Of a stretch of 64,000 nt of DNA, positions 1-64,000 are shown one piece after another. Position 1 is the first letter of the stretch. Each line of letters opens with the position of its first letter. The notes under the pieces were generated by a model, which had not been told where the DNA came from, made no database searches, and saw only the letters and a list, made by a program, of their open reading frames with translations. Both the position numbers and the translations under genes were made by a program. The stretch comes from Methanotrichaceae archaeon. GTDB taxonomy: Archaea > Halobacteriota > Methanosarcinia > Methanotrichales > Methanotrichaceae. Location: the NCBI GenBank assembly GCA_963748825.1, contig CAVVKN010000003.1:1-64000 (forward strand), written 5' to 3'.

Positions 1-366
1 AACCTCTCCCTCTTCCACCGCTTCTCGTGGCGCGAGCAAGAGCTCATTGAAGAGCAGGATCTCGATCACCTGGGCTACATAGCGCCTCTGCTGATACCTC
101 TGGATATCCTGGGTCATCATCAGCTCCGCCTCAACCTGCACCCGGATCAAGCAGAGCCTCATATCCCTTTGGTCCTCCTCTTGGATGCAGAGGTTGAAGA
201 TGTCCTTGAGCAGCCAGGGCAGCCTCATGGGATTTCTTAGAGCCCTGGCCACGAGCAGGATGTAGCCCTTGATCTGGTTGGGCTCTTTAATCTCATCCAC
301 TCCGGAAAGCAGCAGCAGATCTTCGGCGGAGAATTTCTCGTCGTTTATGGTTATGGAGTTATTCAA
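1..366 (-). CDS. Conserved hypothetical protein, runs off the window edge
   Basis: Manual translation from TTG at 366, overlapping the cobY stop: MNNSITINDEKFSAEDLLLLSG...RYQQRRYVAQVIEILLFNELL; open to position 1. Confidence 0.7.
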   Translation of the reverse strand, partial: MNNSITINDEKFSAEDLLLLSGVDEIKEPNQIKGYILLVARALRNPMRLPWLLKDIFNLCIQEEDQRDMRLCLIRVQVEAELMMTQDIQRYQQRRYVAQVIEILLFNELLLAPREAVEEGEV

Positions 367-956
367 AGGAAATCACCTTGCATTATCTTCTCACAGAGCA
401 TAAGGTCCCCGGCCACGTTTACATTCACCGCCAGCTCAATTCTCTCCAATATCAGGTGAAAGTCCTCCTGCTCCTTTTCTATCTCGGCACCATCCAATAC
501 ATTTATGCCTGCCGGAACAATGAGCCGGCCCTGGTAGTTGAAGAGGGAATCAGGCCTCCGGCCCAGACGGCTGTGCAGATCGAGGGGAGTATGAGTGGAG
601 AGCGCCGGCTCGGGTTGCCCCTCATAAACCTCGATGATCTCATCGATCAGATCAGAAGTGACCAGGGGCAGGTCGGCCATTATGATCATAATTGGGTCAG
701 TAACCTCTGCCTTCTTCACAGCTTCAATCATGTCCGCCACATAGCCGTAGCTGCCGGTCTCGACCACAGATAGACCCCTTTCAACAGCCCACTCCCGAGT
801 ACGGGGTACATTCTCTGTGGTGGCCACAAAGATCCTGTCTACTGAGCTATCCTCCAAAGCCAGGGCCACATAATCGATGAGCGGCCTGCCAAAGAGAGTC
901 ACTAGCGGCTTTTCCCCCATCTTCAGCCGCGAGCCGCGCCCCCCGGCCATCACCAA
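363..956 (-). CDS. cobY: Adenosylcobinamide-phosphate guanylyltransferase (NTP transferase)
   Basis: MAGGRGSRL..EKPL nucleotidyltransferase motif, ADLP, NVN; overlaps cobS. Confidence 0.85.
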   Translation of the reverse strand: MVMAGGRGSRLKMGEKPLVTLFGRPLIDYVALALEDSSVDRIFVATTENVPRTREWAVERGLSVVETGSYGYVADMIEAVKKAEVTDPIMIIMADLPLVTSDLIDEIIEVYEGQPEPALSTHTPLDLHSRLGRRPDSLFNYQGRLIVPAGINVLDGAEIEKEQEDFHLILERIELAVNVNVAGDLMLCEKIMQGDFL

Positions 957-1714
957 AGCATCCAGGGAAGAACACCTCCTAAAGTCAGAGCCACCGCCAG
1001 GGCTACCACTCTTGCCACCTCATTGGTCGCGCCGATCCCATCACCGGTGGCCCCTCCAAAGTTCCTCTTTGCCACAAGAACCATGTAAAGGGCGGCCACC
1101 TGAGCCGCGGCCAGAGCAGCCAGTCCCAGGGGGCCCAACGCTGCTGCACACAAGACCGCAGATATTGCCAGGCCCAGAAGAAACTGCCGCGACCCCGTCC
1201 GCTCAATCATGATCTGGCCAAAGCCCTTCTGCAGGGAAGTGGAGAAGGCGGCAAAGCAGATCATGGCCTCTTTTGCGGAGACTTCCGCGACCAGCAGGAC
1301 CAGGGGCAAAAGAGTGCGGGGTGTGTCGGAAATAGTCGCGAAGGCGGCCAGCAGGATTATGGCCATAAAGACCGCGCCCCCTGTTCCCAGGGAGACATCC
1401 TTCATGGCCTGGACTTTTTTCTCTCGAGTGCCATGGGCAATCACTCCATCTCCGAAGTCGGCCAGCCCATCGATATGATTTATGCCGCAGAGCTTGTAGA
1501 TGGCAACTATCACCACGATGGCCACCAGATTGGCGGATAGCGCCTGCCCCGCCATGTAGGCCACGCCGCCTAAAATCGCGCCCAGGGACAGGCCCACCAG
1601 AGGAAATACGTAAACATGCCTCATCAGGGCCTCAATGCCCTCCATGGATATGCCTACTGGAATGGTGGACAGCCAGCCGAATCCAGACTTAAGTGCAAAG
1701 AGCAGGTCTTTCAA
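950..1714 (-). CDS. cobS: Adenosylcobinamide-GDP ribazoletransferase (cobalamin synthase)
   Basis: HIDGLADFGDG, MKD..GTGG and FGGATGDGIGA motifs; polytopic membrane protein. Confidence 0.93.
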   Translation of the reverse strand: MKDLLFALKSGFGWLSTIPVGISMEGIEALMRHVYVFPLVGLSLGAILGGVAYMAGQALSANLVAIVVIVAIYKLCGINHIDGLADFGDGVIAHGTREKKVQAMKDVSLGTGGAVFMAIILLAAFATISDTPRTLLPLVLLVAEVSAKEAMICFAAFSTSLQKGFGQIMIERTGSRQFLLGLAISAVLCAAALGPLGLAALAAAQVAALYMVLVAKRNFGGATGDGIGATNEVARVVALAVALTLGGVLPWMLW

Positions 1715-2190
1715 TGCAAGCTTCCTTCGGACAGAGCCGCCCGAGTATACATATTGGCGGACACTCCTCCGATGAGCCCGGCCACCACATCATCCATGAA
1801 GGGGCCCAGGCGGGAGAGGATTCCCGGCTTGGCCTTGTCGTAGCGAACGTAATCGAACAGTCCTTTGTAGCCGCCTACATACTTGGCAATGGCAAGACCC
1901 AAGACCTCATCCGCGATAAGGCAGGTCAGGTCATTCTCATAGTCGGCTGGCTGCAGGTTGGGAAGATTGCATCTCTCTCCCTCCGACTCTAGCAGGACTC
2001 CGGCGTAAATAAGAAGCGCCAGATTGGGATCAGATAAAGCGAGTGCCATCTCCTGCCGAAACACAGCCTCTGCCTTCTCGCGCGTCTCCACTCCCGGATG
2101 AGGAAAGTAAAGCTGCATTGCAGCGGAGAGGATCTCGTCTTCGTGGATTCCCATGCTCTTCAGCACATCTCTAATATCTCTCATGGCCAT
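1711..2190 (-). CDS. cobZ: Alpha-ribazole phosphatase, archaeal CobZ (PgpA-like)
   Basis: SDPNL, IADEVLG, YD..KPGIL..LGPFMDD motifs; in operon with cobS and cobY. Confidence 0.85.
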   Translation of the reverse strand: MAMRDIRDVLKSMGIHEDEILSAAMQLYFPHPGVETREKAEAVFRQEMALALSDPNLALLIYAGVLLESEGERCNLPNLQPADYENDLTCLIADEVLGLAIAKYVGGYKGLFDYVRYDKAKPGILSRLGPFMDDVVAGLIGGVSANMYTRAALSEGSLH

Positions 2191-2287
2191 GGTGAGACTC
2201 GTTTAGCTGGGGTAGGATAAAAAAATATCTGGTTAAATCGCGAAGTTATTTAAGGTTCGATTGTCCGATATATTGTAGGGGAATTCT

Positions 2288-2614
2288 ATGAAGACGATGG
2301 TCAAGATTTTCGTGGATCACGAGCATTTGGTTCGAGTCATAAATACCTTAACAGAGCTGGGCATCACCGGATTTTACCTCGTGGAGTATCAGGGAATGGC
2401 GCCGCAATCATGGAAGACCTTCCGGCTGAGCGAGAACCTTGATATGGCCTTGAAAGCGATCCGGGACCACTCTGAGCCGGGTGTCATGGTTAACACCGTC
2501 GTCGGCTCCGATAAGTGCGAAAAGATCATAAAGCAGCTCGAGGAAGCTTTAAAAGGGATAAGGTACACGATCATTGGGCACAAAGTTACATCTATAAAGG
2601 TGAAAGGGGACTGA
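2288..2614 (+). CDS. MJ1244-family PII-like protein
   Basis: N..GITGFYLVEYQGMAP..W motif; 108 aa. Confidence 0.65.
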   Translation: MKTMVKIFVDHEHLVRVINTLTELGITGFYLVEYQGMAPQSWKTFRLSENLDMALKAIRDHSEPGVMVNTVVGSDKCEKIIKQLEEALKGIRYTIIGHKVTSIKVKGD

Positions 2615-2621
2615 AGTATTC

Positions 2622-2849
2622 ATGGAAAACCTCAAGGATAACGTCGAGCTCGCTCTGGAAAAGATCAGGGAAGGCCTTCGCGTAGATGGTGGAGATGTCG
2701 AGCTCGTCGATATAGTGGATGGAATCGTCAAGGTAAAGCTGCAAGGGCACTGCGCAGGCTGTCCCTTCTCACAGATGACACTTAAAAATTTCATCGAAAA
2801 AGAGATCATGAAGAGCGTAAAGGGCGTAAAAGGCGTGGTATCTGCCTGA
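2622..2849 (+). CDS. NifU/NfuA C-terminal domain Fe-S carrier protein
   Basis: DGGDVELVD..VKL.GHCAGCP (CxxC). Confidence 0.9.
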   Translation: MENLKDNVELALEKIREGLRVDGGDVELVDIVDGIVKVKLQGHCAGCPFSQMTLKNFIEKEIMKSVKGVKGVVSA

Positions 2850-2913
2850 GAATTGCGCTCAATTTTAGTCGCGCAAATTGATCAATCATTCAAATTACTA
2901 AGGAGTCTGGTTT

Positions 2914-3138
2914 ATGTTCCCAACTAAAAAGGTACAGAGTCTGGTAGGCAGTAAGATTCAGGTGGAGATGAAGGGCTCACCTCGCTATGTCCTAGAAGGA
3001 ATTCTCAACAGTGTAGATGAATACTTGAACCTTCATCTCCAGGAGACAGTGGAGCTGATCGGCGGCGAGAAGACTCGCTCTTTGGGATCGGTTATCCTAC
3101 GTGGCAACAACATTATCCTCATAAGTCCAGTTGAATGA
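2914..3138 (+). CDS. Sm-like (Lsm) archaeal RNA-binding protein
   Basis: Sm1 (G.L..VDEYLNL) and Sm2 (ILRGNNI) motifs. Confidence 0.92.
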   Translation: MFPTKKVQSLVGSKIQVEMKGSPRYVLEGILNSVDEYLNLHLQETVELIGGEKTRSLGSVILRGNNIILISPVE

Positions 3139-3159
3139 AGATGACTAGAGAGGTCGGAA

Positions 3160-3525
3160 ATGTCTGCTGAGGAGGCGCTGGAGTATATAAAGTCGCGCCC
3201 TGAAGGAGCTTTGCAGAGTGATCTATGGAAGGTTCTTAAGATCGATTCTCGAAAATGCTCCCGTATTGTGGCCAAGCTCCTACAAGATAATCTCATCACC
3301 AGAGAGGTGGAGTCGGCAGAGGGCATCAGGACCTATCGGCTCATTTGCACTGTAAAGCCCCGCGGCAGGCGTTTCGATCCACTGCTGGCCCTTGATGCTT
3401 TCGAGCCCTGCGCGGGCTGCATCGAGGAGTGCATTCCTGAGCATTGCGCCAAGCTCAGTGAGTGGATATTCTCTATCGTGATGGGTGTTGGGGGCGAAGT
3501 GGCTATAGAGGAGATCAGCCCGTAG
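3160..3525 (+). CDS. Winged-helix plus Cys-cluster protein, probable TFE-beta/RPC34-like factor
   Basis: wHTH (QSDLWK.L.IDSRKCSRIV..L) and C-terminal PCAGC...C.PEHC..L.EW; next to the Sm gene. Confidence 0.7.
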   Translation: MSAEEALEYIKSRPEGALQSDLWKVLKIDSRKCSRIVAKLLQDNLITREVESAEGIRTYRLICTVKPRGRRFDPLLALDAFEPCAGCIEECIPEHCAKLSEWIFSIVMGVGGEVAIEEISP

Positions 3526-3587
3526 AAAATAGCAGGGGGCGCAGGCTCTTTGTTATCATATTTTATTATTCCAATTTTCGCGGCCAT

Positions 3588-4476
3588 TCAAAGGCATATT
3601 TTGCGGTACATCATGGCATGTATAATTGGAATTTTCAGGGTCTTTGCGAGAGCAGCCAGTTCGTGGGAGCTAGGCATTTGCATGCGAACGGGCGGCACGC
3701 TCTTTCCTTCTTTGGCATAAACGGCCCCGCCTCTCATGCGAGCGCAGGTGAAGCTTCCTGCATCACCCTCCACCAAGATCTCGCCGCCTCGCATCTCAGC
3801 GCCAGTGAAGTCACCGGTCCGGCCCCTTACCACAATTCTGCCTCCCTGCATGAGCACGCCCGTGTTAGGGCCGGCATCGCCCCAAACCTCAATTCGGCCT
3901 GCGCGCATGAGTATGCCGGTACTCATTCCCGCATCGCCTTGCAGGCGGACGGTTTTATCTGTGGGATTTCTGGCTCCCAGGGTGTCCCTTAAAATGCCGT
4001 CGCCGATGGTCAGGCCATTTTTATCGGCTGTGTTCGGCTCCAGGACGGGCAGGCTTTTTTCCAATGCTTCTGTGGCCGAGACGAACTTTTTGTAGCCAGT
4101 TAGATCGCTCTGTACCTGCACAACGTTTCCAAGAGGAGATTTTATCTCCCCTGATACGTAGACAGCTCCACGAAGCATGGAGATTCCCATGTGGCTGCCC
4201 ACATTACCGTCCACGATTATCTTGCCTGTTCCCTCAACTGGGTCCACCCTTTCCCCCGAGCCGCAGCAGATCCACACCAAGGCTGGAGCCCAGGCGGCTG
4301 CCCGCGTCTCCCAAGATCTCGACAGTCTCACCCTGGCGTAGAGCCTGCACCATTCTGCGAAAGCTGATGCCGCTTACGGTCTGATCCATGTCGAGTCTTG
4401 AGCCCTGATGCTGCCAGAAAAAATCAAAGGTAAAGTCGCAAAGGCATCTCTCGCCCGAGGTATGAATTCGCAGCAT
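3588..4476 (-). CDS. GltB/FwdC-like GXGXG beta-helix protein, split by a +1 frameshift near 4240-4242
   Basis: ORFs 4234-4476 and 3588-4331 join as ..LGGKGGPVEGTG.. if one base of the run is removed; repeated GDAG..G..M.GG units. Confidence 0.75.
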
Positions 4477-4482
4477 TGCTAA

Positions 4483-5586
4483 TCACTTGACAGGCTGCTC
4501 TGGCCCCTCTCCGGCTATGCGCTTGGATACATTGACCCCTACCACGGTTATGAGGATGGCGACTATCGCTGATATGGCCAGATATTGCACAGATTCCACC
4601 ATACCGATGCCGAACTTCAGGTCGGTATTGCTGGCCAGGATGAAGCCTGTTGCAGACCAGATGATAAGACCTGTTGCCAGCAAGAAAAAGAGATAGGAGA
4701 TTGTGCGAGCATCTCTTATGCCTTCCAGGTACATGTCCATGATCTTGCCCAGATCCACACACAGGGCTGCAACAACATACCACCAGATGCTCTCATGAAG
4801 GTAGATCATCACCAGAATGAAGAATCCGGGAGATATGGGTTCATGGTAGTACTGCCAGGAATAGGCGAATCCTCTCACCGTGGCAATGATCACCAGCATG
4901 GCCGCCAAAATGTAGGTTATGAATGCTATCTTGCCTGCATAAAGAGATTTTCTCAGAGTCTGCTTGGCCTCTTCCATAGAGTCGTCCAGCCCCAGGCCCC
5001 GAAATAGGAGATAAAGGCCCACTGCACCGGTGATGGCCACCACAGCGCCATTTGGGTAGCCAAGCAGGCTGAAGATCGCAAACATAAGAAGAGCTAAAGC
5101 GGGGGGAATGAAGACTGTATGGCTGATCTTGGGATCGTTGAATACCTGTTTTAGAAGATAATAGGTGCTCTCCAGGTTGGGACTCTGTTTGATCAGAACC
5201 CGGCGTACCCCGTTCACCTTGATGCGAGAATGGATAATAGGCAGTATGGCCTCGTCCTCAGCTCCATCAGAGACTACTATTACTCCATCGGGATGCAGGC
5301 GCTCCAGTAACACTTCCAACTGCGCGGCAAGCTTGCTGTCGGAGATCAGGCCTACTTTCAGGTCGCCGGCGAGGGAGGCGATTTCCACGGTTTTGCCGGC
5401 GAGGGCAAGCTCATCCAGAACCTTTATGCCACCGAAGATGGTATTGACATCCGAGTCCTCCGGATCGGCCATGCCAAGCTTTAGGGCGGCCTCGATATTG
5501 GCCTGCCTGCCCACGACCGGACTTATGACTCCACCCTTGCGGCCCAAATCATTGTCGCGGTCAATACAGAGCACCAGGACATCCAT
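4483..5586 (-). CDS. DUF373-family membrane protein
   Basis: LVLCIDRDNDLG.K, DPEDSD.N, VSDGAEDE, QSPNLESTYY motifs followed by TM helices. Confidence 0.88.
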   Translation of the reverse strand: MDVLVLCIDRDNDLGRKGGVISPVVGRQANIEAALKLGMADPEDSDVNTIFGGIKVLDELALAGKTVEIASLAGDLKVGLISDSKLAAQLEVLLERLHPDGVIVVSDGAEDEAILPIIHSRIKVNGVRRVLIKQSPNLESTYYLLKQVFNDPKISHTVFIPPALALLMFAIFSLLGYPNGAVVAITGAVGLYLLFRGLGLDDSMEEAKQTLRKSLYAGKIAFITYILAAMLVIIATVRGFAYSWQYYHEPISPGFFILVMIYLHESIWWYVVAALCVDLGKIMDMYLEGIRDARTISYLFFLLATGLIIWSATGFILASNTDLKFGIGMVESVQYLAISAIVAILITVVGVNVSKRIAGEGPEQPVK

Positions 5587-5665
5587 GGCCTATTATTTGA
5601 AAAGATTGTACTTAAAGGATTCTGTGGAGATAAGATATTTATCTCATCAAGAATGAGCGCCTGCT

Positions 5666-6148
5666 ATGCAGATGTCCTTTCTAAGACACACGATACTCTC
5701 TCTCGCAGTTTTGTTGATGCTCTTAATCTCCTTTGCTGATGCTTCTTCCCTGGATATGCCAGGCATACAAAAGGATGTCGCCAATTACAACAGCAAGGTC
5801 GACAATGCGCCATTTATCCTCAAAAACATGCTTGGCAGCGAGAAGATCGACCTGATTGTAACCAGGGACAACGGAAGCGTATTTCGCGTGGGTATGGATA
5901 TGGTGAGCGCAAGGATAGAGAGAATAGTTGATGGTGGCTACAGCGATTCTACCATCATAATAACCACCACAGAGAGCGCCTTAAACGAGGTCGGAAAATC
6001 GAAGGATCAAATAGCCGCTTTTAAGAAACAGACGGATGCAGGCCAGATTCGCTTCGAGGGGAAAAGCTGGTTGGCAGATGCCAAGATAAAGGCCGTTCTC
6101 TCCAGCACCAGCTTTCTTCAGTTCGGCTATAGTCTCTTCTTCGGTTAG
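5666..6148 (+). CDS. Hypothetical secreted protein
   Basis: N-terminal signal peptide ending FADA; 160 aa. Confidence 0.7.
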   Translation: MQMSFLRHTILSLAVLLMLLISFADASSLDMPGIQKDVANYNSKVDNAPFILKNMLGSEKIDLIVTRDNGSVFRVGMDMVSARIERIVDGGYSDSTIIITTTESALNEVGKSKDQIAAFKKQTDAGQIRFEGKSWLADAKIKAVLSSTSFLQFGYSLFFG

Positions 6149-6228
6149 CGATCGAGGTCGATCATTTCTTTTTTTTATCTTCCGATAGAAAGTTATTAAA
6201 GTCTTCAACTCTCCATATTTTATTTGCA

Positions 6229-7353
6229 ATGTATGATCTGATCGTAGTTGGTGCGGGGCCGGCCGGATCTACGGCAGCCCGAGCGGCAGCCTTGAAGGGA
6301 TTGGATACCTTGATCCTGGAAAAGGAGAATTTTCCCAGGTACAAGCCTTGCGGGGGCGCTCTCTCCGGCAGAGCAGCCTCGCTGTTGGACTTTAACCTTC
6401 CCAGCGACATTTGCGAGAGGGACATAACCGGGGCACGTGTCCATTTTCGCAATCAAATCCAGGAGAGGCACACTGGCTACAATCTCACCACTCTGATAAC
6501 CAGAAGCCGCTTCGATCATCTTCTCCTGCAGAAGGCCCAAGAGCCTGGGGCCGATATAAAGACACAAAAGGTTCTGGCCTTCCAGGAAAAGGACGACCAT
6601 GTGTCTGTGAAAACGAAAGACGAAATCTATCGATGCCGGTTTCTGGTGATCTCCTCCGGATGCCAGGATGGGCTGAAAAACAGGATACAGGGGCCAGACA
6701 GGAGAGAGAACATGGGAGTATGCCTGGTTGCAGAGATTGAAGAAGACGACCAGAAGATCGAGGAGCGTCTGGCTAGCACTTTAGACATTCACTTCGGGGT
6801 GGCGGAGGGCGGCTACGGGTGGATCTTTCCTCACAGGGGATACTATTCTGTGGGAATAGGCGGCCTGTCGTCTCGCCTGCGTCATCCTCGCCAGGCCATG
6901 CTGCAATTCCTGAAGAAAAACGGCTTTTCCGGGGGTCAGAGGCTTCACGGCCACCTTATACCACAAGGCGGCAACAAGGTGAGGACGGCCTTGGGCAGAG
7001 TGATCCTGGCAGGAGATGCCGCGGGATTTGTAGATGCTTTCACAGGAGAAGGCATCTGCTATGCTCTCAACTCCGGCAAGATTGCTGGCCAGGTGATAGG
7101 AGAGGTGCCTGCTCCAGAGGTGGCCCAGGCCTACCAGAAGAGATGCAATAAGGAATTCGGCGAGGAGTTGAAGTACGCTCTATTCTTCTCAAAAATGATG
7201 CACAGCTATCCGGATATATTCCTGCGCATCCTGGCCTGTCAGGAGGAGGTCTTGGACAGGTATATCGAGATTGCTGCGGCCAGGATATCTTACAAGGATT
7301 TTATGCGCTGGCTGGTGCCCCGCCTTCCCATGAGCTTGCTGCGCACTCTGTGA
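6229..7353 (+). CDS. Geranylgeranyl reductase-family flavoprotein
   Basis: GAGPAGS, RYKPCGG, GYGWIFP, GDAAG..D.FTGEGI. Confidence 0.9.
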   Translation: MYDLIVVGAGPAGSTAARAAALKGLDTLILEKENFPRYKPCGGALSGRAASLLDFNLPSDICERDITGARVHFRNQIQERHTGYNLTTLITRSRFDHLLLQKAQEPGADIKTQKVLAFQEKDDHVSVKTKDEIYRCRFLVISSGCQDGLKNRIQGPDRRENMGVCLVAEIEEDDQKIEERLASTLDIHFGVAEGGYGWIFPHRGYYSVGIGGLSSRLRHPRQAMLQFLKKNGFSGGQRLHGHLIPQGGNKVRTALGRVILAGDAAGFVDAFTGEGICYALNSGKIAGQVIGEVPAPEVAQAYQKRCNKEFGEELKYALFFSKMMHSYPDIFLRILACQEEVLDRYIEIAAARISYKDFMRWLVPRLPMSLLRTL

Positions 7354-7370
7354 TTGGGAAAAAATGTCTT

Positions 7371-7721
<351 letters not shown>

Positions 7722-8933
7722 TCAAGCGTAAGCCTTCTCGCCGTGCTGGGAGATATCAAGGCCAACGTATTCTTCTTCCTCTGTGACCCTCAGGCCCATG
7801 AAGCGATCAACGATCTTGGCCAAGATCAGCGTCATCACGAAGGCATAGACCACAGATGCACCGGCTGCCATTATCTGCACTGTAAACTGATGAACGTTGC
7901 CGTAGATCAGGCCGGTATAGCTGGGATTGACGGCAGCGGTAGCGAATATGCCTGTGGCAATGGCGCCCCACAGGCCGCCCATGCCGTGCACCGCCCAGGC
8001 ATCACAGCTCTCGTCCAGGCCGCGACCGACGCGAAAGAGCAGGGCCGTGTAGCAGAGCACACCTGAAACTGCTCCGATAATGACGGCTCCTGTAACGTCA
8101 ACGTAGCCCGCAGCGGGGGTTATGGCCACCAGGCCAGCTATGCCGCCGCTCACCATTCCCAGAGCACTGGGCTTTCCTTTCAGCCAGCTGGCGGCAAGCC
8201 ATGTCAGCGCCCCGGCAGCGGCAGAGGTGTTGGTGACGATCAGGGCTGAGGCTGCGAGACCGTTGGCCGCGAGGGCAGATCCCGCGTTGAAGCCAAACCA
8301 TCCGAACCAGAGAAGGCCCGCACCTATCATGGCCATGGGTATGTTATGTGGCTCCATGACGTAGGCGCCGTAGCCCATCCTCTTGCCGATGACCAAGGCG
8401 ATAGCCAGGGCAGAGAAGCCGGAGCTGATGTGCACCACCGTTCCGCCGGCAAAGTCGAGGGCTCCCATCTGGGCCATCCAGCCCCCTGCCCAGACCCAAT
8501 GGGCCAGAGGATCATAGACCAGAGTGGTCCAGAGGAGGGCCAGCACGATGAAGGAGCTGAGCTTGACCCTTTCCGCCACGGCGGAGGTGAGGATGGCGAG
8601 AGTCACAGCCGCGAAGACGAGCTGGAAGGCCACATAGATGAGATGCGGAATGTTTCCAGCTAGTGGCGCCTCACCCAGCCCCACGCCGCTCAAAGCAAAG
8701 TAGTCCAGGCCGCCGATGATTCCCGATATATCCGAGCCGAAGGATAGGCTGTAGCCGAACAGCACCCACTGTACGCTGGCCAGAGCAAAGGCCAGAAAGG
8801 ACAGGCCTATCATCGAGACGACGGTCTTGCTCCTAACCAGACCACCGTAGAACAAACCGACGCCCGGCGTCATGAGCATGACCATGGCGGTTGACACCAA
8901 GACCCATGCTGTGTCTCCACTATTAATTTCCAA
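7722..8933 (-). CDS. amtB: Ammonium transporter
   Basis: [24 protein letters not shown] (twin His), GLD..HGE.AY. Confidence 0.96.
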
Positions 8934-9494
8934 CTACATCACCCTTAAACAATTGTAAAGCTAGACCTATTTAATTTTTGTATCAACTTCGAGACCAGTG
9001 CAGAGAAATCCGTTAGCACATCGCTAGAAGAGCCCCTCTCGGAGAATTTAAAAGGGTATTTAATATAAATTATGAATTGCTATGATCTATTCATATCCAT
9101 TCATAAGCGTACAATCCCTACAATTCTTAGTGTGGCGACTCCAAATTTAAATATATTTTTAAGAACCTTTCTTAGTATAGCATAAAATAGTGATGTTATT
9201 ATGAATGCGGAGCATCGAGAACATTATAAATCATTTCTAATATTAATAAAGTGATCTTTTGGAGACTTACAACAACAATCGGTAAGAAAAAAGGGAGAAG
9301 CTTTCCTTCATGGCTGGAAAAGGTCTGCGCGTTAAACCGCCTCGCATTCCGCTCCATTGTCCTGAAGCATCTTCCATGTCGCATATTGGATTGAGATACA
9401 AATCCTGCCGCAAGCGTAATGGCGGCCAGGTTCGCGACTGCGCCGGTGACGACGAAGATGTCCTTTCTAAAGGCTGGGACTATAATTTTGGCAC

Positions 9495-10199
9495 TCACTT
9501 GCTTCTTGCGGTTGTGCTCAAGCCCCAGCTAAGAACCTCCTCTGCGCCTGCATGCAGAGCGATCTTTCCCTGCTCCAAAAGGCAGGCCCTATCTCCTATG
9601 CAGGCCACATCTCTCAGGTCATGGGTGACGATTATGCAGGGAACAGCGCAAGCACGAATTGTCTCCCGTAGCTCTTTTCTCATAGCCGCTTGCTTCCTAA
9701 CATCCAGAGCGGAAAGCGGCTCGTCCAGCAAAAGCAAGCGAGGCTCGATGATGAGAGCTCTCGCCAGTGCCGCCCTCTGCTTCTGGCCGCCCGAGACGAG
9801 TGCTGCTTTTGCTTTCCTGATCTCCCATAGCCCAGCGGCCTCAAGATGCTCTTTTACCAGGACTTTGACCTCGTCCTCCGGCGTCCTCCGGGTGCGCAGT
9901 CCAAAGGCTACGTTGTCGTAGATGCTCATGTGGGGAAAGAGAGCGTAGCTTTGAAAGACATATCCTATGCCTCTGGCCTCAGGAGGGACATTTGTCCCGT
10001 ACTCAGAATCATAAAGCGCTCTGCCGTCCAGCGCAATCCTCCCTTCATCGGGATTATCGAGCCCCGCCAACAGGTTAAGCAGAGTGGTCTTTCCGCAGCC
10101 GTTATCTCCCACCAGCATAAGCGTCTTGCCTCTTTCAACGTCCAGCTTCACCTGTAGATCGAAATCTCTAAGCCTCTTCTTGACATTAATTTCTAACAT
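9495..10199 (-). CDS. modC: Molybdate ABC transporter ATP-binding subunit
   Basis: GDNGCGKT, SGGQKQR, LLLDEP; follows modB. Confidence 0.88.
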   Translation of the reverse strand: MLEINVKKRLRDFDLQVKLDVERGKTLMLVGDNGCGKTTLLNLLAGLDNPDEGRIALDGRALYDSEYGTNVPPEARGIGYVFQSYALFPHMSIYDNVAFGLRTRRTPEDEVKVLVKEHLEAAGLWEIRKAKAALVSGGQKQRAALARALIIEPRLLLLDEPLSALDVRKQAAMRKELRETIRACAVPCIIVTHDLRDVACIGDRACLLEQGKIALHAGAEEVLSWGLSTTARSK

Positions 10200-11064
10200 T
10201 TTTATACATCCTCCGGGTCAGTTTCTTCACCAGAACGATGACTACAAAGGAGATGGCAACCAGGATTATGGACAAACAAAGAGAAACATCCAGATCTCCT
10301 TGCATGGCGGTATAGATGGCCAGAGGCATCGTCTGCGTGCGGCCCTGGAAGTTTCCGGCAAACATGATGGTAGCTCCGAATTCTCCTAATGAGCGAGCAA
10401 AGGCCATGATCGCTCCAGATATGAGGCCGTTCATGGCTATGGGCAGGATCACATAGAAGAATGTGTAAACCCGGGAAGCACCCAAAGTCCGGGCGGCATT
10501 CTCGAAGGCCAGGTCCACATCTTCGAAGCTCGTCCTGGCCTGACGAATATAGAAGGGCGAGGAGACGAAGACCTGGGCCATGATCACGGCCAGAGTGGTG
10601 AAGGCGATGCTGATTCCAAATGCGTTAAGGTAATGGCCCACAATACCCATTCTTCCAAAGGCTACGAGCAGGGCAATGCCAGCCACGGCGGGCGGCATGA
10701 TAACGGGCAGGTCGATTAGGGAATCTGCCAGCTCTTTTCCGAAATAATGGAAACGTGCGCTGACGTAGGCAATAGGTGTGCCCATAATAACCACGACGAT
10801 TGTAGTCAAGGTCGAGGTCGTCAAGCTGAGCCGGAGAGCATCCAACACCATCGGATCGTACAGTGACCCGAGAGTCTTATCCAGGGGGCTCTTCAAGAAG
10901 AGCGCGATCACCGGCAAGGCTATGAAGGCCATGGTCAAAACCAGCAAGGCTGCCACGCCAGTTTTTAAGGAGATATCCTTCACGCGGTCAGAAATGCTGT
11001 GGATTTCATGCTCTCGGTTTGAAAACTCGCCCCGATGGATTATTTCCGCTTCATTGGATGCCAT
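10186..11064 (-). CDS. modB: Molybdate ABC transporter permease
   Basis: DLPVIMPPAVAG, AARTLGAS, FARSLGEFGAT, TMPLAIY; start placed at ATG 11064 after AGAGG. Confidence 0.92.
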   Translation of the reverse strand: MASNEAEIIHRGEFSNREHEIHSISDRVKDISLKTGVAALLVLTMAFIALPVIALFLKSPLDKTLGSLYDPMVLDALRLSLTTSTLTTIVVVIMGTPIAYVSARFHYFGKELADSLIDLPVIMPPAVAGIALLVAFGRMGIVGHYLNAFGISIAFTTLAVIMAQVFVSSPFYIRQARTSFEDVDLAFENAARTLGASRVYTFFYVILPIAMNGLISGAIMAFARSLGEFGATIMFAGNFQGRTQTMPLAIYTAMQGDLDVSLCLSIILVAISFVVIVLVKKLTRRMYKNVRN

Positions 11065-11186
11065 GGTCCTCTTTGTAGAAATTGTGTTCAACCACGATAC
11101 CATAATATGCATGAACCATGTGCATGAAGCTCCGGCAAATAGAAACCAGGGTCTTTTCCCCTGGCTCCTTAGAGAGACTTTCCGGA

Positions 11187-12035
11187 TCAGGCTGCAGCCT
11201 TGGCGGCCGTTGCATTACCTGCGGCCTCTATAGGTGAGCTATGCACAACTGAGAATCCATATTTTTCTAAGATGGCCTTTCCCTGCTCAGATGTCACCAA
11301 ATTTATGAACTCCTGGCTTTTTGCAGGGTACTTGCTGTCCTTCAGGACTCCAATGGGGTATTCGCCGATGACGTTGTACTCATCCGGGATGTCGATCTTA
11401 TCAACCTTGGATGCCAGATCCTTTGTGACATCGGAGACATAGGCAAAGCCCACATCCGCTTCCGCTAAGGCGACTTTGGTCACCACATAGTTGACAGTGG
11501 TCTCCTGGGAGATGATATTGGCCATGACCCTCGTTTTATAATCCGGTCCGTAAGCGGAATCATTTCCCAGCCGGTTTATGATCTGCAGGGCATAGTCGCC
11601 TACAGGCACATCCTTCGTGCCCATAATGATCTTGAGGCCGGGCTTGGCCAGGTCGGTGAGGTTGCTTATCCTGGCCGGGTTGTCTTTGGGAACGATCAAC
11701 GACAGCTTGTTCTTGGTAAAGATGATGATGCTGCTATTGTTCATGAGCTGATCCCGTTTCAGAGCATTCATTTGCTTCGTATTCGCAGAAGCAAAGACGT
11801 CCGCGTAAGCTCCGTTCTCAATTTGGGTGCGCAGGTTTTGGGAGCCGTCGAAGTTGAAAGCCACGTTGATATTGGTCTCATTTGTATACAACTGGCCAAT
11901 CTCACCGAAGGCACCCGTCAGTGACGCCGCAGTGAAGATGGTCAGCTCTTTTGGCTCTTCTGCAAATCCAGCATACGAGGCCGAGGCCAAAAACAGGGCA
12001 GCAATCAATGCTACTAATACACGTTTCTTGATCAT
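11187..12035 (-). CDS. modA: Molybdate ABC transporter substrate-binding protein
   Basis: Signal peptide, AASLT, GS..L..QIENGA.ADVFASA, VPVG.YA. Confidence 0.92.
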   Translation of the reverse strand: MIKKRVLVALIAALFLASASYAGFAEEPKELTIFTAASLTGAFGEIGQLYTNETNINVAFNFDGSQNLRTQIENGAYADVFASANTKQMNALKRDQLMNNSSIIIFTKNKLSLIVPKDNPARISNLTDLAKPGLKIIMGTKDVPVGDYALQIINRLGNDSAYGPDYKTRVMANIISQETTVNYVVTKVALAEADVGFAYVSDVTKDLASKVDKIDIPDEYNVIGEYPIGVLKDSKYPAKSQEFINLVTSEQGKAILEKYGFSVVHSSPIEAAGNATAAKAAA

Positions 12036-12182
12036 TGGTGTTCACTCTCCAGGATTATCGCTTTTCATAAGCAGGTCATATCCGGGCCCACTTAATCACA
12101 AGCGCTAACTTTTATTCAATAAGCAAGCATTTATGTAAAACTTATTAATCGTTGCGCTCGGCCAAATGAAAATTCCATCCGC

Positions 12183-12560
12183 TCAGATCTGGATGGCGAA
12201 GACTGCCCAGTCGAGCTGCTTGATGGCACCCCACAGGTCAAAGGACATCTTCATCAAACCGTATTTGCGGTAGAGCTGCTGGCTGATCTTGATCTCCATA
12301 TCGCCGTTAGCCCGAATAGCAGTGCCTTCAATTGTGACCCCGTAGGGCTTTCCCACGGCATCCGAGGGAGTAACCCAGACATGAGGGTCATTACGCATGC
12401 GTTTGACCTTACCGCTATTGGCATAGGACCGAACGAAGAGCGTGCCGTCCTCTACCACGAACCATACAGGCGTCGAGATGACCTGTCCGTTCCTCTTGAC
12501 GGTTTCAAGTCTTATGTACTCTTTATTCTGAAACTGCTCCAGCTTGTGATCTTCACTCAT
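12183..12560 (-). CDS. PPOX-class (split beta-barrel) putative F420-dependent oxidoreductase
   Basis: LET.KRNG...TPVWF, SGKVKR.R..P.V, KYG; ATGA overlap with the nifN stop. Confidence 0.8.
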   Translation of the reverse strand: MSEDHKLEQFQNKEYIRLETVKRNGQVISTPVWFVVEDGTLFVRSYANSGKVKRMRNDPHVWVTPSDAVGKPYGVTIEGTAIRANGDMEIKISQQLYRKYGLMKMSFDLWGAIKQLDWAVFAIQI

Positions 12561-13880
12561 GTCGTTCCCCTCTCTCTGCCTTCGAGCAAGGCGTTGGCCA
12601 TTCCCTCCACCAAATGCATCGAGCCCTCGTATCCCAGTAGCAACTGGTGGGAGGCTCCATAGCGATCATGATTGGGCAATCCCACCCGGAGGAGCGGCAC
12701 CTTCTCTTTCCTGGCAATCCCTCTTCCTGTGAAGGGGCCCACCATCAGCTCGATATCCCTGCTCGAGGTTTCTGCGGCGATCTGTGAGAAATCGGCTCCC
12801 ATCATAACCTTGGATCCAGGTGCAAGCTCTTCGGCTTTTTCAGCAAATGCGGGATTGGCGGCTCCCGTGGCCACAATCTGCGGCCTCATGCCCAGTTCCG
12901 TCATGATGCGGGTTATGCCCAAAACCATCTCCGTGTCTCCGTAGACTGCGGTCTTAACATCAGCCAGAAGCTTATGAGCATCGACCATGGTATCCAGCAA
13001 TCGGCCCCTCTCCCGTTCATAGCTCTCGGGCATGGATAGGCCAGTCAGCTCCTCCAGATTTGCAGCCAGACGATCGGTGAATTCCAGGCCCAAGGGTAGG
13101 GGCAGAGCAATATGGGGAACTTCGAACTCTTTTTCTAAATAGTCTCCCGCTCCCGGCTCTTGCACCCACCCGCCTATGGTCAGTGTCGCTTTGGAGTTAG
13201 CCGTATCCCGGATGTCATCTAGAGGCGTTCCGCCCCTTGGTATGGGGGGCAGATCCTGGCTGAGGGCTGCATCAAATGTCTCGGATATGTCCGGCATCAG
13301 GATATATCCCAGGCCCCAGTCGTCCAGGAGGCGTCGCAGGAAAGCGAACATCTGCAGGCGAAATTATGGCACCCACCAGTATGTTGATTCGTTCGCTTTG
13401 CTCTGATTTCCTGGCCATGGTCTGGACCAGGCCTTTCAGAGCGACTCGATATCCTACTTCATGAGACGCGGCGTAGCTGGGCGTCGAGACGGAGATGATG
13501 GTCACATCTTTGGCCAGGGGCTCCTCCGCCTGGAATTCACGGACTATTTGGGGCACATCATCTCCGATGGTCTCAGCCAGGCAGGTGGTGGCGATGCCTA
13601 TGGCCTTTGGGCGGTAACCTTTGATCACATTCTTCAGTCCCTGCTTGAGGTTGGCGGCTCCTCCGTAGACCGCGCCCTTCTCGCTCAGAGCAGAGGAAGC
13701 GATGTCCACCGGCTCGCGGAAGTGATGGGCCAGGTAGAGGCGCATGTAGGTGCTGCATCCTTGAGAGCCGTGGAAGAGGGGCATACAGCCCTCGATTCCC
13801 CGGAAGACCAGTACGCTGCCCATGGGCATGCACATGGAGCAGGGGTTAACTGTGGCAAGGCTCTTGGACATAATTCTCAC
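12557..13880 (-). CDS. nifN: FeMo-cofactor scaffold NifN, split by a +1 frameshift near 13339-13343
   Basis: NPCSMC.P.G, HGSQGCSTY, HFREP, TTC..ETIGDD in 13272-13880, continuing FLRRLLDDW..G.P..DR.G in 12557-13351. Confidence 0.88.
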
Positions 13881-15315
13881 TCCCGGCAGTAATGCTTAGT
13901 TGCGATGCGTTGCCTATCCGGCTGGCCCTTTTAACGGGAAGCTGCCAAACCGGGCTGTTGATGGTGATGCTGACCTCTCTGGCGAAATTGACCATTCCAA
14001 CGTAACCTTCGAAGTTCGTGGTCCGATCGTGATTGAAGTCACAGAACGCGATTCCCATTTTATAGGCCAGGAAACGCTCTTTCACGCCCGCCACTAATAG
14101 GTCCGCTTTCTGCTTGAAGAGAAGCTCCTTCAGCTCCAGGGGATTGGCATCGTCGATGATCACTGTGCCGTCCTTTACGATACATGCGATCTTCTGATAG
14201 TCGTCTCTATCACCCGTCTGCGTTCCTATTATCACCACCTCCATTCCCAGCTCCTGAAAAGCCCGCACCAGGGAGACGGCCTTGGCTGCGCCGCCCATGT
14301 AAATGGCAGCTTTCCTTCCGGCAACTTTCGCCCGATAAGCTTCGATCTGGGGCATCACCCGCGCCGTTTCACGAAGGATTATCTCTTCTGCCTTCTGCTT
14401 CAGTTCTGGCGAAGCGAAAAACTCTGCAACAGTACGCAGAGCGTTTGACATGTCCTGCAGGCCGAAGAAGCTTATTCGTCGATATGGAATGCCATATTTT
14501 TCTTCCATCTTCTTGGCAAGATAGGTCATGGAGCCGCTGCACTGCACCAGATTAAGCTGTGCGGTATGAGCCCTTTGAATCTCGGCCACGCGAGCGTCGC
14601 CGGTGAGCGCAGCTACGACCTCGATTCCCATCTCCTGGAAGAAGGGCTTGACAAACCAGAGGTCGCCCGCCACATTATACTCACCCAGCAGGTTGATGGA
14701 AGGGTGGCTTGGTGTATAATTCCGGGTTCCAATCAGCTCGCTGAGAGCGTTGCAGGCTGCTTTGTAGCCCTCGTTCTTGTTTCCTCGAAATCCCTCCGAC
14801 TTTACAGGCAGGACGGGAATGCAAAGCTCCTCGCTCGCCCTTCGGCAGATGGACTGCAAATCATCTCCAATGATACCCACAATGCAGGTGGAATAGACGA
14901 AGATGGCCGGCGGATGATACCTGTCCGCCAGCTCCCGCAGGTCTGCCGCCAGCTTCTTCTCGCCGCCAAAGACCACATCCAGTTCCTTCATGTCTGTAGA
15001 GAAGCTATTGCGATAGAGATCAGGGCCTGAGGAGGTACTGCCCCGAATGTCCCAGGTGTAGCTGGCGCACCCTATGGGCCCATGCACCAGATGCAGAGCA
15101 TCGGTGATGGGATTGAGCACCACTCTGGCTCCGGAGTAGACGCAGGCTCTCTGGCTCACGGCACCGGCCAGGCTCTCATTATTGCAGGCCAGGGGGAGGC
15201 CGTCGCCTTTCTGCTGGATGTGCCCCTCCCTGCCTTCAAAGACCTTTACAATCATTTCTTCCTCGGCGGTTTTTGTTTTCTTATCAGTTTTCGTTTCGTG
15301 TCTTTCGCTTATCAA
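13846..15315 (-). CDS. nifE: FeMo-cofactor scaffold NifE
   Basis: SQRACVYSGA, HGPIGCASYTWDIR, STC..G.IGDD, LVQCSGS. Confidence 0.95.
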   Translation of the reverse strand: MISERHETKTDKKTKTAEEEMIVKVFEGREGHIQQKGDGLPLACNNESLAGAVSQRACVYSGARVVLNPITDALHLVHGPIGCASYTWDIRGSTSSGPDLYRNSFSTDMKELDVVFGGEKKLAADLRELADRYHPPAIFVYSTCIVGIIGDDLQSICRRASEELCIPVLPVKSEGFRGNKNEGYKAACNALSELIGTRNYTPSHPSINLLGEYNVAGDLWFVKPFFQEMGIEVVAALTGDARVAEIQRAHTAQLNLVQCSGSMTYLAKKMEEKYGIPYRRISFFGLQDMSNALRTVAEFFASPELKQKAEEIILRETARVMPQIEAYRAKVAGRKAAIYMGGAAKAVSLVRAFQELGMEVVIIGTQTGDRDDYQKIACIVKDGTVIIDDANPLELKELLFKQKADLLVAGVKERFLAYKMGIAFCDFNHDRTTNFEGYVGMVNFAREVSITINSPVWQLPVKRASRIGNASQLSITAGSENYVQEPCHS

Positions 15316-15343
15316 AACTTTAAGAGCACCATTCTCAAGGCGC

Positions 15344-16702
15344 TTAGAGAATCATCTCGAAGTGCGTATCATCCGAGTCCCGATCCCGTCTTTCCAGGAA
15401 TGTGTTGCCGATCATCTCCACCAATCTTGCCGCTCCCGCATAACCGATGACCGGGAAGTAGTGCAAATTAGCGCGATCAGTGATGGGGAAGCCTACTCGC
15501 ACCAGAGGGATGTCCTCGGCCCGGGCGATCAACTTGCCGAAGCTGTTGCCGATGAGCATATCTACGGAATGGTTCTTGATCTTCTGGTGCAGGAGGAAGG
15601 TGTCTCCGATAATGGCCTCACAGTTCGGGGCAACACTGTGCACCTCTTCTGCGAATTTTTTGTCAGGAGTGCCGGTCAAAGCAAAGACTGGATTCATACC
15701 CATCTCCATAGCTATACTGAGCAGGCCTACGACTATGTCTGGATCTCCGAAGACGGCCAGGCTCTTGGCATGGAAGTGTGGATGAGCATCGGTCATCATG
15801 TCCACCAGCCGGCCTCGTTCGTCCTCGATCTCTGCAGGTATGGGGACGCCCATGAGGCTGGAGACGTTCATCACAAAGGCATCGGTATTGCGGATGCCTA
15901 TGGGCATGGGACCGATGACTGCAGGTATGCCGAACTTGCCTTTCAAGACCACAGCCCCCGCGGCTCCAGCCGTTCTGCCCAGGGCAATGGTGGCGCGGGA
16001 GTTGCCGGTATCTATCAGATCTGGGATACTGGTTCCACCCGGCGGGTACAGGCCTCCTGACTTCGGCGAGAGGGGCGCATCGAAGACATCGGTCGTATCG
16101 GGGAATATGATATGAGAGACGCCCATGATCGTCAGCATTCTCTTGATCTCGCGGATATCTCCTGGATCCACGAAGCCAGGGATGACATTCAATTTGCCGT
16201 TGGGCTTGCCTTTTCGAGCGAAGCTTTGCACTATGGCCTTCACGGCATTATCATAGCCTGTGATGTGCGAGCCGACGTAGCTGGGCGTACTGGCAATAAC
16301 AACGCGCACCTTTGGATCGAAGAACTCCTCTTGTTTGATATCCTCCATGAAGCTGTTTACATCGTCGCCTATGGTTTCAGAGGAGCAGGTGGTGTTGATG
16401 GCCAGCACATCGGGGTGGTAGATGGTGATGACGTTGTCCACGGCTTCCTTGAGGTTTTCTCTGCCGCCGAAGACCACGGAGTCCTCGGTGAAGGAAGAGG
16501 TTGCCGCCAGCGTCGGCTCGCGGTAGTGGCGGGCCAGCATCATGCGAAGATATGATGAGCAACCCTGCGAGCCGTGGGTGATGGGCATGCAGTTGTGGAT
16601 GCCTTTGTAAGCCAGGATGGCGCCAATGGGCTGACAGATCTTGGCCGGGTTTATGACCAGCGTTTCCCGCTGTGCCATCTCTTTGGGTGTATAATCAAGC
16701 AT
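15344..16702 (-). CDS. nifK: Nitrogenase MoFe protein beta chain
   Basis: INPAKICQP, HGSQGC, TTCSSETIGDD, TPSYVGSH, GFPI.DR. Confidence 0.96.
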   Translation of the reverse strand: MLDYTPKEMAQRETLVINPAKICQPIGAILAYKGIHNCMPITHGSQGCSSYLRMMLARHYREPTLAATSSFTEDSVVFGGRENLKEAVDNVITIYHPDVLAINTTCSSETIGDDVNSFMEDIKQEEFFDPKVRVVIASTPSYVGSHITGYDNAVKAIVQSFARKGKPNGKLNVIPGFVDPGDIREIKRMLTIMGVSHIIFPDTTDVFDAPLSPKSGGLYPPGGTSIPDLIDTGNSRATIALGRTAGAAGAVVLKGKFGIPAVIGPMPIGIRNTDAFVMNVSSLMGVPIPAEIEDERGRLVDMMTDAHPHFHAKSLAVFGDPDIVVGLLSIAMEMGMNPVFALTGTPDKKFAEEVHSVAPNCEAIIGDTFLLHQKIKNHSVDMLIGNSFGKLIARAEDIPLVRVGFPITDRANLHYFPVIGYAGAARLVEMIGNTFLERRDRDSDDTHFEMIL

Positions 16703-18347
16703 TTGTCTCCTGCCTCCAGGGTGGGTTTATGAATTTCCAGGTAGGGCTGTTCACAGACATGTCGATGTCCTTGGCAAACTGCACAAAGCCAGTAAAGCCG
16801 GTGTAGGGGCCGCTGTAGTCATAGGAGTGCATCTGCCGGGAGGGAATGTGCATCTTCTGGAAGACGTACTTGTCTTTGATTCCGGAACAGAAGAGATCTA
16901 TTCCCAGATCTTTCACCAGGCGTTCGCACTCATGATGGCTGTAGTCATCGATCATGATCTGGCCTTCCTTCATGTGGGGCAGCAGGCCCTCATAGTCCAT
17001 GAGTCTTGGAATGTTCTCCTTCTTCTTCTGGATCGCCGCGTCGTCGTAGGGCGAAACCACGTTGGGGTCGCGTTCGTAGTGGATATCGGTCAGAACCTTG
17101 GACTGTCCGGTATGAACGATGCTGGAGAGGACCCGTCTGCCCTCGTAGTCATCCCGGTGGGCGAACTCGTAGCCTGCCACGACCACATCCATGCCCAGGG
17201 TCTCGAACATATTCCTGAAATGGTGAGCACGTGATCCTCCCACCAGGATCATTACCCTCTTTCCGGCCAGCCTTTGCCGATACATATCGATGATCGGCTG
17301 GACTTGGGCCATCTCCTCAGCGATCACGGCCTCGGTTCTCTTGGTTAGATCGGGGTCGTCGAAGAAGGCGGCCATATCCCGCAGGGTCTTGATGGTGTCT
17401 TCCACGCCCAGGTAGTTGACCTTCAGCCAGGGGACGCCGTACTTCTCCTCCATCATGCGGTTAGTGTAGTTAATGGAGCGGTGGCAGAGCAGGATGTTCA
17501 GCTTGGCCCGGTGGGATTTGGCGATATCGTGGAAGGAGCCGTCGCCGGTGAAGCAACTGACAACGCGGTAGCCGACCCTCTCCAGTAGATCCTTGACCAC
17601 CCAGTAGTCTCCGCCGATGTTGTACTCGCCGAAGACGTTGACGTCGAAGGGTCCGGGATCCTCCAGCTCCTCTGTGCCCACCAGATGCTCCATCAGGGAG
17701 TTGGAGGCAATGTGGTGGCCTGCTGATTGGCTTACACCGCGGTAACCCTCGCAGCGCACGGGTATGACCTTGATCTTCAGGTCCGCCTCGGCTTTGCGGC
17801 AGACGGACTCGATATCGTCGCCGATGAGACCGATGGGGCAGGTACAGAAGACCGATATGCACTCGGGCTTGAAGATGGAGTAAGCTTCCCGTATGGCTGA
17901 AGCCAGCTTCTTCTCCGCCCCAAAGACGATATCCGTCTCCTTGACGTCGGTGGAGAGGCAGTAGCCGGCGAAGCAGTCCTTACCTTCTTCCGCCTTCATG
18001 AGATTGCGGCGGCTGCCCCAGGTGAAGTAGGCACAACCGATGGGGCCGTGGGTGATATGTAGGATATCCTTGATGGGGCCGAAGACCACACCCTTGGAGC
18101 CGGCGTAGGCGCAGCCCCGGTTGCTGAGGATGCCGGGAACGGTGCGGCTGTTGGCCTCGATCTTTTGCTCAACGGCGCAGGAATCTTTGACGACCACGTG
18201 CTTGCTTCTCACATTGCTCGCCTTTTTGGGAAAGTCTTGCAGCATTCCCTCTACAACCTGCTTGCTGTGGGCAACGGTTACCGGTTCTCTTGAGTTCTCG
18301 CCCGTTCTTTCCACTACGCTCTCCACGGTTCTCTCAACTCCGCTCAT
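16695..18347 (-). CDS. nifD: Nitrogenase MoFe protein alpha chain (group II-type, with internal insertion)
   Basis: RGCAYAG, HGPIGC, CPIGLIGDD, GVSQSAGHH, LCHRS (FeMo-co Cys), GYEFAH.DDY, QMHSYD (FeMo-co His). Confidence 0.97.
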   Translation of the reverse strand: MSGVERTVESVVERTGENSREPVTVAHSKQVVEGMLQDFPKKASNVRSKHVVVKDSCAVEQKIEANSRTVPGILSNRGCAYAGSKGVVFGPIKDILHITHGPIGCAYFTWGSRRNLMKAEEGKDCFAGYCLSTDVKETDIVFGAEKKLASAIREAYSIFKPECISVFCTCPIGLIGDDIESVCRKAEADLKIKVIPVRCEGYRGVSQSAGHHIASNSLMEHLVGTEELEDPGPFDVNVFGEYNIGGDYWVVKDLLERVGYRVVSCFTGDGSFHDIAKSHRAKLNILLCHRSINYTNRMMEEKYGVPWLKVNYLGVEDTIKTLRDMAAFFDDPDLTKRTEAVIAEEMAQVQPIIDMYRQRLAGKRVMILVGGSRAHHFRNMFETLGMDVVVAGYEFAHRDDYEGRRVLSSIVHTGQSKVLTDIHYERDPNVVSPYDDAAIQKKKENIPRLMDYEGLLPHMKEGQIMIDDYSHHECERLVKDLGIDLFCSGIKDKYVFQKMHIPSRQMHSYDYSGPYTGFTGFVQFAKDIDMSVNSPTWKFINPPWRQETNA

Positions 18348-18700
18348 GATATGGCCACGCTCCCTCTCTCGCCGGTTCTTATCCGGATGGATTCTTCCAC
18401 GGGACAGACGAAGATCCTGCCATCGCCGAAGTTGCCGGTGCGGTTGATTATAGTGATAATTGCCACCACAGCCGGAACGAATTCATCTTCCACCATAATC
18501 GAAATCATTCTCTTGGGGACGTACTTCATGCTCTTTTGACCCGACTGATCGAGCTGGGAGGGATGGGGGATCTGCAGGCCGCGCTGCTTTCCCCGCCCAG
18601 TGGCCTTGTAAACCGTGATGGAGGGAATGCCGATGACGTCCAGGGCGTCTTTGGTGCTCTCCATCTTGTTCATCTGGATGATGGCCATGACTTCTTTCAT
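18344..18700 (-). CDS. nifI2: PII-family nitrogenase regulator NifI2
   Basis: PII motifs (GRGKQRG, PKRMI, TGNFGDGRIF); between nifI1 and nifD. Confidence 0.92.
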   Translation of the reverse strand: MKEVMAIIQMNKMESTKDALDVIGIPSITVYKATGRGKQRGLQIPHPSQLDQSGQKSMKYVPKRMISIMVEDEFVPAVVAIITIINRTGNFGDGRIFVCPVEESIRIRTGERGSVAIS

Positions 18701-18702
18701 TT

Positions 18703-19835
<1,133 letters not shown>

Positions 19836-20043
19836 TCACCTAGTTTAATTTTATTTAACTTTTCAGATTTAAGTTTTAGATTTAAGTCAGGGGAGCAGCT
19901 GGTTTTTTGCACAATCTCCGCCGCCATGCTGGGAGGATGGGGGGAGACCCCCAACTTCCAGGAATGTGCCCTTGAAAGGAGTGCTTGCCCGTGTCTGTGG
20001 TAGTCTTCGCCGGCTCACCTCCAAGATAGCGGTGGGGGCGGGG

Positions 20044-20049
20044 TTATAA
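20044..20049 (-). promoter_or_regulatory. Candidate TATA box for the nif operon
   Basis: TTATAA about 210 bp upstream of nifH inside a GC-rich stretch; start site not mapped. Confidence 0.35.
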
Positions 20050-20340
20050 GGAACTATTTGAGAAGATGGCGGAGGATATCGGATTTGTGCAGAGATTTTG
20101 TGAAAAGATATGCAGAGGTATTAACAAGGCGAAAGAACGAGTAGCCAGTCCTTAAATGATATTTTAGCCGGCTAAATGTCCCATGTGACACATTAAAACA
20201 ATATGTTCTCATCATCCGAGTGCTTTTGATGATTTTATATGATATATGATGACTTTATCATAACAAATATGAAAATATTTTAACAAAGTTTTTATAGCTT
20301 CGGCTGCCCGATGGTCTCCCATCAAGGATCGTGATAGAGC

Positions 20341-21768
20341 ATGAGAATTACAAAGTGTGCAACTATTGCAGCAAGTGCTTTCATATTATTGCTGCTATTA
20401 ACAACTATGGCAATGGCCGGCGATCCGAACGGCTCCAGTACCTATACCGACGATGTAGCTGGGCTGAAGATCGCCACAAACTTCGCATGGACCCTCGTAG
20501 CGGCCTTCCTGGTCTTCTTCATGCAGATGGGCTTTGCCCTGCTCGGTGCGGGTGCTCTGAGGGTGAAAAACACAGTCAACTACTTCACCAAAAGCTACAT
20601 GGACTTTTCCATAGGTGCCCTGGCCTACTGGGCGGTAGGTTTTGCCCTCATGTTTGGAGGCTCCAAGCTTTTTGCGGGTCTGGAAGACGGCAACAGCATC
20701 ATTGGATGGAGCGGGTGGTTCCTCACAGGAGATGCCTACGACGTCTCGACTATGATGTTCTGGATGTTCCAGGTCGTCTTCGCCGCTACTGCAGCAACCA
20801 TAGTTGCAGGTGCCTGCGCTGAAAGACTTAAGCTTCAGACTTATCTCATCTACAGCGGAATTGTTACCGCAATAATCTATAGCATCTACGGCCACTGGGT
20901 TTGGGGCGGCGGCTGGCTGTCAACTCTACCCTATGGTGTGGGCGCAAGGGACTTCGCTGGCTCAGGTGTGGTGCACGCTATCGGCGGTCTTGTCGCCCTG
21001 GCGGCCATAATGCTCCTCGGGCCGAGGATCGGCAAGTTCAACAAAGACGGTACACCCAATGCATTGCCCGGTCACGACGTGGGCTACATTGTCCTGGGAA
21101 CATTTGTGCTCTTCTTCGGCTGGTTCGGATTCAACCCGGGATCGACACTGGCAGCCACGGATCTTCGCATATCCGTGATAGCGGTCAATACCTTCCTGGC
21201 AGGATCTGCTGGTGCGGTGCTGGTCTGCTACTGGACATTCCTGAAGACGAAAAAAGTGGACATCGCCCTGACCTGCAACGGCGCTCTGGCGGGCCTGGTA
21301 GGAGTAACGGCGCCCTGTGCTTATATCCCCACCTGGTCGGCGGTAGTAATAGGATTGGTTGCTGGATTAATAGTAATGTACGGTATAAGGTTCAACGAAT
21401 GGGTGCTCAAAGTAGACGACCCTGTAGGTGCTGTGGCAGTGCACGGTTATAACGGCCTCTGGGGTCTGCTGGCTGTGGGAATCTTCGCAGATGGCACCTA
21501 CGGAGGAGTAAGCGGCCTTATCGTCGGCAATACCGGTCAGATGATAGCTCAGATCATTGACGTGGCAACTGTCGCTGTTTGGGCATTTGGAACCGGCTAT
21601 ATTCTGTTTGCCGTTCTAAAGCGCACCGTCGGCCTTAGGGCGTCAAGAGAAGAAGAGCTGACTGGAATGGATATAAGCGAGCACGGATATTCCGCATACC
21701 CGGAGTTTGTTATTCAAGAAACTGGTGAAAGCCATCCGGCAAATTCTCCTGAAAGGGTGAGAACATGA
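20341..21768 (+). CDS. amtB: Ammonium transporter, second copy with N-terminal signal-like extension
   Basis: DFAGSGVVH, FGWFGFNPGST, DDPVGAVAVHG, GMD..EHG..AYP. Confidence 0.95.
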   Translation: MRITKCATIAASAFILLLLLTTMAMAGDPNGSSTYTDDVAGLKIATNFAWTLVAAFLVFFMQMGFALLGAGALRVKNTVNYFTKSYMDFSIGALAYWAVGFALMFGGSKLFAGLEDGNSIIGWSGWFLTGDAYDVSTMMFWMFQVVFAATAATIVAGACAERLKLQTYLIYSGIVTAIIYSIYGHWVWGGGWLSTLPYGVGARDFAGSGVVHAIGGLVALAAIMLLGPRIGKFNKDGTPNALPGHDVGYIVLGTFVLFFGWFGFNPGSTLAATDLRISVIAVNTFLAGSAGAVLVCYWTFLKTKKVDIALTCNGALAGLVGVTAPCAYIPTWSAVVIGLVAGLIVMYGIRFNEWVLKVDDPVGAVAVHGYNGLWGLLAVGIFADGTYGGVSGLIVGNTGQMIAQIIDVATVAVWAFGTGYILFAVLKRTVGLRASREEELTGMDISEHGYSAYPEFVIQETGESHPANSPERVRT

Positions 21769-22103
21769 AAATGATACAGGTGATAATCAGACCCTCTAAG
21801 GTAGAGGACGTAAAAAATGCCCTTGATAAGGCAGGCTATGCAAGCCTGACCTCTATCGAGGTAAAAGGAAGAGGCAGGCAGAAAGGCATAACACAGATGT
21901 GGCGTGGCGAAGAATACAAAGTGGATATGCTCCCCAAGGTGAAGATAGAGATTGTAGTCCCGGATGAAAAACAAGACGAGGTAATTGAGCTGATAAGAAA
22001 TGCAGCATATACCGGGAGCATCGGTGACGGAAAGATCTTCGTCCTTCCTGTGGAAAAGACCATTCGGATCAGGACGGGCGAGACGAACGGCAAGGCTCTT
22101 TAG
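21765..22103 (+). CDS. glnK: PII nitrogen regulatory protein
   Basis: GRGRQKG..WRG.EY.VD.LPK, TG.IGDGKIF; ATGA overlap with amtB. Confidence 0.93.
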   Translation: MKMIQVIIRPSKVEDVKNALDKAGYASLTSIEVKGRGRQKGITQMWRGEEYKVDMLPKVKIEIVVPDEKQDEVIELIRNAAYTGSIGDGKIFVLPVEKTIRIRTGETNGKAL

Positions 22104-22284
22104 CCTGTCACCTGCCATTTTTTCTATAGCTTCGGCTCTTATCCTCCATCGGAGCCGACATTTTTATTATTTATTCTTTGCGACTGGTTGCCAATACTAG
22201 TTTCCTAATTTTTATGATAATTGCTGTTCTAGTTATGATTTTTCATCAAATAATATCATATACTTGATTAGAGAGAAAAATTAG

Positions 22285-23304
22285 TTGACCTTCTTAGATG
22301 ACACTTCTGGCGAAGGTCAAGCGGAATTTGCAGGAGGGATAAGTACGAAAAAGTTAGGTATAATATTATTATTATTATTAATAGCCTTTTTAGCCAGTAT
22401 TGCATCTGCAGAATATACCAGTAAGAACAATCTCACTTTGGATATGAAACAGAGCGTGAGCGGCGAGGGCTACTTCATGACCTACAAGTACGCTAGAATG
22501 CCCAATACCCTTGGAGACTCCGGAATACTTGGACTCTCTGGAATAGGTAACGATGGGGTAGAACTCATGGATTATAGCCACGGAAGCGGCATGATCGATA
22601 CAGAATCGATATTGTCCACACAGACTTCCGACGAGACAAATTATGGAGTCGACAAGAGCGAGGACTACGATCCGGATCATTCGGAGGCTTTGAGCTGCAT
22701 TCAACTGAAAGAAGATAATGCCATGACGTACGGCCCAATAGGCTTCGGCGTAGGTACGGGATTTTACGCAGTTCGCCCGCTGCAGTTCAACTCCCTGTTG
22801 AAGGAGAAAACGTGGCTAAAGAATCGTGGATCTGCCACCTTGATGCACCATGAAGTGGAATATGCCCATGCTCTGGACAAGGAACTCGAAATCCTGGCCA
22901 AGGACTTCATCTCTGTGGATGATCCCAGTGTGAGCATGATGAACATCTCCGAGGATATGACCGCAGGCCGTGCGCATATCGGACTTTTGCAGGGAGATCC
23001 GGATCTGGTATCCAAAGAAGACGCCGATGGAAATATGTTCGTGGCAGCCACTGCCTGGAAGAAGCCGCTCGTGAACGTGGATGAAGATTACTGGGGAACT
23101 TACCACATCGAGAAGCTGATGAACATAACGGCATCAGTAGATGAGACCGAGGAAGATGATGACTGGCTACCCTGCTGCTCCGGCGGCTATCTGAGTATGC
23201 CCGAAGCATACCGGAAGGGCAGCAACGGATTTGGCTCCGATGTGACGGGTGTCTTTGATTGCACCTGCTTCAAGGCTCCGACCCAAGCCGAGTTTCCAAG
23301 GTAA
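22285..23304 (+). CDS. Hypothetical secreted protein with Cys-rich C-terminus; true start may be ACG at 22345
   Basis: Signal peptide KKLGIILLLLLIAFLASIASA; C-terminal WLPCC...FDCTC. Confidence 0.75.
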   Translation: MTFLDDTSGEGQAEFAGGISTKKLGIILLLLLIAFLASIASAEYTSKNNLTLDMKQSVSGEGYFMTYKYARMPNTLGDSGILGLSGIGNDGVELMDYSHGSGMIDTESILSTQTSDETNYGVDKSEDYDPDHSEALSCIQLKEDNAMTYGPIGFGVGTGFYAVRPLQFNSLLKEKTWLKNRGSATLMHHEVEYAHALDKELEILAKDFISVDDPSVSMMNISEDMTAGRAHIGLLQGDPDLVSKEDADGNMFVAATAWKKPLVNVDEDYWGTYHIEKLMNITASVDETEEDDDWLPCCSGGYLSMPEAYRKGSNGFGSDVTGVFDCTCFKAPTQAEFPR

Positions 23305-23364
23305 GAAGAAAACCTTGGTCCTTTTTTCCAGTAGGGTAGCTATTCCTGGGAAGCTTGATAGTGT

Positions 23365-23522
23365 TTTGTTCTCAATTCGCCTTAGAGGCACAACCACCAT
23401 GAAGGACACAGCATCTTGAGCCTCATGATGGGCTGGACGCCCAGAGAGTTTGCGCGATCATCCCAGGTGAACTTGCCCTCGGGGACAGTGCAGCTTGGAT
23501 TGATGCATTTGATGCGAAGCGT
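23365..23522 (-). pseudogene. Decayed small Cys-rich (Zn-ribbon-like) protein
   Basis: GGGAG then ACG-LRIKCINPSCTVPEGKFTWDD; after a frameshift HEAQDAVSFMVV..IENK; no valid start codon. Confidence 0.45.
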
Positions 23523-23540
23523 AAAAACTCCCTGCGGATC

Positions 23541-25256
23541 TCAGGAGCGTTCCTCCTTCTCCAGCCTTTCACGAGCTTTCTGCGCTTGAGAGGCCATGGG
23601 GCTTCTCAATTCCAGGAATAGAACCTCAGCCTGTTTGATCAGTTCCAGTGCTCTGCCCAGATGGCCTTCTTTCTCTTCCAGGAGCGAAGACTGCGCTAAG
23701 GTGCTGGCCACTCCACTCTTGTCCCCCAGTTCCTGCTTGATTTTGAGACTCTCAGCGTACAGCCTCCGAGCCTCGCCCAGATCGCCGGTGTCCTGAGCCA
23801 TCATTCCCATCTGGTGAAGCGTGCTGGCCATTCCACTCTTGTTCCCCAGTTCCTGCTCGATTTTGAGACTCTCAGCGTACAGCCTCCGAGCCTCGCCCAG
23901 ATCGCCGGTGACGTAAGCCAAATTTCCCATCTGGTGAAGCGTGCTGGCCATTCCACTCTTGCCCCCCAGTTCCTGCTCGATTTTGAGACTCTCAGCGTAC
24001 AGCCTCCGAGCCTCGTCCAGATCGCCGATGTGCTGAGCCATCATTCCCATCTTGTGAAGCGTTCTGGCCATTCCACTCTTGTCCCCCAGTTCCTGCTTGA
24101 TTTTGAGACTCTCAGCGTACAGCCTCCGAGCCTCGCCCAGATCGCCGGTGTCCTGAGCCATCATTCCCATCTGGTGAAGCGTGCTGGCCACTCCACTCTT
24201 GTCCCCCAGTTCCTGCTCGATTTTGAGACTCTCAGCGTACAGCCTCCGAGCCTCGCCCAGATCGCCGGTGACGTAAGCCAAATTTCCCATCTGGTGAAGC
24301 GTGATGGCCACGCCTCTTTTGTCCCCCAGTTCCTGCCCGATTTTGAGGCTCTCTGAGTACAGCCTCCGAGCCTCGCCCAGATCGCCGGTGATGTAAGCCA
24401 AATTTCCCATCTGGTGAAGCGTGTTGGCCACGCCTCTTTTGTCCCCCAGCTCCTGGTTTGCCTTGAGACTCTCAGCGTACAGTCGCTGAGCCTCATCATA
24501 CCCCCCAAGCAAATAACGAAGATTTCCCTGCCTTTGGAGAAGTGCCGCCATGGATCGATCCTCCCTTTCACCTCTAGGCATTTCTCGGTAATCCCTGATC
24601 AGCCCATCCAGAGCAGCTGCACGTTCTCTCTTTTCAGCCAGACTCAAGCGGTCGGCTTGTGTATCCTGTATGATCGTCTTCTCGACGGAAGCCATCAATT
24701 TCTTCTCAGGAGAGAGTTCGAATACGCCGCTGCGCCATCCCCAGAAGTCCGGTGCTTCCCTGGCCAAACGGGTCAGTGCATAATCAGGTAGCCAGATGAG
24801 AACGGGACAGGAGAACGATTTAGGAAAATTTTCACGTGATTGATTCAACTCATCGAGAGCTGGTGCAAGACCCTCCGAGGGCACAGAATGCTCAAAGCCT
24901 AAGACCATGACTGCTCTTTTTCCCGCATAATCAGCTTTATCCGCCTCCAGTGCTTGCAGGATGGCTCTCCTCAAGCTCGAAACCGGCCCCATTAGCACCA
25001 ATGTGATGATTTTCGCTTCACCTGTCAGTATTTCCCTCAGTTTGGCCGCCATCTGGCGACTCTGAATAGGCTGGTTGCACTTGACAAAGCCCAGGCGAAA
25101 GCCCTCTGCCAGACGGATGAGGCTTGCCATTTGAAGCAATATATCCTGATTTTGAGGTGATATTTCCTCTTCACCTAAGAGAGGTTGCTGCGGGGAAAAG
25201 TCCGCGCTGGCCGGTTCCGTCTTGACCGCGAACTTACTCAATTTGTCTCCAGGCAT
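23541..25256 (-). CDS. TPR protein (40-aa repeats) with N-terminal degenerate P-loop-like domain
   Basis: LNQSRENF, VLIWLP, APDFWGWRSGVFE, then about 7 repeats of EARRLYAESLKIxQELGDKSGxAxTLHQMG. Confidence 0.9.
   Translation of the reverse strand: MPGDKLSKFAVKTEPASADFSPQQPLLGEEEISPQNQDILLQMASLIRLAEGFRLGFVKCNQPIQSRQMAAKLREILTGEAKIITLVLMGPVSSLRRAILQALEADKADYAGKRAVMVLGFEHSVPSEGLAPALDELNQSRENFPKSFSCPVLIWLPDYALTRLAREAPDFWGWRSGVFELSPEKKLMASVEKTIIQDTQADRLSLAEKRERAAALDGLIRDYREMPRGEREDRSMAALLQRQGNLRYLLGGYDEAQRLYAESLKANQELGDKRGVANTLHQMGNLAYITGDLGEARRLYSESLKIGQELGDKRGVAITLHQMGNLAYVTGDLGEARRLYAESLKIEQELGDKSGVASTLHQMGMMAQDTGDLGEARRLYAESLKIKQELGDKSGMARTLHKMGMMAQHIGDLDEARRLYAESLKIEQELGGKSGMASTLHQMGNLAYVTGDLGEARRLYAESLKIEQELGNKSGMASTLHQMGMMAQDTGDLGEARRLYAESLKIKQELGDKSGVASTLAQSSLLEEKEGHLGRALELIKQAEVLFLELRSPMASQAQKARERLEKEERS
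23701..24495. repeat. Tandem array of about 6.6 copies of a 120-bp near-identical coding repeat
   Basis: agcctccgagcctcg(c/t)ccagatcgccg at 23761, 23881, 24001, 24121, 24241, 24361; degenerate copy at 24481. Confidence 0.97.
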
Positions 25257-26586
25257 CCTTGAACTCCGCCAGCTCTTTCACAGCAGGATGAACATCGCAC
25301 CAGCGCTCTCCATTCATATACTCCAGCACGCTAAGATTGTAGAGCATAGCCTGGTGCGGGGTATCATTTCGTACCTGCTTATTTTTGGCCACTTTGGCCA
25401 GAAGGTCAAAATGCTCATCCGGGACCATGCGTCCGTACTCATTGATTAAACGTCGAAATGCCTTTTCCGCTACCTTTTTGGAGATAGGAATTGTTCCACC
25501 TTCCGCCTGGTCCAGCTCAACAGTGTAGCCAAGCATCCGTATGAAATCCCGCAGCATCCCGCCGCTCTTTTCGGCTAAAAAATCCACAACGCCCTTCTGG
25601 AAAAGCGACTCGACATCGATCCTTTTCCTTGCCACATCACAGAGAAGATCGATGCCCTCCTGGCAAGGCGATCCATCTTGCTCCTCGACTTTTATCATGG
25701 GCAGGATTTCATAGTTGGGGAAGGCTCCGGCCAGTTGAGTGGCCTTGAGGGAGTAGAACATGGATATGGGGACAGTGTAGACTATGTGCCCATCCAGAGC
25801 TTTGAGCTGTTCGGCATGCTCCAGATAGAGGGCATCATGGGTTGTTCTTCCTGTCTTTTCATCCAGTACCCGCAGGACAATGCGATCCAGGTTATCGATG
25901 ATTAGCACCAGATCCTGATAGCCCTTCTTTTGGATCTCGGGAAGAGCAGCCCGGATGAACTCATTGATCCGCTCGATTAGTGGATAGATTTGGGGGTCCA
26001 GCGAGAGACGGATCTCCTTTCGGATCTCGTGACCGGTGCGGATTTGGCCGGTGATGCGGGCCAGCAATTTGGCAATTATTGGAAGAGGGGCTGGCGCATT
26101 CAATCCCAATTCGAATTCTGTCTTGAGAGCCGCCTCCATGACAACTTCATCCTTCCATCCGTAGACCACTTCGGCAAACCACATCAGGATGCCTTTGGAG
26201 AGACGTTCATCTATCTTGATGCCCTTCTCGGATAGTGTACGCTCCAGACGCTTGATTATAGATAGGAGAAGATCGGTATAAACCAGATCGCCCATATCAA
26301 TATCATCATCAGCGGCAAAGTAAACTACCAGGAATTTCTCCCTCTCCAGCCGATTTGCCAGGCGCAGAAGCTCTGTGGACTTTCCACAACCCCGGTGTCC
26401 GCTGATCAATTGAGACGTTGAGCGGCTTGAGCCTTCAATTCGTAAAGCCAAAAGTCCCACAACATCCGTTCCACCCCTCACCTGGCTGCAGTCAACCCAA
26501 CGGGGATCTCCGCTTTCCAGAGGGTCCAGCTTTACAGCATTGTAGGCATCTTTCAAATTAGTTGCCGGAGGGTCGCAGTTCATCAT
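25234..26586 (-). CDS. P-loop ATPase, STAND/AAA-like
   Basis: Walker A GHRGCGKST, Walker B LIIDNLDR, SGG..RDF, C-terminal WCDVHP; overlaps the TPR gene. Confidence 0.88.
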   Translation of the reverse strand: MMNCDPPATNLKDAYNAVKLDPLESGDPRWVDCSQVRGGTDVVGLLALRIEGSSRSTSQLISGHRGCGKSTELLRLANRLEREKFLVVYFAADDDIDMGDLVYTDLLLSIIKRLERTLSEKGIKIDERLSKGILMWFAEVVYGWKDEVVMEAALKTEFELGLNAPAPLPIIAKLLARITGQIRTGHEIRKEIRLSLDPQIYPLIERINEFIRAALPEIQKKGYQDLVLIIDNLDRIVLRVLDEKTGRTTHDALYLEHAEQLKALDGHIVYTVPISMFYSLKATQLAGAFPNYEILPMIKVEEQDGSPCQEGIDLLCDVARKRIDVESLFQKGVVDFLAEKSGGMLRDFIRMLGYTVELDQAEGGTIPISKKVAEKAFRRLINEYGRMVPDEHFDLLAKVAKNKQVRNDTPHQAMLYNLSVLEYMNGERWCDVHPAVKELAEFKDAWRQIE

Positions 26587-26723
26587 GAGTAGTTGTTATT
26601 CGATTTTCGTATAAATATTACTATGAAAATTACTGCGGAAATCAGAAAAGATGAATGATGCCATGAATGATGCCTCAAGAAGCAAAATAAGAAAAAAGGT
26701 GCCGATAGGGTGTTTTTGAGAGT

Positions 26724-26969
26724 TCAGTGCTTAACCGCCTCGCATCCCCTCTCCTTCGTGCGCACCCGCACCACGTCCTCCACCGGGTAGACGAAGATCT
26801 TGCCGTCTCCTGCCTCGCCCGTTTGGGCAAACTCGCAGATCAGGTCGATGACCGCTTCTGCATCCTTGTCCTCAACCACCATCTTCTGCTTCATCTTCTG
26901 CAGAAACTCCACCCGGTAGTCTCCGGCTCGTCGCTGCAAGGTGACGCCCTTCTGCCGGCCCCTGCCTAG
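26724..26969 (-). pseudogene. glnK: 5'-truncated, degenerate glnK fragment
   Basis: GRGRQKGVTLQRRAGDYRVEFLQK...TGEAGDGKIFVYPV; the first 35 or so codons are replaced by AT-rich DNA. Confidence 0.8.
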
Positions 26970-27019
26970 AAAAGAATGGAAATAATTCGATGAAATATTA
27001 AAAAATGGCTCTTTTTGCT

Positions 27020-27289
27020 TTAAGAAGATGAAGCGCCATCTATGGTGACTGCCTCAACCGGGCAGGACTTGGCGCATTTCCCGCACATAGTGCACTTATC
27101 CTTATCTACGACTGCGATACCCTTGTCGTCTAAGGATATGGCTCCGACGGGGCACTTCTCAACGCAAGCTCCACAGCCTATGCATTTGTTCTCGTCAACC
27201 ACGGCAGGCATCAATTTAGCTACCGCATATGCCGAACCTACCAGAAGGCAGAGAACTGCCAGTGCAACAAACAATTTTGTATGCTTCAT
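27020..27289 (-). CDS. 2[4Fe-4S] ferredoxin with N-terminal signal peptide or membrane anchor
   Basis: CIGCGACVEKCP and CTMCGKCAKSCP; leader MKHTKLFVALAVLCLLVGSAYA; GGAG upstream of ATG 27289. Confidence 0.88.
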   Translation of the reverse strand: MKHTKLFVALAVLCLLVGSAYAVAKLMPAVVDENKCIGCGACVEKCPVGAISLDDKGIAVVDKDKCTMCGKCAKSCPVEAVTIDGASSS

Positions 27290-27439
27290 TTTATTAAACT
27301 CCAATTAAGCCGATCTGGTTAAAACTTCATTTGAGAACGTCTCTTGTCGATCTGTTCTTCAACTTATCCTGGCACTGAACGATATTTAAAGCTAATAGCG
27401 AACGAACATCCTCTCCAGAACGGGCCTGGCAGGGAAAAA

Positions 27440-27457
27440 TAGGAATAATTGTTCCTA
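27440..27457. promoter_or_regulatory. Palindrome TAGGAA-TAATTG-TTCCTA (GGAA-N6-TTCC, NrpR-operator-like)
   Basis: Perfect 6-bp arms; core equals the Methanococcus NrpR operator consensus. Confidence 0.45.
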
Positions 27458-27609
27458 ATTTGTTTTAATTCTGTTTAAGGGTTTTAAATTGTATTTCAAA
27501 ATACATTTAAGCTTTAAAATCAGATTCCATTGAAATTTAAATTAATTTTCTCGGTATAGGCCTGATTTGATTTTTTCTTGTAGAGGTAACGGAGATATAT
27601 GTAATCTAA

Positions 27610-28146
27610 TCACTTTTCCATTACCGGGGCGATCTTTTTTAGATATCTCTCCAGCCGGGCCTCGCACTCCTCCCAGGTAACATCCACATTCAGGCTCTTC
27701 ATGATCTCCTGCAATTGCACTTTTACCTCCTCCCACGAGTATTTGTTCTTGGATTTGCAGAGATCGGTCATGAGACGAAGGGTGGTCACAAAGACCTTCT
27801 TGAACTCGGCGCGAATGAATCTCATAAACGGCTCAGCCGGGTCCCTTGAGGCATAGGATCTCAGCTCATCGAGAATCATGTATTGAGATTTGCACGGGTC
27901 CTTGTAGGGATCAGCAACTTCTTTGCCGTTCGCCGTGGAGAGTGTCTGATAGGCCTTGGCGATGAGCTGGTCGACATACTTCCTGGTGTAGGCTTCTTCA
28001 TTTATCTCGGCCACCAAACTGTAGCCGACCAGCCTGCACCGAAGGAGCTGTATTCTCGCTTCCTCTGCAGGCAAATAGAAGTTAATTTTGCTTACATAGT
28101 CCTCAAGGTGCTCCAGCCTTTTATGAGGTTCAAAAGTTACGGGCAT
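27610..28146 (-). CDS. Conserved hypothetical protein
   Basis: 178-aa helical ORF with its own AT-rich upstream region. Confidence 0.75.
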   Translation of the reverse strand: MPVTFEPHKRLEHLEDYVSKINFYLPAEEARIQLLRCRLVGYSLVAEINEEAYTRKYVDQLIAKAYQTLSTANGKEVADPYKDPCKSQYMILDELRSYASRDPAEPFMRFIRAEFKKVFVTTLRLMTDLCKSKNKYSWEEVKVQLQEIMKSLNVDVTWEECEARLERYLKKIAPVMEK

Positions 28147-28360
28147 ATCGACACTTCCATCAAGTTATCCACCTACATTATCAATAATGAATTATGTGCT
28201 ATTAAAGGTTCTCAAAATAGTTATCCTTTTCTACGTGGCAAAGCAAGGTGGTTTTAGACGATCTAAAATCTCATTTTTCCTGTTGAACATCCAAAAATAG
28301 AAGGGAAAAAAATTAAAAATATATTTTATCCAATTCATTGGGCAAACGCCGGCGAGCGCC

Positions 28361-29584
28361 TCATTCCGCCCGCAGCGCCTCGATAGGATCAAGCTTGGCC
28401 GCTTTGTTGGCCGGATAGACTCCTGCGATGGTGGTGGTGACTACACCGAAGAGCAGCCCCAGAAGGATGGACTGGGCGGTTATGGCCGAGGGCAGAGATG
28501 CCAGCGATCCTATGAGGTAGGAGACCGTCACCCCCATAGCAATGCCGATGACGCTGGAGACCACCCCCAGCACCCCTGCTTCCAGCAGATACTGCGTGCG
28601 AATGTCCCTGGTGGTCGCGCCCAGGGCCTTCATGACCCCGATCTCCCGAATCCTCTCCTTTACCGTCAGCATCATGACATTGGCGATGCCAATTCCCCCA
28701 ACCAGTAGCGAAATGGCGCCAATTCCCGCCAGAGCGTACTTGATCATGGACAGGATGCTCATGAGCGAGGCGAGCATATCCCGCGCCGTGGTGGCATCAT
28801 ATGCCTCGTTTTTGTGATACCTCAACAGATCGTTCTTGATCTTCTCGATGATGCTCTCCACCTGCTCCGGATCATAAACGATCACCTGAAAAGAGCCGTA
28901 GTAGTAATTGTCCTCGCCCATCAGCTCCTTCATGGCCTTGTGCGTTATGTACATCTGATTGTTCCCACTGCTGCCCGGGCCGCTAAAGGATGTCTGCTCC
29001 GCTTCTTTTAGAACTCCCACCACTTTGAAGTCCATGTAGCTATCTTTATGGTAAAGCCGGATTTTGTTTCCCGGTGTGACCTTCATGCGGAAGAGATCCT
29101 GCGAGACGCCGTTTCCTATGACTATTGACTTATAATCGGAGCCTGTGAGAAACCTGCCTTGCGCTACATCGCCCTTGAGAGTCTCCTCCTTGTCCGGGTC
29201 CACGCCGGTGAGACTGGCCGAGGCATTGGTGCTCCGGAAGGAGACCACCACACCGGAAGATGTCTGGGGTGCAACATTCTTCACACCCACCACGTTCTCC
29301 AGAACCTTGGTGTCCTTATCAGTGAACTTGGCTGGCTCAGCAGGATTTCTGTTCTGGTCACCACCGGGACCGCCGAAATGAGCACTTCCCGGAATTACGC
29401 GAATCATATCCAGGTTAAGGGTGGAGAACTGAGAGGACACTCCGGAGTAAAGCCCCTCGCCCACAGAGAGCATGACCACTATGGCCATGACGCCTATGAT
29501 TATGCCCAGGGATGACATGAGCGTCTTGAAGCGGTCGGCCCGAAAGCCGACGGCAATAAACTCCAGTATGTCAGGAAGATTCAT
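28361..29584 (-). CDS. MacB/FtsX-type ABC permease
   Basis: LGIIIGV, GGIGIANVM..V.ER.REIG.MKALGA, YPA.KAA.LDPIEALR. Confidence 0.93.
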   Translation of the reverse strand: MNLPDILEFIAVGFRADRFKTLMSSLGIIIGVMAIVVMLSVGEGLYSGVSSQFSTLNLDMIRVIPGSAHFGGPGGDQNRNPAEPAKFTDKDTKVLENVVGVKNVAPQTSSGVVVSFRSTNASASLTGVDPDKEETLKGDVAQGRFLTGSDYKSIVIGNGVSQDLFRMKVTPGNKIRLYHKDSYMDFKVVGVLKEAEQTSFSGPGSSGNNQMYITHKAMKELMGEDNYYYGSFQVIVYDPEQVESIIEKIKNDLLRYHKNEAYDATTARDMLASLMSILSMIKYALAGIGAISLLVGGIGIANVMMLTVKERIREIGVMKALGATTRDIRTQYLLEAGVLGVVSSVIGIAMGVTVSYLIGSLASLPSAITAQSILLGLLFGVVTTTIAGVYPANKAAKLDPIEALRAE

Positions 29585-29599
29585 CTGCCACCCCCATTT

Positions 29600-30505
29600 T
29601 TAAGACGCCCGATTTTCATTCTGAGACTTGTTATTGGCCTTGTTGGAGAGCTTTCGTTTTCGATATAGATATCCTCCCGCGATGAGCACAATCAGAACTG
29701 CAGCGCCAACGGGCAGAAGGTAACTGCTCTGCGTGCTGTTATCTTTGGGCGGTGTATAAGTGGTGACGTAGGCTTTGGACAGGTGCCAGTTGTCTCCGTT
29801 CTTGAACTTGGCCGCAAAGCTCAGGTTGGCCGGGCTTTGAAGGGTTTTCGCCGCATCTTCCGATTTAATGCCGAAGCTGATTGTGAAGACCTCATCCGGG
29901 TCCATGGTGCCGATGTAATACTCATCAGGCGAGAAGACAATTCCCCTGGCTGAGGGCACAATGGTGACTGCATTGAGGGTGTTCTCTCTGGGGTTGGCCA
30001 CATTTAGGTTGAAAGTTGATGCGGCCGCCTCGGCACGAGCCAGGCCCACCGGTGTATCATCTACTTTGATGAGAATCTCGCGGTTGATGGTGGTCATGTC
30101 ATATCCCCCTACAACCTGGAAAGACAAAAGATACGTTCCGCTGGAGATGTTGTCCGCCGCTCTAATCTTGTAGTAGACCGTAATCTTATCATTGGGGCCG
30201 ATCATGCCCAAATCTCGACTGTCTTCTGTGAGCACCTCCAGTTCCGGTGTACTTTTTAAGGTGGTTCTGTTAAGGGGCGTGGAGAGAAGAGAGCTCTGGG
30301 CTGAGCTGCCCGCTCCGGCATCTTTTCCTACTCCGTAGGAGGCTGCGCCATTGGTAAGCTGGATGGCCAGGACAGCCTCGTCGCCGGGCAGGAGCACGGC
30401 AGGGGTCATAGTTGACTGTATGTTCACAGGCATGTGATACTCATAAGCGGCTGCGTAGCCTGATGCCAGCAGGAACAGAAATAAAATTGAAATTATTTTT
30501 TTCAT
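29600..30505 (-). CDS. COG1361-like S-layer-domain secreted protein with C-terminal TM anchor
   Basis: Signal peptide, LGMIGP and YYIGTMDPDE motifs, C-terminal TM plus RKRK. Confidence 0.75.
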   Translation of the reverse strand: MKKIISILFLFLLASGYAAAYEYHMPVNIQSTMTPAVLLPGDEAVLAIQLTNGAASYGVGKDAGAGSSAQSSLLSTPLNRTTLKSTPELEVLTEDSRDLGMIGPNDKITVYYKIRAADNISSGTYLLSFQVVGGYDMTTINREILIKVDDTPVGLARAEAAASTFNLNVANPRENTLNAVTIVPSARGIVFSPDEYYIGTMDPDEVFTISFGIKSEDAAKTLQSPANLSFAAKFKNGDNWHLSKAYVTTYTPPKDNSTQSSYLLPVGAAVLIVLIAGGYLYRKRKLSNKANNKSQNENRAS

Positions 30506-31191
30506 GATGCGCTCTCCAGAATGCGTCCATCTCTGAGCCTTATGACGCGACTGCAGTTCCCGGTGATCTCCGGGTTGTGGGTTACCATGATTATGGTTCT
30601 GCCCTCTTGGTTCAACTTACTTAGAATTTTCATGACTTCATCGCTGTTTTTAAGATCCAGGTTTCCGGTGGGCTCATCGGCTATTATTATCTTTGGATCA
30701 TTGGCCAAGGCTCTGGCAACAGCCACCCTCTGCCGCTCCCCTCCGGAGATATTCTGGGGGTTGAAATTAGAGCGATGAGCAATGCCTACGTCCTGGAGCA
30801 GCTTTAAAGCGCGCTCCCTTCGCTTCTGGCGCACGACGCCGCTGAGTATCATGGGAAGCTCCACGTTCTTTTGCACACTGATGCGGCCGATGAGGTTAAA
30901 GGTCTGGAAGATGAATCCCAGCTCTTCTCTCCTCAAGCGAGCCAGCTCATCATCCGATGCCAGGCTGATGTCCTGGCCTAAGAGCAGGAAACGGCCGCTC
31001 GTGGGCCGGTCCAGGCAGCCCACGATGTTCAGGAGGGTGGATTTGCCGCTGCCGGAGGGTCCCATGAGAGCAATGAACTCGCCCTCATCTATCTGCAGGT
31101 CTATGCCCTTGAGAACGGCAAATTCGCTCTCACCGATGCGATAATTTTTTTGGATATCTTTTAGCTCGATAACTTTTGAAATAATATTCAC
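30502..31191 (-). CDS. LolD/MacB-type ABC ATP-binding protein
   Basis: GPSGSGKST, SGGERQRVA, ADEPTGNLD. Confidence 0.94.
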   Translation of the reverse strand: MNIISKVIELKDIQKNYRIGESEFAVLKGIDLQIDEGEFIALMGPSGSGKSTLLNIVGCLDRPTSGRFLLLGQDISLASDDELARLRREELGFIFQTFNLIGRISVQKNVELPMILSGVVRQKRRERALKLLQDVGIAHRSNFNPQNISGGERQRVAVARALANDPKIIIADEPTGNLDLKNSDEVMKILSKLNQEGRTIIMVTHNPEITGNCSRVIRLRDGRILESAS

Positions 31192-31349
31192 CTTCGAAGT
31201 CCCAATCCTATTGCCGGTTTCTTGATTATTATTGTGCCGTCACCAAGCTGGTCTATGGCAAGCTTATCTCCTGCATTCAGGTCCAGTTTAAATCTAATAT
31301 CCAAAGGAAGAAGCACCTTGCCATTGGCATCCAATTTTGTAATTGCCAT
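31188..31349 (-). CDS. AbrB/MazE/SpoVT-family DNA-binding protein
   Basis: MAITKLDANGKVLLP.DIR..L.L..GD.L; 53 aa from ATG 31349. Confidence 0.85.
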   Translation of the reverse strand: MAITKLDANGKVLLPLDIRFKLDLNAGDKLAIDQLGDGTIIIKKPAIGLGLRR

Positions 31350-31360
31350 CCAATTCAACC

Positions 31361-31579
31361 TTATGCTTCCCTTTTGCCTATGGGATCTTCTTCCAGTCTC
31401 TTCCAGATCGTTAGCCCATGATTGTTCCGGGTCAAGATGAATCCCAGCCCTCTTAGCTCCAATCTGGCCTGCTGAGGGCTCAGTCCGCAGGCTTGCGCTA
31501 CGCGCTTCAGCTCTCCGCGATCGAGGATCTGACCCCGTAAACATGGCTTATGTTTTAAGTATTCTCTGATTGCTAACAT
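31361..31579 (-). CDS. Small hypothetical protein, possibly winged-helix
   Basis: ELKRVAQACGLS...ARLELRGLGF; heads the AbrB/ABC operon. Confidence 0.55.
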   Translation of the reverse strand: MLAIREYLKHKPCLRGQILDRGELKRVAQACGLSPQQARLELRGLGFILTRNNHGLTIWKRLEEDPIGKREA

Positions 31580-31759
31580 GCTGCAATTCCCCAATTATCA
31601 TCATGTCCTTGCTGCAAACCAGCCTGGTCCAACCTGCATGGAACGATATATAAAAACTGAGCCGAACGAACAGCAAAATGTCTGAGAGCAAGTGCCTGAA
31701 AAAACGTTTAGATGGTTCCGTTTGCGCCAAAAATGGCAATAACGGTTCAATTTAGGAAT

Positions 31760-33082
31760 TCATACCAAATTCCCATCCGATTTTATAATATCCATGAACT
31801 CCAAAACGGAATATGCCGATCGATTGACTCCAGCACTTCGCTTCGTGGTATCGGTTCCTACACAGTATAGATTTTTTAATGGAGTCCTCACATCTCCAAA
31901 GCCGCAGTTTATGCCCCAGGATGCTTTTTCAGGTATCAATTCCTGATAATGTATCATATCGATATGCGTTTCGATATCCGGTATGGTATCGACTATTGTT
32001 TGAAATGCCCTTTTCTTTATTGTCGATGCATCATATTCGCCGGGCAAGGTAAACGCAAAACCTACCAGCTGATTTCCTTTGGGTGCCAGCGTAGGATCGT
32101 AATTTGAGGTCGGAACCACCCAGGCATAGGGATCGGAGTCAACCCACATCTCCGAGCCGTAGTTGTTAAATATTTTCTTAGTCAGGCCCAGCCATATGGT
32201 GAGGGAATTAACTCTTTTTATAGATGTCAAATTCTTGGTGTATTCTGCGGGCAGATTATCGATCAGATAAGGCAGGTCGGATGAACAGCCGGAATAAACA
32301 ACGGTATCGCAGTCATAGCTGTCTTCAGAGGTTATCACACCTTCCACTCGCTCGCTGCATTCGATCTTATTCACCGCAACATTGGTTTTGATCTCCACAC
32401 TATCCTTAGGAAATGATTCCACTATGGAGCTTACAATGGATTGCAGACCGCCTTTGGGGTATCCCTGGTCTGTGGCGCCTTCCTTTATGAACAGGTCATA
32501 TAGTTTTCCTACGTAGGGAACAGTTCTGGGATGATGGGTCTTATTGTCCACGAATCGAGAAATAGGTGCATTTTCTATGGATGTTCCAACCATGAAGTAA
32601 CATAGCCAGTCCAGAAATCTTCGCGTCGTTATGGAGACCTTATTCGGAAGAATCTGGGAGAGAGTGATATTGGAAAAATCCTTGCCGGCATTTTTCAGAT
32701 ACAGGATATTGAACAACGCCCTCATCAAGAGCAATCTGTCCGTCATGGGAAGCAAGCCGAAAGTCAGCCAGGCATTGATGCTCCATGGGAACGGTTTTAT
32801 ATCGTTGCCGATTCTTACATAATATTTTCCAGAAGGGATAAACTGAGGAACTATTTTGAAATATCTGTCCATCAGTTCCTTGAGCGGGCCGTTTTCCAGC
32901 CTGGTGATGATGTGAGGGCCTGTATCGACACGATAGCCGTTTACATCATACGACCGGCAGACCCCGCCAATGTAACTCTCCTTCTCCAAGATCACTACCT
33001 TTTTGCCCTCTCTAGAAAGCGCTAGGGCGGACAATAAGCCACTGATTCCTGAACCAATCACAATGACATCTTTACTTTTCAT
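31760..33082 (-). CDS. Phytoene desaturase/amine oxidase-family FAD oxidoreductase
   Basis: VIGSGISGL, GGVCRSY.V.GY.VDTGPH, YPKGG, NLYCVGTD. Confidence 0.85.
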   Translation of the reverse strand: MKSKDVIVIGSGISGLLSALALSREGKKVVILEKESYIGGVCRSYDVNGYRVDTGPHIITRLENGPLKELMDRYFKIVPQFIPSGKYYVRIGNDIKPFPWSINAWLTFGLLPMTDRLLLMRALFNILYLKNAGKDFSNITLSQILPNKVSITTRRFLDWLCYFMVGTSIENAPISRFVDNKTHHPRTVPYVGKLYDLFIKEGATDQGYPKGGLQSIVSSIVESFPKDSVEIKTNVAVNKIECSERVEGVITSEDSYDCDTVVYSGCSSDLPYLIDNLPAEYTKNLTSIKRVNSLTIWLGLTKKIFNNYGSEMWVDSDPYAWVVPTSNYDPTLAPKGNQLVGFAFTLPGEYDASTIKKRAFQTIVDTIPDIETHIDMIHYQELIPEKASWGINCGFGDVRTPLKNLYCVGTDTTKRSAGVNRSAYSVLEFMDIIKSDGNLV

Positions 33083-33464
33083 GATTCACCCATTATTATA
33101 CGAACCTGGAAATCAGCAGTTTTTTTCTCCATCTTCTAGAAAGCACCCCAACTGAATAATAATATTACCGTGGACATGTTATACTTTTTCCAGATTGCCT
33201 TTCTCGAATCTATTCGCGTATTCTTTCGCTAGATTTATTAAGGCTTTTGGCTTTGCGGGGCTCCATTTCAATTTAACCAATTGGCCTGCATGCATAGGAA
33301 ACACAATATCAAAAACACCCACCGGCTAAAAAAACCCGGCGCTCGATCAGAAGGCTCGGGTGTTTGGTCGAAAAGAGCCTTTATATCTGATAAGGTGAAT
33401 CCTTGCGCCTTGCACATTTACATAAAGGAATCGAGCATGCAGATGGTTTAATGCGTGGGATGAC

Positions 33465-33746
33465 ATGATCACCAGGGAAGATGTGGAGCACATCAGCTGG
33501 CTTGCCAGCATCAAGATCGAGGATGAGGAGAAAGATGAGTTAGTGGAGCATTTCAACTCAATTTTGGAATACTTCCACCAGCTGGATGAGGTGGACACCG
33601 AGGGAGTAGAGCCCACCTATCGTGTTGTAGACCTAGCCAATATCTTTCGAGAGGATGTGGCCTTCCAGTCCCTCTCTCAGGACCAGGCGCTCAAGAATGC
33701 GCCGCGCACGGAAAATGGCTACTTTAAGAGCCCCAGGATTGTGTAA
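33465..33746 (+). CDS. gatC: Asp/Glu-tRNA amidotransferase subunit C
   Basis: IL.YF..L.EVDTEGVEP, NAP..ENGYFK.P. Confidence 0.95.
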   Translation: MITREDVEHISWLASIKIEDEEKDELVEHFNSILEYFHQLDEVDTEGVEPTYRVVDLANIFREDVAFQSLSQDQALKNAPRTENGYFKSPRIV

Positions 33747-33748
33747 TC

Positions 33749-35167
33749 ATGCTCTCGGAATTAAAGGCCAGGCTATTAGCCGAATCATGCGAGGAGTACC
33801 TTTGCCGGCTCTTTGAGAGAATCGAGAAGAGCTCGCTTAATGCCTTCACTACTTTAGCCAAAGAGAGCGCATTGAATGAGGCCAGACAGTTCGACAAAAA
33901 TCCCAGCCAGGGCCTCTTAGCGGGAGTGCCCATCGCCATCAAAGAGTGCATCTCCACCAATGGAATTGAAACCAATTGCAGCTCTCGAATACTGCGCGGA
34001 TATATCCCGCCCTATGATGCCCATGTCATCGAGCGCCTCAAGGCGGAAGGGGCCATCATCGTTGGAAAGACCAACATGGACGAGTTTGCTATGGGCACCT
34101 CCACGGAGACGAGCTGCTTTGGGCCGACAAAAAATCCCTGGGATCAGTCATGCGTTCCGGGCGGCTCCAGCGGCGGAAGCGCTGCTGTTGTGGCCGGGGG
34201 CGAAGCGCCCTGCGCATTGGGTTCGGATACGGGCGGCTCAGTGCGCTGTCCTGCATCCTTTTGCGGCGTTGTGGGACTCAAGCCCACCTACGGCCTGGTC
34301 TCACGCTATGGCCTAGTGGCCTATGCCAACTCCCTGGAGCAGATCGGCCCGCTTACCCATACTGTAGAGGATACCGCTCTTCTCATGGAGGTCATTTCAG
34401 GGCACGACGGACGGGATTCCACATCGGCTGAGGGAGAGCGTCGCAGTTATTTGCCGGGCCTGAAAGACGGCATCGCCGGCCTGAAGATCGGCATTCCCAA
34501 GGAGTACTTCGGCGAGGGAGTGAATGAAGATGTGGAAAAGGCCGTTTGGGACGGCATTCATACCCTGGAATCACTGGGCGCATCCTGGCAGGAGATCAGC
34601 CTGCCCCATACCCGCTATGCTCTGGCCGCCTACTATGTCATTGCCATGAGCGAGGCCTCCTCCAATCTGGCCCGCTTCGACGGTCTGCGCTATGGCTCCC
34701 GTCAGGGGGAGGATAAGGACTGGCATACTACATTCTCGGCTATTCGCGCAAAGGGCTTTGGGCCGGAGGTGAAAAGGCGCATAATGCTGGGAACCTATGC
34801 CCTCTCCGCTGGCTATTACGGTCGCTACTACCTCAAAGCTCTCAAGGTGAGGACGCTGATAAAAGAGGACTTTTTGCGCGCCTTCAAGGAGGTGGATCTT
34901 CTGGCCAGCCCTACCATGCCCATTCCCGCCTTCAAGATCGGTGAGCGCATCAACGATCCGCTCTCCCTCTACATGGCCGACGTCTTTACCGTGCCCATCA
35001 ATTTGGCAGGCGTGCCAGCCATCTCCGTGCCCTGCGGCTTTGCCGGGCGGTTGCCCGTGGGCCTGCAGCTCATAGGCCCGCACTTCGGTGAGGCGGCGGT
35101 CCTGAAGGCCGCTCAGGCCTTCGAGGCGGCCACGCCTTTCCATGAGGCCAAACCGGAGGTGATCTAG
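33749..35167 (+). CDS. gatA: Asp/Glu-tRNA amidotransferase subunit A
   Basis: GKTNMDEFAMG, PGGSSGGS, GSDTGGSVR, SSNLARFDG. Confidence 0.97.
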   Translation: MLSELKARLLAESCEEYLCRLFERIEKSSLNAFTTLAKESALNEARQFDKNPSQGLLAGVPIAIKECISTNGIETNCSSRILRGYIPPYDAHVIERLKAEGAIIVGKTNMDEFAMGTSTETSCFGPTKNPWDQSCVPGGSSGGSAAVVAGGEAPCALGSDTGGSVRCPASFCGVVGLKPTYGLVSRYGLVAYANSLEQIGPLTHTVEDTALLMEVISGHDGRDSTSAEGERRSYLPGLKDGIAGLKIGIPKEYFGEGVNEDVEKAVWDGIHTLESLGASWQEISLPHTRYALAAYYVIAMSEASSNLARFDGLRYGSRQGEDKDWHTTFSAIRAKGFGPEVKRRIMLGTYALSAGYYGRYYLKALKVRTLIKEDFLRAFKEVDLLASPTMPIPAFKIGERINDPLSLYMADVFTVPINLAGVPAISVPCGFAGRLPVGLQLIGPHFGEAAVLKAAQAFEAATPFHEAKPEVI

Positions 35168-35168
35168 A

Positions 35169-36584
35169 ATGGAAGACGTCATCATTGGCCTTGAGATTCA
35201 CGTGCAGCTCAACCGCCTGCAGTCCAAGATGTTCTGCGGCTGCTCCACGGCTTATCATAACTCACCGCCCAACAGTCATACCTGCCCCGTTTGCCTGGGG
35301 CTGCCCGGCTCTCTGCCTGTCATCAACAAAAAAGCGGTAGAGTGCGGCATAAAGGTGGGGCTGGCCTTGAACTGCACGATCGAGGAGGAGACGCTCTTTT
35401 ACCGGAAGAACTACTACTATCCAGATCTTCCCAAGGGCTTTCAGATCAGCCAGTACGACTATCCTCTGGCCGTTCAGGGCCACATCATGATCCTGGGCGA
35501 CGATGGAGCGGAAAGAAATATTCGCATCAACCGGGCGCATATGGAGGAGGACCCCGGACGGCTGGTGCACGCGGGCACCATTGACAAGGCCAAGTACACC
35601 ATGGTGGACTACAACCGCTGCGGCATGCCCCTGCTGGAGGTCGTGACCGAGCCGGACCTCTGCTCACCCAAAGAGGCGCGCGCCTTCCTGGACAAGCTCA
35701 GAAGCATTCTCGAGTATCTGGATGTCTTCGACGGCTCACAGGAAGGGTCCATGCGCGTTGATGCCAATATATCCCTGAAAGGCGGAGACCGATCTGAGGT
35801 CAAGAACATCACCGGCTTTAAAGGCGTGGAGAAGGCCCTCTCCTACGAGATCACCCGGCAGAAGAACCTGCAGCGAAGGAACATCAAAGTGGTGCAGGAG
35901 ACGCGCCACTTCGATGAACTGCGTAACGTCACCGTCTCCATAAGAAGCAAGGTGGGCGCTCACGACTACCGCTACTATCCAGAGGCCGATTTGGCAGTCA
36001 TGCGCGTCGCTCCTTGGGTGCCGGAGATAAGAGCTGCGCTCCCTGAGCTGCCCGACGTCAAGCGGGAGAGGTTTGTCAAGCAGTACGGTCTGGCAGATGA
36101 TCATGCCAAATCCCTTACATCGGAGATCAAGCTGGCCAACTTCTACGAGGCCGTCGCGGCGCGGGCTTCGCCCAAGCTGGCGGCGGTCTGGATCGCAGAT
36201 GTGCTCAAAGGCGAGCTGAACTACCGGGATCTGGCCATCGAGAGCTTCCGGGAGGAGCACATGGCTGAGATAGTGCAATTGCTGGAGAAGAGCACGATCA
36301 GCGAGGACGGGGCGGTGCAGATCATACGCGAGCTGCTGGACAAAAAGGGCGGCACGCCTCAGGAGATCGTCCTGGCCCTGGGTCTTTGCAGAGCGGAGGA
36401 CGATGCCGTGCAAAAAGCGGTGCGAGAGGCCGTGGTGGAAAGTGCTGCGGCAGTGGCCGACTACCGGGCGGGAAGCGAGCGGGCACTGAACTTCATTGTG
36501 GGCCTGGTCATGAAGAAGACGCGAGGCAAGGCTGATGCCGGCGAGGTGCACAAGCTGGTTAAGGAAGAAGTGGACAAGGCCTAG
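35169..36584 (+). CDS. gatB: Asp/Glu-tRNA amidotransferase subunit B
   Basis: IGLEIHVQL, RKNYYYPDLPKG.QISQ, HMEED.G, DYRYYPE. Confidence 0.97.
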   Translation: MEDVIIGLEIHVQLNRLQSKMFCGCSTAYHNSPPNSHTCPVCLGLPGSLPVINKKAVECGIKVGLALNCTIEEETLFYRKNYYYPDLPKGFQISQYDYPLAVQGHIMILGDDGAERNIRINRAHMEEDPGRLVHAGTIDKAKYTMVDYNRCGMPLLEVVTEPDLCSPKEARAFLDKLRSILEYLDVFDGSQEGSMRVDANISLKGGDRSEVKNITGFKGVEKALSYEITRQKNLQRRNIKVVQETRHFDELRNVTVSIRSKVGAHDYRYYPEADLAVMRVAPWVPEIRAALPELPDVKRERFVKQYGLADDHAKSLTSEIKLANFYEAVAARASPKLAAVWIADVLKGELNYRDLAIESFREEHMAEIVQLLEKSTISEDGAVQIIRELLDKKGGTPQEIVLALGLCRAEDDAVQKAVREAVVESAAAVADYRAGSERALNFIVGLVMKKTRGKADAGEVHKLVKEEVDKA

Positions 36585-36783
36585 ATGGCTTTTGTCCCCC
36601 GTGAATAGAAGGATGAGCGCTCTCGCGTCGTCAGGGCTCGTTTCTCGATGAAATGCTCTTCTTTATTTCCTGGAAGGAGTACGTCTTGACTTTTCCTGCC
36701 TTCAGTTCCATCATCTCGATTCACCACTGCTTTGTGCGCCAGGGATTGCTCTTCTTCGTTTATCATTGCTTTTATGATTGAGT

Positions 36784-37302
36784 TCACTTAGCTACCTGCC
36801 AGCGTCCGCCTTTATCTGGGCCGATGCGCTGAATGCGACCTTTTGCTTTCATTTTTTCTATCTGCATCTTGATGGCTCTCTCCGTGATGCCGATGTGTAG
36901 GGCAAGGTCTGCGATAGTAATCCCCGGATCATTCTGCATGAGTTCGATGATTTTCCGGGAAGTTTTCTGGGAAGCTTTTCCCGCTAACCCCGCATCATCA
37001 AGCTCTTTGCGGTGAATGGTGGCGATGAACATGCATCCTTCTCGGTCGTCTGTAAAACTGATATCCGGCCAGTCCTCCAGAGCGCGTTTAATTCCGGAAC
37101 CCAATCCTTTGTAAGGCAGCAGCCCTTTGGCCGCGTAGGACACGAGAATTGGATTTCGGATATTCGAAATGCCTGAGGGGATTTTTTCCACGGTCAGGTT
37201 GTTTGGCAGATGGCCGGGACTGATAATCTCAATGCGGTCGTTGAAAATGAATAGGCGAATCGTGGCGTTCACGAGATAGTCCCGGTGGATCAGCGCGTTG
37301 AC
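36784..37302 (-). pseudogene. 5'-truncated fragment: RecG-C/HATPase_c_4-like domain plus wHTH
   Basis: VNALIHRDY, DRIEIISPG.LP, RNP, GLGSGI, RIGPDKGGRW; homology starts abruptly near 37302. Confidence 0.75.
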
Positions 37303-37389
37303 CCAAGTCTGCCAGCCTTTGCAATCAAATATATGCAGCCGGACCCAAGTCCGGATTGAGCCGAAGCTCTCATCGCATCGGGAAGATTA

Positions 37390-38943
37390 TCATCCATTTT
37401 TCTCCTTGGCAAACCAGGCCCGGCCTTTCTCGGTGAGGCGGTATTTCTGCAGGCTGCTCCTGGGCTTGTCCGGAATGGTCAGCTCAACAAGACCCTTGGC
37501 TAGTGCTGGATCAAGATAGCGTTTCCGCATATGCGTTCTGTCCCTCAGACCAAGTTTGCTTCGGATCTCCAGATTGCCCAAAGCACCACACGAGTCCAAT
37601 AAAAGCAAGAGCACTTCTACGGCAGGGTTGACTGGTGGAGTGACTGGTAGAGTGACTGGTAGAGTGACTGGTAGAGTGACTGGTGGAGTGACTTGGGGGG
37701 TGACCGCTTTGAGGGCCAGCTCAGGCTTCCTGCGTATGATGGTAACGAAACCGTCCGTCAGGTAGAATTCCGGTTCCAGGAGGCCGGCATTGCGGCAGCG
37801 TTCAATCATATCCCCAACGCCCGTCCCCATGCGTTCGATGTATTTGGTGAGATAGAGCGATTCTGCGAGCAGAGGGTTGCCGGGAACCGAGCCGTGCGGC
37901 AGCCGGAGCCTTGCCAGGGTCAGCGTGGGCGGCAAAGTTCCTGGATTCCATACCTCCAGCCTGTCTGAGAAGAGCATCACCTGAATGCTGCCGTTGCTGG
38001 TGTAGTCACGATGGGCTATCGCATTTACTATCGCCTCTCGCACCACCTCAGGCGGCATCTCGTAAGCCACCGGTGCTTGCGTGCTCTTCTCTCGCGTGCC
38101 TACAGCCAGATTGATCTTGGAGAGCACAAAATCCACGGCCTGATCTACCAGATCGAAGGCGGTTCCCTTGTAAACCTGGTAGAAGGGAATGGGCTTTCGG
38201 ACATCGGTTCCATGGAAATGAGCGCACTTGACCTCGGAAGAGATAAGAAAACGCTGTGGCTTGTTGCCGAAGAGAAGAACCGCGGCGTTGGTCGGCAGTC
38301 CGTTCTTGAGCAGGTTCAAGTGCTCGAGCACATGAACGGGGAGTGTGTCTTCCGAGAGCGGAAAGCCTCGGGCGCGGCGGGCTATTCCCAGGAAGAGCCG
38401 AATTTTCTCGGACGAGAGGTCTTCCATCGTGGCGTCCGGACAGGGGGTGGCATCGAAGGGGCCAAAGCGGAGCAGTTCTTTAGCCGCGAGGAAGTCTACC
38501 AAACTGGCATAGATGGATGGAAGCAGTTCGGCAGATGAGAGAAATCGGCGTCGAATCAATTGTGCGCCAGCCTCTGCAATCAAGGCCTGCATTTTTGGGT
38601 GTTTGCCGGAATCGGTTGCCCCTTTGACGAAAACCAGGCGATGCTTGCCAAGGCGGGTGGCTTCGCAAAACTCGCGGTGAGTGGGAGAGAGTCCGTCACT
38701 GTCCTCTCTTCCGTAATCATTTCCCAGGAGGGCTACATAGATGTCAGAGGAGCCTACCTCGGCGAGGTAGACCGCATCTGCACGCCGGTCGGCTGCGGGA
38801 AGGTCTTCGAAGAGGAAAACATCGAAGAACCGGCACAGCAAGGCATCATCCCTGAGGTAGGCCTTAAGCGCCTGCCGTTCATTTTCCATCTCCTTTTGCA
38901 CGGAACTGACGAATACCTTTAGGCGAATCATCTCAGGTTGCAC
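37390..38943 (-). CDS. DUF4062-like N-terminal domain, ATP-binding (RecG-C/HATPase_c_4-like) domain and C-terminal HTH
   Basis: VFVSSVQKE..ER, YG....S.T.REF, REAIVNA.AHRDY, ERMGTG, TIPDKPRS..QKYRLT. Confidence 0.85.
   Translation of the reverse strand: MQPEMIRLKVFVSSVQKEMENERQALKAYLRDDALLCRFFDVFLFEDLPAADRRADAVYLAEVGSSDIYVALLGNDYGREDSDGLSPTHREFCEATRLGKHRLVFVKGATDSGKHPKMQALIAEAGAQLIRRRFLSSAELLPSIYASLVDFLAAKELLRFGPFDATPCPDATMEDLSSEKIRLFLGIARRARGFPLSEDTLPVHVLEHLNLLKNGLPTNAAVLLFGNKPQRFLISSEVKCAHFHGTDVRKPIPFYQVYKGTAFDLVDQAVDFVLSKINLAVGTREKSTQAPVAYEMPPEVVREAIVNAIAHRDYTSNGSIQVMLFSDRLEVWNPGTLPPTLTLARLRLPHGSVPGNPLLAESLYLTKYIERMGTGVGDMIERCRNAGLLEPEFYLTDGFVTIIRRKPELALKAVTPQVTPPVTLPVTLPVTLPVTPPVNPAVEVLLLLLDSCGALGNLEIRSKLGLRDRTHMRKRYLDPALAKGLVELTIPDKPRSSLQKYRLTEKGRAWFAKEKNG
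37628..37705. repeat. 12-bp tandem repeat (gtgactggtaga) encoding a (VTxP)n linker
   Basis: About 6.5 units; protein VTPQVTPPVTLPVTLPVTLPVTPPVNP. Confidence 0.9.
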
Positions 38944-39136
38944 TCCTGCCAGTAACCTCTGATCGGGCTTCCATCAACGCCAATGGCACCATTGCAGACC
39001 GCAGAGATACCGTTGATCTCCCTCTTTGTTGCATGAAACAACGCGATGAGGATATAAATCTTCAGGAAGAAAAATATGAGCGAGAATCGATTGCTTTTTA
39101 TCCATCCGGGTATTCATTGCCCCAGGTTGATCATCA

Positions 39137-40442
39137 ATGTCCGGTTACTGGGATCCACATATTGAGCGCATGCCCCTCGAGGACCTGCATGCTCTTCAAG
39201 AGGATCGGCTCAAGTCTACAGTGCGATACGTCTACGATCATTCCGCGTTCTACCGGCGGAGATTCAAGGAAGCAGGCGTGGAGCCTGGCGACATTAAGAC
39301 TCTCGCCGACATTACCAAGCTGCCCTTCACAAGGAAGGTGGACCTGCGGGACAACTATCCCACAGGCATGTTCAGTGCTCCCAAGAGCCAGGTCGTGCGC
39401 TACCACGTCTCCAGCGGCACCACGGGAAAGCCGACCGTTGTCGGCTACACCAAGGGCGATATCGAGACCTGGTCCGAGTCGCTGGCCCGGGCGCTGACCT
39501 CCATTGGCCTTGACAGTGACGATGTGGTGCAGGTAGGCTACGGCTATGGCCTTTTCACGGGCGGTCTCGGCCTGCACTACGGAGCAGAGCGCATCGGCGC
39601 GGCTGTGCTGCCGGTAGGCACGGGCAACACGGAGCGGCAGATCGAGCTGATGCAGGACCTGGGCACGACGGCCATCGCCTGCACGCCCTCCTACTTCCTG
39701 CACATCATGGAGGTGGCGGAGAAGATGGGCATCTCCATCAAGAAGGACACCCAGCTTAAGGCAGGCATCTTCGGGGCCGAGCCCTGGTCTCTGGAAACCA
39801 GGAAACGGATTGAGGATGCCACAGGCATCAATGCCTACGACATCTACGGCACCAGCGAGATTTCCGGCCCACTGTTCACGGAGTGCCACGCCAAGAAGGG
39901 CATTCACGTCTGGGCAGACATGTTCCTGATCGAAGTCCTCGACCCCAAGACGGATGAGCCGGTGGCAGACGGCGAGACGGGCGAGCTGGTCTTCACCACG
40001 CTGCACAAGTTCGCTTTGCCCCTCATCCGCTACCGCATCGGCGATCTGTCTATCATGAACAGTGAGCCCTGCGAGTGCGGTCGCACCCACCCGCGGATCA
40101 TGAGGATTTTGGGCCGAACAGACGACATGCTCATCATTCGCGGCATCAACGTCTTCCCGAGCCAGGTGGAGTCGGTGCTTGATGAACATTCCGGAGGTAG
40201 GCGACCACTGGGAGATCCTGGTGGACCGCAAGGGGCCGCTGGATATGATGACGGTGCGCGTCGAGCTGACAGAATCGGGCTTCTCAGACAAGATCGGCGA
40301 CCTGATGAAGCTCAAGAAAAATATCTCAAAAGAATTAAAAGGCGTGCTGAACATAGCTGCAGAAGTAGACCTGGTTGAGCCCGGCACCATCCCCCGTTCC
40401 ATGGGCAAGGCCAAGAGAGTAACAGATAACCGAAAGGTGTAG
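39137..40442 (+). CDS. paaK: Phenylacetate-CoA ligase family protein, split by a +1 frameshift near 40179-40180
   Basis: SSGTTGKP, YGYGLFTGG.G.H, YGTSE, GRTDDM.IIRG.NVFPSQVE, continuing to GKAKRVTD.R in the next frame. Confidence 0.88.
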
Positions 40443-40460
40443 GTGTAGGAGGCTTTCAAA

Positions 40461-40895
40461 ATGTCAGAGATCAAACAAATTTCCCTCTTTGTGGAGAACC
40501 GGCCGGGCAGAACGGCCAAAGTTGCCAAGACGCTATCAGATGCAGGTGTGAACATTCGCGCTCTCACCATTGCCGAGGCTGGCGACTTCGGTGTCATTCG
40601 CATGGTCCTGGATGATCCGGAGAAGGGCTACAAAGTTCTGAAAGAAAATGCCTTCACCGTCTCCATGACAGATGTTTTAGCCGTAGAGATGATGGACACT
40701 CCCGGCGGCCTTTATGAGATCGTAAATACCCTGGGACAGAACAACGTGAATGTGGATTACGCCTACGCCTTCGTCACAGCCAAGGCACAGCGTGCCATGC
40801 TCATCCTGCGGGTGGACGACATCGCCAAGGCCAGGCAGGTACTGGGCGAAAAGAACGTCAAGATCGCCACCAAGGAGGAGATCCAGGCCATTTGA
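40461..40895 (+). CDS. ACT-domain protein (two ACT domains)
   Basis: QISLFVENRPGR, NIRALTIAE..DFG, PGGL; usual neighbour of paaK. Confidence 0.9.
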   Translation: MSEIKQISLFVENRPGRTAKVAKTLSDAGVNIRALTIAEAGDFGVIRMVLDDPEKGYKVLKENAFTVSMTDVLAVEMMDTPGGLYEIVNTLGQNNVNVDYAYAFVTAKAQRAMLILRVDDIAKARQVLGEKNVKIATKEEIQAI

Positions 40896-41017
40896 GGGCC
40901 TGGGGCCACAGTTTATTTTTAATATTTTTTATTATATTTTTATTGCTGAAATATCAACGGGTCGTCATAAAATCTATATACATTGTTCGTCAATTTTTGT
41001 CAATTGGAGTTGACAAT

Positions 41018-41560
41018 ATGAAGCCCTTTACAGTACTTGTACCGGCCATCCTTCTCTTGGCCTGTCTGGCCTTGCCTTGCACCGCCCTGGAATCAAAAGT
41101 GCTTACCGTATCGGAGAAGACTCTTTCCGTGGATCTTGGTCCTAGCTTTGAGATTTACGGGGGCGAATTCAACGCCAGTGAAAAAGGAATGGTCTCTTCG
41201 GATTTCGTCATCAACAACACAGCTACAGCCGGAGCGGCATTCGTATCCGTCATGAGTGTCTATGATGAGATGATGAGCAAAATGAGCCCAGCCGCACTTT
41301 CCGAGCTTTTCCTGATCGGCGGCATCTCTGCGGTTGAAGCCAGAGGTGATACTGAGGCCGGAAACTGGACTGCTGTCGATAGCCAAGGCCGAAATGTGAC
41401 CGTTCACACTATGAACACAAAGGATCAGCGCGTTCAGATGCTTGGCGGCAGCTACGGCATAGCCGTCTGGAACCTGGACAGATCCACTTATGCCGTGATG
41501 GTATCGCTGTTTGATAAAAATAATACTACTCAAGCAATCAAGACTCTGGCCATCAGCTAG
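41018..41560 (+). CDS. Hypothetical secreted protein
   Basis: GGAG, ATG 41018, signal peptide MKPFTVLVPAILLLACLALPCTA. Confidence 0.75.
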   Translation: MKPFTVLVPAILLLACLALPCTALESKVLTVSEKTLSVDLGPSFEIYGGEFNASEKGMVSSDFVINNTATAGAAFVSVMSVYDEMMSKMSPAALSELFLIGGISAVEARGDTEAGNWTAVDSQGRNVTVHTMNTKDQRVQMLGGSYGIAVWNLDRSTYAVMVSLFDKNNTTQAIKTLAIS

Positions 41561-41659
41561 GCCGGAGCCTTTTTATTAATTTCATCGATGTCGCTTTCTT
41601 AGCATCAGGCGACTTTATTTTTCCGTTGATTGGACTAAAATGCTCTTAGATTCTTAGAT

Positions 41660-42151
41660 TTAGATATTCTCTCCCTGATATTTTCCCGAGTACATCTTCT
41701 CTGCCTCTTTTTCCAGCCGCAGGAATACCAGTTGCATCAGCCGGGCGTTCTTCTTCAGCCGCAATCCATGGGGATTGTAGACCACCAGCAGGCTCTGGCT
41801 CCTGCCCCTGTAGCCTGGGTCCCAAAGTGCCGTCTCCAGGCTGGCCCCGCAGCGCAGAAGCGTGGAGCGGGCGCGGGCCAGGGCGGCCACATCTTTGGGA
41901 ATGTTCACGATCTCATTGAAGGTCACCAGGTAGGAGCCCGCGGGCAGATCGATCCAGCCCGACGCACCAAAATCCATCGGCTCGGTCTGGGGCAGCACTC
42001 TCTCAATGTTATCAAAGGCTACCGTCCCGGCGGATGTGAAGCGTTCGATCTTTTGCAGCGTCAGCTCCATGCCGCACATCTGCGTTTGAGTCTCGGGGTC
42101 GATCATGGATTCGAGGAGGCCGCGCGCCTCGCTGCCGGTAAGAATGGTCAT
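41660..42151 (-). CDS. dut: Archaeal dUTPase / dCTP deaminase family protein
   Basis: RSTLLRCG, WDPGY.GRS, ARL.QL.F, Y.GKYQGE. Confidence 0.85.
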   Translation of the reverse strand: MTILTGSEARGLLESMIDPETQTQMCGMELTLQKIERFTSAGTVAFDNIERVLPQTEPMDFGASGWIDLPAGSYLVTFNEIVNIPKDVAALARARSTLLRCGASLETALWDPGYRGRSQSLLVVYNPHGLRLKKNARLMQLVFLRLEKEAEKMYSGKYQGENI

Positions 42152-42197
42152 CTTAAAACACCTTGCAAAGCTCTATTAACTACCACAGATAACTTAT

Positions 42198-42972
42198 TTG
42201 CGGGTGCTAAAGCTGTTCGAACTTCTCTTCCTGCCTTTGACCATCGTCGTCATGCTGCTTATATTGGTCGCGCCCCTCATCTTCATCTACCTCTTTCTCC
42301 GGCTCTCTGAGACCGCCTTTGAGATGGTGGGCTTCAGCCACTGGCACGCCACCCTGGCAGTCTTCGGCTCCATTTTGGGAAGCCTGGTAGACTTTCCCCT
42401 CCATTCCGATCCCATCTCCACCTACCCGGACTGGTACGCGACTCTGCTTAGCCTGTATTCTCAAGACGCTGCCGCCACCTTTCATCCCCTCTACCTGGCC
42501 GTCAACCTGGGTGGGTGCATCATTCCCCTGCTCATCTCCGCCCACCTTCTTTTGCGCGGCCAGGCCAGCCTCAAAAAGGCCCTGCTGGGCATGGCCGTGG
42601 TGGCAGTCATCACCTATTGGGCAGCCCAGGCCATTCCAGGCGAGGGCATTGCCCTGCCCATCTGGCTCTCGCCCCTTTTAGCGGCTGCTCATGGGCCTGC
42701 TCCTGGCACGCGGCTTTCGCCGCGCTCCGCCCCTCGCCTACATCAGCGGCACCCTGGGAACGCTGATTGGAGCAGACCTCTTCAGCCTGCTCACCCCCGG
42801 AATACTCCCCGCTCTTTCACCGCTGGAGCTGCACCAGGCCAAGCCCCTGGTTCTCTCCATCGGCGGAGCCGGAGTCTTCGACGGCATATTCCTAACGGGC
42901 ATCATTGCCGTGCTTCTGGCAGCTGGAATCGTCTGCCTCTTGCGAGGAAACTGCAAGGAAGTGGGGAGATGA
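42198..42972 (+). CDS. DUF1614-family membrane protein, split by a +1 frameshift near 42685-42690
   Basis: AVNLGGCIIP, then AYISGTLGTLIGADL and SIGGAGVFDGIFLTG in the next frame. Confidence 0.83.
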
Positions 42973-43020
42973 TAGATGAGAAAAAAGAGCGGGAAAAAAT
43001 AGCGCCTGCTCTCAAATTAT

Positions 43021-43680
43021 TTATGGATCGGAAAGATACTGGAGCAGGAATGGTGTGCCCGGATAGTTGTTATCTATCGTCCCCAACGAGAAATCCTTAC
43101 CAAAATGATATTGTGATGCCGATTTAGGAATAACAATCCCATTCTGGTAATTCATAATATGAGCACCTACGGGATTGTACTGAAGCATAACGGGATCACT
43201 TGAGATCTCTCTCGAGAGAGAAATAGGCGCTGCACGGGGTATGAATCGGATTGATGGTGCGCGAGTGTTCGTTTGAGGCATAACATAAGCAGGCGCAGCC
43301 GACGGTGAAGGGCAATCATTTGGTGCATAAGTGCCTTCTACATCAATTACCACCGGGTTGCTTTCCTTGCCATTTATGACATAGGACAATACGTGTCTCC
43401 CTGGTGTATTTGCATAGAAAGGCAGACGATCGTAACCCATGAAGTAATAGCAGTAGTTATGCGTGCTTCCATCTGGATATTGATCATAAAGTGTGCCGTC
43501 GCCTTCTTTTGTAGCTAGCACCACAAGAAAAGCGGTTGATCCCTGGGCAACTTCGAGATGCTTTGTCCAGCCATCTGGTCCCTCTATCCGCAGGCTGTTT
43601 CCTGCTGTCCCTTGGACTGTAGAACAACATAGCAAAAAAACTGATATTAATATTATAGGATGCAGTAGATTTCTTTTCAT
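43021..43680 (-). CDS. Hypothetical secreted protein
   Basis: Signal peptide; FYA.TPGRHVL.Y.ING.ESN.V.IDV Ig-like motif. Confidence 0.75.
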   Translation of the reverse strand: MKRNLLHPIILISVFLLCCSTVQGTAGNSLRIEGPDGWTKHLEVAQGSTAFLVVLATKEGDGTLYDQYPDGSTHNYCYYFMGYDRLPFYANTPGRHVLSYVINGKESNPVVIDVEGTYAPNDCPSPSAAPAYVMPQTNTRAPSIRFIPRAAPISLSREISSDPVMLQYNPVGAHIMNYQNGIVIPKSASQYHFGKDFSLGTIDNNYPGTPFLLQYLSDP

Positions 43681-43956
43681 AATTTCTTCCCTCAGATCCG
43701 AATACTCTTGCTCATTAACTAACTATGAATGTACCTCATACTATTTTAAAAATTAGGTTCCTAAATTACCCCACCTATGTCAAGAATACTCTAAAATTGA
43801 GTTCGCCCCTAATTCAGGCATATTTAAGATGAATTATGAGCATGGCCATCTCTTCGACTAAAATGAGCATTTTCATTTGCCCTTTGTCGTTATATTTATA
43901 GCATCTTAGATACCGCTTTCTAATACCCGAAAAGGAATTTCAACCAGTAAAAACGA

Positions 43957-44031
43957 TGCTCCCGTCGGGATTTGAACCCGAGTCGAAGGAGTGAGAGTCC
44001 TTCATGATTGGCCGAGCTACACTACAGGAGC
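43957..44031 (-). tRNA. tRNA-Glu(CTC)
   Basis: GCTCCTG...AAGGA-CT-CTC-AC-TCCTT...GGTTCAAATCC...CGGGAGC-A cloverleaf; CCA not encoded. Confidence 0.96.
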
Positions 44032-44059
44032 GCGGACTTTGGGTGGTTTCTTCTATCAT

Positions 44060-44722
44060 TTAAGGCTTTTGGCCCTGCAAGTAATAGCCGCAACAATTAC
44101 GCAGGGCACACTCTTCGTGCCTGGGCAACCGCGCCCGACAAATGAGCCTACCGTGCGTTATCAGGTTCAGATGCAGGGAGAGATACTTCTCCACAGGAAC
44201 GATCCGCTCTAAAATTGGCTGCGCCTTTTCCGGCCTGACATCCTCGGCCAGCAGCCCCAGCCGGCGCGAGACGCGATAGACGTGTGTGTCCACAGGCAGG
44301 AAAGGCATAGAAAAGGCGAAGAGGAGCACCACGGATGCCGTCTTGGGGCCCACGCCGGGCAGGGATATCAGATATGCCATGGCCTCTTTCTTGCCCATAT
44401 CAGCCAGAAAGGAGAGGGAGATCGCCCCCGCATCCTGCTTGATCCTGACAAGAGCCTCTTTTATGCGGCGGGCTTTTATCTCCGCCAGACCGCCAGGGCG
44501 AATCGCGTCGGCCACCGCTTCATCCGAGGCGGCGAGGGCCTTCTCGTAGTTGCAAAAAGCGCCCTTCAAGAGGGCAAAGGCTCGCAAGCTGTTGGTATCG
44601 CTGGTGTTCTGAGAGAGGATTGTCATGACCAGCAGATCCACTGGATCGATCCCGTCCGGCTGGGGCACTCCGTATTCATTCTCCAGGATGGCAATGCATT
44701 TCGCGACTTTTGACTCGTCCAT
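44060..44722 (-). CDS. nth: Endonuclease III-family HhH-GPD glycosylase
   Basis: TILSQNT.D, LPGVGPKTA, PVDTHV.R; Fe-S motif reads C-x6-H-x2-C-x5-C. Confidence 0.88.
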   Translation of the reverse strand: MDESKVAKCIAILENEYGVPQPDGIDPVDLLVMTILSQNTSDTNSLRAFALLKGAFCNYEKALAASDEAVADAIRPGGLAEIKARRIKEALVRIKQDAGAISLSFLADMGKKEAMAYLISLPGVGPKTASVVLLFAFSMPFLPVDTHVYRVSRRLGLLAEDVRPEKAQPILERIVPVEKYLSLHLNLITHGRLICRARLPRHEECALRNCCGYYLQGQKP

Positions 44723-44825
44723 CCCTCATTGGGATACAGTCTCTCGCCTTAAAGCTTGGCTAGATGTTCTGATGCCTTGATAAAGAGCCAAAATTGTTAA
44801 CTAGACAGCTTGCAAAAAATGCACC

Positions 44826-46070
44826 ATGGACTTTGCCGATATCTACCCATTTCTCGTTGCGCTGCTCATAGGCGCTCTCATCGGCACGGAGCGCCAGCGC
44901 CGGCTGGTTGAAGATAAAGTCCGGGGCGTGGCGGGCCTACGCACCTTCGTCTTGATCGCCCTGCTGGGGTCACTGTGCTCCTCCCTGGCCGCCCATTACG
45001 GCCCCGGCTTTGCCATAGCATCCATGGCCACCTTCACCATCCTCGTGGCCGTGGGATATGCATCCTCGATCAGTACTCTGGGCAGAGTCGATTTCACAGC
45101 CGCGGTAGCTGCCGTCGTCACCTTTGCTCTGGGAATGCTCACGAGCTTTCCCGATAGCATGCTCTTGGCTGTGGCTCTGTCCATTATCACCACCTGGGTC
45201 CTGGCCACGCGAACCATCACCCACCACTATGTGGAAGTCCTGAGCGAGACGGATCTGCTCGATACCCTCAAGATGGGCATAATCGCCCTGATCATCTACC
45301 CACTCTTGCCCGAGACACCTCTGGGCCCATGGGGTGTGCTCAACCCCCGCCAGATCTGGCTCTTTGTGGTGCTGGTGAGCCTCATAGGTTACGCGGGCTA
45401 CATTGCGATCCGCATCCTGGGGGCGGAGAGAGGCCTCGGCCTTACCGGCATCCTGGGCGGCCTGGTTTCCAGTACTGCCGTCACCTCCTCCATGGCCGCG
45501 GAGGTAAAGGTGAACCCCGCGATACTGCCCTCTGCCGTCTTCGCCACCGCCATCGCGAGCTGCACCATGTTCCCCAGAATACTCTTCGTTGTGCTGGTAG
45601 TAAACAGGGATCTCTTCTTCGCCCTTCTGCCCCATCTCCTGCTCATGACCTTGGTGGGCTCGGCTCTAGCCTATCTGCTGGTCAGAAAGAACGCCCCGCT
45701 GGGAAAGGATGTGCAGGTGAAAGATCCCTTCCGCATCATTCCCGCGCTGAAGTTCGGCGCATTCTTCGCCTTTGTGCTGATAGTATCCAAGCTGGCCAAT
45801 GTTTACTTCGGCGATGCGGGAATTTATGCAGCCGGCATAGTCTCCGGCCTAGCTGATGTCGATGCCATTGCTCTCACCATGGCCTCTCTGGCCGGGTCGA
45901 CCGTCGCTTCCGCCGTGGCAGTCACCACCATCACCCTGGCCGCCATAACCAACACTTTGGTCAAGCTCTTCATAGCTTATATTCTGGGTACAAGGGAGTT
46001 TGGCAACAAGATGGCGGTGATCTTCCTGCCAACGGTACTGGTGGGGCTCGTTGCCCTATTCTTGCTCTGA
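44826..46070 (+). CDS. MgtC/SapB plus DUF4010 membrane protein
   Basis: GALIG.ERQ, AGLRTF, GGLVSSTAVT, SGLADVDAI. Confidence 0.88.
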   Translation: MDFADIYPFLVALLIGALIGTERQRRLVEDKVRGVAGLRTFVLIALLGSLCSSLAAHYGPGFAIASMATFTILVAVGYASSISTLGRVDFTAAVAAVVTFALGMLTSFPDSMLLAVALSIITTWVLATRTITHHYVEVLSETDLLDTLKMGIIALIIYPLLPETPLGPWGVLNPRQIWLFVVLVSLIGYAGYIAIRILGAERGLGLTGILGGLVSSTAVTSSMAAEVKVNPAILPSAVFATAIASCTMFPRILFVVLVVNRDLFFALLPHLLLMTLVGSALAYLLVRKNAPLGKDVQVKDPFRIIPALKFGAFFAFVLIVSKLANVYFGDAGIYAAGIVSGLADVDAIALTMASLAGSTVASAVAVTTITLAAITNTLVKLFIAYILGTREFGNKMAVIFLPTVLVGLVALFLL

Positions 46071-46161
46071 ATTTCCCAGGCGAAAATGAGTGCGCCATGA
46101 AAAACAAGGGTAAGATAGTTCGAAACCATTTTGTTATAACCAGCGTCTAACGACGTTTTCA

Positions 46162-46200
46162 ACCACAGAGACACCACAGTTCACAGAGGACGCACAGAGT
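46162..46200. repeat. Cluster of four CACAG(AG) units
   Basis: accacagagacaccacagttcacagaggacgcacagag. Confidence 0.6.
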
Positions 46201-46277
46201 GACTAACTAACAACTAAAAACATAGTAACCTGAGGTTAGCCTCTGGAAATAACGAAGAGCGAAAACGATTGATGATA

Positions 46278-46351
46278 TGGGCCCGACGCGATTCGAACGC
46301 GTGATCCCCGCCGTGTAAGGGCGATGTCATAACCAGCTAGACCACGGGCCC
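46278..46351 (-). tRNA. tRNA-Val(TAC)
   Basis: GGGCCCG...TCGCC-CT-TAC-AC-GGCGG...GTTCGAATC...CGGGCCC-A cloverleaf. Confidence 0.96.
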
Positions 46352-46552
46352 TGCGCCTTCCAATATCTCCTCGTCATATTAGATCTTATCGCTCCTATGC
46401 CTTCGCTGTGTAGTCCCGAAAGCTTTGACTTTATATACCCACCAATGTGGCATGGGAAAGAAGAATAAAGCTGCAAAGCTGAATGATAGCACATTTGAAG
46501 TAGGATCGGAGGGGCCAACAAAAATATCTTCTTTAAGCACTTACTGGATCCT

Positions 46553-47212
46553 ATGAGATTGATGACATCTGCACAATGTAAGCCGACTGCAGAAGATTGG
46601 TTCAACAAAAGCGTTGTTCTCTATGACCAGGGTAACTATGCTGATGCCATTAAAGCTTTGGACGAGGCCATCAAACTAGCCCCCAGCGATCCCAACAATG
46701 CCATAGCATGGAACAACAAAGGTCTTGCTCAATATTGCCAGGGCGAGTACGGTGAAGCCGTCAAAGCCTATGAAGAGGCCATCAGGCTCAATCCCAAGGA
46801 AGCCGATGCCTGGATTGGCAAAGGCAGTGCTCTCGGTAAGCAGGGCAAGTACGACGAGGCCGTCAAGGCTTATGAAGAAGCCATCAGGTTAGATCCCAAA
46901 CATGCAATGGCCTGGTACAACAAGGGCAATGCTCTCGATGAGCAGGGCAAGTACGATGAGGCTATCAAAGCCTTTGATGAAGCCATCCGGCTAGATCCAA
47001 ACGATGCCGTAGTCTGGAACAACAAAGGCGTTGCTCTACATAGCCAGGGCAAGTACGATGAGGCTATCAAAGCCTATGAAGAGGCCATTAGACTGGATCA
47101 AAATGATGTCGCAGCCTGGAACAACAAAGGCGTTGCTCTTGAAGCATTAGGCAAGACAACAGAAGCTAATGCTGCTTTCGCCAGAGCCAAAAAGCTGGGG
47201 TATAGCGGATAG
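46553..47212 (+). CDS. Tetratricopeptide repeat protein (34-aa repeats)
   Basis: About 6 repeats of AW.NKG.AL..QGKYDEAIKAY.EAIRLDP. Confidence 0.92.
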   Translation: MRLMTSAQCKPTAEDWFNKSVVLYDQGNYADAIKALDEAIKLAPSDPNNAIAWNNKGLAQYCQGEYGEAVKAYEEAIRLNPKEADAWIGKGSALGKQGKYDEAVKAYEEAIRLDPKHAMAWYNKGNALDEQGKYDEAIKAFDEAIRLDPNDAVVWNNKGVALHSQGKYDEAIKAYEEAIRLDQNDVAAWNNKGVALEALGKTTEANAAFARAKKLGYSG

Positions 47213-47393
47213 GGTTCAGTTCTATCCTCTTTTTCCGTTTGCTTCCTGGCATGAAGGCGACAAGGTGCAAAATGTCTACCTTGGTGGTGCCAGGAAACTG
47301 AAAGCGAGGTCATGGCGAGCTTAATGGTAATCTTAAAGCTATAAAAAATTTGGAAGAAAGAAAAAGACCTGCTGCCTGGCCGGATATTTCGGC

Positions 47394-48938
47394 TCAGGCC
47401 TTCTTGCGATCCCGGATGAACATGCCGGTGCTCGTCTCATCCAGCAACTTCTCGGACGGTTTTTTGGTCATCAGGCTGACTACAATCATGGCAGCCAGCG
47501 ATAGCGCAAATCCGTATATGCTGGGGTGCATGGGCATGGGTGCGATGAATTTGGCGTAATAGCTGAAGGCAAATACACCCACCAGCCCCAAAATCATAGA
47601 GGCGAGAGCGCCCTCGCGTGTCGCCCGCCGCCAGTACAGCCCGGCAAATAGGGGCGTTACAAAGCAGGCCAGCATCACGCCAATGGCCATCCAGATCAGC
47701 CAGGCCAAAAGCTCCGGCGGATTGGACCAGGCCAAATAGAGCGTAATGACCGTGGAAAGCCCAATGGCCACCCGGCTGAGCAGGGTGATCGATTTCTCAG
47801 ACGCATCCTTGTTGATGAACTGCTTGTAGACATCCCAGCCCACGTAGCTGCCAATGGTCAGCATGAGCCGGTCCGTCGTGGACATGACTGCAGATAATAC
47901 TATTATGGCCACAATGGGCGCGAAGATGGCCGGAAAGACATACTCCGCCGCCACAATGAAGCTGTAGTCGGAAGGATTGGCAACACCCGTGGGCAGCGAG
48001 ATCATATTTTCGCTGACCATAGATCGAGCCGCAAAGCCGGTGATCTTGCACAGGTACATGATCACGGCATAAATTACGAAGGCTGCCAGCGGAGCCCACT
48101 TGAAGTACTTGATGTCTCTTGCTGCCAGGACGTTGTTGACGACGTGCGGAGCTGCCGCCAGCCCGAAGGTGAGCAGGAAGAAGAACGATACCAGGTACTC
48201 GGGCGTCATGAAGGCGTACTTGGCATAAGGCGGATGCACTTGCGGATACCAGAGATGCGTCATGTTCACATCTATGCTCGCCAGGACGACGTTGATGTGC
48301 TCCAGTCCCCCCGCCGCAGCAATGACTACCGGCCCCACGAGCAACACTCCTGCCAGTATCATTATTCCCTGCACCAGGGCGGCCATGCCTACGGCGTAAA
48401 GGCCACCAAGGATTGTGTAAGCCATGACTATGACCGCTCCGATCACTAGAGACCACTCATAGGGGATCTTGAAGAGCCATGACAGGACCATGCTGATGGA
48501 GACGTATTGCCCCACCAGGTAGATGATGGAGATGAGGACACCGATTATGGCCGATGTGCCGCGAATACCTCTCGGGCTGTAGAAGCGGTGAGCGAAGTAG
48601 TCCTGCACCGTCACGTAGCCCGTTCTAGAGGCGACAGAGTGCAGCTTGGTTCCGAAGAACAGTATGCAGACCGCAGCCGAGAGCGGCACAAAGATCTGCT
48701 CCCAGATGCTGGGCCAGCCTGCGGCGTAACCGAGACCGGCGACACCCAGGATGGTCATGCCGCTGCAGATGCTGGCTACTACCAGTAGAGTAAAAGTCCA
48801 AAAGCCCAGATTCCTTCCAGCTACCAGGAAATCCGCTGAGTTCTTGATCTTCTTTGAGGCTATGGCTCCGATGGCCATCAGGCCAACGAAATACAGGATT
48901 ATAATAATAGTTCCAATAAAGTCCAAGCCCATCACCAC
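47394..48938 (-). CDS. Sodium:solute symporter (SSS/SLC5, PutP-like)
   Basis: DFLVAGR, YT.LGGL.AV, SAVMST.D, GLYWRRA..GA; about 13 TM segments. Confidence 0.92.
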   Translation of the reverse strand: MVMGLDFIGTIIIILYFVGLMAIGAIASKKIKNSADFLVAGRNLGFWTFTLLVVASICSGMTILGVAGLGYAAGWPSIWEQIFVPLSAAVCILFFGTKLHSVASRTGYVTVQDYFAHRFYSPRGIRGTSAIIGVLISIIYLVGQYVSISMVLSWLFKIPYEWSLVIGAVIVMAYTILGGLYAVGMAALVQGIMILAGVLLVGPVVIAAAGGLEHINVVLASIDVNMTHLWYPQVHPPYAKYAFMTPEYLVSFFFLLTFGLAAAPHVVNNVLAARDIKYFKWAPLAAFVIYAVIMYLCKITGFAARSMVSENMISLPTGVANPSDYSFIVAAEYVFPAIFAPIVAIIVLSAVMSTTDRLMLTIGSYVGWDVYKQFINKDASEKSITLLSRVAIGLSTVITLYLAWSNPPELLAWLIWMAIGVMLACFVTPLFAGLYWRRATREGALASMILGLVGVFAFSYYAKFIAPMPMHPSIYGFALSLAAMIVVSLMTKKPSEKLLDETSTGMFIRDRKKA

Positions 48939-49027
48939 CGGAGAGCCCAGAGCAAGAGCAATAGTGAGATGGCTACGGGCACAATTATGACTCCAATAAA
49001 GGTATCAGTAGGTAACCCAATGATCAA
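48932..49027 (-). CDS. Small single-TM protein coupled to the SSS gene
   Basis: GGAGG then TTG 49027: MIIGLPTDTFIGVIIVPVAISLLLLLWALRW; overlaps the symporter start; alternative ATG at 49042. Confidence 0.65.
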   Translation of the reverse strand: MIIGLPTDTFIGVIIVPVAISLLLLLWALRW

Positions 49028-49115
49028 ATAGAATCCCTCCATGATTGTTACGTGATAGCATGTTACAAATTGGCATGTTATAAAGCTTTTTGATCTCAAG
49101 TGAGAAACTTTTATA

Positions 49116-49958
49116 GTGGGCATGCCTCTCTGGAAAGGGATGAGCGAGCGACTTTCCTCCCGAGGTAGCGATCTACTAAAGCTGTGCGATAATGCGGCAA
49201 AAGCCGTGGCTGCGGCTGTAGAAGAGATGGCAGGCACTGCCGCCGGCGGGCAAAATGTGAAGATGGGCGCGGACGGCACACCCACCAAGGGCATCGACCG
49301 GGCAGCAGAGAACGCAGTTCTCGATACACTGCGTGCCTCGGGCCTGGGCTTTAGAGTGCTCAGCGAGGAGATCGGCGAGGTTTTAATCGGCGAGAAGCCC
49401 GACTATTTCCTGCACCTCGATCCCCTGGACGGCACCTTCAACGCCATAGCAGGCATCCCCTTCTACTCAGTCTCCATTTACCTGAGCAAAGGCGATTTTC
49501 ATTTTGGCTATATCTCTGATCTGGCCCGGGGCGGAAGCTTCTATGCCGAAGCAGGGCGGGGCGCATATGCCCTGCCGGGTGGCCGCCTGCAAGTATCGCC
49601 CCATGCCGACCTCTCCCATTTCAGCATCTCCGCTTACACCCTGCGGCCCCATACGGGCAGGATTGCGGCCATCGGCGACACTGTGCGCCGCATTCGCACC
49701 TTAGGGAGCACCTCCCTGGAGATGGCCCTTGTCGCCTCAGGAAAGCTGGACGCCTTCGTGGATCTGCGGGGCATGATGCGGGTAGTGGATGTGGCGGCTG
49801 GAAAGATCATCCTGGAGGAGGCGGGCGGAATTGTGACCGATGCGCTGGGAAACGCGCTTCATCTTGACGGCAATATGTGGCAGAGGAAGGATCTGATCGG
49901 CTCAAACGGCCTAAAGCATGCGGACCTGCTGAGGCTCATCGGAGGCGGCCCCCATTAA
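49116..49958 (+). CDS. suhB: Inositol monophosphatase / FBPase family phosphatase
   Basis: GADGTPT..ID..AE, SEE.G, DPLDGTFN, R.LGS, D.AAG. Confidence 0.88.
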   Translation: MGMPLWKGMSERLSSRGSDLLKLCDNAAKAVAAAVEEMAGTAAGGQNVKMGADGTPTKGIDRAAENAVLDTLRASGLGFRVLSEEIGEVLIGEKPDYFLHLDPLDGTFNAIAGIPFYSVSIYLSKGDFHFGYISDLARGGSFYAEAGRGAYALPGGRLQVSPHADLSHFSISAYTLRPHTGRIAAIGDTVRRIRTLGSTSLEMALVASGKLDAFVDLRGMMRVVDVAAGKIILEEAGGIVTDALGNALHLDGNMWQRKDLIGSNGLKHADLLRLIGGGPH

Positions 49959-50778
49959 GATCGGCTTTGTCTCCCGGCAGCAGCCCGAATCCATTCGGCT
50001 GGCGCAGATGCTCATCTATCAGATCGAGTGCGAGGATAAGGGCGTCACGATATTCGTGGATGAGGACCTTGCTCTGCAAATCGGCCGGCAGGGCACAACA
50101 GTCGCGGAGATGGAGCGGCAGAAGGTGGACTTCATAGTCTCCGTAGGGGGAGACGGAACCATTCTGCGCACCATTCACAAGATGGCAGATCCGGTGCCAA
50201 TCCTGGGCATAAACATGGGCACGCTGGGCTTTCTGGTGGACGTGGAGCCCAAGGACGCCGTAGAGACGCTAAGAAGGCTTTTGTCGGGCTTTGATGTAGA
50301 TGTGCGCTCCCGGCTCAAGCTGCTCCTTAATGGGGTATGCCTGCCTCGCGCCACCAATGAGATCGCCTTTCTCACCGCCAGTCCCGCCAAGATGATCGAG
50401 TTTGAGATCATTGTGGACGGCGCTCTTATGGAGGACTTCCGGGCGGACGGGGTGATCATCGCCACCTCCACCGGCTCCACTGCCTATGCCATGTCCGCGG
50501 GTGGGCCCATCGTCGATCCGCGGGTGGACGCCATTGTGCTCGTTCCCATGGCGCCCTTCAAGCTCTCCAGCCGGCCCTGGGTGATTCCGGGTGACAGCGT
50601 CATAGAGGTTCGCCTCAAGCTGCCGGACAAGGAGGCGCTGGTGGTGGTGGACGGCCAGAGCGCGACCACCATCTCCTCCAAGGACACGGTGGTCATAAGC
50701 AAGGCCAAGACCCCTGCCAGGTTTGTGAAGGTGGGAAGAGTTGGATTTTACGCTAAGGTGAAGAGCAAGCTGACATGA
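49954..50778 (+). CDS. nadK: NAD kinase; homology extends to ATT at 49954, first ATG at 50008
   Basis: GGDGT, G.LGFL, NE, DG....T.TGSTAY.MSAGGP; N-terminal IKIGFVSR in frame. Confidence 0.92.
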   Translation: MKIGFVSRQQPESIRLAQMLIYQIECEDKGVTIFVDEDLALQIGRQGTTVAEMERQKVDFIVSVGGDGTILRTIHKMADPVPILGINMGTLGFLVDVEPKDAVETLRRLLSGFDVDVRSRLKLLLNGVCLPRATNEIAFLTASPAKMIEFEIIVDGALMEDFRADGVIIATSTGSTAYAMSAGGPIVDPRVDAIVLVPMAPFKLSSRPWVIPGDSVIEVRLKLPDKEALVVVDGQSATTISSKDTVVISKAKTPARFVKVGRVGFYAKVKSKLT

Positions 50779-50865
50779 GGCGGGGTCGCGAGACGACTGA
50801 TCTGGGTCCTTCAGTTACTCAAGGAAACAGCCAAATAGCCCAACGAACATATACTGAGAACGGAC

Positions 50866-51318
50866 ATGAAACTGGAAATCAAGATTATCGGTCCTAAAGT
50901 GCATGACGTAGGCTACAGATACTTCCTGCTCGGCATAGCCATGTCCAACAGAATCAGAATGTTCGAAGCACATAATACAAAAAGCAGCGAAGGCGAAGAA
51001 GTCGTAGTTTTTGCAGATGGTGACGAAGCGGCAATCAAAGCATTCTGTAACCAGGTAGAGACCGAACGCCCCGTTCGCTCGAAAGTGTCAAATATCGTCT
51101 TTGATGACTTCGAGGGAGAAGTCATGAAAATTGGAGAGTATGCTCAGTTCTGCGCCACAGTCCAATTAAATAAGGCTATCCCCGTACTTCTTGACCTGAG
51201 AGACAGCATGTATGAAGTAAGGAAGAATACCGCCGTCACGCCTCAAATCCTGGAAGAAATCAAAGGCTTGAGAGAGGACATTCAACCAGGATATGGGATG
51301 ACTCTTAGACAATTGTGA
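50866..51318 (+). CDS. Acylphosphatase-domain protein with helical tail
   Basis: I.GPKVHDVGYR acylphosphatase-like motif. Confidence 0.75.
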   Translation: MKLEIKIIGPKVHDVGYRYFLLGIAMSNRIRMFEAHNTKSSEGEEVVVFADGDEAAIKAFCNQVETERPVRSKVSNIVFDDFEGEVMKIGEYAQFCATVQLNKAIPVLLDLRDSMYEVRKNTAVTPQILEEIKGLREDIQPGYGMTLRQL

Positions 51319-51352
51319 GTGGATAATGTGCCTTTGTGAACAGCTGATTGTT

Positions 51353-51415
51353 CTTCGCGGCTTCGCGTGAAATTCAACAGGGTCCGGTTCCACGCGAAGG
51401 CGTGAAGCCGCGAAG
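51353..51415. repeat. REP-like palindrome built from 8-bp units
   Basis: cttcgcggcttcgcgtg (51353-51369) pairs with cacgcgaaggcgtgaagccgcgaag (51391-51415). Confidence 0.75.
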
Positions 51416-51527
51416 TTAAAACATTGGTTTATTTCGGCCTCGCTGTATTCCAGCCAGAACACTGCAGGCCATAGTCTATTTTCTTTAGAGCCTATATCTT
51501 GAAGAATCACCAAGGATCGCCATTAAC

Positions 51528-52592
51528 TCATGCCACCTCTCTTCTCAGCATGAGCGTCGCCAATGCAAAGAAGATCAGGAAGAATACTCCCAGCGCCAGC
51601 AGGTCGGGATAGAGGATATCAGCGACTCCCGCTCCCTTGAGCATCACCGCTCGCAGGGCATGGGCGGCATAGGTGAGGGGAAGGACGTAGGAGAAAGGCC
51701 GGATGAACTCGGGCACGGATTGCAGGGGCCACCAGATTCCGCAGAGGACAATCTGAGGAGTGATGATGAGGGGTATGAACTGCACCACCTGAAACTCGCT
51801 CCGGGCGAAGTTGGAGAAGAAGGATCCCAGGACTAAAGCACCAGCGCCCAGCAGCAAAACGATCGCCAGCGCGGTGAGTGGGCTTCCTTGCAGGGGCACT
51901 CCGAAGCCGAAGGTAACCACGAAGAGGGTGGTGGCCGATTGCAGGATCGTGAAGAGGGAGAAGCCCAGTACGTAGCCCGATACCATCTCCAGCCGGCTGA
52001 GGGGCGAGACCATGAACTTCTCCAGCGTCCCCTGCGATCTCTCCCGGATGAAGGCGATGGCTGCGTTGATGAATGTGAAGAAGAAGACAACCAGGCCTAA
52101 GATGGCCGGGCCCACCGTGTCCATCATCTTAAGGTCGTAGCCGAAGATGTAGCGGGTGATGATGGGGCTTTCCTGTGCTTTTTGCAGTACGGCCTTTTCC
52201 TTTGAGGCTCCCGCTTGCACTGCCGCCTGAATAGCACCCGAGATCTGCAGGCTGCTGGCGTCCAGCAGCACCCGTACCCCTTCCGGCTGCAGGAGCACGG
52301 CTCCGTCCAGCCGCCCTTCGGTTATTAGCTTCTCTGCATCCGACTCAGATCCCAGGTAAAGTATATTGAAATCTTTTATCGATTCGATGTATGCTCGCAG
52401 GGCTGCGTGGCCGCCGTCGTCCACCAGCCCCAGGGCGACGCCGCTCATATCTCCGGAGAGGGCATAGCCGAAGAGGATCATGAGGACGATGGGCGCGAAG
52501 ACGATCAGGCCGATGGTGCGCCGGTCTCTCTTGAGCTGGCGAATGACGCGAAGAGCCACCACACCCGTTCTGCCCAGGCCTGGGCGGCTCAT
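51528..52592 (-). CDS. ABC-2 type permease
   Basis: RDRRT, RERSQGTLE....P, PQ..LCG..WP, PLTY. Confidence 0.92.
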   Translation of the reverse strand: MSRPGLGRTGVVALRVIRQLKRDRRTIGLIVFAPIVLMILFGYALSGDMSGVALGLVDDGGHAALRAYIESIKDFNILYLGSESDAEKLITEGRLDGAVLLQPEGVRVLLDASSLQISGAIQAAVQAGASKEKAVLQKAQESPIITRYIFGYDLKMMDTVGPAILGLVVFFFTFINAAIAFIRERSQGTLEKFMVSPLSRLEMVSGYVLGFSLFTILQSATTLFVVTFGFGVPLQGSPLTALAIVLLLGAGALVLGSFFSNFARSEFQVVQFIPLIITPQIVLCGIWWPLQSVPEFIRPFSYVLPLTYAAHALRAVMLKGAGVADILYPDLLALGVFFLIFFALATLMLRREVA

Positions 52593-53512
52593 GTCGCCTC
52601 CGAGAGACGCAGGAATGCCTCTTCCAGCTTGGGCTCCGCCAGCCTCATGTCCCGAGGCGAGATTGCAGCCAGTACCTCTTTGATCTGTGCGTGGCTTTCC
52701 AGGCGGACCTGCACGACTCCACCAACGACATCTATCTCATATCCCTGGGCCAGAAGCTGGGCGGCATCTCTCTCCGGCTCGGCCAGCCAGAGCTTGAGAA
52801 TGGGTTTTAGGCCTGCCTGGCGTTGGATTTCCTCCGGCGTCCCCTGGGCCGCCATCCTTCCCGCGCGCATGTAGCCCACCCTCTGGCATTTCTCCGCCTC
52901 ATCCATGAGGTGGGTGGTGATGAGCACCGTCTTGCCTTCCCCTGCCAGGCGGTTGAAGTACTCCCAGAATGTTTGCCGGAGGCGGGGGTCTATGCCCACG
53001 GTGGGCTCGTCCAGCAATAGCAGCTCGGGCTCGTGGATGAGGGTGCAGGCCAAAGAGAGCCTCTGGTACATACCGCCGGAGAGCGCCCCGGCCAGACGAC
53101 TGCGGTGCTCCAAGAGATCGACCATTCGGAGCAGCTCCTCTATCTTCTCCTCTCGCTTCTGCTTCTTCAGGCCATAGAGCCCGGCATAAAACTCCATATT
53201 TTCCTGCACAGTGAGGTCGGGATAGAGAGCTTTGTGCTGGGTCATATAGCCTATCTGAGAGTAGATCTTATCAACTTCGGAGACGGGCCGGCCAAGGACT
53301 TTCATCTCTCCCCCGTCCAGGCGCAGCAGCCGCACGATGGCGCGAATGAAGGTGGTCTTGCCCGAGCCGTTTGGCCCGAGCAGGCAGTAGGTCATGCCGG
53401 AGGGAATGTCCAAGTTAAGGCTGTCCAAGACCTTTTGCCGCCCGAAGCTCTTAGTCACGCCCCGAGCCGATACCGCCAGCTCCATTTCTCTCACCTTCCT
53501 TCTCCCGGCCAT
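52589..53512 (-). CDS. ABC ATP-binding protein
   Basis: GPNGSGKT, LSGG, LLLDEPT.G.DP, TTH.MDEAE. Confidence 0.94.
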   Translation of the reverse strand: MAGRRKVREMELAVSARGVTKSFGRQKVLDSLNLDIPSGMTYCLLGPNGSGKTTFIRAIVRLLRLDGGEMKVLGRPVSEVDKIYSQIGYMTQHKALYPDLTVQENMEFYAGLYGLKKQKREEKIEELLRMVDLLEHRSRLAGALSGGMYQRLSLACTLIHEPELLLLDEPTVGIDPRLRQTFWEYFNRLAGEGKTVLITTHLMDEAEKCQRVGYMRAGRMAAQGTPEEIQRQAGLKPILKLWLAEPERDAAQLLAQGYEIDVVGGVVQVRLESHAQIKEVLAAISPRDMRLAEPKLEEAFLRLSEAT

Positions 53513-53517
53513 GCTCC

Positions 53518-54621
53518 TCAGCTCTTGCTCCTTCTCTTGACTACTACTACAATCAAGACGGCGGCCAGCACAACGAGGAGAAGGACGGCTGCCAACGGTC
53601 GGCTTGAGCTCTGCGGTTCGATTTGCAGATAGGCATTCTCCGAGTCGGAAAGGTCGTCCCGGTAACTATCGGAAAACTCGAAGAGAACCTTAAGCTGATA
53701 TCTTTTGCCGGGCACGGCATCCTTGGAGACATCCATTTTATAGAGCAGCTCTGCCTCCTGTTGCGGCTGCAAGGCTGGAATGGGCGACTCGTCCACGCTC
53801 ACATAAAGGCCGCTCTCCGGACGCAGCCTGGCCACCAGGTCTTTGGCCACATCATGGCCTACATTTTTTATGCGGATTTTGATCACATTGTCCTGAGTGC
53901 CTGCCGGCAGGGCAGAGGGACTGACATCCAGGATCTCAAACTGCGCGCCGCTTCTTCGCTCTACTGTCAGGGTTAGGGGAATGGTCTGACTGAGGCTATC
54001 ATACCAGTAAAATACATCCGGGCTCTCTGGGCGGTCTTCATCTCCTTTCACGGCCACGTCTCGCTGGTAGGTGTAATTGACGATGGCGTCAAGCCGATAT
54101 TGGCCGGGGCGGGTATTCTTGTAGGCTTCCAGGGGAAACTCCAACCGGGCGGAGGTCTGGCCCTCCCGGATGTTGCCGGGAAAGGCCACGGACCGTTTTA
54201 TGTCTATGGCGCTCTCATTTTCAGCTATTAGGCGAATCGAAACATCCTGGGCGATGGTTCTCTGCTTTTCCAGCTCCTGCTCTCTTTGTGCGGCGAGAAT
54301 CTCTTCTCTCTTATTGGCGCCGGGCTCCTCGTTGACCTGGAAAGAGGTTATCCTTCCTCGATTGCTCAGGGTGAGAAAAAGCGAGGTCTGCTCACCCTGA
54401 TAGACGCGAGTCTGCTCCAGGGAGACGGTCAGATTAGGTGTGCCGTAGACCTTGTAGTAGTCGTCCCCGAACTTCTCCGGGGGAATGGGTGCGCCGCTCT
54501 CGGCTGCCTGCCCGCAGGCAAAACAAGTAGCAAGAGCTGCGAACATGGCCAGGGCGAAAATGCCCCAGAATGAGATAAAATTTTTCTGCCCGGAATTATT
54601 TATGATCTGCGTGTCCATCAT
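53518..54621 (-). CDS. COG1361-like S-layer-domain secreted protein with TM anchor
   Basis: Signal peptide, two Ig/CARDB-like units, C-terminal TM plus KRRSKS. Confidence 0.75.
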   Translation of the reverse strand: MMDTQIINNSGQKNFISFWGIFALAMFAALATCFACGQAAESGAPIPPEKFGDDYYKVYGTPNLTVSLEQTRVYQGEQTSLFLTLSNRGRITSFQVNEEPGANKREEILAAQREQELEKQRTIAQDVSIRLIAENESAIDIKRSVAFPGNIREGQTSARLEFPLEAYKNTRPGQYRLDAIVNYTYQRDVAVKGDEDRPESPDVFYWYDSLSQTIPLTLTVERRSGAQFEILDVSPSALPAGTQDNVIKIRIKNVGHDVAKDLVARLRPESGLYVSVDESPIPALQPQQEAELLYKMDVSKDAVPGKRYQLKVLFEFSDSYRDDLSDSENAYLQIEPQSSSRPLAAVLLLVVLAAVLIVVVVKRRSKS

Positions 54622-54680
54622 TTAATCCGCCCCTGTTTTACGATCCTTTCTTTCATGTCCATCTATTTGGATATTTTCAA

Positions 54681-55292
54681 TTATTTACCCCGGCACCACA
54701 ATCTTGGCAAGAACATGGGCACAGCGTTCCGGTATTCCTCATACTCCTCTCCGAACTCTTCTTTCAGCGACCTCTCCTCGTGCCGGGCACCCAGGTAAAA
54801 GTAGATCGTGACCAGGATATTGAAGGCCAGCAGATTCTCGGTCATGAGGGGGGAGAGCCAGAGGAAAACAGCGGAAAAGAAGAAAAGAGGATTTCTGATG
54901 TGGCAGTAAAAGCCGTCCGTCACCAGCCCGCCCTCTCCGCTTGATGGCCCACTTGCGCCCTGCAATTGGGACAGGCCCAGGAAATAGGAGACGCCCGTCC
55001 TGCGAATCGTCTGCAACAGCGCAACTGCTGCCAGGAGCTGGGCGACGAGCATTAGCCATCTCCAGGGTGCTGGAATGGAATAGAGAATTCGGTCAGGTAG
55101 GAAGATCAGAATGTTGAGAAAGGGCAGGATCATGAGCAGAGCGAGCAGGTTGTAGGCCAACCTCTGCCAGCGGTCAAAGGAATTGCCGTTCGCTTTTTTG
55201 GCCCGGCTCTTGAATCTGGGATCAGCCAGGAAACTGTGCACAACGGCAAATAGTACAAAGTATGCCCCCATGATAATAGTGCTTGATATCAT
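54681..55292 (-). CDS. Isoprenylcysteine carboxyl methyltransferase / NnrU-like membrane protein
   Basis: HS.LA, RL.YN, LVT.GFY..IRNP, EER.L..FGE.Y..Y...VP.F.P. Confidence 0.82.
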   Translation of the reverse strand: MISSTIIMGAYFVLFAVVHSFLADPRFKSRAKKANGNSFDRWQRLAYNLLALLMILPFLNILIFLPDRILYSIPAPWRWLMLVAQLLAAVALLQTIRRTGVSYFLGLSQLQGASGPSSGEGGLVTDGFYCHIRNPLFFFSAVFLWLSPLMTENLLAFNILVTIYFYLGARHEERSLKEEFGEEYEEYRNAVPMFLPRLWCRGK

Positions 55293-55342
55293 AATTCTGC
55301 CTTGGAATTACTGATAGCATCTCCTGTAGATAGTTATCTGAG

Positions 55343-55585
55343 CTAAATTCCAAAGCCCAGGAAATGGAGCAGTATCACCAGGAATGCGCCCAGGACTCCG
55401 CCGATGCCGCAGATCAAGACCACCAGCCAGCTATAGCCAATGCCTAGACCTGCTACGGCGTTAGCCATAATGAGAATCAACAGCCCCATTATGGCATTGA
55501 CCACGAAATTCTTGATGGATCTCATGATCAAGAATGCGCCAAAGACTATGACTATGAATAATAATATAAGTCCTGCGTCGCTCAT
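55343..55585 (-). CDS. BofA-family small membrane protein
   Basis: NAI.GL.IL..AN, LIC.IGG..GA; three TM segments. Confidence 0.75.
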   Translation of the reverse strand: MSDAGLILLFIVIVFGAFLIMRSIKNFVVNAIMGLLILIMANAVAGLGIGYSWLVVLICGIGGVLGAFLVILLHFLGFGI

Positions 55586-55628
55586 GGCATCAAATTGGAC
55601 TCGCTAACTATTTAACTTGTAGGATCAC

Positions 55629-56942
55629 GAAGGGCGGAGCGGGAAGTCCCCATCCTTCAGGGTGGGGATGAAAGCGGAGTCATTTGTCATGATTACTTTC
55701 ACGCCGCCCTCAACTGATATAAATATTAGGTATGCATATCTGTATTCGTATGATGATCAGCTACAAGTATCCCATATTCCCGAGCAATATCACTCAATGG
55801 AAGTTAGCAGAGAATTTGGATGCTTGCAGGTGGCTCTATAATCGGCTTCTCGAAGACCTGAATGATGCTAAAGAGAAAGGCATCAAGCTCAAGACCTATG
55901 ATACTCAGAACATGATTCCAACTCTTAAGCTTGAGAATCCGAAGCTGAATCTGGTCTATTCCAAAGTTCTTCAGATGGTGAATTATACTCTTTGGTCTAA
56001 TTTCAAGGGACTTGCAGCGTCCAAGAAGAATGGTCGAAAGATCGGTCATGTCCGTTTCAAAGGATATGGCTGGTACAACACTATGAATTACAATCAGTCC
56101 GGCTTCAAGATCGATCAAGATCATAGCCTGCTGCATCTCTCTAAGATTGGAGAAATGCGGATCAAGATCTATCGAAAGATCGAAGGTTGCATCAAAGCCG
56201 TCATAATCAAGAGAGAAGGCGAGAGATGGTTCGCCATAGTCCAGGCCGATCAGGGACCACAGCCGTTACCGGAAACTGGAGAAGCAGTTGGTATTGATGT
56301 CGGTTTGACTTCCTTCGTGGTTGACTCTGAAGGCAATGATATAGAAAATCCAAGATGTGCAGAACAATCCGAAGATAAGCTTGCTGGACTGCAAAGAAGG
56401 CTAGCCAGGGCGGTGAGGGGATCGAATAATTATGGGGCGATCAAGGATAAGATTGCAAAGCTGCATAAGAGAATCAACTGCCAACGAGATGATTTCCTGC
56501 ATAAGCTCTCTCGGATGTATGTCAATAACTTCGATATCATTTGCGTTGAGGATCTGGATGTCAAAGGTCTGAAAGAGAACGGCCATAATAACGGTATGCA
56601 TCGCAGCATTCATGATGCATCCTGGTCAAAGTTTATATTCATGCTTTCGTACAAGGCTCAAAGTGCTGGTCGGAAGCTGATAAAAATAGATCCCAGGAAC
56701 ACGACTCAAAGGTGTTCTGCTTGTGGTGGCATCGTAAAGAAAGATCTATCGGTACGAGTGCATGAGTGCCATTATTGCGGTTTCTCATGCAATCGAGACT
56801 ACAATGCTTCCAGAAATATACTCATCGCAGGGATGGAACAGCCCGTAGCGCCCATCGAGTCGAAACCTCTAAATCACATATCCGTGATGCAAGTTTTGGC
56901 GATGAAGTGGGAAGCCGCGCCCTTCAGGACGCGGTAGTTCAC
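55629..56942 (+). mobile_element. Non-autonomous IS200/IS605-family element (tnpB only, IS1341-like)
   Basis: TCAC at 55625-55628; left hairpin GGGAAG-tccccatcc-TTCA-gggtgggga; right hairpin GGGAAG-ccgcgccc-TTCA-ggacgcgg ending TAGTTCAC at 56942; no tnpA. Confidence 0.85.
55750..56937 (+). CDS. tnpB: RNA-guided endonuclease TnpB
   Basis: N-terminal HTH (CRWLYN), RuvC-I GIDVG, RuvC-II VEDL, Zn finger CSAC/CHYC, RuvC-III RDYNAS.NI. Confidence 0.95.
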   Translation: MMISYKYPIFPSNITQWKLAENLDACRWLYNRLLEDLNDAKEKGIKLKTYDTQNMIPTLKLENPKLNLVYSKVLQMVNYTLWSNFKGLAASKKNGRKIGHVRFKGYGWYNTMNYNQSGFKIDQDHSLLHLSKIGEMRIKIYRKIEGCIKAVIIKREGERWFAIVQADQGPQPLPETGEAVGIDVGLTSFVVDSEGNDIENPRCAEQSEDKLAGLQRRLARAVRGSNNYGAIKDKIAKLHKRINCQRDDFLHKLSRMYVNNFDIICVEDLDVKGLKENGHNNGMHRSIHDASWSKFIFMLSYKAQSAGRKLIKIDPRNTTQRCSACGGIVKKDLSVRVHECHYCGFSCNRDYNASRNILIAGMEQPVAPIESKPLNHISVMQVLAMKWEAAPFRTR

Positions 56943-56962
56943 AAGCCTTATACCTTGAACTG
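56790..56962 (+). ncRNA. Predicted TnpB omegaRNA/reRNA; scaffold to 56942, guide from 56943
   Basis: Inferred from established TnpB architecture and the right-end hairpin; 5' end is approximate. Confidence 0.55.
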
Positions 56963-59900
56963 CTCCATTTCGCTTCCCAAACGATGCAGCTCTTTTGTGT
57001 CCAGGGAGAGTGGATCGATATGGACCAGCATTATAGCGTTCTTTAGGGCGATCTCATCCCTCTGGGACTGAACAAACCGGAGCACAGTTTCGTAGTTGCT
57101 CTGGGTGATGAGATAACCCATTCCCTCCAGCAATATAATGGGATAGTTGGCCCTGCCCAGGAAATCGGTGATCATACTGGAGAGCCGGGGGAAGTTCGTC
57201 GGGTCCACTGCCCTATATCCCGGCTCGCTCTTTTGCGTCAGCCATATGACCGCATCTGCAGGCACATTATACCTTTCATTAAGGATTTTTGGATTGTAGC
57301 GGCTCAAACACAGTCCATCCATGCCGTGCCTCACCAGCTCGCTGAAGATCTCCAGGCTCTTCTGCGGCTTTTCCTCGGCAATAATGTAGGTAGTCCCTGG
57401 AATGAGTGAGATCTCATAGGGACTTCGTCCATAGCTCTTCATGAGCTCAGCCAGTGTCAGCGTGAGGTCGAAAGCGGGATCGTATGTCTTGATGATCCTG
57501 GCCAGCCTTCTCATCGCCACAAAGAAGCTGCGCCTTGTCAGCACCAGATCCGGGCGAATATCAAGAGACATACTGGACTGCAAAGCGCCTTGCATTTCCG
57601 GCTCGCAGGCGGCAACGGAATCATCTGAGGGCTGCTGCGTCTGCTTGCCAGTCTCGAAGAATTCCCCGGAGGCTATCAGCTCATTGGCCTGCATAACGGT
57701 CTCTCTTCTCACTTCATCGCCGATCCGTGAGAGCATGGCATCGGAGAAGGCCCGGAAGAGATAGGCGGAAAGGGGGCCCAATGAGAAAAGCAGCTCTTTG
57801 ACCTCATTAATGCTCGAGTTCATGCTCGTATGGACGAAATCTGGTTTTTCTGCCAGAATCAAATGCGTCTTATGGCCTAAAAGCTCCATCTGGTAGACAA
57901 AGTCAAGTATCTCCCTTTGCGGGATCTTGCCTTCGTTTTCTTTGACGAGCTGCTCGATGCTGTCTATGAGAACGACGCTGTTCTTGCTGGACTCAACGAA
58001 TGCCTTTATGGTCATAAAAAGGAGTGGCAGATTTCTTGGGGAGATGTAGCGATCGCTTCCCTTCTCATCAGAGAGCTTGATGATGGGCGTCTCTTTAAAG
58101 CCCCAGCGTCGTCTCACCTCTTCAGGGGCAAAATGCGTAATACACAGCCCCTCCACGCCATGGGTGATCTGATCTGTGAAGACCTCATAGGCAATCTCAG
58201 GCACGATATAGGCCTTTCCTCGCACTAAATCATATGCGGGAAGGGTTTCCTTGGCCGCTTCTATCACCGGCTTAACTGTTACCCGATCTTCCACAATCAT
58301 CTTCGTAGCCGAGGATCCCACTGAGCCGGTAAGCGTCTTCTCAAACTGGTCCCATAGGAGCCGAAGCTGTCCTGCTTCAATCTTCTCCCGGCTGGTGCCC
58401 AGTCGCTCAAGGTGAGCATCGACCTGCTTCCTGGCTGGCGTCTCACCGATGTAACGTGCCAGTGTTGCCTCCAGCTCCTCAACTGTTCCCTGACGTATCT
58501 CATGTGTCTCGTGGCCCTGAGCAGTAGCATCTTCATGGTACGCATCCACGAAGCAATTGGCAGACCTCTGCTCATCTAAACTGGGCTTGCTTACCAAAGA
58601 GACGAGGACATAAAGGCTGCAGTTGACCAGTAGTGTCCAGAAGACGGAATTTGTCCACATGTCCAGATCAAGACCAAAGAGATTGGTGGGTATAAGGGCA
58701 GCTATGCCGAAGGGTCCGTCCCGTACAAGATTTCCCAGCCATACATTCCCTTTCGCAATGGTAGGAATGAGGGCCGTGTAGGCCCAGAGTAAAAAGCCCG
58801 ATACCAAGCCTGCCATGGCCCCTTTCCGGTTGCCCTTCTTCCAGTATAGGCCCCCCAGGGCGGCAGGAGCTAATTGACTGGCTGCCAGAAAAGAGACAAC
58901 TCCGATCTCTGCCAGTATCTGGTAAGCAACGGCGCGCGAGTAGAGATATCCTAGGAGCACGACCAGAAGTATGTTCAGCCTTCTGGTATTGAGAAGCGTA
59001 TTGACCAGGTTTTTGTCCGTCTTTATTTTGCTCAAAATATAGGGCATCTCCAGGTCGTTGAGCAGCATGGTGCCCACGGCAACGGATTCAACCAGGATCA
59101 TGGCAGTGGCTGCCGAAGTCCCTCCTATGAACACGAAAAGAGAGAGAGCGTCCTGGCCCTGAGTGTAAGGTATGGTTATTATGAATGCATCCTTTAGACC
59201 GGCAGTATTCAGCAGCACCCCTCCCCAGGCGATGGCGGGGACGAAGATGTTGATCAACAAAAGATAGAGCGGAAAGAGCCACATTGCCTTCCTAAGGTGC
59301 TTTTCATCTGAGTTTTCCACCACCATAACATGAAACTGCCTGGGCAGGAATAAGATGGCAAAGAAGGAGATCAGCGTCAGGGAGAACCAGAGGGTCGGCT
59401 CTACATCCATGAGTGTCTCATATGCCTGATTTTTTGAGGCCAGCTCGATCATCTGGCTCATAATATCTGCATATCCACCAAAGACGCCGTAGGCGACATA
59501 GAGTCCTGCGAAAAGAAAAGCAACTATCTTCAGCAGTGATTCAAAGGCCACGACAGCGATCAAGCCCTCATGCCGCTCCATGGGATCGAGATGGCGAGCC
59601 CCGAATATGACTGCAAAGGCCCCTAAAAGCACGGCTACCACGAGCTTGCTCTCTACGGCAAAGCCCAGAAATATTTGCGAGCCGCTCAGTATCTCAAGAG
59701 ATGTGGATATGGCAATAAGCTGCAGTGCAACATAAGGTGTCACCATGACCAGGCTCAATATCGCCACTACGGCGCCTATGGCGTAGCTTCGACCATAGCG
59801 GAAGCTGATAAAGTCACTTATGGAGGTGAGTCTGTGCTCCTTTGAGACGCAAATCATCTTTCGGATTATGATCCAGCCAACGGTCATGGCTAAGACGGGT

Positions 59901-60124
59901 CCCAGGTAGATGGGCAAGAACTCCAGGCCCGTGGATGCCGCCCTTCCTATTGAGCCATAAAAGGTCCAGGCGGAGACATAGACACATAGTGAGAGGGCAT
60001 AAACATAAGGGTTAGCGACTATGCTTTTTCCCAAAAGCTTTTGGCGGTCGGCATACCGTGCGATGGCAAAGAGCAGCAGCAGGTAAAGGACCATGACGGC
60101 TAACGCGAGATGTGGTCCAATCAA
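56948..60124 (-). CDS. SLC5/SSS-like membrane domain, STAC-like domain and two DUF835-like domains
   Basis: YALSL.VY.SAWTFYGS.G, TSISDFIS.RYG, PY.ALQL, LPRQFH..VVEN; LARYIG...EKTLTGSVGS; two units of G..GLC.....P...IWL...P.N....S...FL...IL(D/E). Confidence 0.88.
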   Translation of the reverse strand: MIGPHLALAVMVLYLLLLFAIARYADRQKLLGKSIVANPYVYALSLCVYVSAWTFYGSIGRAASTGLEFLPIYLGPVLAMTVGWIIIRKMICVSKEHRLTSISDFISFRYGRSYAIGAVVAILSLVMVTPYVALQLIAISTSLEILSGSQIFLGFAVESKLVVAVLLGAFAVIFGARHLDPMERHEGLIAVVAFESLLKIVAFLFAGLYVAYGVFGGYADIMSQMIELASKNQAYETLMDVEPTLWFSLTLISFFAILFLPRQFHVMVVENSDEKHLRKAMWLFPLYLLLINIFVPAIAWGGVLLNTAGLKDAFIITIPYTQGQDALSLFVFIGGTSAATAMILVESVAVGTMLLNDLEMPYILSKIKTDKNLVNTLLNTRRLNILLVVLLGYLYSRAVAYQILAEIGVVSFLAASQLAPAALGGLYWKKGNRKGAMAGLVSGFLLWAYTALIPTIAKGNVWLGNLVRDGPFGIAALIPTNLFGLDLDMWTNSVFWTLLVNCSLYVLVSLVSKPSLDEQRSANCFVDAYHEDATAQGHETHEIRQGTVEELEATLARYIGETPARKQVDAHLERLGTSREKIEAGQLRLLWDQFEKTLTGSVGSSATKMIVEDRVTVKPVIEAAKETLPAYDLVRGKAYIVPEIAYEVFTDQITHGVEGLCITHFAPEEVRRRWGFKETPIIKLSDEKGSDRYISPRNLPLLFMTIKAFVESSKNSVVLIDSIEQLVKENEGKIPQREILDFVYQMELLGHKTHLILAEKPDFVHTSMNSSINEVKELLFSLGPLSAYLFRAFSDAMLSRIGDEVRRETVMQANELIASGEFFETGKQTQQPSDDSVAACEPEMQGALQSSMSLDIRPDLVLTRRSFFVAMRRLARIIKTYDPAFDLTLTLAELMKSYGRSPYEISLIPGTTYIIAEEKPQKSLEIFSELVRHGMDGLCLSRYNPKILNERYNVPADAVIWLTQKSEPGYRAVDPTNFPRLSSMITDFLGRANYPIILLEGMGYLITQSNYETVLRFVQSQRDEIALKNAIMLVHIDPLSLDTKELHRLGSEMEQFKV

Positions 60125-60330
60125 TCAAAATTCCCCCGATCGAAGAGATACAGAGCAAGGATGAAGAATAACCAGATCAGGGTAATATAAACCAGTATGG
60201 CCGGCATACCCATTATAACGTAGCCTTTCGGCAGTTCGATTAAAGGCCAGTTGAGCAGCACCCACCCTGTGGCGAAGAGAAAAACCCAGAATTCCTTCTG
60301 GCCCAGGAGATCCTTCAAGGATAGTGCCAT
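60121..60330 (-). CDS. Small two-TM protein, probable partner of the SLC5-like protein
   Basis: LF..GW.LLNWP.I.....IMG.P....Y...IW...I; 4-bp overlap with the downstream gene; ATG 60330. Confidence 0.78.
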   Translation of the reverse strand: MALSLKDLLGQKEFWVFLFATGWVLLNWPLIELPKGYVIMGMPAILVYITLIWLFFILALYLFDRGNFD

Positions 60331-60332
60331 AT

Positions 60333-61013
60333 TTATAAACCCGGATAAACAACTAACCCCTTGACAGATATATCTACTGCATGCTTTCCCGAATGATGAG
60401 ATGTGCAGCACATCTTGACAATCTCAATGGACCTTCTCCGTGCGAAATTTATCTCTTCATTTTGCAACAGGATTATTCCATCGGCAACTTGCGCTATATG
60501 TGCTGGATAGGGTGCCCCTGGCGGTGCATCTTCTGCCACCAGTGCCACCACTTTTTTAATCTTGATCAAGTGAGATAGCTTGAGAAGAAAACGCCAGTAG
60601 TCGTCTTTGAGGATGTCTTCCAGAACGGATAGGTTTTCAATGACGATTCGAGTCGGCTGGAATGTATCGATCTCCTTCTCCAGCATATCCAAAAATAGGT
60701 CTTTCGATCTGCATGCTTTTTCCGCCATCTCTTCCAGTTCCAGGTAGCAGATCTCCTTGCCCAAATATGTGCTCTTTACAAATTCATAACGGGTGGCATA
60801 ATTGAATTGCAGATCAAGCGGTCCGCCGAAGGTCAGGAGGTATAGCCCGTGCTCGCCCAGATCCGCGCCTTTGCAGAGAAACTGAGTGCAAAAGGTGGTC
60901 TTGCCTGCCCCAGCGTCGCCCGTTAGAAGAATAAGAGACGGTCTGGGAAGACCGCCTTCAATCATGTTATCCAGACCCGGAATTCCTGTAGGCATCCTGT
61001 TTATCATATTCAA
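60333..61013 (-). CDS. Single-domain KaiC/RAD55-like ATPase with degenerate catalytic motifs
   Basis: TGIPGLD.MI.GG, GDAGAGKT, ADGII.L, RR.IEIVKM, I...GL.VYP. Confidence 0.88.
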   Translation of the reverse strand: MNMINRMPTGIPGLDNMIEGGLPRPSLILLTGDAGAGKTTFCTQFLCKGADLGEHGLYLLTFGGPLDLQFNYATRYEFVKSTYLGKEICYLELEEMAEKACRSKDLFLDMLEKEIDTFQPTRIVIENLSVLEDILKDDYWRFLLKLSHLIKIKKVVALVAEDAPPGAPYPAHIAQVADGIILLQNEEINFARRRSIEIVKMCCTSHHSGKHAVDISVKGLVVYPGL

Positions 61014-61140
61014 ATCCTTTCACCAGGCTTTCTGAGGTTCAGGGAATCTTTTAGAAAATATTGCCTCTCATCTTATTTGTCTTTATCTTTCTCCAGACGG
61101 CTTTTATATCAGGAATTCATTCTCGTTGACGTGAGACGAC

Positions 61141-62445
61141 TTGATCCTTAGAACTCATTATTCAGGTGATATAACTCCAGAATTGGATGGCAAAGAGGTT
61201 ATTTTGACTGGCTTTGCTCACGAGACGCGCGACCTGGGGGGCATAGCCTTCCTGGTACTGCGGGATAGAAAAGGCCTGGCTCAGGTAACTCTGGTCAAGA
61301 AGCTTTTGGGAAAAGAGATGTTCAAGAGCGCGCGCACCATCAGCCGGGAGAGTGTGGTAATGGTGCGAGGAAGTGTCAAGGCAGAGCCGAAAGCTCCTCG
61401 CGGATACGAGATACTTCCCACTGAGATTCAGGTATTGAATGCCGCACAGGTGCCTTTGCCCCTGGACCCCACGGAGAAGGTGGAGTGCGAGCTGGACACA
61501 CGCCTCGATGCCAGGTTCATGGACATTAGAAGGCCCTGCATTCTGGCTGCGTTCGAGATCGAGAGCGCTGTTTTGCAGAGCCTGAGAAGCTGCTTCTACC
61601 AAAAAGGAGTAACCGAGGTATTCACTCCCAAGATAGTGGCTGCGGCCACAGAGGGTGGTACGGATCTCTTCCCCATCAGCTACTTCGAGAAGGAGGCTTT
61701 CCTGAATCAGAGCCCCCAGCTCTACAAACAGATGCTCATGAGCGCGGGCATGGACAGGGTCTTTGAGATCGGCCCTATCTTCCGGGCTGAGGAGCACGAC
61801 ACCCGCCGCCACCTCAATGAGGCCATCTCCATCGATATTGAGTTTAGCTTTGCTGATGACAAGGCCGTTATGGAGCTTTTGGAAGAGGCAGTGGTAGGGG
61901 CCTACAGGTATGTGGCAGAGAATTGCCGCTACCAGTTGGAGGTCCTGGGCCTGGACCTGCAAGTTCCAAAGCTTCCCTTTAAGCGAATCACTTATTCTGA
62001 GGCACTGGAGCTGGCAGGAGAGAAGGCAGGAGTCAAGATGCAGTGGGGAGATGATCTGGATACAGAGACGGAGAGGTTCCTGGGCGAGACCATTGGCGAG
62101 CACTACTTCCTCACCGACTGGCCGTCCTCCATAAAGCCCTACTACACCTTGCCTTATGAGGATCGGCCCGAGGTCTGCCGGGGATTTGACCTCATGCATC
62201 CGCGCATGGAGCTGGCCTCTGGGGCGCAAAGAGTGCACGACTATAACCAGCTTGTCGAGCGCATAAAAGAGAAAGGGCTGGACCCGGACGGATTTGAGTT
62301 CTACCTCAAGGCCTTCCGCTACGGCATGCCGCCGCATGCCGGCTGGGGACTGGGCCTCTCCCGGCTGGTCATGACCATGCTTAAATTGGAGAATATTCGC
62401 GACGCGGTGCTCTTCCCGCGCGACCGAAGGCGGCTGGTGCCCTAG
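61141..62445 (+). CDS. aspS: Aspartyl-tRNA synthetase, archaeal type, probably non-discriminating
   Basis: [41 protein letters not shown]; gatCAB in the same window. Confidence 0.96.
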
Positions 62446-62686
62446 AGGCACAGGCTGTCTTTTTTAGCGGCCTTTGTCCCGTCTTTTTTTATTTCTTATG
62501 AGCTATTCCGGATCTTTCGAAGCGATTTTGCAACTCAGTTAGCAAAAATAAAATAGTTCTACTGAGATTAGTTTTACGTGGCTATAACTGTCTTTTAGTA
62601 CATCCGTTTTAATCAATTTCAATTCTTTAAGAAAAAAATATATATTACCTGTCTACAAATTAACTCATACTAAACGAGATGATTTC

Positions 62687-63892
62687 ATGATTAAACGAGA
62701 ATCGCTGCAAAAGAAGCTGGCAATGGCGGCAATAGCAGGGATGCTGATGCTGCTATTGGCGGCATCATGTGTCGCCCAGACACCGTTGGAAGTTGGTGGA
62801 CCGGAAAATTGTACTGATTGTAGTGGGAATGCTTTCGCTGACCAGACTCTAGACGGTTCAATAACAGAAGCTGAAGCTTCCAGTTCGCCGGGCTTCGAAA
62901 ATGCGGTCCAGGAAACGGATTCATCAAATGCATCGATCAGCCGGGAACTTCAAGCCGCCGACCTAGTGTCGCCTTCCGGCATTCTGAATACGGGGAGGCC
63001 CACTTACGTCTGGGACGGCGTATCTGGCAGCCAGTACTACCGCCTGGAGGTGATGGACGATCACAATAATGTCGTCCTCAAGCAATGGTACAATGCATCG
63101 GACTATCCACCGGACACAATCTCTGTAACGCCTCTACAGAGCCTGGACCCCGGAGACTACACATGGAGAATCCTTTGCTGGAACTGCCAGAACCAGAACG
63201 AACAGCCGAGCCCGGAAATGGATTTTACCGTCTGCACATCCACCACCTTCCCAGGCAGGGCGACCCTTATCTCTCCTAAAGATACAATTGGCAGCAAGAA
63301 TCCGACCTTTGTATGGAGCCCAGTTGCAGGATGCACTCAGTACTGCCTTAAGGTGGCCAATACATATTATCAAAATGATCCCATCTTAGTGGAGTGTTAT
63401 GATGCAGAAGAGGTTATCTCCGGCCAGCGCTGCTCCATAACGCCTGGGCTGGATCTCGATCCAGGAAACTACCGGTGGTGGATTCAGACTATTAACTGCA
63501 AGGGAGAAGGGCCCTGGAGTAATTACAAGAGCTTCAGATATCAAAACAGGTCCCCAGGCAGAACGACTCCAATATCTCCTCGGGGCCTAACTTCCTCTAC
63601 ACCGACCTTCATCTGGACGGCGGCCTCAGCCGCCACACAGTACCATCTGCAGGTGGACAGCAACAGTGACAATGTGGTAGACGAGGTTTATGATGCCGAA
63701 GATGTGACCCTAGGAAGTCGGTGCTCAGTATTATTGCCTGAAGCCCTCCCGGATGATGATGGTGCCATTTACTACTGGCGCGTACAGGCCAGCAACGATG
63801 CCGGGAATGGACTCTGGAGCAGCTATCGGTATTTTGAAACGATCTGTCCCTTTAGGCCGGGTACGGACAAGAAAAAAGCCCGGATGGGATAA
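62687..63892 (+). CDS. Secreted protein with three Fn3/Ig-like repeats
   Basis: Signal peptide; three units of L.SP.G.....PT(F/Y).W......Y.L.V...Y.W. Confidence 0.82.
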   Translation: MIKRESLQKKLAMAAIAGMLMLLLAASCVAQTPLEVGGPENCTDCSGNAFADQTLDGSITEAEASSSPGFENAVQETDSSNASISRELQAADLVSPSGILNTGRPTYVWDGVSGSQYYRLEVMDDHNNVVLKQWYNASDYPPDTISVTPLQSLDPGDYTWRILCWNCQNQNEQPSPEMDFTVCTSTTFPGRATLISPKDTIGSKNPTFVWSPVAGCTQYCLKVANTYYQNDPILVECYDAEEVISGQRCSITPGLDLDPGNYRWWIQTINCKGEGPWSNYKSFRYQNRSPGRTTPISPRGLTSSTPTFIWTAASAATQYHLQVDSNSDNVVDEVYDAEDVTLGSRCSVLLPEALPDDDGAIYYWRVQASNDAGNGLWSSYRYFETICPFRPGTDKKKARMG

Positions 63893-63910
63893 TTTCCCGC
63901 TATTGGGCAA

Positions 63911-63948
63911 GGATGCGGGGGTGAGGCCGACCCCGGTCTCATCCATCC
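63911..63948 (+). terminator. GC-rich hairpin followed by a T-rich tract
   Basis: ggatg..gaggccg-accc-cggtctc..catcc downstream of the 63892 stop. Confidence 0.4.
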
Positions 63949-64000
63949 TATTTCTTTATGCTTAAGATTTTGAGGGCAGGCCATGGGCCAGCCCGCGCAA

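Follow-up and report, generated by a model that had tools for sequence, protein, structure and literature searches.

In ORC and clamp loaders, active AAA+ subunits as a rule assemble with dead ones. Such mixed heteromers are also touched on in section 19 of Kaur, Iyer, Burroughs and Aravind (2021, eLife, PMC8195603), and, as far as the available excerpts of that paper go, its nSTAND2 two-gene system is a mobile operon with two STAND-type products, one of them with eroded NTP-binding motifs, for which the authors predict an active/inactive hetero-multimer. Another inactive STAND-type module, iSTAND/iSTAND2, forms the third component of MoxR-vWA ternary systems; the available portions of two papers describe these systems as prevalent in multicellular prokaryotes and predict the inactive module to be the sensing or assembly part of an NTP-dependent conflict system (PMC7159879, PMC8195603). 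In fungal NLRs, according to the available part of PMC4986451, the TPRs diversify with internally conserved units, few hypervariable positions and changes in copy number.

Here we describe a gene pair from a Methanotrichaceae archaeon, located in a window of 64,000 nucleotides, which is the whole stretch of DNA that was analysed. We regard the pair as an uncharacterised, widespread and accessory two-chain NLR-like ATPase/pseudo-ATPase sensor, a function that we infer; no description of it was found in the literature searched, and the N-terminal domain of its second gene (the N-domain) matches no Pfam family. An earlier note on this DNA had taken the two genes for a split NLR-like pair, composed of an active STAND-like ATPase and an inactive P-loop/TPR partner. 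The genes and their putative signals are as follows.

25234..26586, minus strand: gene A, P-loop ATPase (ORF, 450 aa)
23541-25256, minus strand: gene B, Walker-A-less N-domain followed by TPRs (ORF, 571 aa)
25234..25256, minus strand: overlap of 23 nt between the end of gene A and the start of gene B (ORF calls)
26610..26615, minus strand: TTTATA, a TATA-box-like hexamer (direct reading), 24-29 nt upstream of the gene A ATG
23530..23546, minus strand: short hairpin followed by a T-run (consensus match only)

In concept, the pair resembles the nSTAND2 system, which likewise has an active and an inactive STAND-type gene in one operon. In the available text on that system, however, variable effectors (GT4, HEPN) are attached to the inactive module, and the two modules belong to one family close to the CR-ATPases and S29/DAP3, whereas the putatively inactive domain of gene B is fused to TPRs, is reduced to an alpha/beta core and shows no similarity to gene A in profile comparison; a Pfam nSTAND2 match at E <= 0.1 is absent. 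Gene B is comparable to iSTAND/iSTAND2 in carrying what appears to be an inactive STAND-type/AAA+ module, but the iSTAND systems, as the available excerpts present them, have MoxR AAA+ and vWA partners and N-terminal EADs, and no MoxR or vWA genes occur among the window neighbours or in the 25 commonest neighbour families. Single-chain STAND proteins and NLRs with TPR sensors (MalT, Avs and fungal NB-ARC-TPR proteins) share with the pair the order of NBD, lid, winged helix and TPR, and the TPR units of the fungal NLRs, 40-42 aa long in the available part of PMC4986451, have hypervariable positions and copy-number change as does gene B; unlike in these proteins, the sensor of the pair lies on a second polypeptide, behind a probable pseudo-ATPase domain, and an N-terminal effector is lacking. 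The best whole-length matches of gene A are Cdc6/ORC and the PF01637 ATPases (PAB2304 2qen, SSO1545 2fna; Z 15.6-14.8), from which it is set apart by a helical insert of ~125 aa between the Walker A and Walker B of its AAA+ core, and, unlike Cdc6/ORC, the pair is not linked to replication genes as a rule (DnaN makes up 2/137 neighbouring ORFs).

Layout, pairing and inheritance

The overlap that had been claimed for the two minus-strand genes was borne out and recurs at 22-23 nt in Methanothrix relatives, while at most other loci the two genes overlap or lie no more than 17 nt apart; the ORF calls use the most upstream start, and overlaps may thus be overestimated. Because the end of gene A overlaps the start of gene B by 23 nt, translational coupling is suggested. 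The TTTATA hexamer is a possible archaeal promoter, from which a bicistronic mRNA would be leaderless or carry a short leader. At the other end, the hairpin stem begins 3 nt before the end of the gene B stop codon (23541-23543) and extends 11 nt past it, and together with its T-run may be a weak candidate terminator of a two-gene operon, the region containing 4 terminator consensus matches against 3.8 expected from shuffles.

The pair was thought to lie between two pseudogenes, which holds for one side: 26724-26939 (minus strand) is a P-II gene truncated at its 5' end and covering profile positions 49-102 of 102, whereas the downstream neighbour at 22285-23304 (plus strand) is an intact ORF of 339 aa, with 332-aa ORFs of similar sequence in the same position in relatives. 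Inspection of the 236-nt spacer by eye revealed no gene remnant. The pair has amt and P-II genes on its flanks in the window and in close relatives, and at one locus (L010) 31 nt separate gene A from the end of an intact P-II gene. These neighbours speak for an alternative that we consider unlikely, namely a non-immune switch in which a MalT/AfsR-like ligand-gated ATPase is spread over two chains, the TPRs sensing an endogenous metabolite or protein and the winged helix of gene A binding DNA or a host target, so that genes, perhaps nitrogen-related ones, would be regulated. The amt/glnK linkage is, however, limited to close Methanothrix relatives, and no neighbour family recurs across diverse loci.

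The pairing itself is strict. Among 91 loci seeded with gene A, an N-domain ORF lies directly downstream in all 80 that have at least 300 nt of downstream sequence, and the same was found in 4/4 further archaeal loci with room downstream at 30-36% identity. The co-occurrence elsewhere on which the earlier note had made its reading depend is thereby established in 84/84 testable loci, down to ~30% identity. At the family level, 32/35 genomes with an N-domain match also match gene A, with adjoining coordinates, and the source genome has exactly two copies of gene A and two of the N-domain, forming two pairs of which the second is divergent. The N-domain comprises 1531 representative clusters at 50% identity and the gene A ATPase, in a set of 8000 scored candidates, 1821 or more at 90% identity. 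None of the best 150 of the 1531 N-domain representatives has the domain placed after an ATPase-sized N-terminal region, as a fusion with gene A would; since no fused form was seen in this set, the reading as a split gene was rejected, and the word 'split' no longer fits the pair. Judged from these sequences, the two-gene state is the norm.

The pair is accessory and patchy and neither core nor invariant: gene A matches occur in 42/101 genomes of the family and 9/201 of the phylum, the copies of G092, G053, G094, G096, G066 and G045 contain in-frame stops, and G036 retains a relic. As regards the horizontal acquisition proposed in the earlier note, other archaeal copies stand further from the window copy than does one sequence of an Anaerolineae bacterium. 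In close Methanothrix relatives the pair occupies a single syntenic site beside the amt/glnK genes, an arrangement that mobility and vertical inheritance followed by loss would explain equally well. The statement in the note that similar pairs occur in cyanobacteria agrees with the nearest Atlas clusters of the N-domain, which are bacterial and among which Cyanobacteriota is the commonest phylum where known, nearness being measured here by language-model features and not by alignment.

Gene A and the N-domain of gene B

The two proteins carry the following motifs and domain.

Gene A, residues 63-71: Walker A, GHRGCGKST
Gene A, residues 226-234: Walker B, LVLIIDNLD
Gene A, residues 342-348: SGGMLRD, the SGGxxR of the lid
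Gene A, residues 429-434: WCDVHP, in the C-terminal winged-helix domain
24702..25169, minus strand: putative degenerate AAA+-fold N-domain, gene B residues ~30-185 (alignment and model)
Gene B, residues 137-144: LNQSRENF
Gene B, residues 152-157: VLIWLP
Gene B, residues 168-180: APDFWGWRSGVFE

The Walker motifs, SGG..R and WCDVHP that had been read in the first gene are all present, with the correction that WCDVHP lies 16 residues from the end and so is not strictly terminal. Gene A consists of an N-terminal helix region, the AAA+ core, a lid and the winged-helix domain, and G63, R65, G66, G68, K69, S70, T71 and D231 are invariant in 21 aligned sequences. Searched with Foldseek, its model (pLDDT 88.8) matches ORC/Cdc6 (7e-7) and RdrA (1.4e-6); with VIA, the best match is Cdc6 7jgr_G (Z 15.6), ahead of PAB2304 2qen (Z 15.1, 302 aligned) and SSO1545 2fna (Z 14.8), the last two aligning across residues 16-444. 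Plant NLRs (Z 13-11.7), whose NOD modules align to residues 24-450 (Z 13.0-11.7), are found together with MalT, Dark and Avs3 at Z 13-10.9, and the defence ATPases RdrA and BrxC are among the structural relatives. Pfam returns only P-loop families, all below threshold: PF01637 (ATPase_2) reaches 27 of the 33.2 bits required, many homologues having a precomputed PF01637 hit, the curated STAND models nSTAND_NTPase5 and NPHP3_N reach 20.3 bits against 34 and 20.4 against 24.8, and neither NB-ARC nor NACHT matches at E <= 0.1.

Under the definition of STAND NTPases that is reportedly that of Leipe et al. 2004, gene A has the P-loop core with intact Walker A and Walker B and, in the fold alignments, a helical lid and winged helix directly after the core; it lacks sensor repeats and an effector on the same chain, the TPRs sitting on gene B, as well as an above-threshold match to NB-ARC, NACHT or nSTAND1-6. 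The modelled structure places gene A as an ATPase closest to Cdc6/ORC and the PF01637-type ATPases, and then to NLRs. Some of these likenesses would suit a regulator, as MalT (8bob) matches gene A at Z 11.4 and its best matches, Cdc6/ORC, bind DNA through the winged helix; against this, gene A has no HTH other than the winged helix, and that region is acidic (net charge -2, pI 5.9), a poor fit to DNA binding.

For the second gene, the earlier note had described an alpha/beta domain without Walker A and three motifs, all of which were recovered. GxxxxGK[ST] is absent from the N-domain, and 0/22 aligned homologues have a P-loop at its place; strand 1 is followed there by CNQPIQSR, and N61 and P63 of the CNxP that replaces Walker A are kept in at least 90% of the 22. 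GFE (E122), LNxxR (N138, R141) and WLPDYALTRLAREAPDFWxWRSGVFE (D170, W172, W174, R175) are further conserved motifs. In the model, whose core has a pLDDT above 90, strands (54-59, 81-88, 113-119, 151-156, 175-180) alternate with helices, giving the five-stranded alpha/beta core of AAA+ proteins. Foldseek yields 32 matches at E <= 1e-3 (best 1.1e-4), all AAA+ among those listed, and the 50 matches listed by VIA are without exception AAA+/STAND (Z 12.3-8.7), including TnsC (Z 12.3), ORC (Z 11.5-11.0), Avs5 (Z 9.8) and inactive ORC subunits together with a delta-prime-like protein (7jgr_C, 5uj8_A, 2gno_A). The P-loop-type fold that had been presumed is thus supported, while the sequence lacks the Walker A of a functional nucleotide site, and outside the TPRs gene B has zero Pfam families at E <= 0.1. 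Taken from motifs and model, the N-domain would be a degenerate AAA+ domain in which classical nucleotide binding is precluded.

NSF, Sec18 and Pex1/6 also occur among the fold matches of the N-domain, and the Pfam SNAP family scores 23.8 bits in the TPR region of gene B, just below its cut-off of 25, with matches at E <= 1e-5 in 26/43 partners. By analogy with NSF/SNAP, the pair could remodel a host substrate, with gene A as the AAA+ machine and the TPR protein as its adaptor, e.g., in cell-envelope or filament assembly. We consider this highly improbable: the SNAP matches are generic TPR similarity, gene A has a winged helix and aligns best with the initiator/STAND side (Cdc6, PF01637 type, TnsC, NLRs) and not with classical unfoldases, and patchy distribution and decay count against a structural housekeeping role.

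The TPR array, domain variants and neighbourhood

The repeats of gene B were located at two levels.

23592..24575, minus strand: TPR region, gene B residues ~228-555 (Pfam TPR_12, 1.2e-47)
23701-24494, minus strand: DNA repeat array with a 120-nt period, 6.6 copies and 90% matches (Tandem Repeats Finder)

The array, rightly described as near-identical TPRs, consists of seven units of exactly 40 aa each, starting at residue 259. The Pfam families found in gene B are all TPRs, with TPR_12 in 41/43 complete partners (25 commonest families listed) and only TPRs in nine longer or mid-length partners scanned singly. The lengths of gene B orthologues group near 450, 490, 530 and 570 aa, i.e., ~40 aa apart, and across 216 units from 69 orthologues variability is concentrated at unit positions 3, 9, 20, 27, 30, 31, 32 and 36. 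In units 3-6, the youngest, 15/15 variable nucleotide sites lie in residue-changing codons (dS 0, dN 0.02-0.15), which with an expected synonymous share of 0.228 gives P ~0.02 in a crude test of few sites and non-independent units, without a gene-conversion model. The TPR array of gene B diversifies quickly, units being gained and lost, and concerted, diversifying repeat evolution of the fungal NLR kind is seen here in an archaeon. Pfam TPR_MalT matches gene B at 3.5e-14, as a MalT-like regulator would lead one to expect, but a housekeeping regulator would not normally show such fast change in its TPRs, with units gained and lost, nor paralogous pairs, patchiness and frequent decay.

No effector domain was found in the Pfam scan of A and B, where B gives TPR families and A sub-threshold P-loop matches, in line with the statement that no nuclease or TIR effector is visible. 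The survey for swapped C-terminal domains proposed at the same time was productive, the N-domain occurring in rare forms with CHAT (P0345 and L061, the latter with gene A directly upstream), NB-ARC (P0357, P0339), NACHT, NA-iREase3 and WD40 (P0308), nSTAND1 (P0365) or FGE-sulfatase (P0355), a link to conflict-type domains that speaks for the NLR-like switch proposed below. In nearly all of the best 150 of the 1531 representatives, the N-domain is N-terminal, standing ahead of a complete NB-ARC-TPR in P0357 and P0339 and of a NACHT-WD40 in P0308, which is the effector/adaptor slot of NLRs. Such an arrangement would suit a reading, also improbable in our judgement, in which B is a docking adaptor and A a shared effector or amplifier: several kinds of sensor (TPR only, NB-ARC-TPR, NACHT-WD40, TPR-CHAT) would recruit or release A via the N-terminal pseudo-AAA+ domain, and A would then self-assemble and act, e.g., by binding nucleic acid or burning ATP. 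The likeness of gene A to RdrA and BrxC speaks for it as well; against it, the genomic context is known for one variant only (L061, with CHAT), and no toxic or catalytic activity besides ATPase can be read from the sequence of A.

The proposed check for known defence systems came out negative, as PADLOC (PADLOC-DB v2) gave an insignificant best match for A (PDC-S20, E 0.0013, 16.1 bits) and only generic TPR models, none significant, for B; the NCBIfam anti-phage model DS41_1 scored 18.7 bits against a cut-off of 370. At 51 diverse loci, the 137 neighbouring ORFs form a mixed set (DnaN, glycogen phosphorylase, Amt, radical SAM, histidine kinases), the defence models that match do so in one or two of them each, the 25 most frequent families include no defence, mobile-element, transposase or integrase families, and no conserved third gene lies beside the pair. 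That the commonest neighbour families are not defence-like counts in favour of the regulator and, together with the missing effector and the negative PADLOC scan, against an immune role.

The predicted complex and a candidate mechanism

The co-assembly of active and inactive domains suggested in the earlier note receives support from structure prediction, in which the A-B complex reached an ipSAE of 0.86 in three runs versus 0.24 for the best control, with at least 94% of contacts in common and a partner pLDDT of 77. In calibration, the mark was reached by 58/80 solved complexes and 2/110 mismatched pairs, counts that apply roughly only, own alignments having been used for A-B and ATP included. 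Solved structures related in sequence to A or B give P-loop-level matches at most, and the interface could partly come from the memory that the model has of many solved AAA+ assemblies. It is predicted to involve, on the A side, the invariant R65, G66, D100 and R386 and the nearly invariant L11, D93, D97 and R346, and on the B side the invariant N138, D170, W172 and R175 and the nearly invariant L161, R166, P169, W174, S176, G177, V178 and E180, the most conserved motifs of B being placed on the P-loop/lid face of A. An obligate A-B complex seems to us very probable.

Beyond the complex, it is in our estimation evenly poised whether A and B are a self-contained two-gene operon whose products form one heteromeric NLR-like switch. 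Gene A would be the active ATPase (nucleotide-binding domain, lid, winged helix) from the structural neighbourhood of Cdc6/ORC, PF01637 and STAND proteins, and the pseudo-ATPase of B would dock with its invariant LNxxR and APDFWxWRSGVFE surface onto the P-loop/lid face of A, in the place that a neighbouring protomer takes in AAA+ assemblies. Docked there, B might supply a trans-acting arginine (R175 or R166) or cap A against self-assembly. The ligand of the TPR array would be variable and most probably a protein of foreign or non-self origin, and its binding would shift the A-B interface and thereby change the nucleotide state and higher-order assembly of A. The pair would not encode its own output, which assembly as such or a partner acting in trans would provide; a few relatives have B fused to a CHAT protease or to a second STAND module. 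A face used both for N-domain binding and for AAA+ self-assembly could make B-binding and A-A assembly exclusive, which would also suit B as an adaptor, a reading that overlaps the heteromeric switch and differs from it only in which chain gives the output.

For the heteromeric switch, we place a surveillance or conflict function slightly short of an even prospect. A broader proposal, which we regard as rather doubtful, is that NLR-like immune sensors made of two chains form a class, widespread but so far undescribed, to which the pair belongs and in which a pseudo-AAA+ docking module couples fast-evolving sensors (TPR arrays; NB-ARC, NACHT and CHAT variants) to a common Cdc6/ORC-like ATPase, and that the window copy was exchanged between Bacteria and an archaeon that is filamentous and methanogenic; in this proposal, assembly of the ATPase would be the antiviral output, which would account for a system without an effector domain. 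In the heteromeric switch, two chains coupled through a dead ATPase domain would together achieve NLR-like logic. The filamentous genus Methanothrix plays a key part in methanogenesis in digesters and wetlands. Should the pair prove to be a defence or surveillance system, it would add an effector-less type and open a way to study virus-host or cell-cell conflict within this genus; as a regulator, it would still give structural biologists a clear-cut example of an ATPase joined to a pseudo-ATPase in one heteromer. Metatranscriptome contigs from one dataset, mostly 95-99% alike and one 90-95%, cover parts of both genes and give a weak hint that the pair is expressed.

Layout of the locus and its nitrogen-uptake surroundings

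The ATPase gene (gene A) and its partner (gene B) overlap on the minus strand of an archaeal genome of 2.88 Mb in 25 contigs (G000), and public records list the nearest relatives of the window as Methanothrix or Methanotrichaceae. The features discussed here are as follows.

25234-26586, minus strand: gene A, an ORF of 450 aa
23541-25256, minus strand: gene B, an ORF of 571 aa
26724-26939, minus strand: P-II (GlnB/GlnK) remnant directly upstream of gene A, 5'-truncated, covering Pfam P-II profile positions 49-102 of 102
20341-22103, plus strand: intact amt-glnK operon (475-aa ammonium transporter and 112-aa P-II), about 1.4 kb past the 3' end of gene B
22285-23304, plus strand: 339-aa ORF with an N-terminal hydrophobic segment and no Pfam match, convergent to gene B
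23814-24356, plus strand: repetitive ORF of 180 aa on the opposite strand of the TPR array
24161-24571, minus strand: repetitive ORF of 136 aa in another frame of the TPR array

The ATG of gene B is placed 23 nt ahead of the gene A stop codon. A TTTATA hexamer lies 24-29 nt 5' of the gene A ATG, and a short hairpin with a T-run overlaps the end of the gene B stop codon and reaches just past it; these consensus-level matches are hints of a self-contained bicistronic unit. A scan for promoters and terminators, in which the terminator count equalled the shuffle expectation, was uninformative because its models are bacterial and the host is archaeal. The two repetitive ORFs are not likely to be genes and are better read as by-products of the tandem repeat. 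As to expression, the metatranscriptome X1 yielded six short contigs, for which DNA carry-over is possible, and nothing was obtained from three soil RNA runs (X2-X4).

The amt-glnK operon beyond gene B, together with the P-II remnant next to gene A, of which just the 3' half is left, places the pair inside a nitrogen-uptake gene cluster in this lineage. Close relatives hold the pair at one position adjoining amt/glnK genes, and no link to nitrogen-uptake genes was seen in the distant loci. The intact 112-aa P-II gene of locus L010 ends 31 nt before the ATPase, and in L006 and L008 an ammonium-transporter-like ORF stands just upstream of the ATPase, with an antisense ORF alone at the P-II position. 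ORFs of 332 aa resembling the 339-aa ORF are present in L008 and L014, and the spacer between this ORF and gene B is 236 nt in the window versus 16 nt in L008. An earlier note, made from the sequence alone, had placed the pair between two pseudogenes; the P-II remnant is the one confirmed, and a second was not found. That exception apart, its observations held, with every motif that it quoted present both in A (GHRGCGKST 63-71, LVLIIDNLD 226-234, SGGMLRD 342-348, WCDVHP 429-434) and in B (LNQSRENF 137-144, VLIWLP 152-157, APDFWGWRSGVFE 168-180).

An ATPase and a degenerate AAA+ partner

Searches of A against Pfam, NCBIfam and PADLOC returned sub-threshold P-loop matches only, including ATPase_2 (27 bits, cut-off 33.2), AAA_16 (25.9, cut-off 32.6), nSTAND5 (20.3, cut-off 34) and the Sll1717 family (27.4, cut-off 75), and by sequence search the solved structures matched at the P-loop level only (FtsY 7.8e-5, DNA pol III gamma/tau, KAP NTPase 0.0029, mS29 0.3-0.7). 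The AlphaFold model, built with 21 homologues in the alignment, is confident (pLDDT 88.8) and predicts an AAA+ core, a lid and a C-terminal winged helix, with a helical insertion of some 125 residues separating Walker A from Walker B. Foldseek matched this model to ORC/Cdc6 (7e-7), the RADAR ATPase RdrA (1.4e-6) and also SSO1545. In VIA-align, Cdc6 came top (Z 15.6, rmsd 3.4, 246 aligned), with the PF01637-type proteins PAB2304 (Z 15.1, 302 aligned, residues 16-444) and SSO1545 (Z 14.8), and lower down TnsC, then plant NLRs (Z 13.0-11.7), MalT (11.4), Dark (11.3), Avs3 (10.9), RdrA and BrxC. These matches place A in the neighbourhood of Cdc6/ORC, the archaeal ATPases and STAND, and judged by its profile scores it belongs to no curated STAND family. 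The winged-helix region of A has a net charge of -2, and such acidity does not favour DNA binding.

In gene B, residues 1-29 are predicted to be disordered and residues from about 30 to 185 are modelled as an alpha/beta domain (the N-domain), with five strands alternating with helices and a core pLDDT above 90. The earlier reading of an inactive P-loop partner would fail if this domain had no P-loop fold; the fold found is of the P-loop/AAA+ kind, in degenerate form. Foldseek gave 32 matches at E <= 1e-3, those listed being all AAA+ and including RAD17-RFC, NSF/Sec18, TnsC, ORC2, CbbX and MuB, and in the VIA search, which is independent of Foldseek, all 50 entries listed are AAA+ or STAND, with TnsC (Z 12.3), ORC3 (11.5) and ORC2 (11.0) at the top and inactive ORC subunits, a delta-prime-like protein, Avs5 and NLRs also present. 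Walker A is absent, and a P-loop was seen in none of the 22 aligned homologues; a CNxP motif follows strand 1, with N61 and P63 retained by 90% or more of these homologues, and conservation is highest at GFE after strand 3, at LNxxR and at WLPDYALTRLAREAPDFWxWRSGVFE. The domain has no Pfam match, and the sequence search of solved structures gave nothing meaningful for it. That the N-domain is a recent duplicate of A was ruled out, since a profile-profile comparison of the partner and ATPase alignments found nothing (probability 0.4%).

Whether the two genes belong together elsewhere was addressed with a locus search seeded with A only, the script-called ORFs then being searched by an HMM of the N-domain alone. 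The 91 loci comprise 10 from species genomes, 80 metagenomic loci (the best 80 of 555 confirmed stretches, 31-94% identity) and the genome's own second copy; two of them (L073 and L074) are identical and about 16 come from close Methanothrix relatives. An N-domain protein is encoded downstream of A, on the same strand, in all 80 loci with at least 300 nt of room, mostly overlapping A or at most 17 nt away; the remaining 11 end too soon, the start of the partner still being visible in two. Five more archaeal loci at 30-36% identity have the partner in four of the four with room. Counted from the other gene, N-domain matches occur in 35 of 101 genomes of the family, with an A match at adjoining coordinates in 32, and the three others hold a 36-residue relic (G036) and two weak matches. 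The co-occurrence of the two genes elsewhere is thus borne out (80/80 and 4/4 A-seeded loci with room), and across these loci the pair is obligate. Genome G000 itself carries two A genes and two N-domain genes in two pairs, the second being:

Contig 5, locus L002, 50-2748, minus strand: 422-aa ATPase and 496-aa partner, genes overlapping

The ATPase of this second pair is only 29% identical to A, and its partner has the same N-domain with different TPR units. Two ATPase/partner pairs stand in tandem on one metagenomic contig (L091, 1029-6894), and a genome of the phylum sample (G242) gives five ATPase matches; both are local family expansions.

A complex of A, residues 1-235 of B and ATP was predicted from our own alignments and scored 0.86 in three runs versus 0.24 for the best of three controls, with at least 94% of contacts in common between runs and a partner pLDDT of 77. 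In calibration of the tool, 58 of 80 solved complexes reached the mark, as did 2 of 110 mismatched pairs; these counts are only rough for A-B because our own alignments and a ligand were used. Since many AAA+ assemblies have been solved, part of the score may be likeness to them; no solved sequence relatives of either chain were found in the sequence search of solved structures. On A, the predicted interface takes in the P-loop (65-66), a conserved acidic loop after strand 2 (91-100), residues 235 and 237 after Walker B, the part of the lid around SGGxxR (346-361) and a stretch at 379-389. B would contribute helix 38-52, the surroundings of LNxxR (135-145) and a segment at 161-180. The predicted contact area contains four invariant positions per protein (A R65, G66, D100 and R386; B N138, D170, W172 and R175), along with further nearly invariant ones. 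Where AAA+ proteins assemble, the adjacent protomer packs against this face and often inserts an arginine. R166 or R175 of B might be such an arginine inserted on A, or B might cap A. The proposed co-assembly of ATPase and pseudo-ATPase is well backed.

Repeat evolution, distribution and decay

The C-terminal part of B is encoded by a tandem repeat with a period of 120 nt (6.6 copies, 90% identity), corresponding to seven TPR units of exactly 40 residues each. Among units 3-6 of the window gene, 15 nucleotide sites in 11 codons vary and all 15 fall in codons whose residue changes, none being synonymous, where random single changes on the unit would give a synonymous share of 22.8% (crude P ~0.02); pairwise dS is 0 and dN 0.02-0.15. 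Units 1-2 are older (dS 0.16-0.21 versus the other units). Across 216 units from 69 orthologues the structural positions are nearly fixed and entropy peaks at unit positions 3, 9, 20, 27, 30, 31, 32 and 36, a spacing of i, i+4, i+7 that suggests a single helix face, and the orthologues group by length around 450, 490, 530 and 570 residues, in steps of about one unit. Judged by these repeats, the TPR sensor evolves fast. Fungal NLRs display the same syndrome of repeat evolution, with 42-aa TPR motifs that are conserved within the protein, polymorphic in repeat number and under positive selection on their concave face (PMC4986451).

With both paralogue types pooled, 42 of the 101 Methanotrichaceae genomes sampled carry A, and an orthologue of the window copy (68-96% identity) is present in about 14 of 54 sampled genomes of the genus. 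In-frame stops interrupt three of these roughly 14 orthologues (G092, G053, G094), the copy in G096 is heavily decayed, and the partners are broken in G066 and G045; decay of the pair in related genomes is, on this reading of the genes, repeated and independent. An ATPase or partner with in-frame stops, split into two ORFs or reduced to a short relic was noted in these six genomes, in G036 and in loci L007, L010 and L024. Matches at E <= 1e-10 occur in 9 of 201 sampled genomes of the phylum, none outside the family exceeding 36% identity, and a protein labelled Anaerolineae bacterium (P0056) is 50% identical to A. A quick FastTree run (midpoint rooted, without support values, most tips unlabelled, with L097 and other ATPase pieces below 380 aa left out) placed the window clade as sister to the group with P0056, and the genome's own paralogue with other archaeal copies in a distant group; the tree shows two distant archaeal groups and does not point to a donor. 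In the Atlas, the nearest neighbours of the N-domain by features are bacterial clusters, Cyanobacteriota being commonest where known. Taken together, the P0056 identity, the tree and the Atlas clusters fit a transfer between Bacteria and Methanothrix, in either direction. The accessory, laterally spread nature proposed for the pair is well backed.

Wider family, known systems and a possible conflict role

The N-domain (residues 31-185) matched 1531 representatives at E <= 1e-3 in a library at 50% identity, 352 of them at <= 1e-10, and it is N-terminal in nearly all of the best 150. Among these 150, none carries it after an ATPase-sized N-terminal region, as a fused form would. The two-gene state is thus the native one, so the name 'split NLR' is a misnomer. 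TPR_12 was found in 41 of 43 complete partners adjoining an A gene. Longer N-domain proteins with extra domains are rare:

P0345: CHAT
L061: CHAT, with A directly upstream
P0357 and P0339: NB-ARC and TPR
P0308: Metallophos, NA-iREase3, NACHT, pentapeptide and WD40
P0365: nSTAND1
P0355: FGE-sulfatase

These extra domains are typical of NLR-like conflict systems, and the rare fusions tie the N-domain to that network, in the effector/adaptor slot of NLRs. The A-gene context of such proteins was seen for L061 alone. Among partners beside A, a swapped C-terminal domain was found only in L061 (CHAT), and nine other long or mid-length partners have TPRs only.

Among described systems, the two-gene nSTAND2 system comes closest in concept, with an active and an inactive STAND predicted to form a hetero-multimer (Kaur et al., 2021); the active/inactive pairing is common to both, whereas nSTAND2 is a different family with GT4 and HEPN effector fusions. 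The iSTAND/iSTAND2 modules of the MoxR-vWA ternary systems share with A/B the notion of an inactive STAND serving as sensor, but those systems need MoxR and vWA, both missing beside the pair. A survey has reported 198 defence-associated STAND clades (PMC12803255). No description of the pair was found in the portions consulted of the literature on STAND, TPR, NLR and anti-phage AAA+, and no mention of 'sll1717' was found in the literature searched.

From the earlier interpretation, co-assembly and lateral spread stand and 'split NLR' falls, while immune function keeps a tentative place. The proposed conflict role draws on how the pair is built, on the way its sensor evolves, on a distribution that is patchy and marked by decay, and on the domains that accompany the N-domain in rare fusions; an immune function of the pair seems to us a serious possibility, a little short of even. 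Several results speak against an immune reading. No effector is present in the pair, and PADLOC and the NCBIfam anti-phage models returned nothing significant on it. The neighbour set, drawn from 51 diverse loci, comprised 137 ORFs no more than 3.5 kb from the pair, leaving out 17 loci that are close relatives or duplicates of the window, ORFs below 120 aa or touching contig ends, and 29 further ORFs. These neighbours are mixed housekeeping genes, each defence model matching one or two ORFs; among the 25 commonest families no defence-island or mobile-element context is prominent and no integrase or transposase family occurs, and a minority association with defence or mobile families may exist at lower ranks. 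Clustering of flanking ORFs gave no conserved third gene and only the amt/P-II synteny of close Methanothrix relatives. In a WOR-3 bacterial locus (L011, 2-1855, plus strand) a 617-aa ORF runs in from the contig start and stops 35 nt short of the ATPase, and L009, L021 and L088 have ORFs resembling it close to the pair.

Follow-up and report, generated by a model that had tools for sequence, protein, structure and literature searches.

A putative transceptor with a CbrA-type input and a tandem DUF835 output in Methanotrichaceae

Results

A three-gene locus of a Methanotrichaceae archaeon encodes a 1058-aa membrane protein (here called the sensor), whose description as a transceptor with an inactivated-KaiC output is well supported by its architecture. 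Our preferred reading, held with moderate confidence, is that the protein is a Methanotrichaceae-specific transceptor with a CbrA-type input, a putative STAC relay, a DUF835 output made of dead KaiC domains, partners in the KaiC family and a bacterial origin. As judged from the sequence, its message about a nutrient probably travels by protein contact and not by phosphorylation; its wiring to the adjacent KaiC-like protein is partly supported. The architecture, the homologies, the geometry of translational coupling, the conservation and the phyletic pattern are direct observations.

Organization of the locus

The DNA analyzed (the window) is a single stretch of 64,000 nucleotides. The three genes lie head to tail on its minus strand, in the order KaiC-like gene, small peptide gene and sensor gene (Table 1). 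The TAA stop codon of the KaiC-like gene is followed, after a 2-bp gap, by the ATG of the peptide gene, whose TGA (60123-60121) overlaps the TTG start of the sensor gene (60124-60122) by 4 bp (TTGA). Both junctions were read directly from the sequence and, together with the ORFs, bear out the tight coupling of three genes proposed in the first-pass annotation. A mechanical ORF listing placed the small gene at 60121..60411 (GTG start, 96 aa), but its orthologues begin at the ATG that yields the 69-aa form.

Table 1. Coordinates of the genes and of the domains of the sensor in the window
Feature	Position	Strand	Description
KaiC-like P-loop protein gene	60333..61013	-	226 aa from TTG; 224 aa from the alternative ATG at 61007
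Two-helix membrane peptide gene	60121..60330	-	69 aa; start at the conserved ATG at 60330
Large sensor gene	56948..60124	-	1058 aa, TTG start; SLC5-type domain, STAC-like segment, DUF835, helical linker, DUF835
SLC5/LeuT-type membrane domain	58565..60124	-	~aa 1-520; 13 hydrophobic segments (hydropathy scan)
STAC-like helical segment	58280..58489	-	~aa 546-615; 'IGETPA' where the LGPx(x)A motif is expected
DUF835 domain 1	57755..58237	-	~aa 630-790; Pfam stretch ~aa 645-731
DUF835 domain 2	56951..57424	-	~aa 901-1058; best Pfam stretch 918-1053

All 38 receiver-domain matches of the genome lie off the contig carrying the window (C3), as expected from the earlier remark that no response regulator is nearby, and no conserved transcription factor or other obvious output gene was seen adjoining the locus. 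An HTH_45 gene adjoins it in relatives and is found on a different contig in this genome. Directly 3' of the sensor stop codon, this genome carries an IS200/IS605-type transposase gene. Metatranscriptome contigs from two libraries (two studies) span the sensor gene and the peptide gene and reach into the 3' part of the KaiC-like gene, at ~98% identity; contigs of RNA libraries may include DNA carry-over, and a multi-gene contig is not proof of one transcript.

The input module resembles CbrA

Residues 10-613 of the sensor align to PDB chain 10ed_A (labeled 'histidine kinase', residues 13-590) with an E value of 2.1e-86. We take this chain to be CbrA, because all ten residues named in the CbrA preprint (Y51, S53, W55, A56, F71, Y75, T115, K196, F248 and F406) match the letters of the chain at the same numbers. 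Similarity to the SSF transporter encoded in the window itself amounts to 29.6 bits, and the Pfam SSF model matches weakly (E 2.7e-5; 23.6 bits against a cut-off of 22.8). The membrane domain thus sides with the solved SLC5-STAC protein rather than with an ordinary transporter, as the first-pass annotation had it. Lys199 of the sensor, nearly invariant among 47 family members, occupies the position of CbrA K196, the proton-coupling lysine of the Na2 site. Six of the eight pocket residues of CbrA are kept; since the other two differ (A56 is T54 and F248 is S253 in the sensor), a histidine ligand is not implied.

The STAC-like segment is covered within the single CbrA match (chain residues 518-590); taken alone it scores weakly (E 0.32). 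The motif LGPx(x)A is that described for STAC (PMC4834066). In the AlphaFold model helices occupy aa 548-599, three of them confident and a fourth stretch of low confidence. When used as a query, the segment did not hit 5A1Q, the solved stand-alone STAC protein. It had no match to a Pfam model.

Among 46 relatives scanned with Pfam, HATPase_c was found in 31, HisKA in 28, and SpoIIE, GGDEF and EAL in two each, a variety of outputs which marks the SLC5-STAC module as a reusable sensor input. Every scanned relative with a cytoplasmic domain match bears a signaling output, be it a kinase, SpoIIE, GGDEF/EAL or HD, and those with SpoIIE phosphatase, GGDEF/EAL or HD outputs include close bacterial relatives in which SLC5-STAC is likewise free of a kinase, so that the lack of a kinase is not peculiar to the protein described here.

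The upstream peptide is related to those at the CbrX position

The peptide comprises two hydrophobic helices, as had been claimed for the product of the gene upstream of the sensor. A profile HMM of 68 upstream peptides of bacteria, one of them from a Pseudomonas locus (L071), was run against the 19,622 small ORFs of the host genome and matched the peptide ORF with an E value of 4.2e-12 (next best 0.18). This profile match makes the peptide a homologue of the two-helix ORFs that precede SLC5-STAC sensor genes in bacteria, at the position of CbrX. The gene is present at all 22 orthologous loci. The peptide matched no Pfam or NCBIfam family, and single-sequence and profile searches of the PDB found no CbrX chain. 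CbrX attaches to CbrA at TM3 and TM8, and the two are translationally coupled.

A tandem of DUF835 domains replaces the kinase core

The Pfam DUF835 model matches the sensor in two stretches with an E value of 1.2e-50 (171.2 bits against a cut-off of 33.1), and the genome scan with this family gave 127.8 and 52.1 bits. No match to HisKA, HATPase_c or PAS was found in the protein at E values up to 0.1, which, together with the absence of a receiver from the contig, places the sensor outside the SLC5/STAC histidine kinases, although its input would operate in the manner of theirs. Domain 1 keeps a Walker-B-like strand (VVLIDSIE), lacks a P-loop and matches KaiC weakly at residues 695-775; no GxxxxGK[ST] motif was seen anywhere in aa 620-1058. 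The tandem folds confidently in the AlphaFold model (pLDDT 79, pTM 0.71), and its top Foldseek matches are double-domain KaiC chains (E 3e-6, probability 1.0). The Pfam matches and the KaiC-like predicted fold hence uphold the proposal that two DUF835 domains replace PAS, HisKA and HATPase.

Mean pairwise identity in the folded domains of the sensor is 75-81%, compared to 33% in the linker. The second DUF835 domain is the most conserved region of all, with 81.3% mean pairwise identity among 20 orthologues (77.7% for the SLC5 part) and 69 of its 158 columns invariant. DUF835 has been listed among the output domains of response regulators, and a proposal that DUF835 and KaiC-like proteins are hubs of archaeal signaling is credited to Makarova et al. 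(2017). In the literature searched, DUF835 occurs in a single paper, which describes no experiment on it.

These data bear on a reading in which solute uptake is the actual job of the protein, and the STAC-DUF835 tail gates transport in response to a signal, which might come, for example, from a metabolite or a KaiC-like protein. The transport machinery does look intact, with the Na2-site lysine and most pocket residues conserved; the SLC5 domain of CbrA transports histidine; a function in regulating the transport of solutes was suggested by those who gave STAC its name, and archaea also have STAC proteins that stand alone (PMC4834066); and no obvious output gene is conserved next to the locus. 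We nevertheless consider a regulated transporter unlikely, given the signaling outputs joined to SLC5-STAC in the scanned relatives, the output position of DUF835 also in REC-PAS-PAS-DUF835 proteins, and a 440-aa tail whose last domain is more conserved than the transporter.

The KaiC-like neighbor is conserved where present but patchy

The adjacent protein matches the Pfam KaiC family (PF06745, E 7.8e-35) as a single domain. Its Walker A motif, GDAGAGKT, is intact, and G32, G35, G37, K38 and T40 are invariant across 33 sequences of the neighbor family, in which 39 columns, including the whole P-loop, do not vary. The sequence TFGGP, however, has Gly-Gly where KaiC has Glu-Glu: in the match of a family profile to KaiC in the PDB, which extends to both of its domains (E 4.5e-68), 'ltfggp' falls opposite 'vtfEEt' and 'ayEEs'. 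We take the Glu-Glu of KaiC 'TFEE'/'YEE', which follows the second strand, to be the catalytic glutamates. The two most divergent members of the family have 'SEP' at the Gly-Gly site. The annotation of the neighbor as a KaiC-like ATPase therefore stands as regards family and Walker A motif, but not as regards the catalytic pair.

The KaiC-like gene was found at 14 of 21 informative orthologous loci and is missing from the other seven, a distribution that needs at least six changes on the sensor tree and therefore argues that the neighbor is no obligate partner; in many strains the sensor would work without it. No orthologue was found elsewhere in four sensor-bearing genomes (99, 93, 83 and 75% complete). 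At the same time, the two family members that diverge most (56-57% identity) retain the whole trio. Conservation of the trio applies in full to the peptide and in part to the KaiC-like gene, and the idea of a sensor wired to KaiC retains the KaiC-type fold of DUF835 and the linkage at most loci, but not a constant adjacent partner. A KaiC-like gene also adjoins DUF835 at all ten other DUF835 loci examined (an operon of the host encoding REC, HK, DUF835, PadR and KaiC, and nine REC-PAS-PAS-DUF835 loci), these ten being kin and not independent cases. There are eight PF06745 matches in the host genome, one of them double-domain.

The patchiness could also mean that, the sensor reading being right, the neighbor is an inherited passenger in the course of being lost, while DUF835 signals via its own oligomerization or via different partners, such as further KaiC paralogues or a transcription factor. 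Besides the losses and the number of changes on the tree, the lack of a detectable orthologue in the 99%-complete genome, the other KaiC-family genes available in the host and the loss of the catalytic Glu-Glu in this subfamily are consistent with this view. We give it a low probability, since the divergent members keep the trio, the 2-bp spacing is operon-like, the gene is clearly constrained where present and the DUF835-KaiC adjacency recurs in unrelated contexts.

Distribution and origin of the sensor

A full-length orthologue of the sensor is present in 22 of 24 genomes of the same genus (73-88% identity), so the arrangement is not due to chance. The 1058-aa frame is intact in 18 of 19 full-length same-genus matches, the exception having one in-frame TAG. 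The best 150 of 6,199 relatives, drawn from 1.84 billion representatives, include one other full-length form and one 556-aa fragment, whose cluster has a 1035-aa member; the remainder are short pieces of the same family or sequences whose match is limited to ~aa 1-615. Among these best 150 of 6,199 relatives, the full fusion, as far as the sequences tell, was found only in Methanotrichaceae.

Of the 80 genome loci, the other 78 are bacterial. In an unrooted FastTree tree of 99 sequences (with composition warnings on 12 rows), all 21 rows from Methanotrichaceae fall into a single clade (support 100), nested in a group (support 99) that also contains sequences of Thermodesulfobacteriota and Nitrospirota. 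In this tree the sensor cassette thus groups with sequences from anaerobic bacteria. The loss of the kinase core and the transposase gene behind the stop codon might suggest that a sensor gene transferred from bacteria is decaying here as a relic without function, but the intact frame, the far higher identity of the folded domains than of the linker and the occurrence of the gene in metatranscriptome contigs make this very improbable.

Discussion

The sensor shares with CbrA and the CrbS/MxtR and RpuS kinases a 13-segment SLC5 domain, ~38% identical to solved CbrA, with the Na2-site lysine conserved and a STAC-like bundle behind it, and with the CbrA/CbrX pair a translationally coupled two-helix peptide encoded upstream. 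It differs from these kinases in having no PAS, HisKA, HATPase_c or REC domain and no cognate response regulator, in its output of two DUF835 domains and in its archaeal host. In CbrA, the signaling role of the membrane domain is disputed: over-produced CbrA without its TM domains still signals. CbrX is dispensable for growth on histidine.

The nearest sensor-module group on the tree consists of Thermodesulfobacteriota SLC5-STAC-GAF-SpoIIE proteins, for example those of a Desulfuromusa and a Geobacter locus. They too are kinase-free, and a two-helix peptide is encoded upstream at one of these two loci (L036) and, by the criteria used, not at the other (L094). Their output, however, is an enzymatic PP2C-type phosphatase behind GAF, while the tandem described here has no predicted catalytic site. 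REC-PAS-PAS-DUF835 proteins (PMC5847659) likewise have DUF835 at the C-terminal output position and a KaiC-like gene close by, but their input is a receiver phosphorylated by a kinase instead of a membrane transporter domain, and the tandem duplication of DUF835 distinguishes the sensor from them. Their KaiC-like neighbors belong to a different subfamily with a degenerate P-loop (GxxGxLKS), whereas the neighbor here combines a canonical P-loop with Gly-Gly in place of Glu-Glu.

The cyanobacterial clock protein KaiC and the single-domain KaiC-like ATPases ArlH, PH0186 and PH0284 of archaea share with the neighbor the RecA-like fold, with the P-loop intact in the latter, and the DUF835 tandem aligns structurally with the CI-CII tandem of KaiC. 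Unlike KaiC, the neighbor is single-domain and lacks the catalytic Glu pair, and the DUF835 domains lack a P-loop. As for the hexamers, autophosphorylation and rhythm of KaiC, the likeness is limited to sequence and predicted fold.

We propose that the proton-coupled CbrA-type SLC5 domain, with the membrane-bound CbrX-like peptide, binds a small solute and probably also transports it; a carboxylate or an amino acid would be the likeliest candidate. The putative STAC bundle, docked beneath the transporter, would transmit its conformational state to the two inactivated KaiC-like domains that stand in for PAS-HisKA-HATPase. As no P-loop nucleotide binding is predicted in this tandem, it would act by changing its contacts with other proteins, the likeliest of which are KaiC-family P-loop proteins. 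The adjacent KaiC-like protein, where present, is predicted to bind ATP and may serve as a nucleotide-dependent switch or adaptor, and not as a motor or kinase. The cassette of peptide, SLC5 and STAC was presumably acquired from anaerobic bacteria in a single event and joined to a DUF835 output of archaeal origin. A tentative extension of this proposal is that the capture took place in an ancestor of the Methanotrichaceae, which would have connected the cassette to the KaiC-type signaling network of archaea, and that the transporter, in a state that depends on the solute, sets the way in which the dead-KaiC tandem and live, ATP-binding KaiC-like subunits form a mixed oligomer that controls a carbon-supply response. 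The carbon source concerned may be acetate, a guess prompted by the lifestyle of the host.

The new elements are the homology of the peptide to those at the CbrX position, the grouping with anaerobic bacteria, the occurrence of the full fusion, among the relatives listed, in Methanotrichaceae only, the Gly-Gly pair of the KaiC-like neighbor and its patchy presence. The sensor clearly exemplifies the re-use of a bacterial sensor module in combination with an archaeal output, and it joins a structurally understood input (the SLC5-STAC-CbrX assembly of CbrA, solved in 2026) to the uncharacterized DUF835. It also opens the role of a dead KaiC domain to direct tests, in which a soluble fragment of 440 aa could be paired with a candidate partner of 226 aa. 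Were the mixed-oligomer reading true, DUF835/iKaiC signaling would gain its first defined input and a first tractable model. In wetlands, sediments and digesters, Methanothrix ranks among the chief sources of methane made from acetate; on the mixed-oligomer reading, the response of an obligate acetate-using methanogen to its carbon supply would be under the control of a DUF835/KaiC assembly.

Organization and surroundings of the gene trio

The trio comprises a KaiC-like gene, a gene for a small two-helix peptide, and the gene of the large SLC5-STAC-DUF835-DUF835 protein (referred to here as the sensor), arranged head to tail, all on the minus strand. The first-pass annotation had described them as tightly coupled, and both junctions were read directly in the sequence: the KaiC-like stop codon and the ATG of the peptide gene are separated by 2 bp, and the stop codon of the peptide gene overlaps the TTG start of the sensor gene by 4 bp (TTGA). 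A mechanically called 96-aa small ORF, starting from GTG at 60411, was rejected as the form of the peptide, since its orthologues begin at the ATG instead.

Features of the trio, its surroundings and the compared loci (window coordinates unless a contig or locus is named)
Feature	Position	Strand	Basis or remark
KaiC-like protein, 226 aa	60333-61013	minus	ORF call
Small peptide, conserved form 69 aa	60121-60330	minus	ORF call and orthologue starts
Sensor, 1058 aa	56948-60124	minus	ORF call
Loop between the DUF835 domains of the sensor (aa 826-850)	about 57575-57650		conserved motif
IS200/IS605-type OrfB/TnpB gene	55732-56937	plus	OrfB_IS605, Cas12f1-like TNB and HTH_OrfB domains
Sodium:solute-symporter-like ORF, 514 aa	47394-48938	minus	by eye and BLASTP
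Row with the host's only other DUF835 gene	contig C9, L013:1518-4794	one strand	operon-like row
HTH_45 winged-helix gene, 95 aa, of a relative	L002:4971-5258		convergent to sensor and BofA-like pair
HTH_45 orthologue in the host	C4:46670-46954		90% identical
Sensor orthologue with in-frame TAG (L112)	G023:C1:993417-996584		genome 95% complete

An aspartyl-tRNA-synthetase-like ORF, named by eye from its translation, is located upstream of the trio in divergent orientation. The closest named homologues of the locus come from Methanothrix and Methanotrichaceae. The OrfB/TnpB gene lies 10 bp past the sensor stop codon on the opposite strand, and is followed by a gene for a BofA-like 80-aa membrane protein. 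Because the BofA-like gene directly follows the sensor gene in relatives, the OrfB/TnpB gene was regarded as an insertion in the host genome. Contigs that RNA libraries yielded for a 98%-identical strain part from the window at 56942-56943, as would be expected if the insertion were absent there.

In several relatives, an HTH_45 winged-helix gene is convergent to the sensor and BofA-like pair. Since its host orthologue is on a different contig, synteny past the sensor gene breaks off in the host, beside the IS element, and this regulator was discarded as a candidate conserved output. Receiver domains gave 38 matches in the host genome and none on the sensor's contig, in line with the earlier statement that no response regulator is nearby.

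Metatranscriptome contigs from two libraries of two studies (56901-60722 and 57550-60715; about 98% identity) both run from the sensor gene across the peptide gene into the 3' part of the KaiC-like gene. This is consistent with transcription of the trio as one unit, with the proviso that DNA carry-over is possible and that contigs differ from transcripts. Two other RNA runs (X3 and X8) yielded short pieces only, mostly 90-95% alike, which probably come from relatives and were left out of the expression evidence.

The N-terminal part of the sensor aligns with CbrA

The only Pfam match in the N-terminal part of the sensor was a marginal one to SSF. However, residues 10-613 aligned to PDB chain 10ed_A with E 2.1e-86. 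This chain, titled 'histidine kinase', was treated as the SLC5-STAC part of CbrA because its numbering fits all ten residues named in the available text of the 2026 CbrA cryo-EM preprint. In the same text, K196 of CbrA, the lysine of the Na2 site, is tied to proton coupling; it corresponds to K199 of the sensor, which is nearly invariant among 47 family members. Six of the eight named residues of the histidine pocket are identical to those of CbrA (Y49, S51, W53, F69, Y73 and F412), and the remaining two differ (A56 and F248 of CbrA are T54 and S253 in the sensor). A hydropathy scan of the sensor revealed 13 hydrophobic segments. The window also encodes an SSF transporter of its own, an ordinary symporter-like ORF located ~8 kb from the sensor gene; the two proteins match at 29.6 bits only.

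The alignment with CbrA extends through the CbrA STAC bundle (chain residues 518-590), and the sequence IGETPA of the sensor occupies the place of the STAC motif, given as LGPx(x)A in the available text of PMC4834066. Searched alone against PDB, this segment showed weak similarity to CbrA (E 0.32) and did not match 5A1Q, the solved stand-alone STAC. Given this weak score, membership rests on position, the contiguous CbrA alignment and the predicted helices, which together suggest that the sensor carries a STAC segment. The earlier proposal of a CrbS/CbrA-type SLC5-like domain thus stands, and that of a STAC-like segment is retained in this qualified form.

The C-terminal part is a DUF835 tandem

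Two DUF835 matches were obtained in the sensor, both with Pfam and in the genome scan, in agreement with the two C-terminal domains first noted by eye. An AlphaFold2 model of residues 520-1058, based on a 19-sequence alignment (pLDDT 79, pTM 0.71), predicts two alpha/beta domains, a confident helical linker between them, and one disordered loop. Double-domain KaiC chains were the best PDB matches of the tandem in Foldseek searches (E about 3e-6, probability 1.0), at low TM-scores of about 0.2 that reflect a different orientation of the two domains. As read from the translation, neither DUF835 domain has a Walker A loop; a Walker-B-like strand is kept in both.

Conservation of the sensor across 20 orthologues peaks in the last DUF835 domain (81.3% mean identity, with 69 of 158 columns invariant), compared with 77.7% for the SLC5 part and 33% for the pre-STAC linker. 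The ESM Atlas returned generic DUF835 clusters only, all with scores below 0.9. A word-indexed search with the DUF835 part gave 98 same-family fragments, the 21 longest being at least 51% identical, and is uninformative on distant tandem-DUF835 proteins. The disordered loop between the domains contains a conserved motif, A-C-(E/D)-P-(E/D)-M, which persists in 51-56%-identical relatives and has been deleted from one, P0125. It may serve in docking or hold a cysteine that is redox-sensitive.

The KaiC-like neighbour and its linkage to DUF835

The neighbouring protein matches Pfam KaiC (7.8e-35), and a profile of 33 sequences of its family matches both KaiC domains in PDB (E 4.5e-68). All 33 sequences share an invariant Walker A. 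At the place of the KaiC motifs TFEE and YEE, most members carry TFGGP and the two most divergent carry SEP. Those glutamates are catalytic in KaiC. From these motifs we infer that the protein binds ATP and has little, if any, hydrolytic or kinase activity, so that of the original label, KaiC-like ATPase, the family and the nucleotide-binding motif are upheld, and the implied hydrolysis is doubtful.

The peptide gene is present in all 22 orthologous sensor loci. The KaiC-like gene is found in 14 and absent from seven, and one locus ends too early. In four sensor-bearing genomes (99, 93, 83 and 75% complete), no KaiC-like orthologue was found elsewhere. Its presence requires at least six changes on the sensor tree, with 'present' as the ancestral state, and therefore the trio is ancestral and the KaiC-like gene repeatedly dispensable. 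Conservation of the trio, named at first as a point to check, thus holds for the peptide and only partly for the KaiC-like gene. When the DUF835 tandem (aa 620-1058) and the KaiC-like protein were supplied as alignments for a complex prediction, the run, made without controls, scored 0.00 and is neutral on binding.

A single further DUF835 gene exists in the host, in an operon-like row encoding (i) a CheY-like REC protein, (ii) a PAS histidine kinase, (iii) a DUF835 protein of 220 aa whose N-terminus is Cys-rich, (iv) a PadR-family regulator, and (v) a KaiC-like protein whose P-loop, GAEGTLKS, is degenerate. REC-PAS-PAS-DUF835 loci (L014-L022) were compared from nine genomes that belong to a different family of the host's class; in 9/9 cases a KaiC-like gene follows downstream at no more than about 2 kb, and its P-loop reads GxxGxLKS in the four loci read. 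At two of these loci (L016 and L021), a 378-395-aa wHTH-like protein is encoded between the DUF835 and KaiC-like genes. The ten other DUF835-KaiC loci are kin, and were not counted as ten independent observations.

The small peptide is related to bacterial upstream peptides

The peptide belongs to no family in Pfam or NCBIfam, and PDB searches with the single sequence or a 25-sequence profile gave chance-level matches and no CbrX chain. A two-helix small ORF was found just upstream in 68 of 78 bacterial SLC5-STAC loci. An HMM of these 68 peptides was run on the small ORFs of the host genome, 19,622 in all, and found the window peptide at E 4.2e-12 (runner-up 0.18), which makes the two-TM peptide reported earlier a homologue of the bacterial peptides. 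They share the pattern (F/L)N(W/Y/F)P(L/I), then G.P, then Y.F..W..I. CbrX, the small peptide upstream of cbrA, is described in the available text of PMC6591292 as a hairpin of 58 aa with translational coupling to cbrA, and in that of the 2026 CbrA cryo-EM preprint as bound to TM3 and TM8 of CbrA. The window peptide is like CbrX in position, topology and coupling.

Distribution and origin of the sensor cassette

A full-length sensor orthologue was identified in 22 of 24 same-genus genomes, and 16 other genomes of the class gave partial matches only (DUF835-only or weak SSF). The orthologue at L112 contains one in-frame TAG; this codon could be read through, result from a sequencing error or mark a pseudogene. 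A word-indexed search returned at least 120 matches; all those listed have at least 71% identity, and the organism-named ones among them are all from Methanothrix or Methanotrichaceae.

An exhaustive search of 1.84 billion representatives identified 6,199 relatives. Among the best 150 of these, the only full-length match is a Methanothrix cluster (78% identity); there is also one 556-aa fragment, whose cluster holds a 1035-aa member, and the others are short same-family pieces or cover only ~aa 1-615 at 37-49% identity. Pfam analysis of 46 of the best 150 detected HATPase_c (31), HisKA (28), REC (6), SpoIIE (2), GGDEF (2), EAL (2) and HD (1), with DUF835 only in the fragment. The named bacterial relatives among the best 150 belong to Desulfuromonadales, Chloroflexota, Geobacterales and Thauera. 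Of 80 loci kept from the species-level genome collection, two are full-length, both from Methanotrichaceae (56-57% identity), and the remaining 78 are bacterial, matching in the sensory part only.

In an unrooted FastTree phylogeny of 99 SLC5-STAC parts, a fast method run with composition warnings, the 21 Methanotrichaceae rows formed one clade (support 100), nested in a support-99 group with Thermodesulfobacteriota and Nitrospirota. Nine proteins scanned from this group comprised three of the SLC5-STAC-GAF-SpoIIE type and six kinases. We infer that the cassette of peptide and SLC5-STAC would have been transferred once from anaerobic bacteria and then fused to DUF835.

Discussion

In the literature searched, DUF835 was found in one paper only (Galperin et al. 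2018), where Methanomicrobia and Thermoplasmata are given as the groups in which it serves as an output of response regulators. Searches combining Methanothrix with 'solute symporter' or KaiC returned nothing relevant, and a 2021 SSS review, in its available text, treats kinase fusions only. The SSF-DUF835 architecture may already appear in Makarova, Galperin and Koonin 2017 (mBio) or Korycinski et al. 2015 (J Mol Biol). Existing database labels of these proteins are 'DUF835 domain-containing' or 'Na+/proline symporter'.

SLC5/STAC histidine kinases have a kinase core and a regulator; the sensor falls outside this group because both are absent. As in CbrA, its input would consist of an SLC5 domain coupled to protons, the STAC bundle docked to it and a hairpin peptide as accessory; its output, a pair of dead KaiC domains, would act only by contact. 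For this output the neighbouring P-loop protein is a plausible, although not obligate, partner. Characterised family members are tied in published abstracts to histidine, acetate and pyruvate, so that, by analogy, a carboxylate is a reasonable guess for the ligand of the sensor; in view of the host, acetate is an attractive one.
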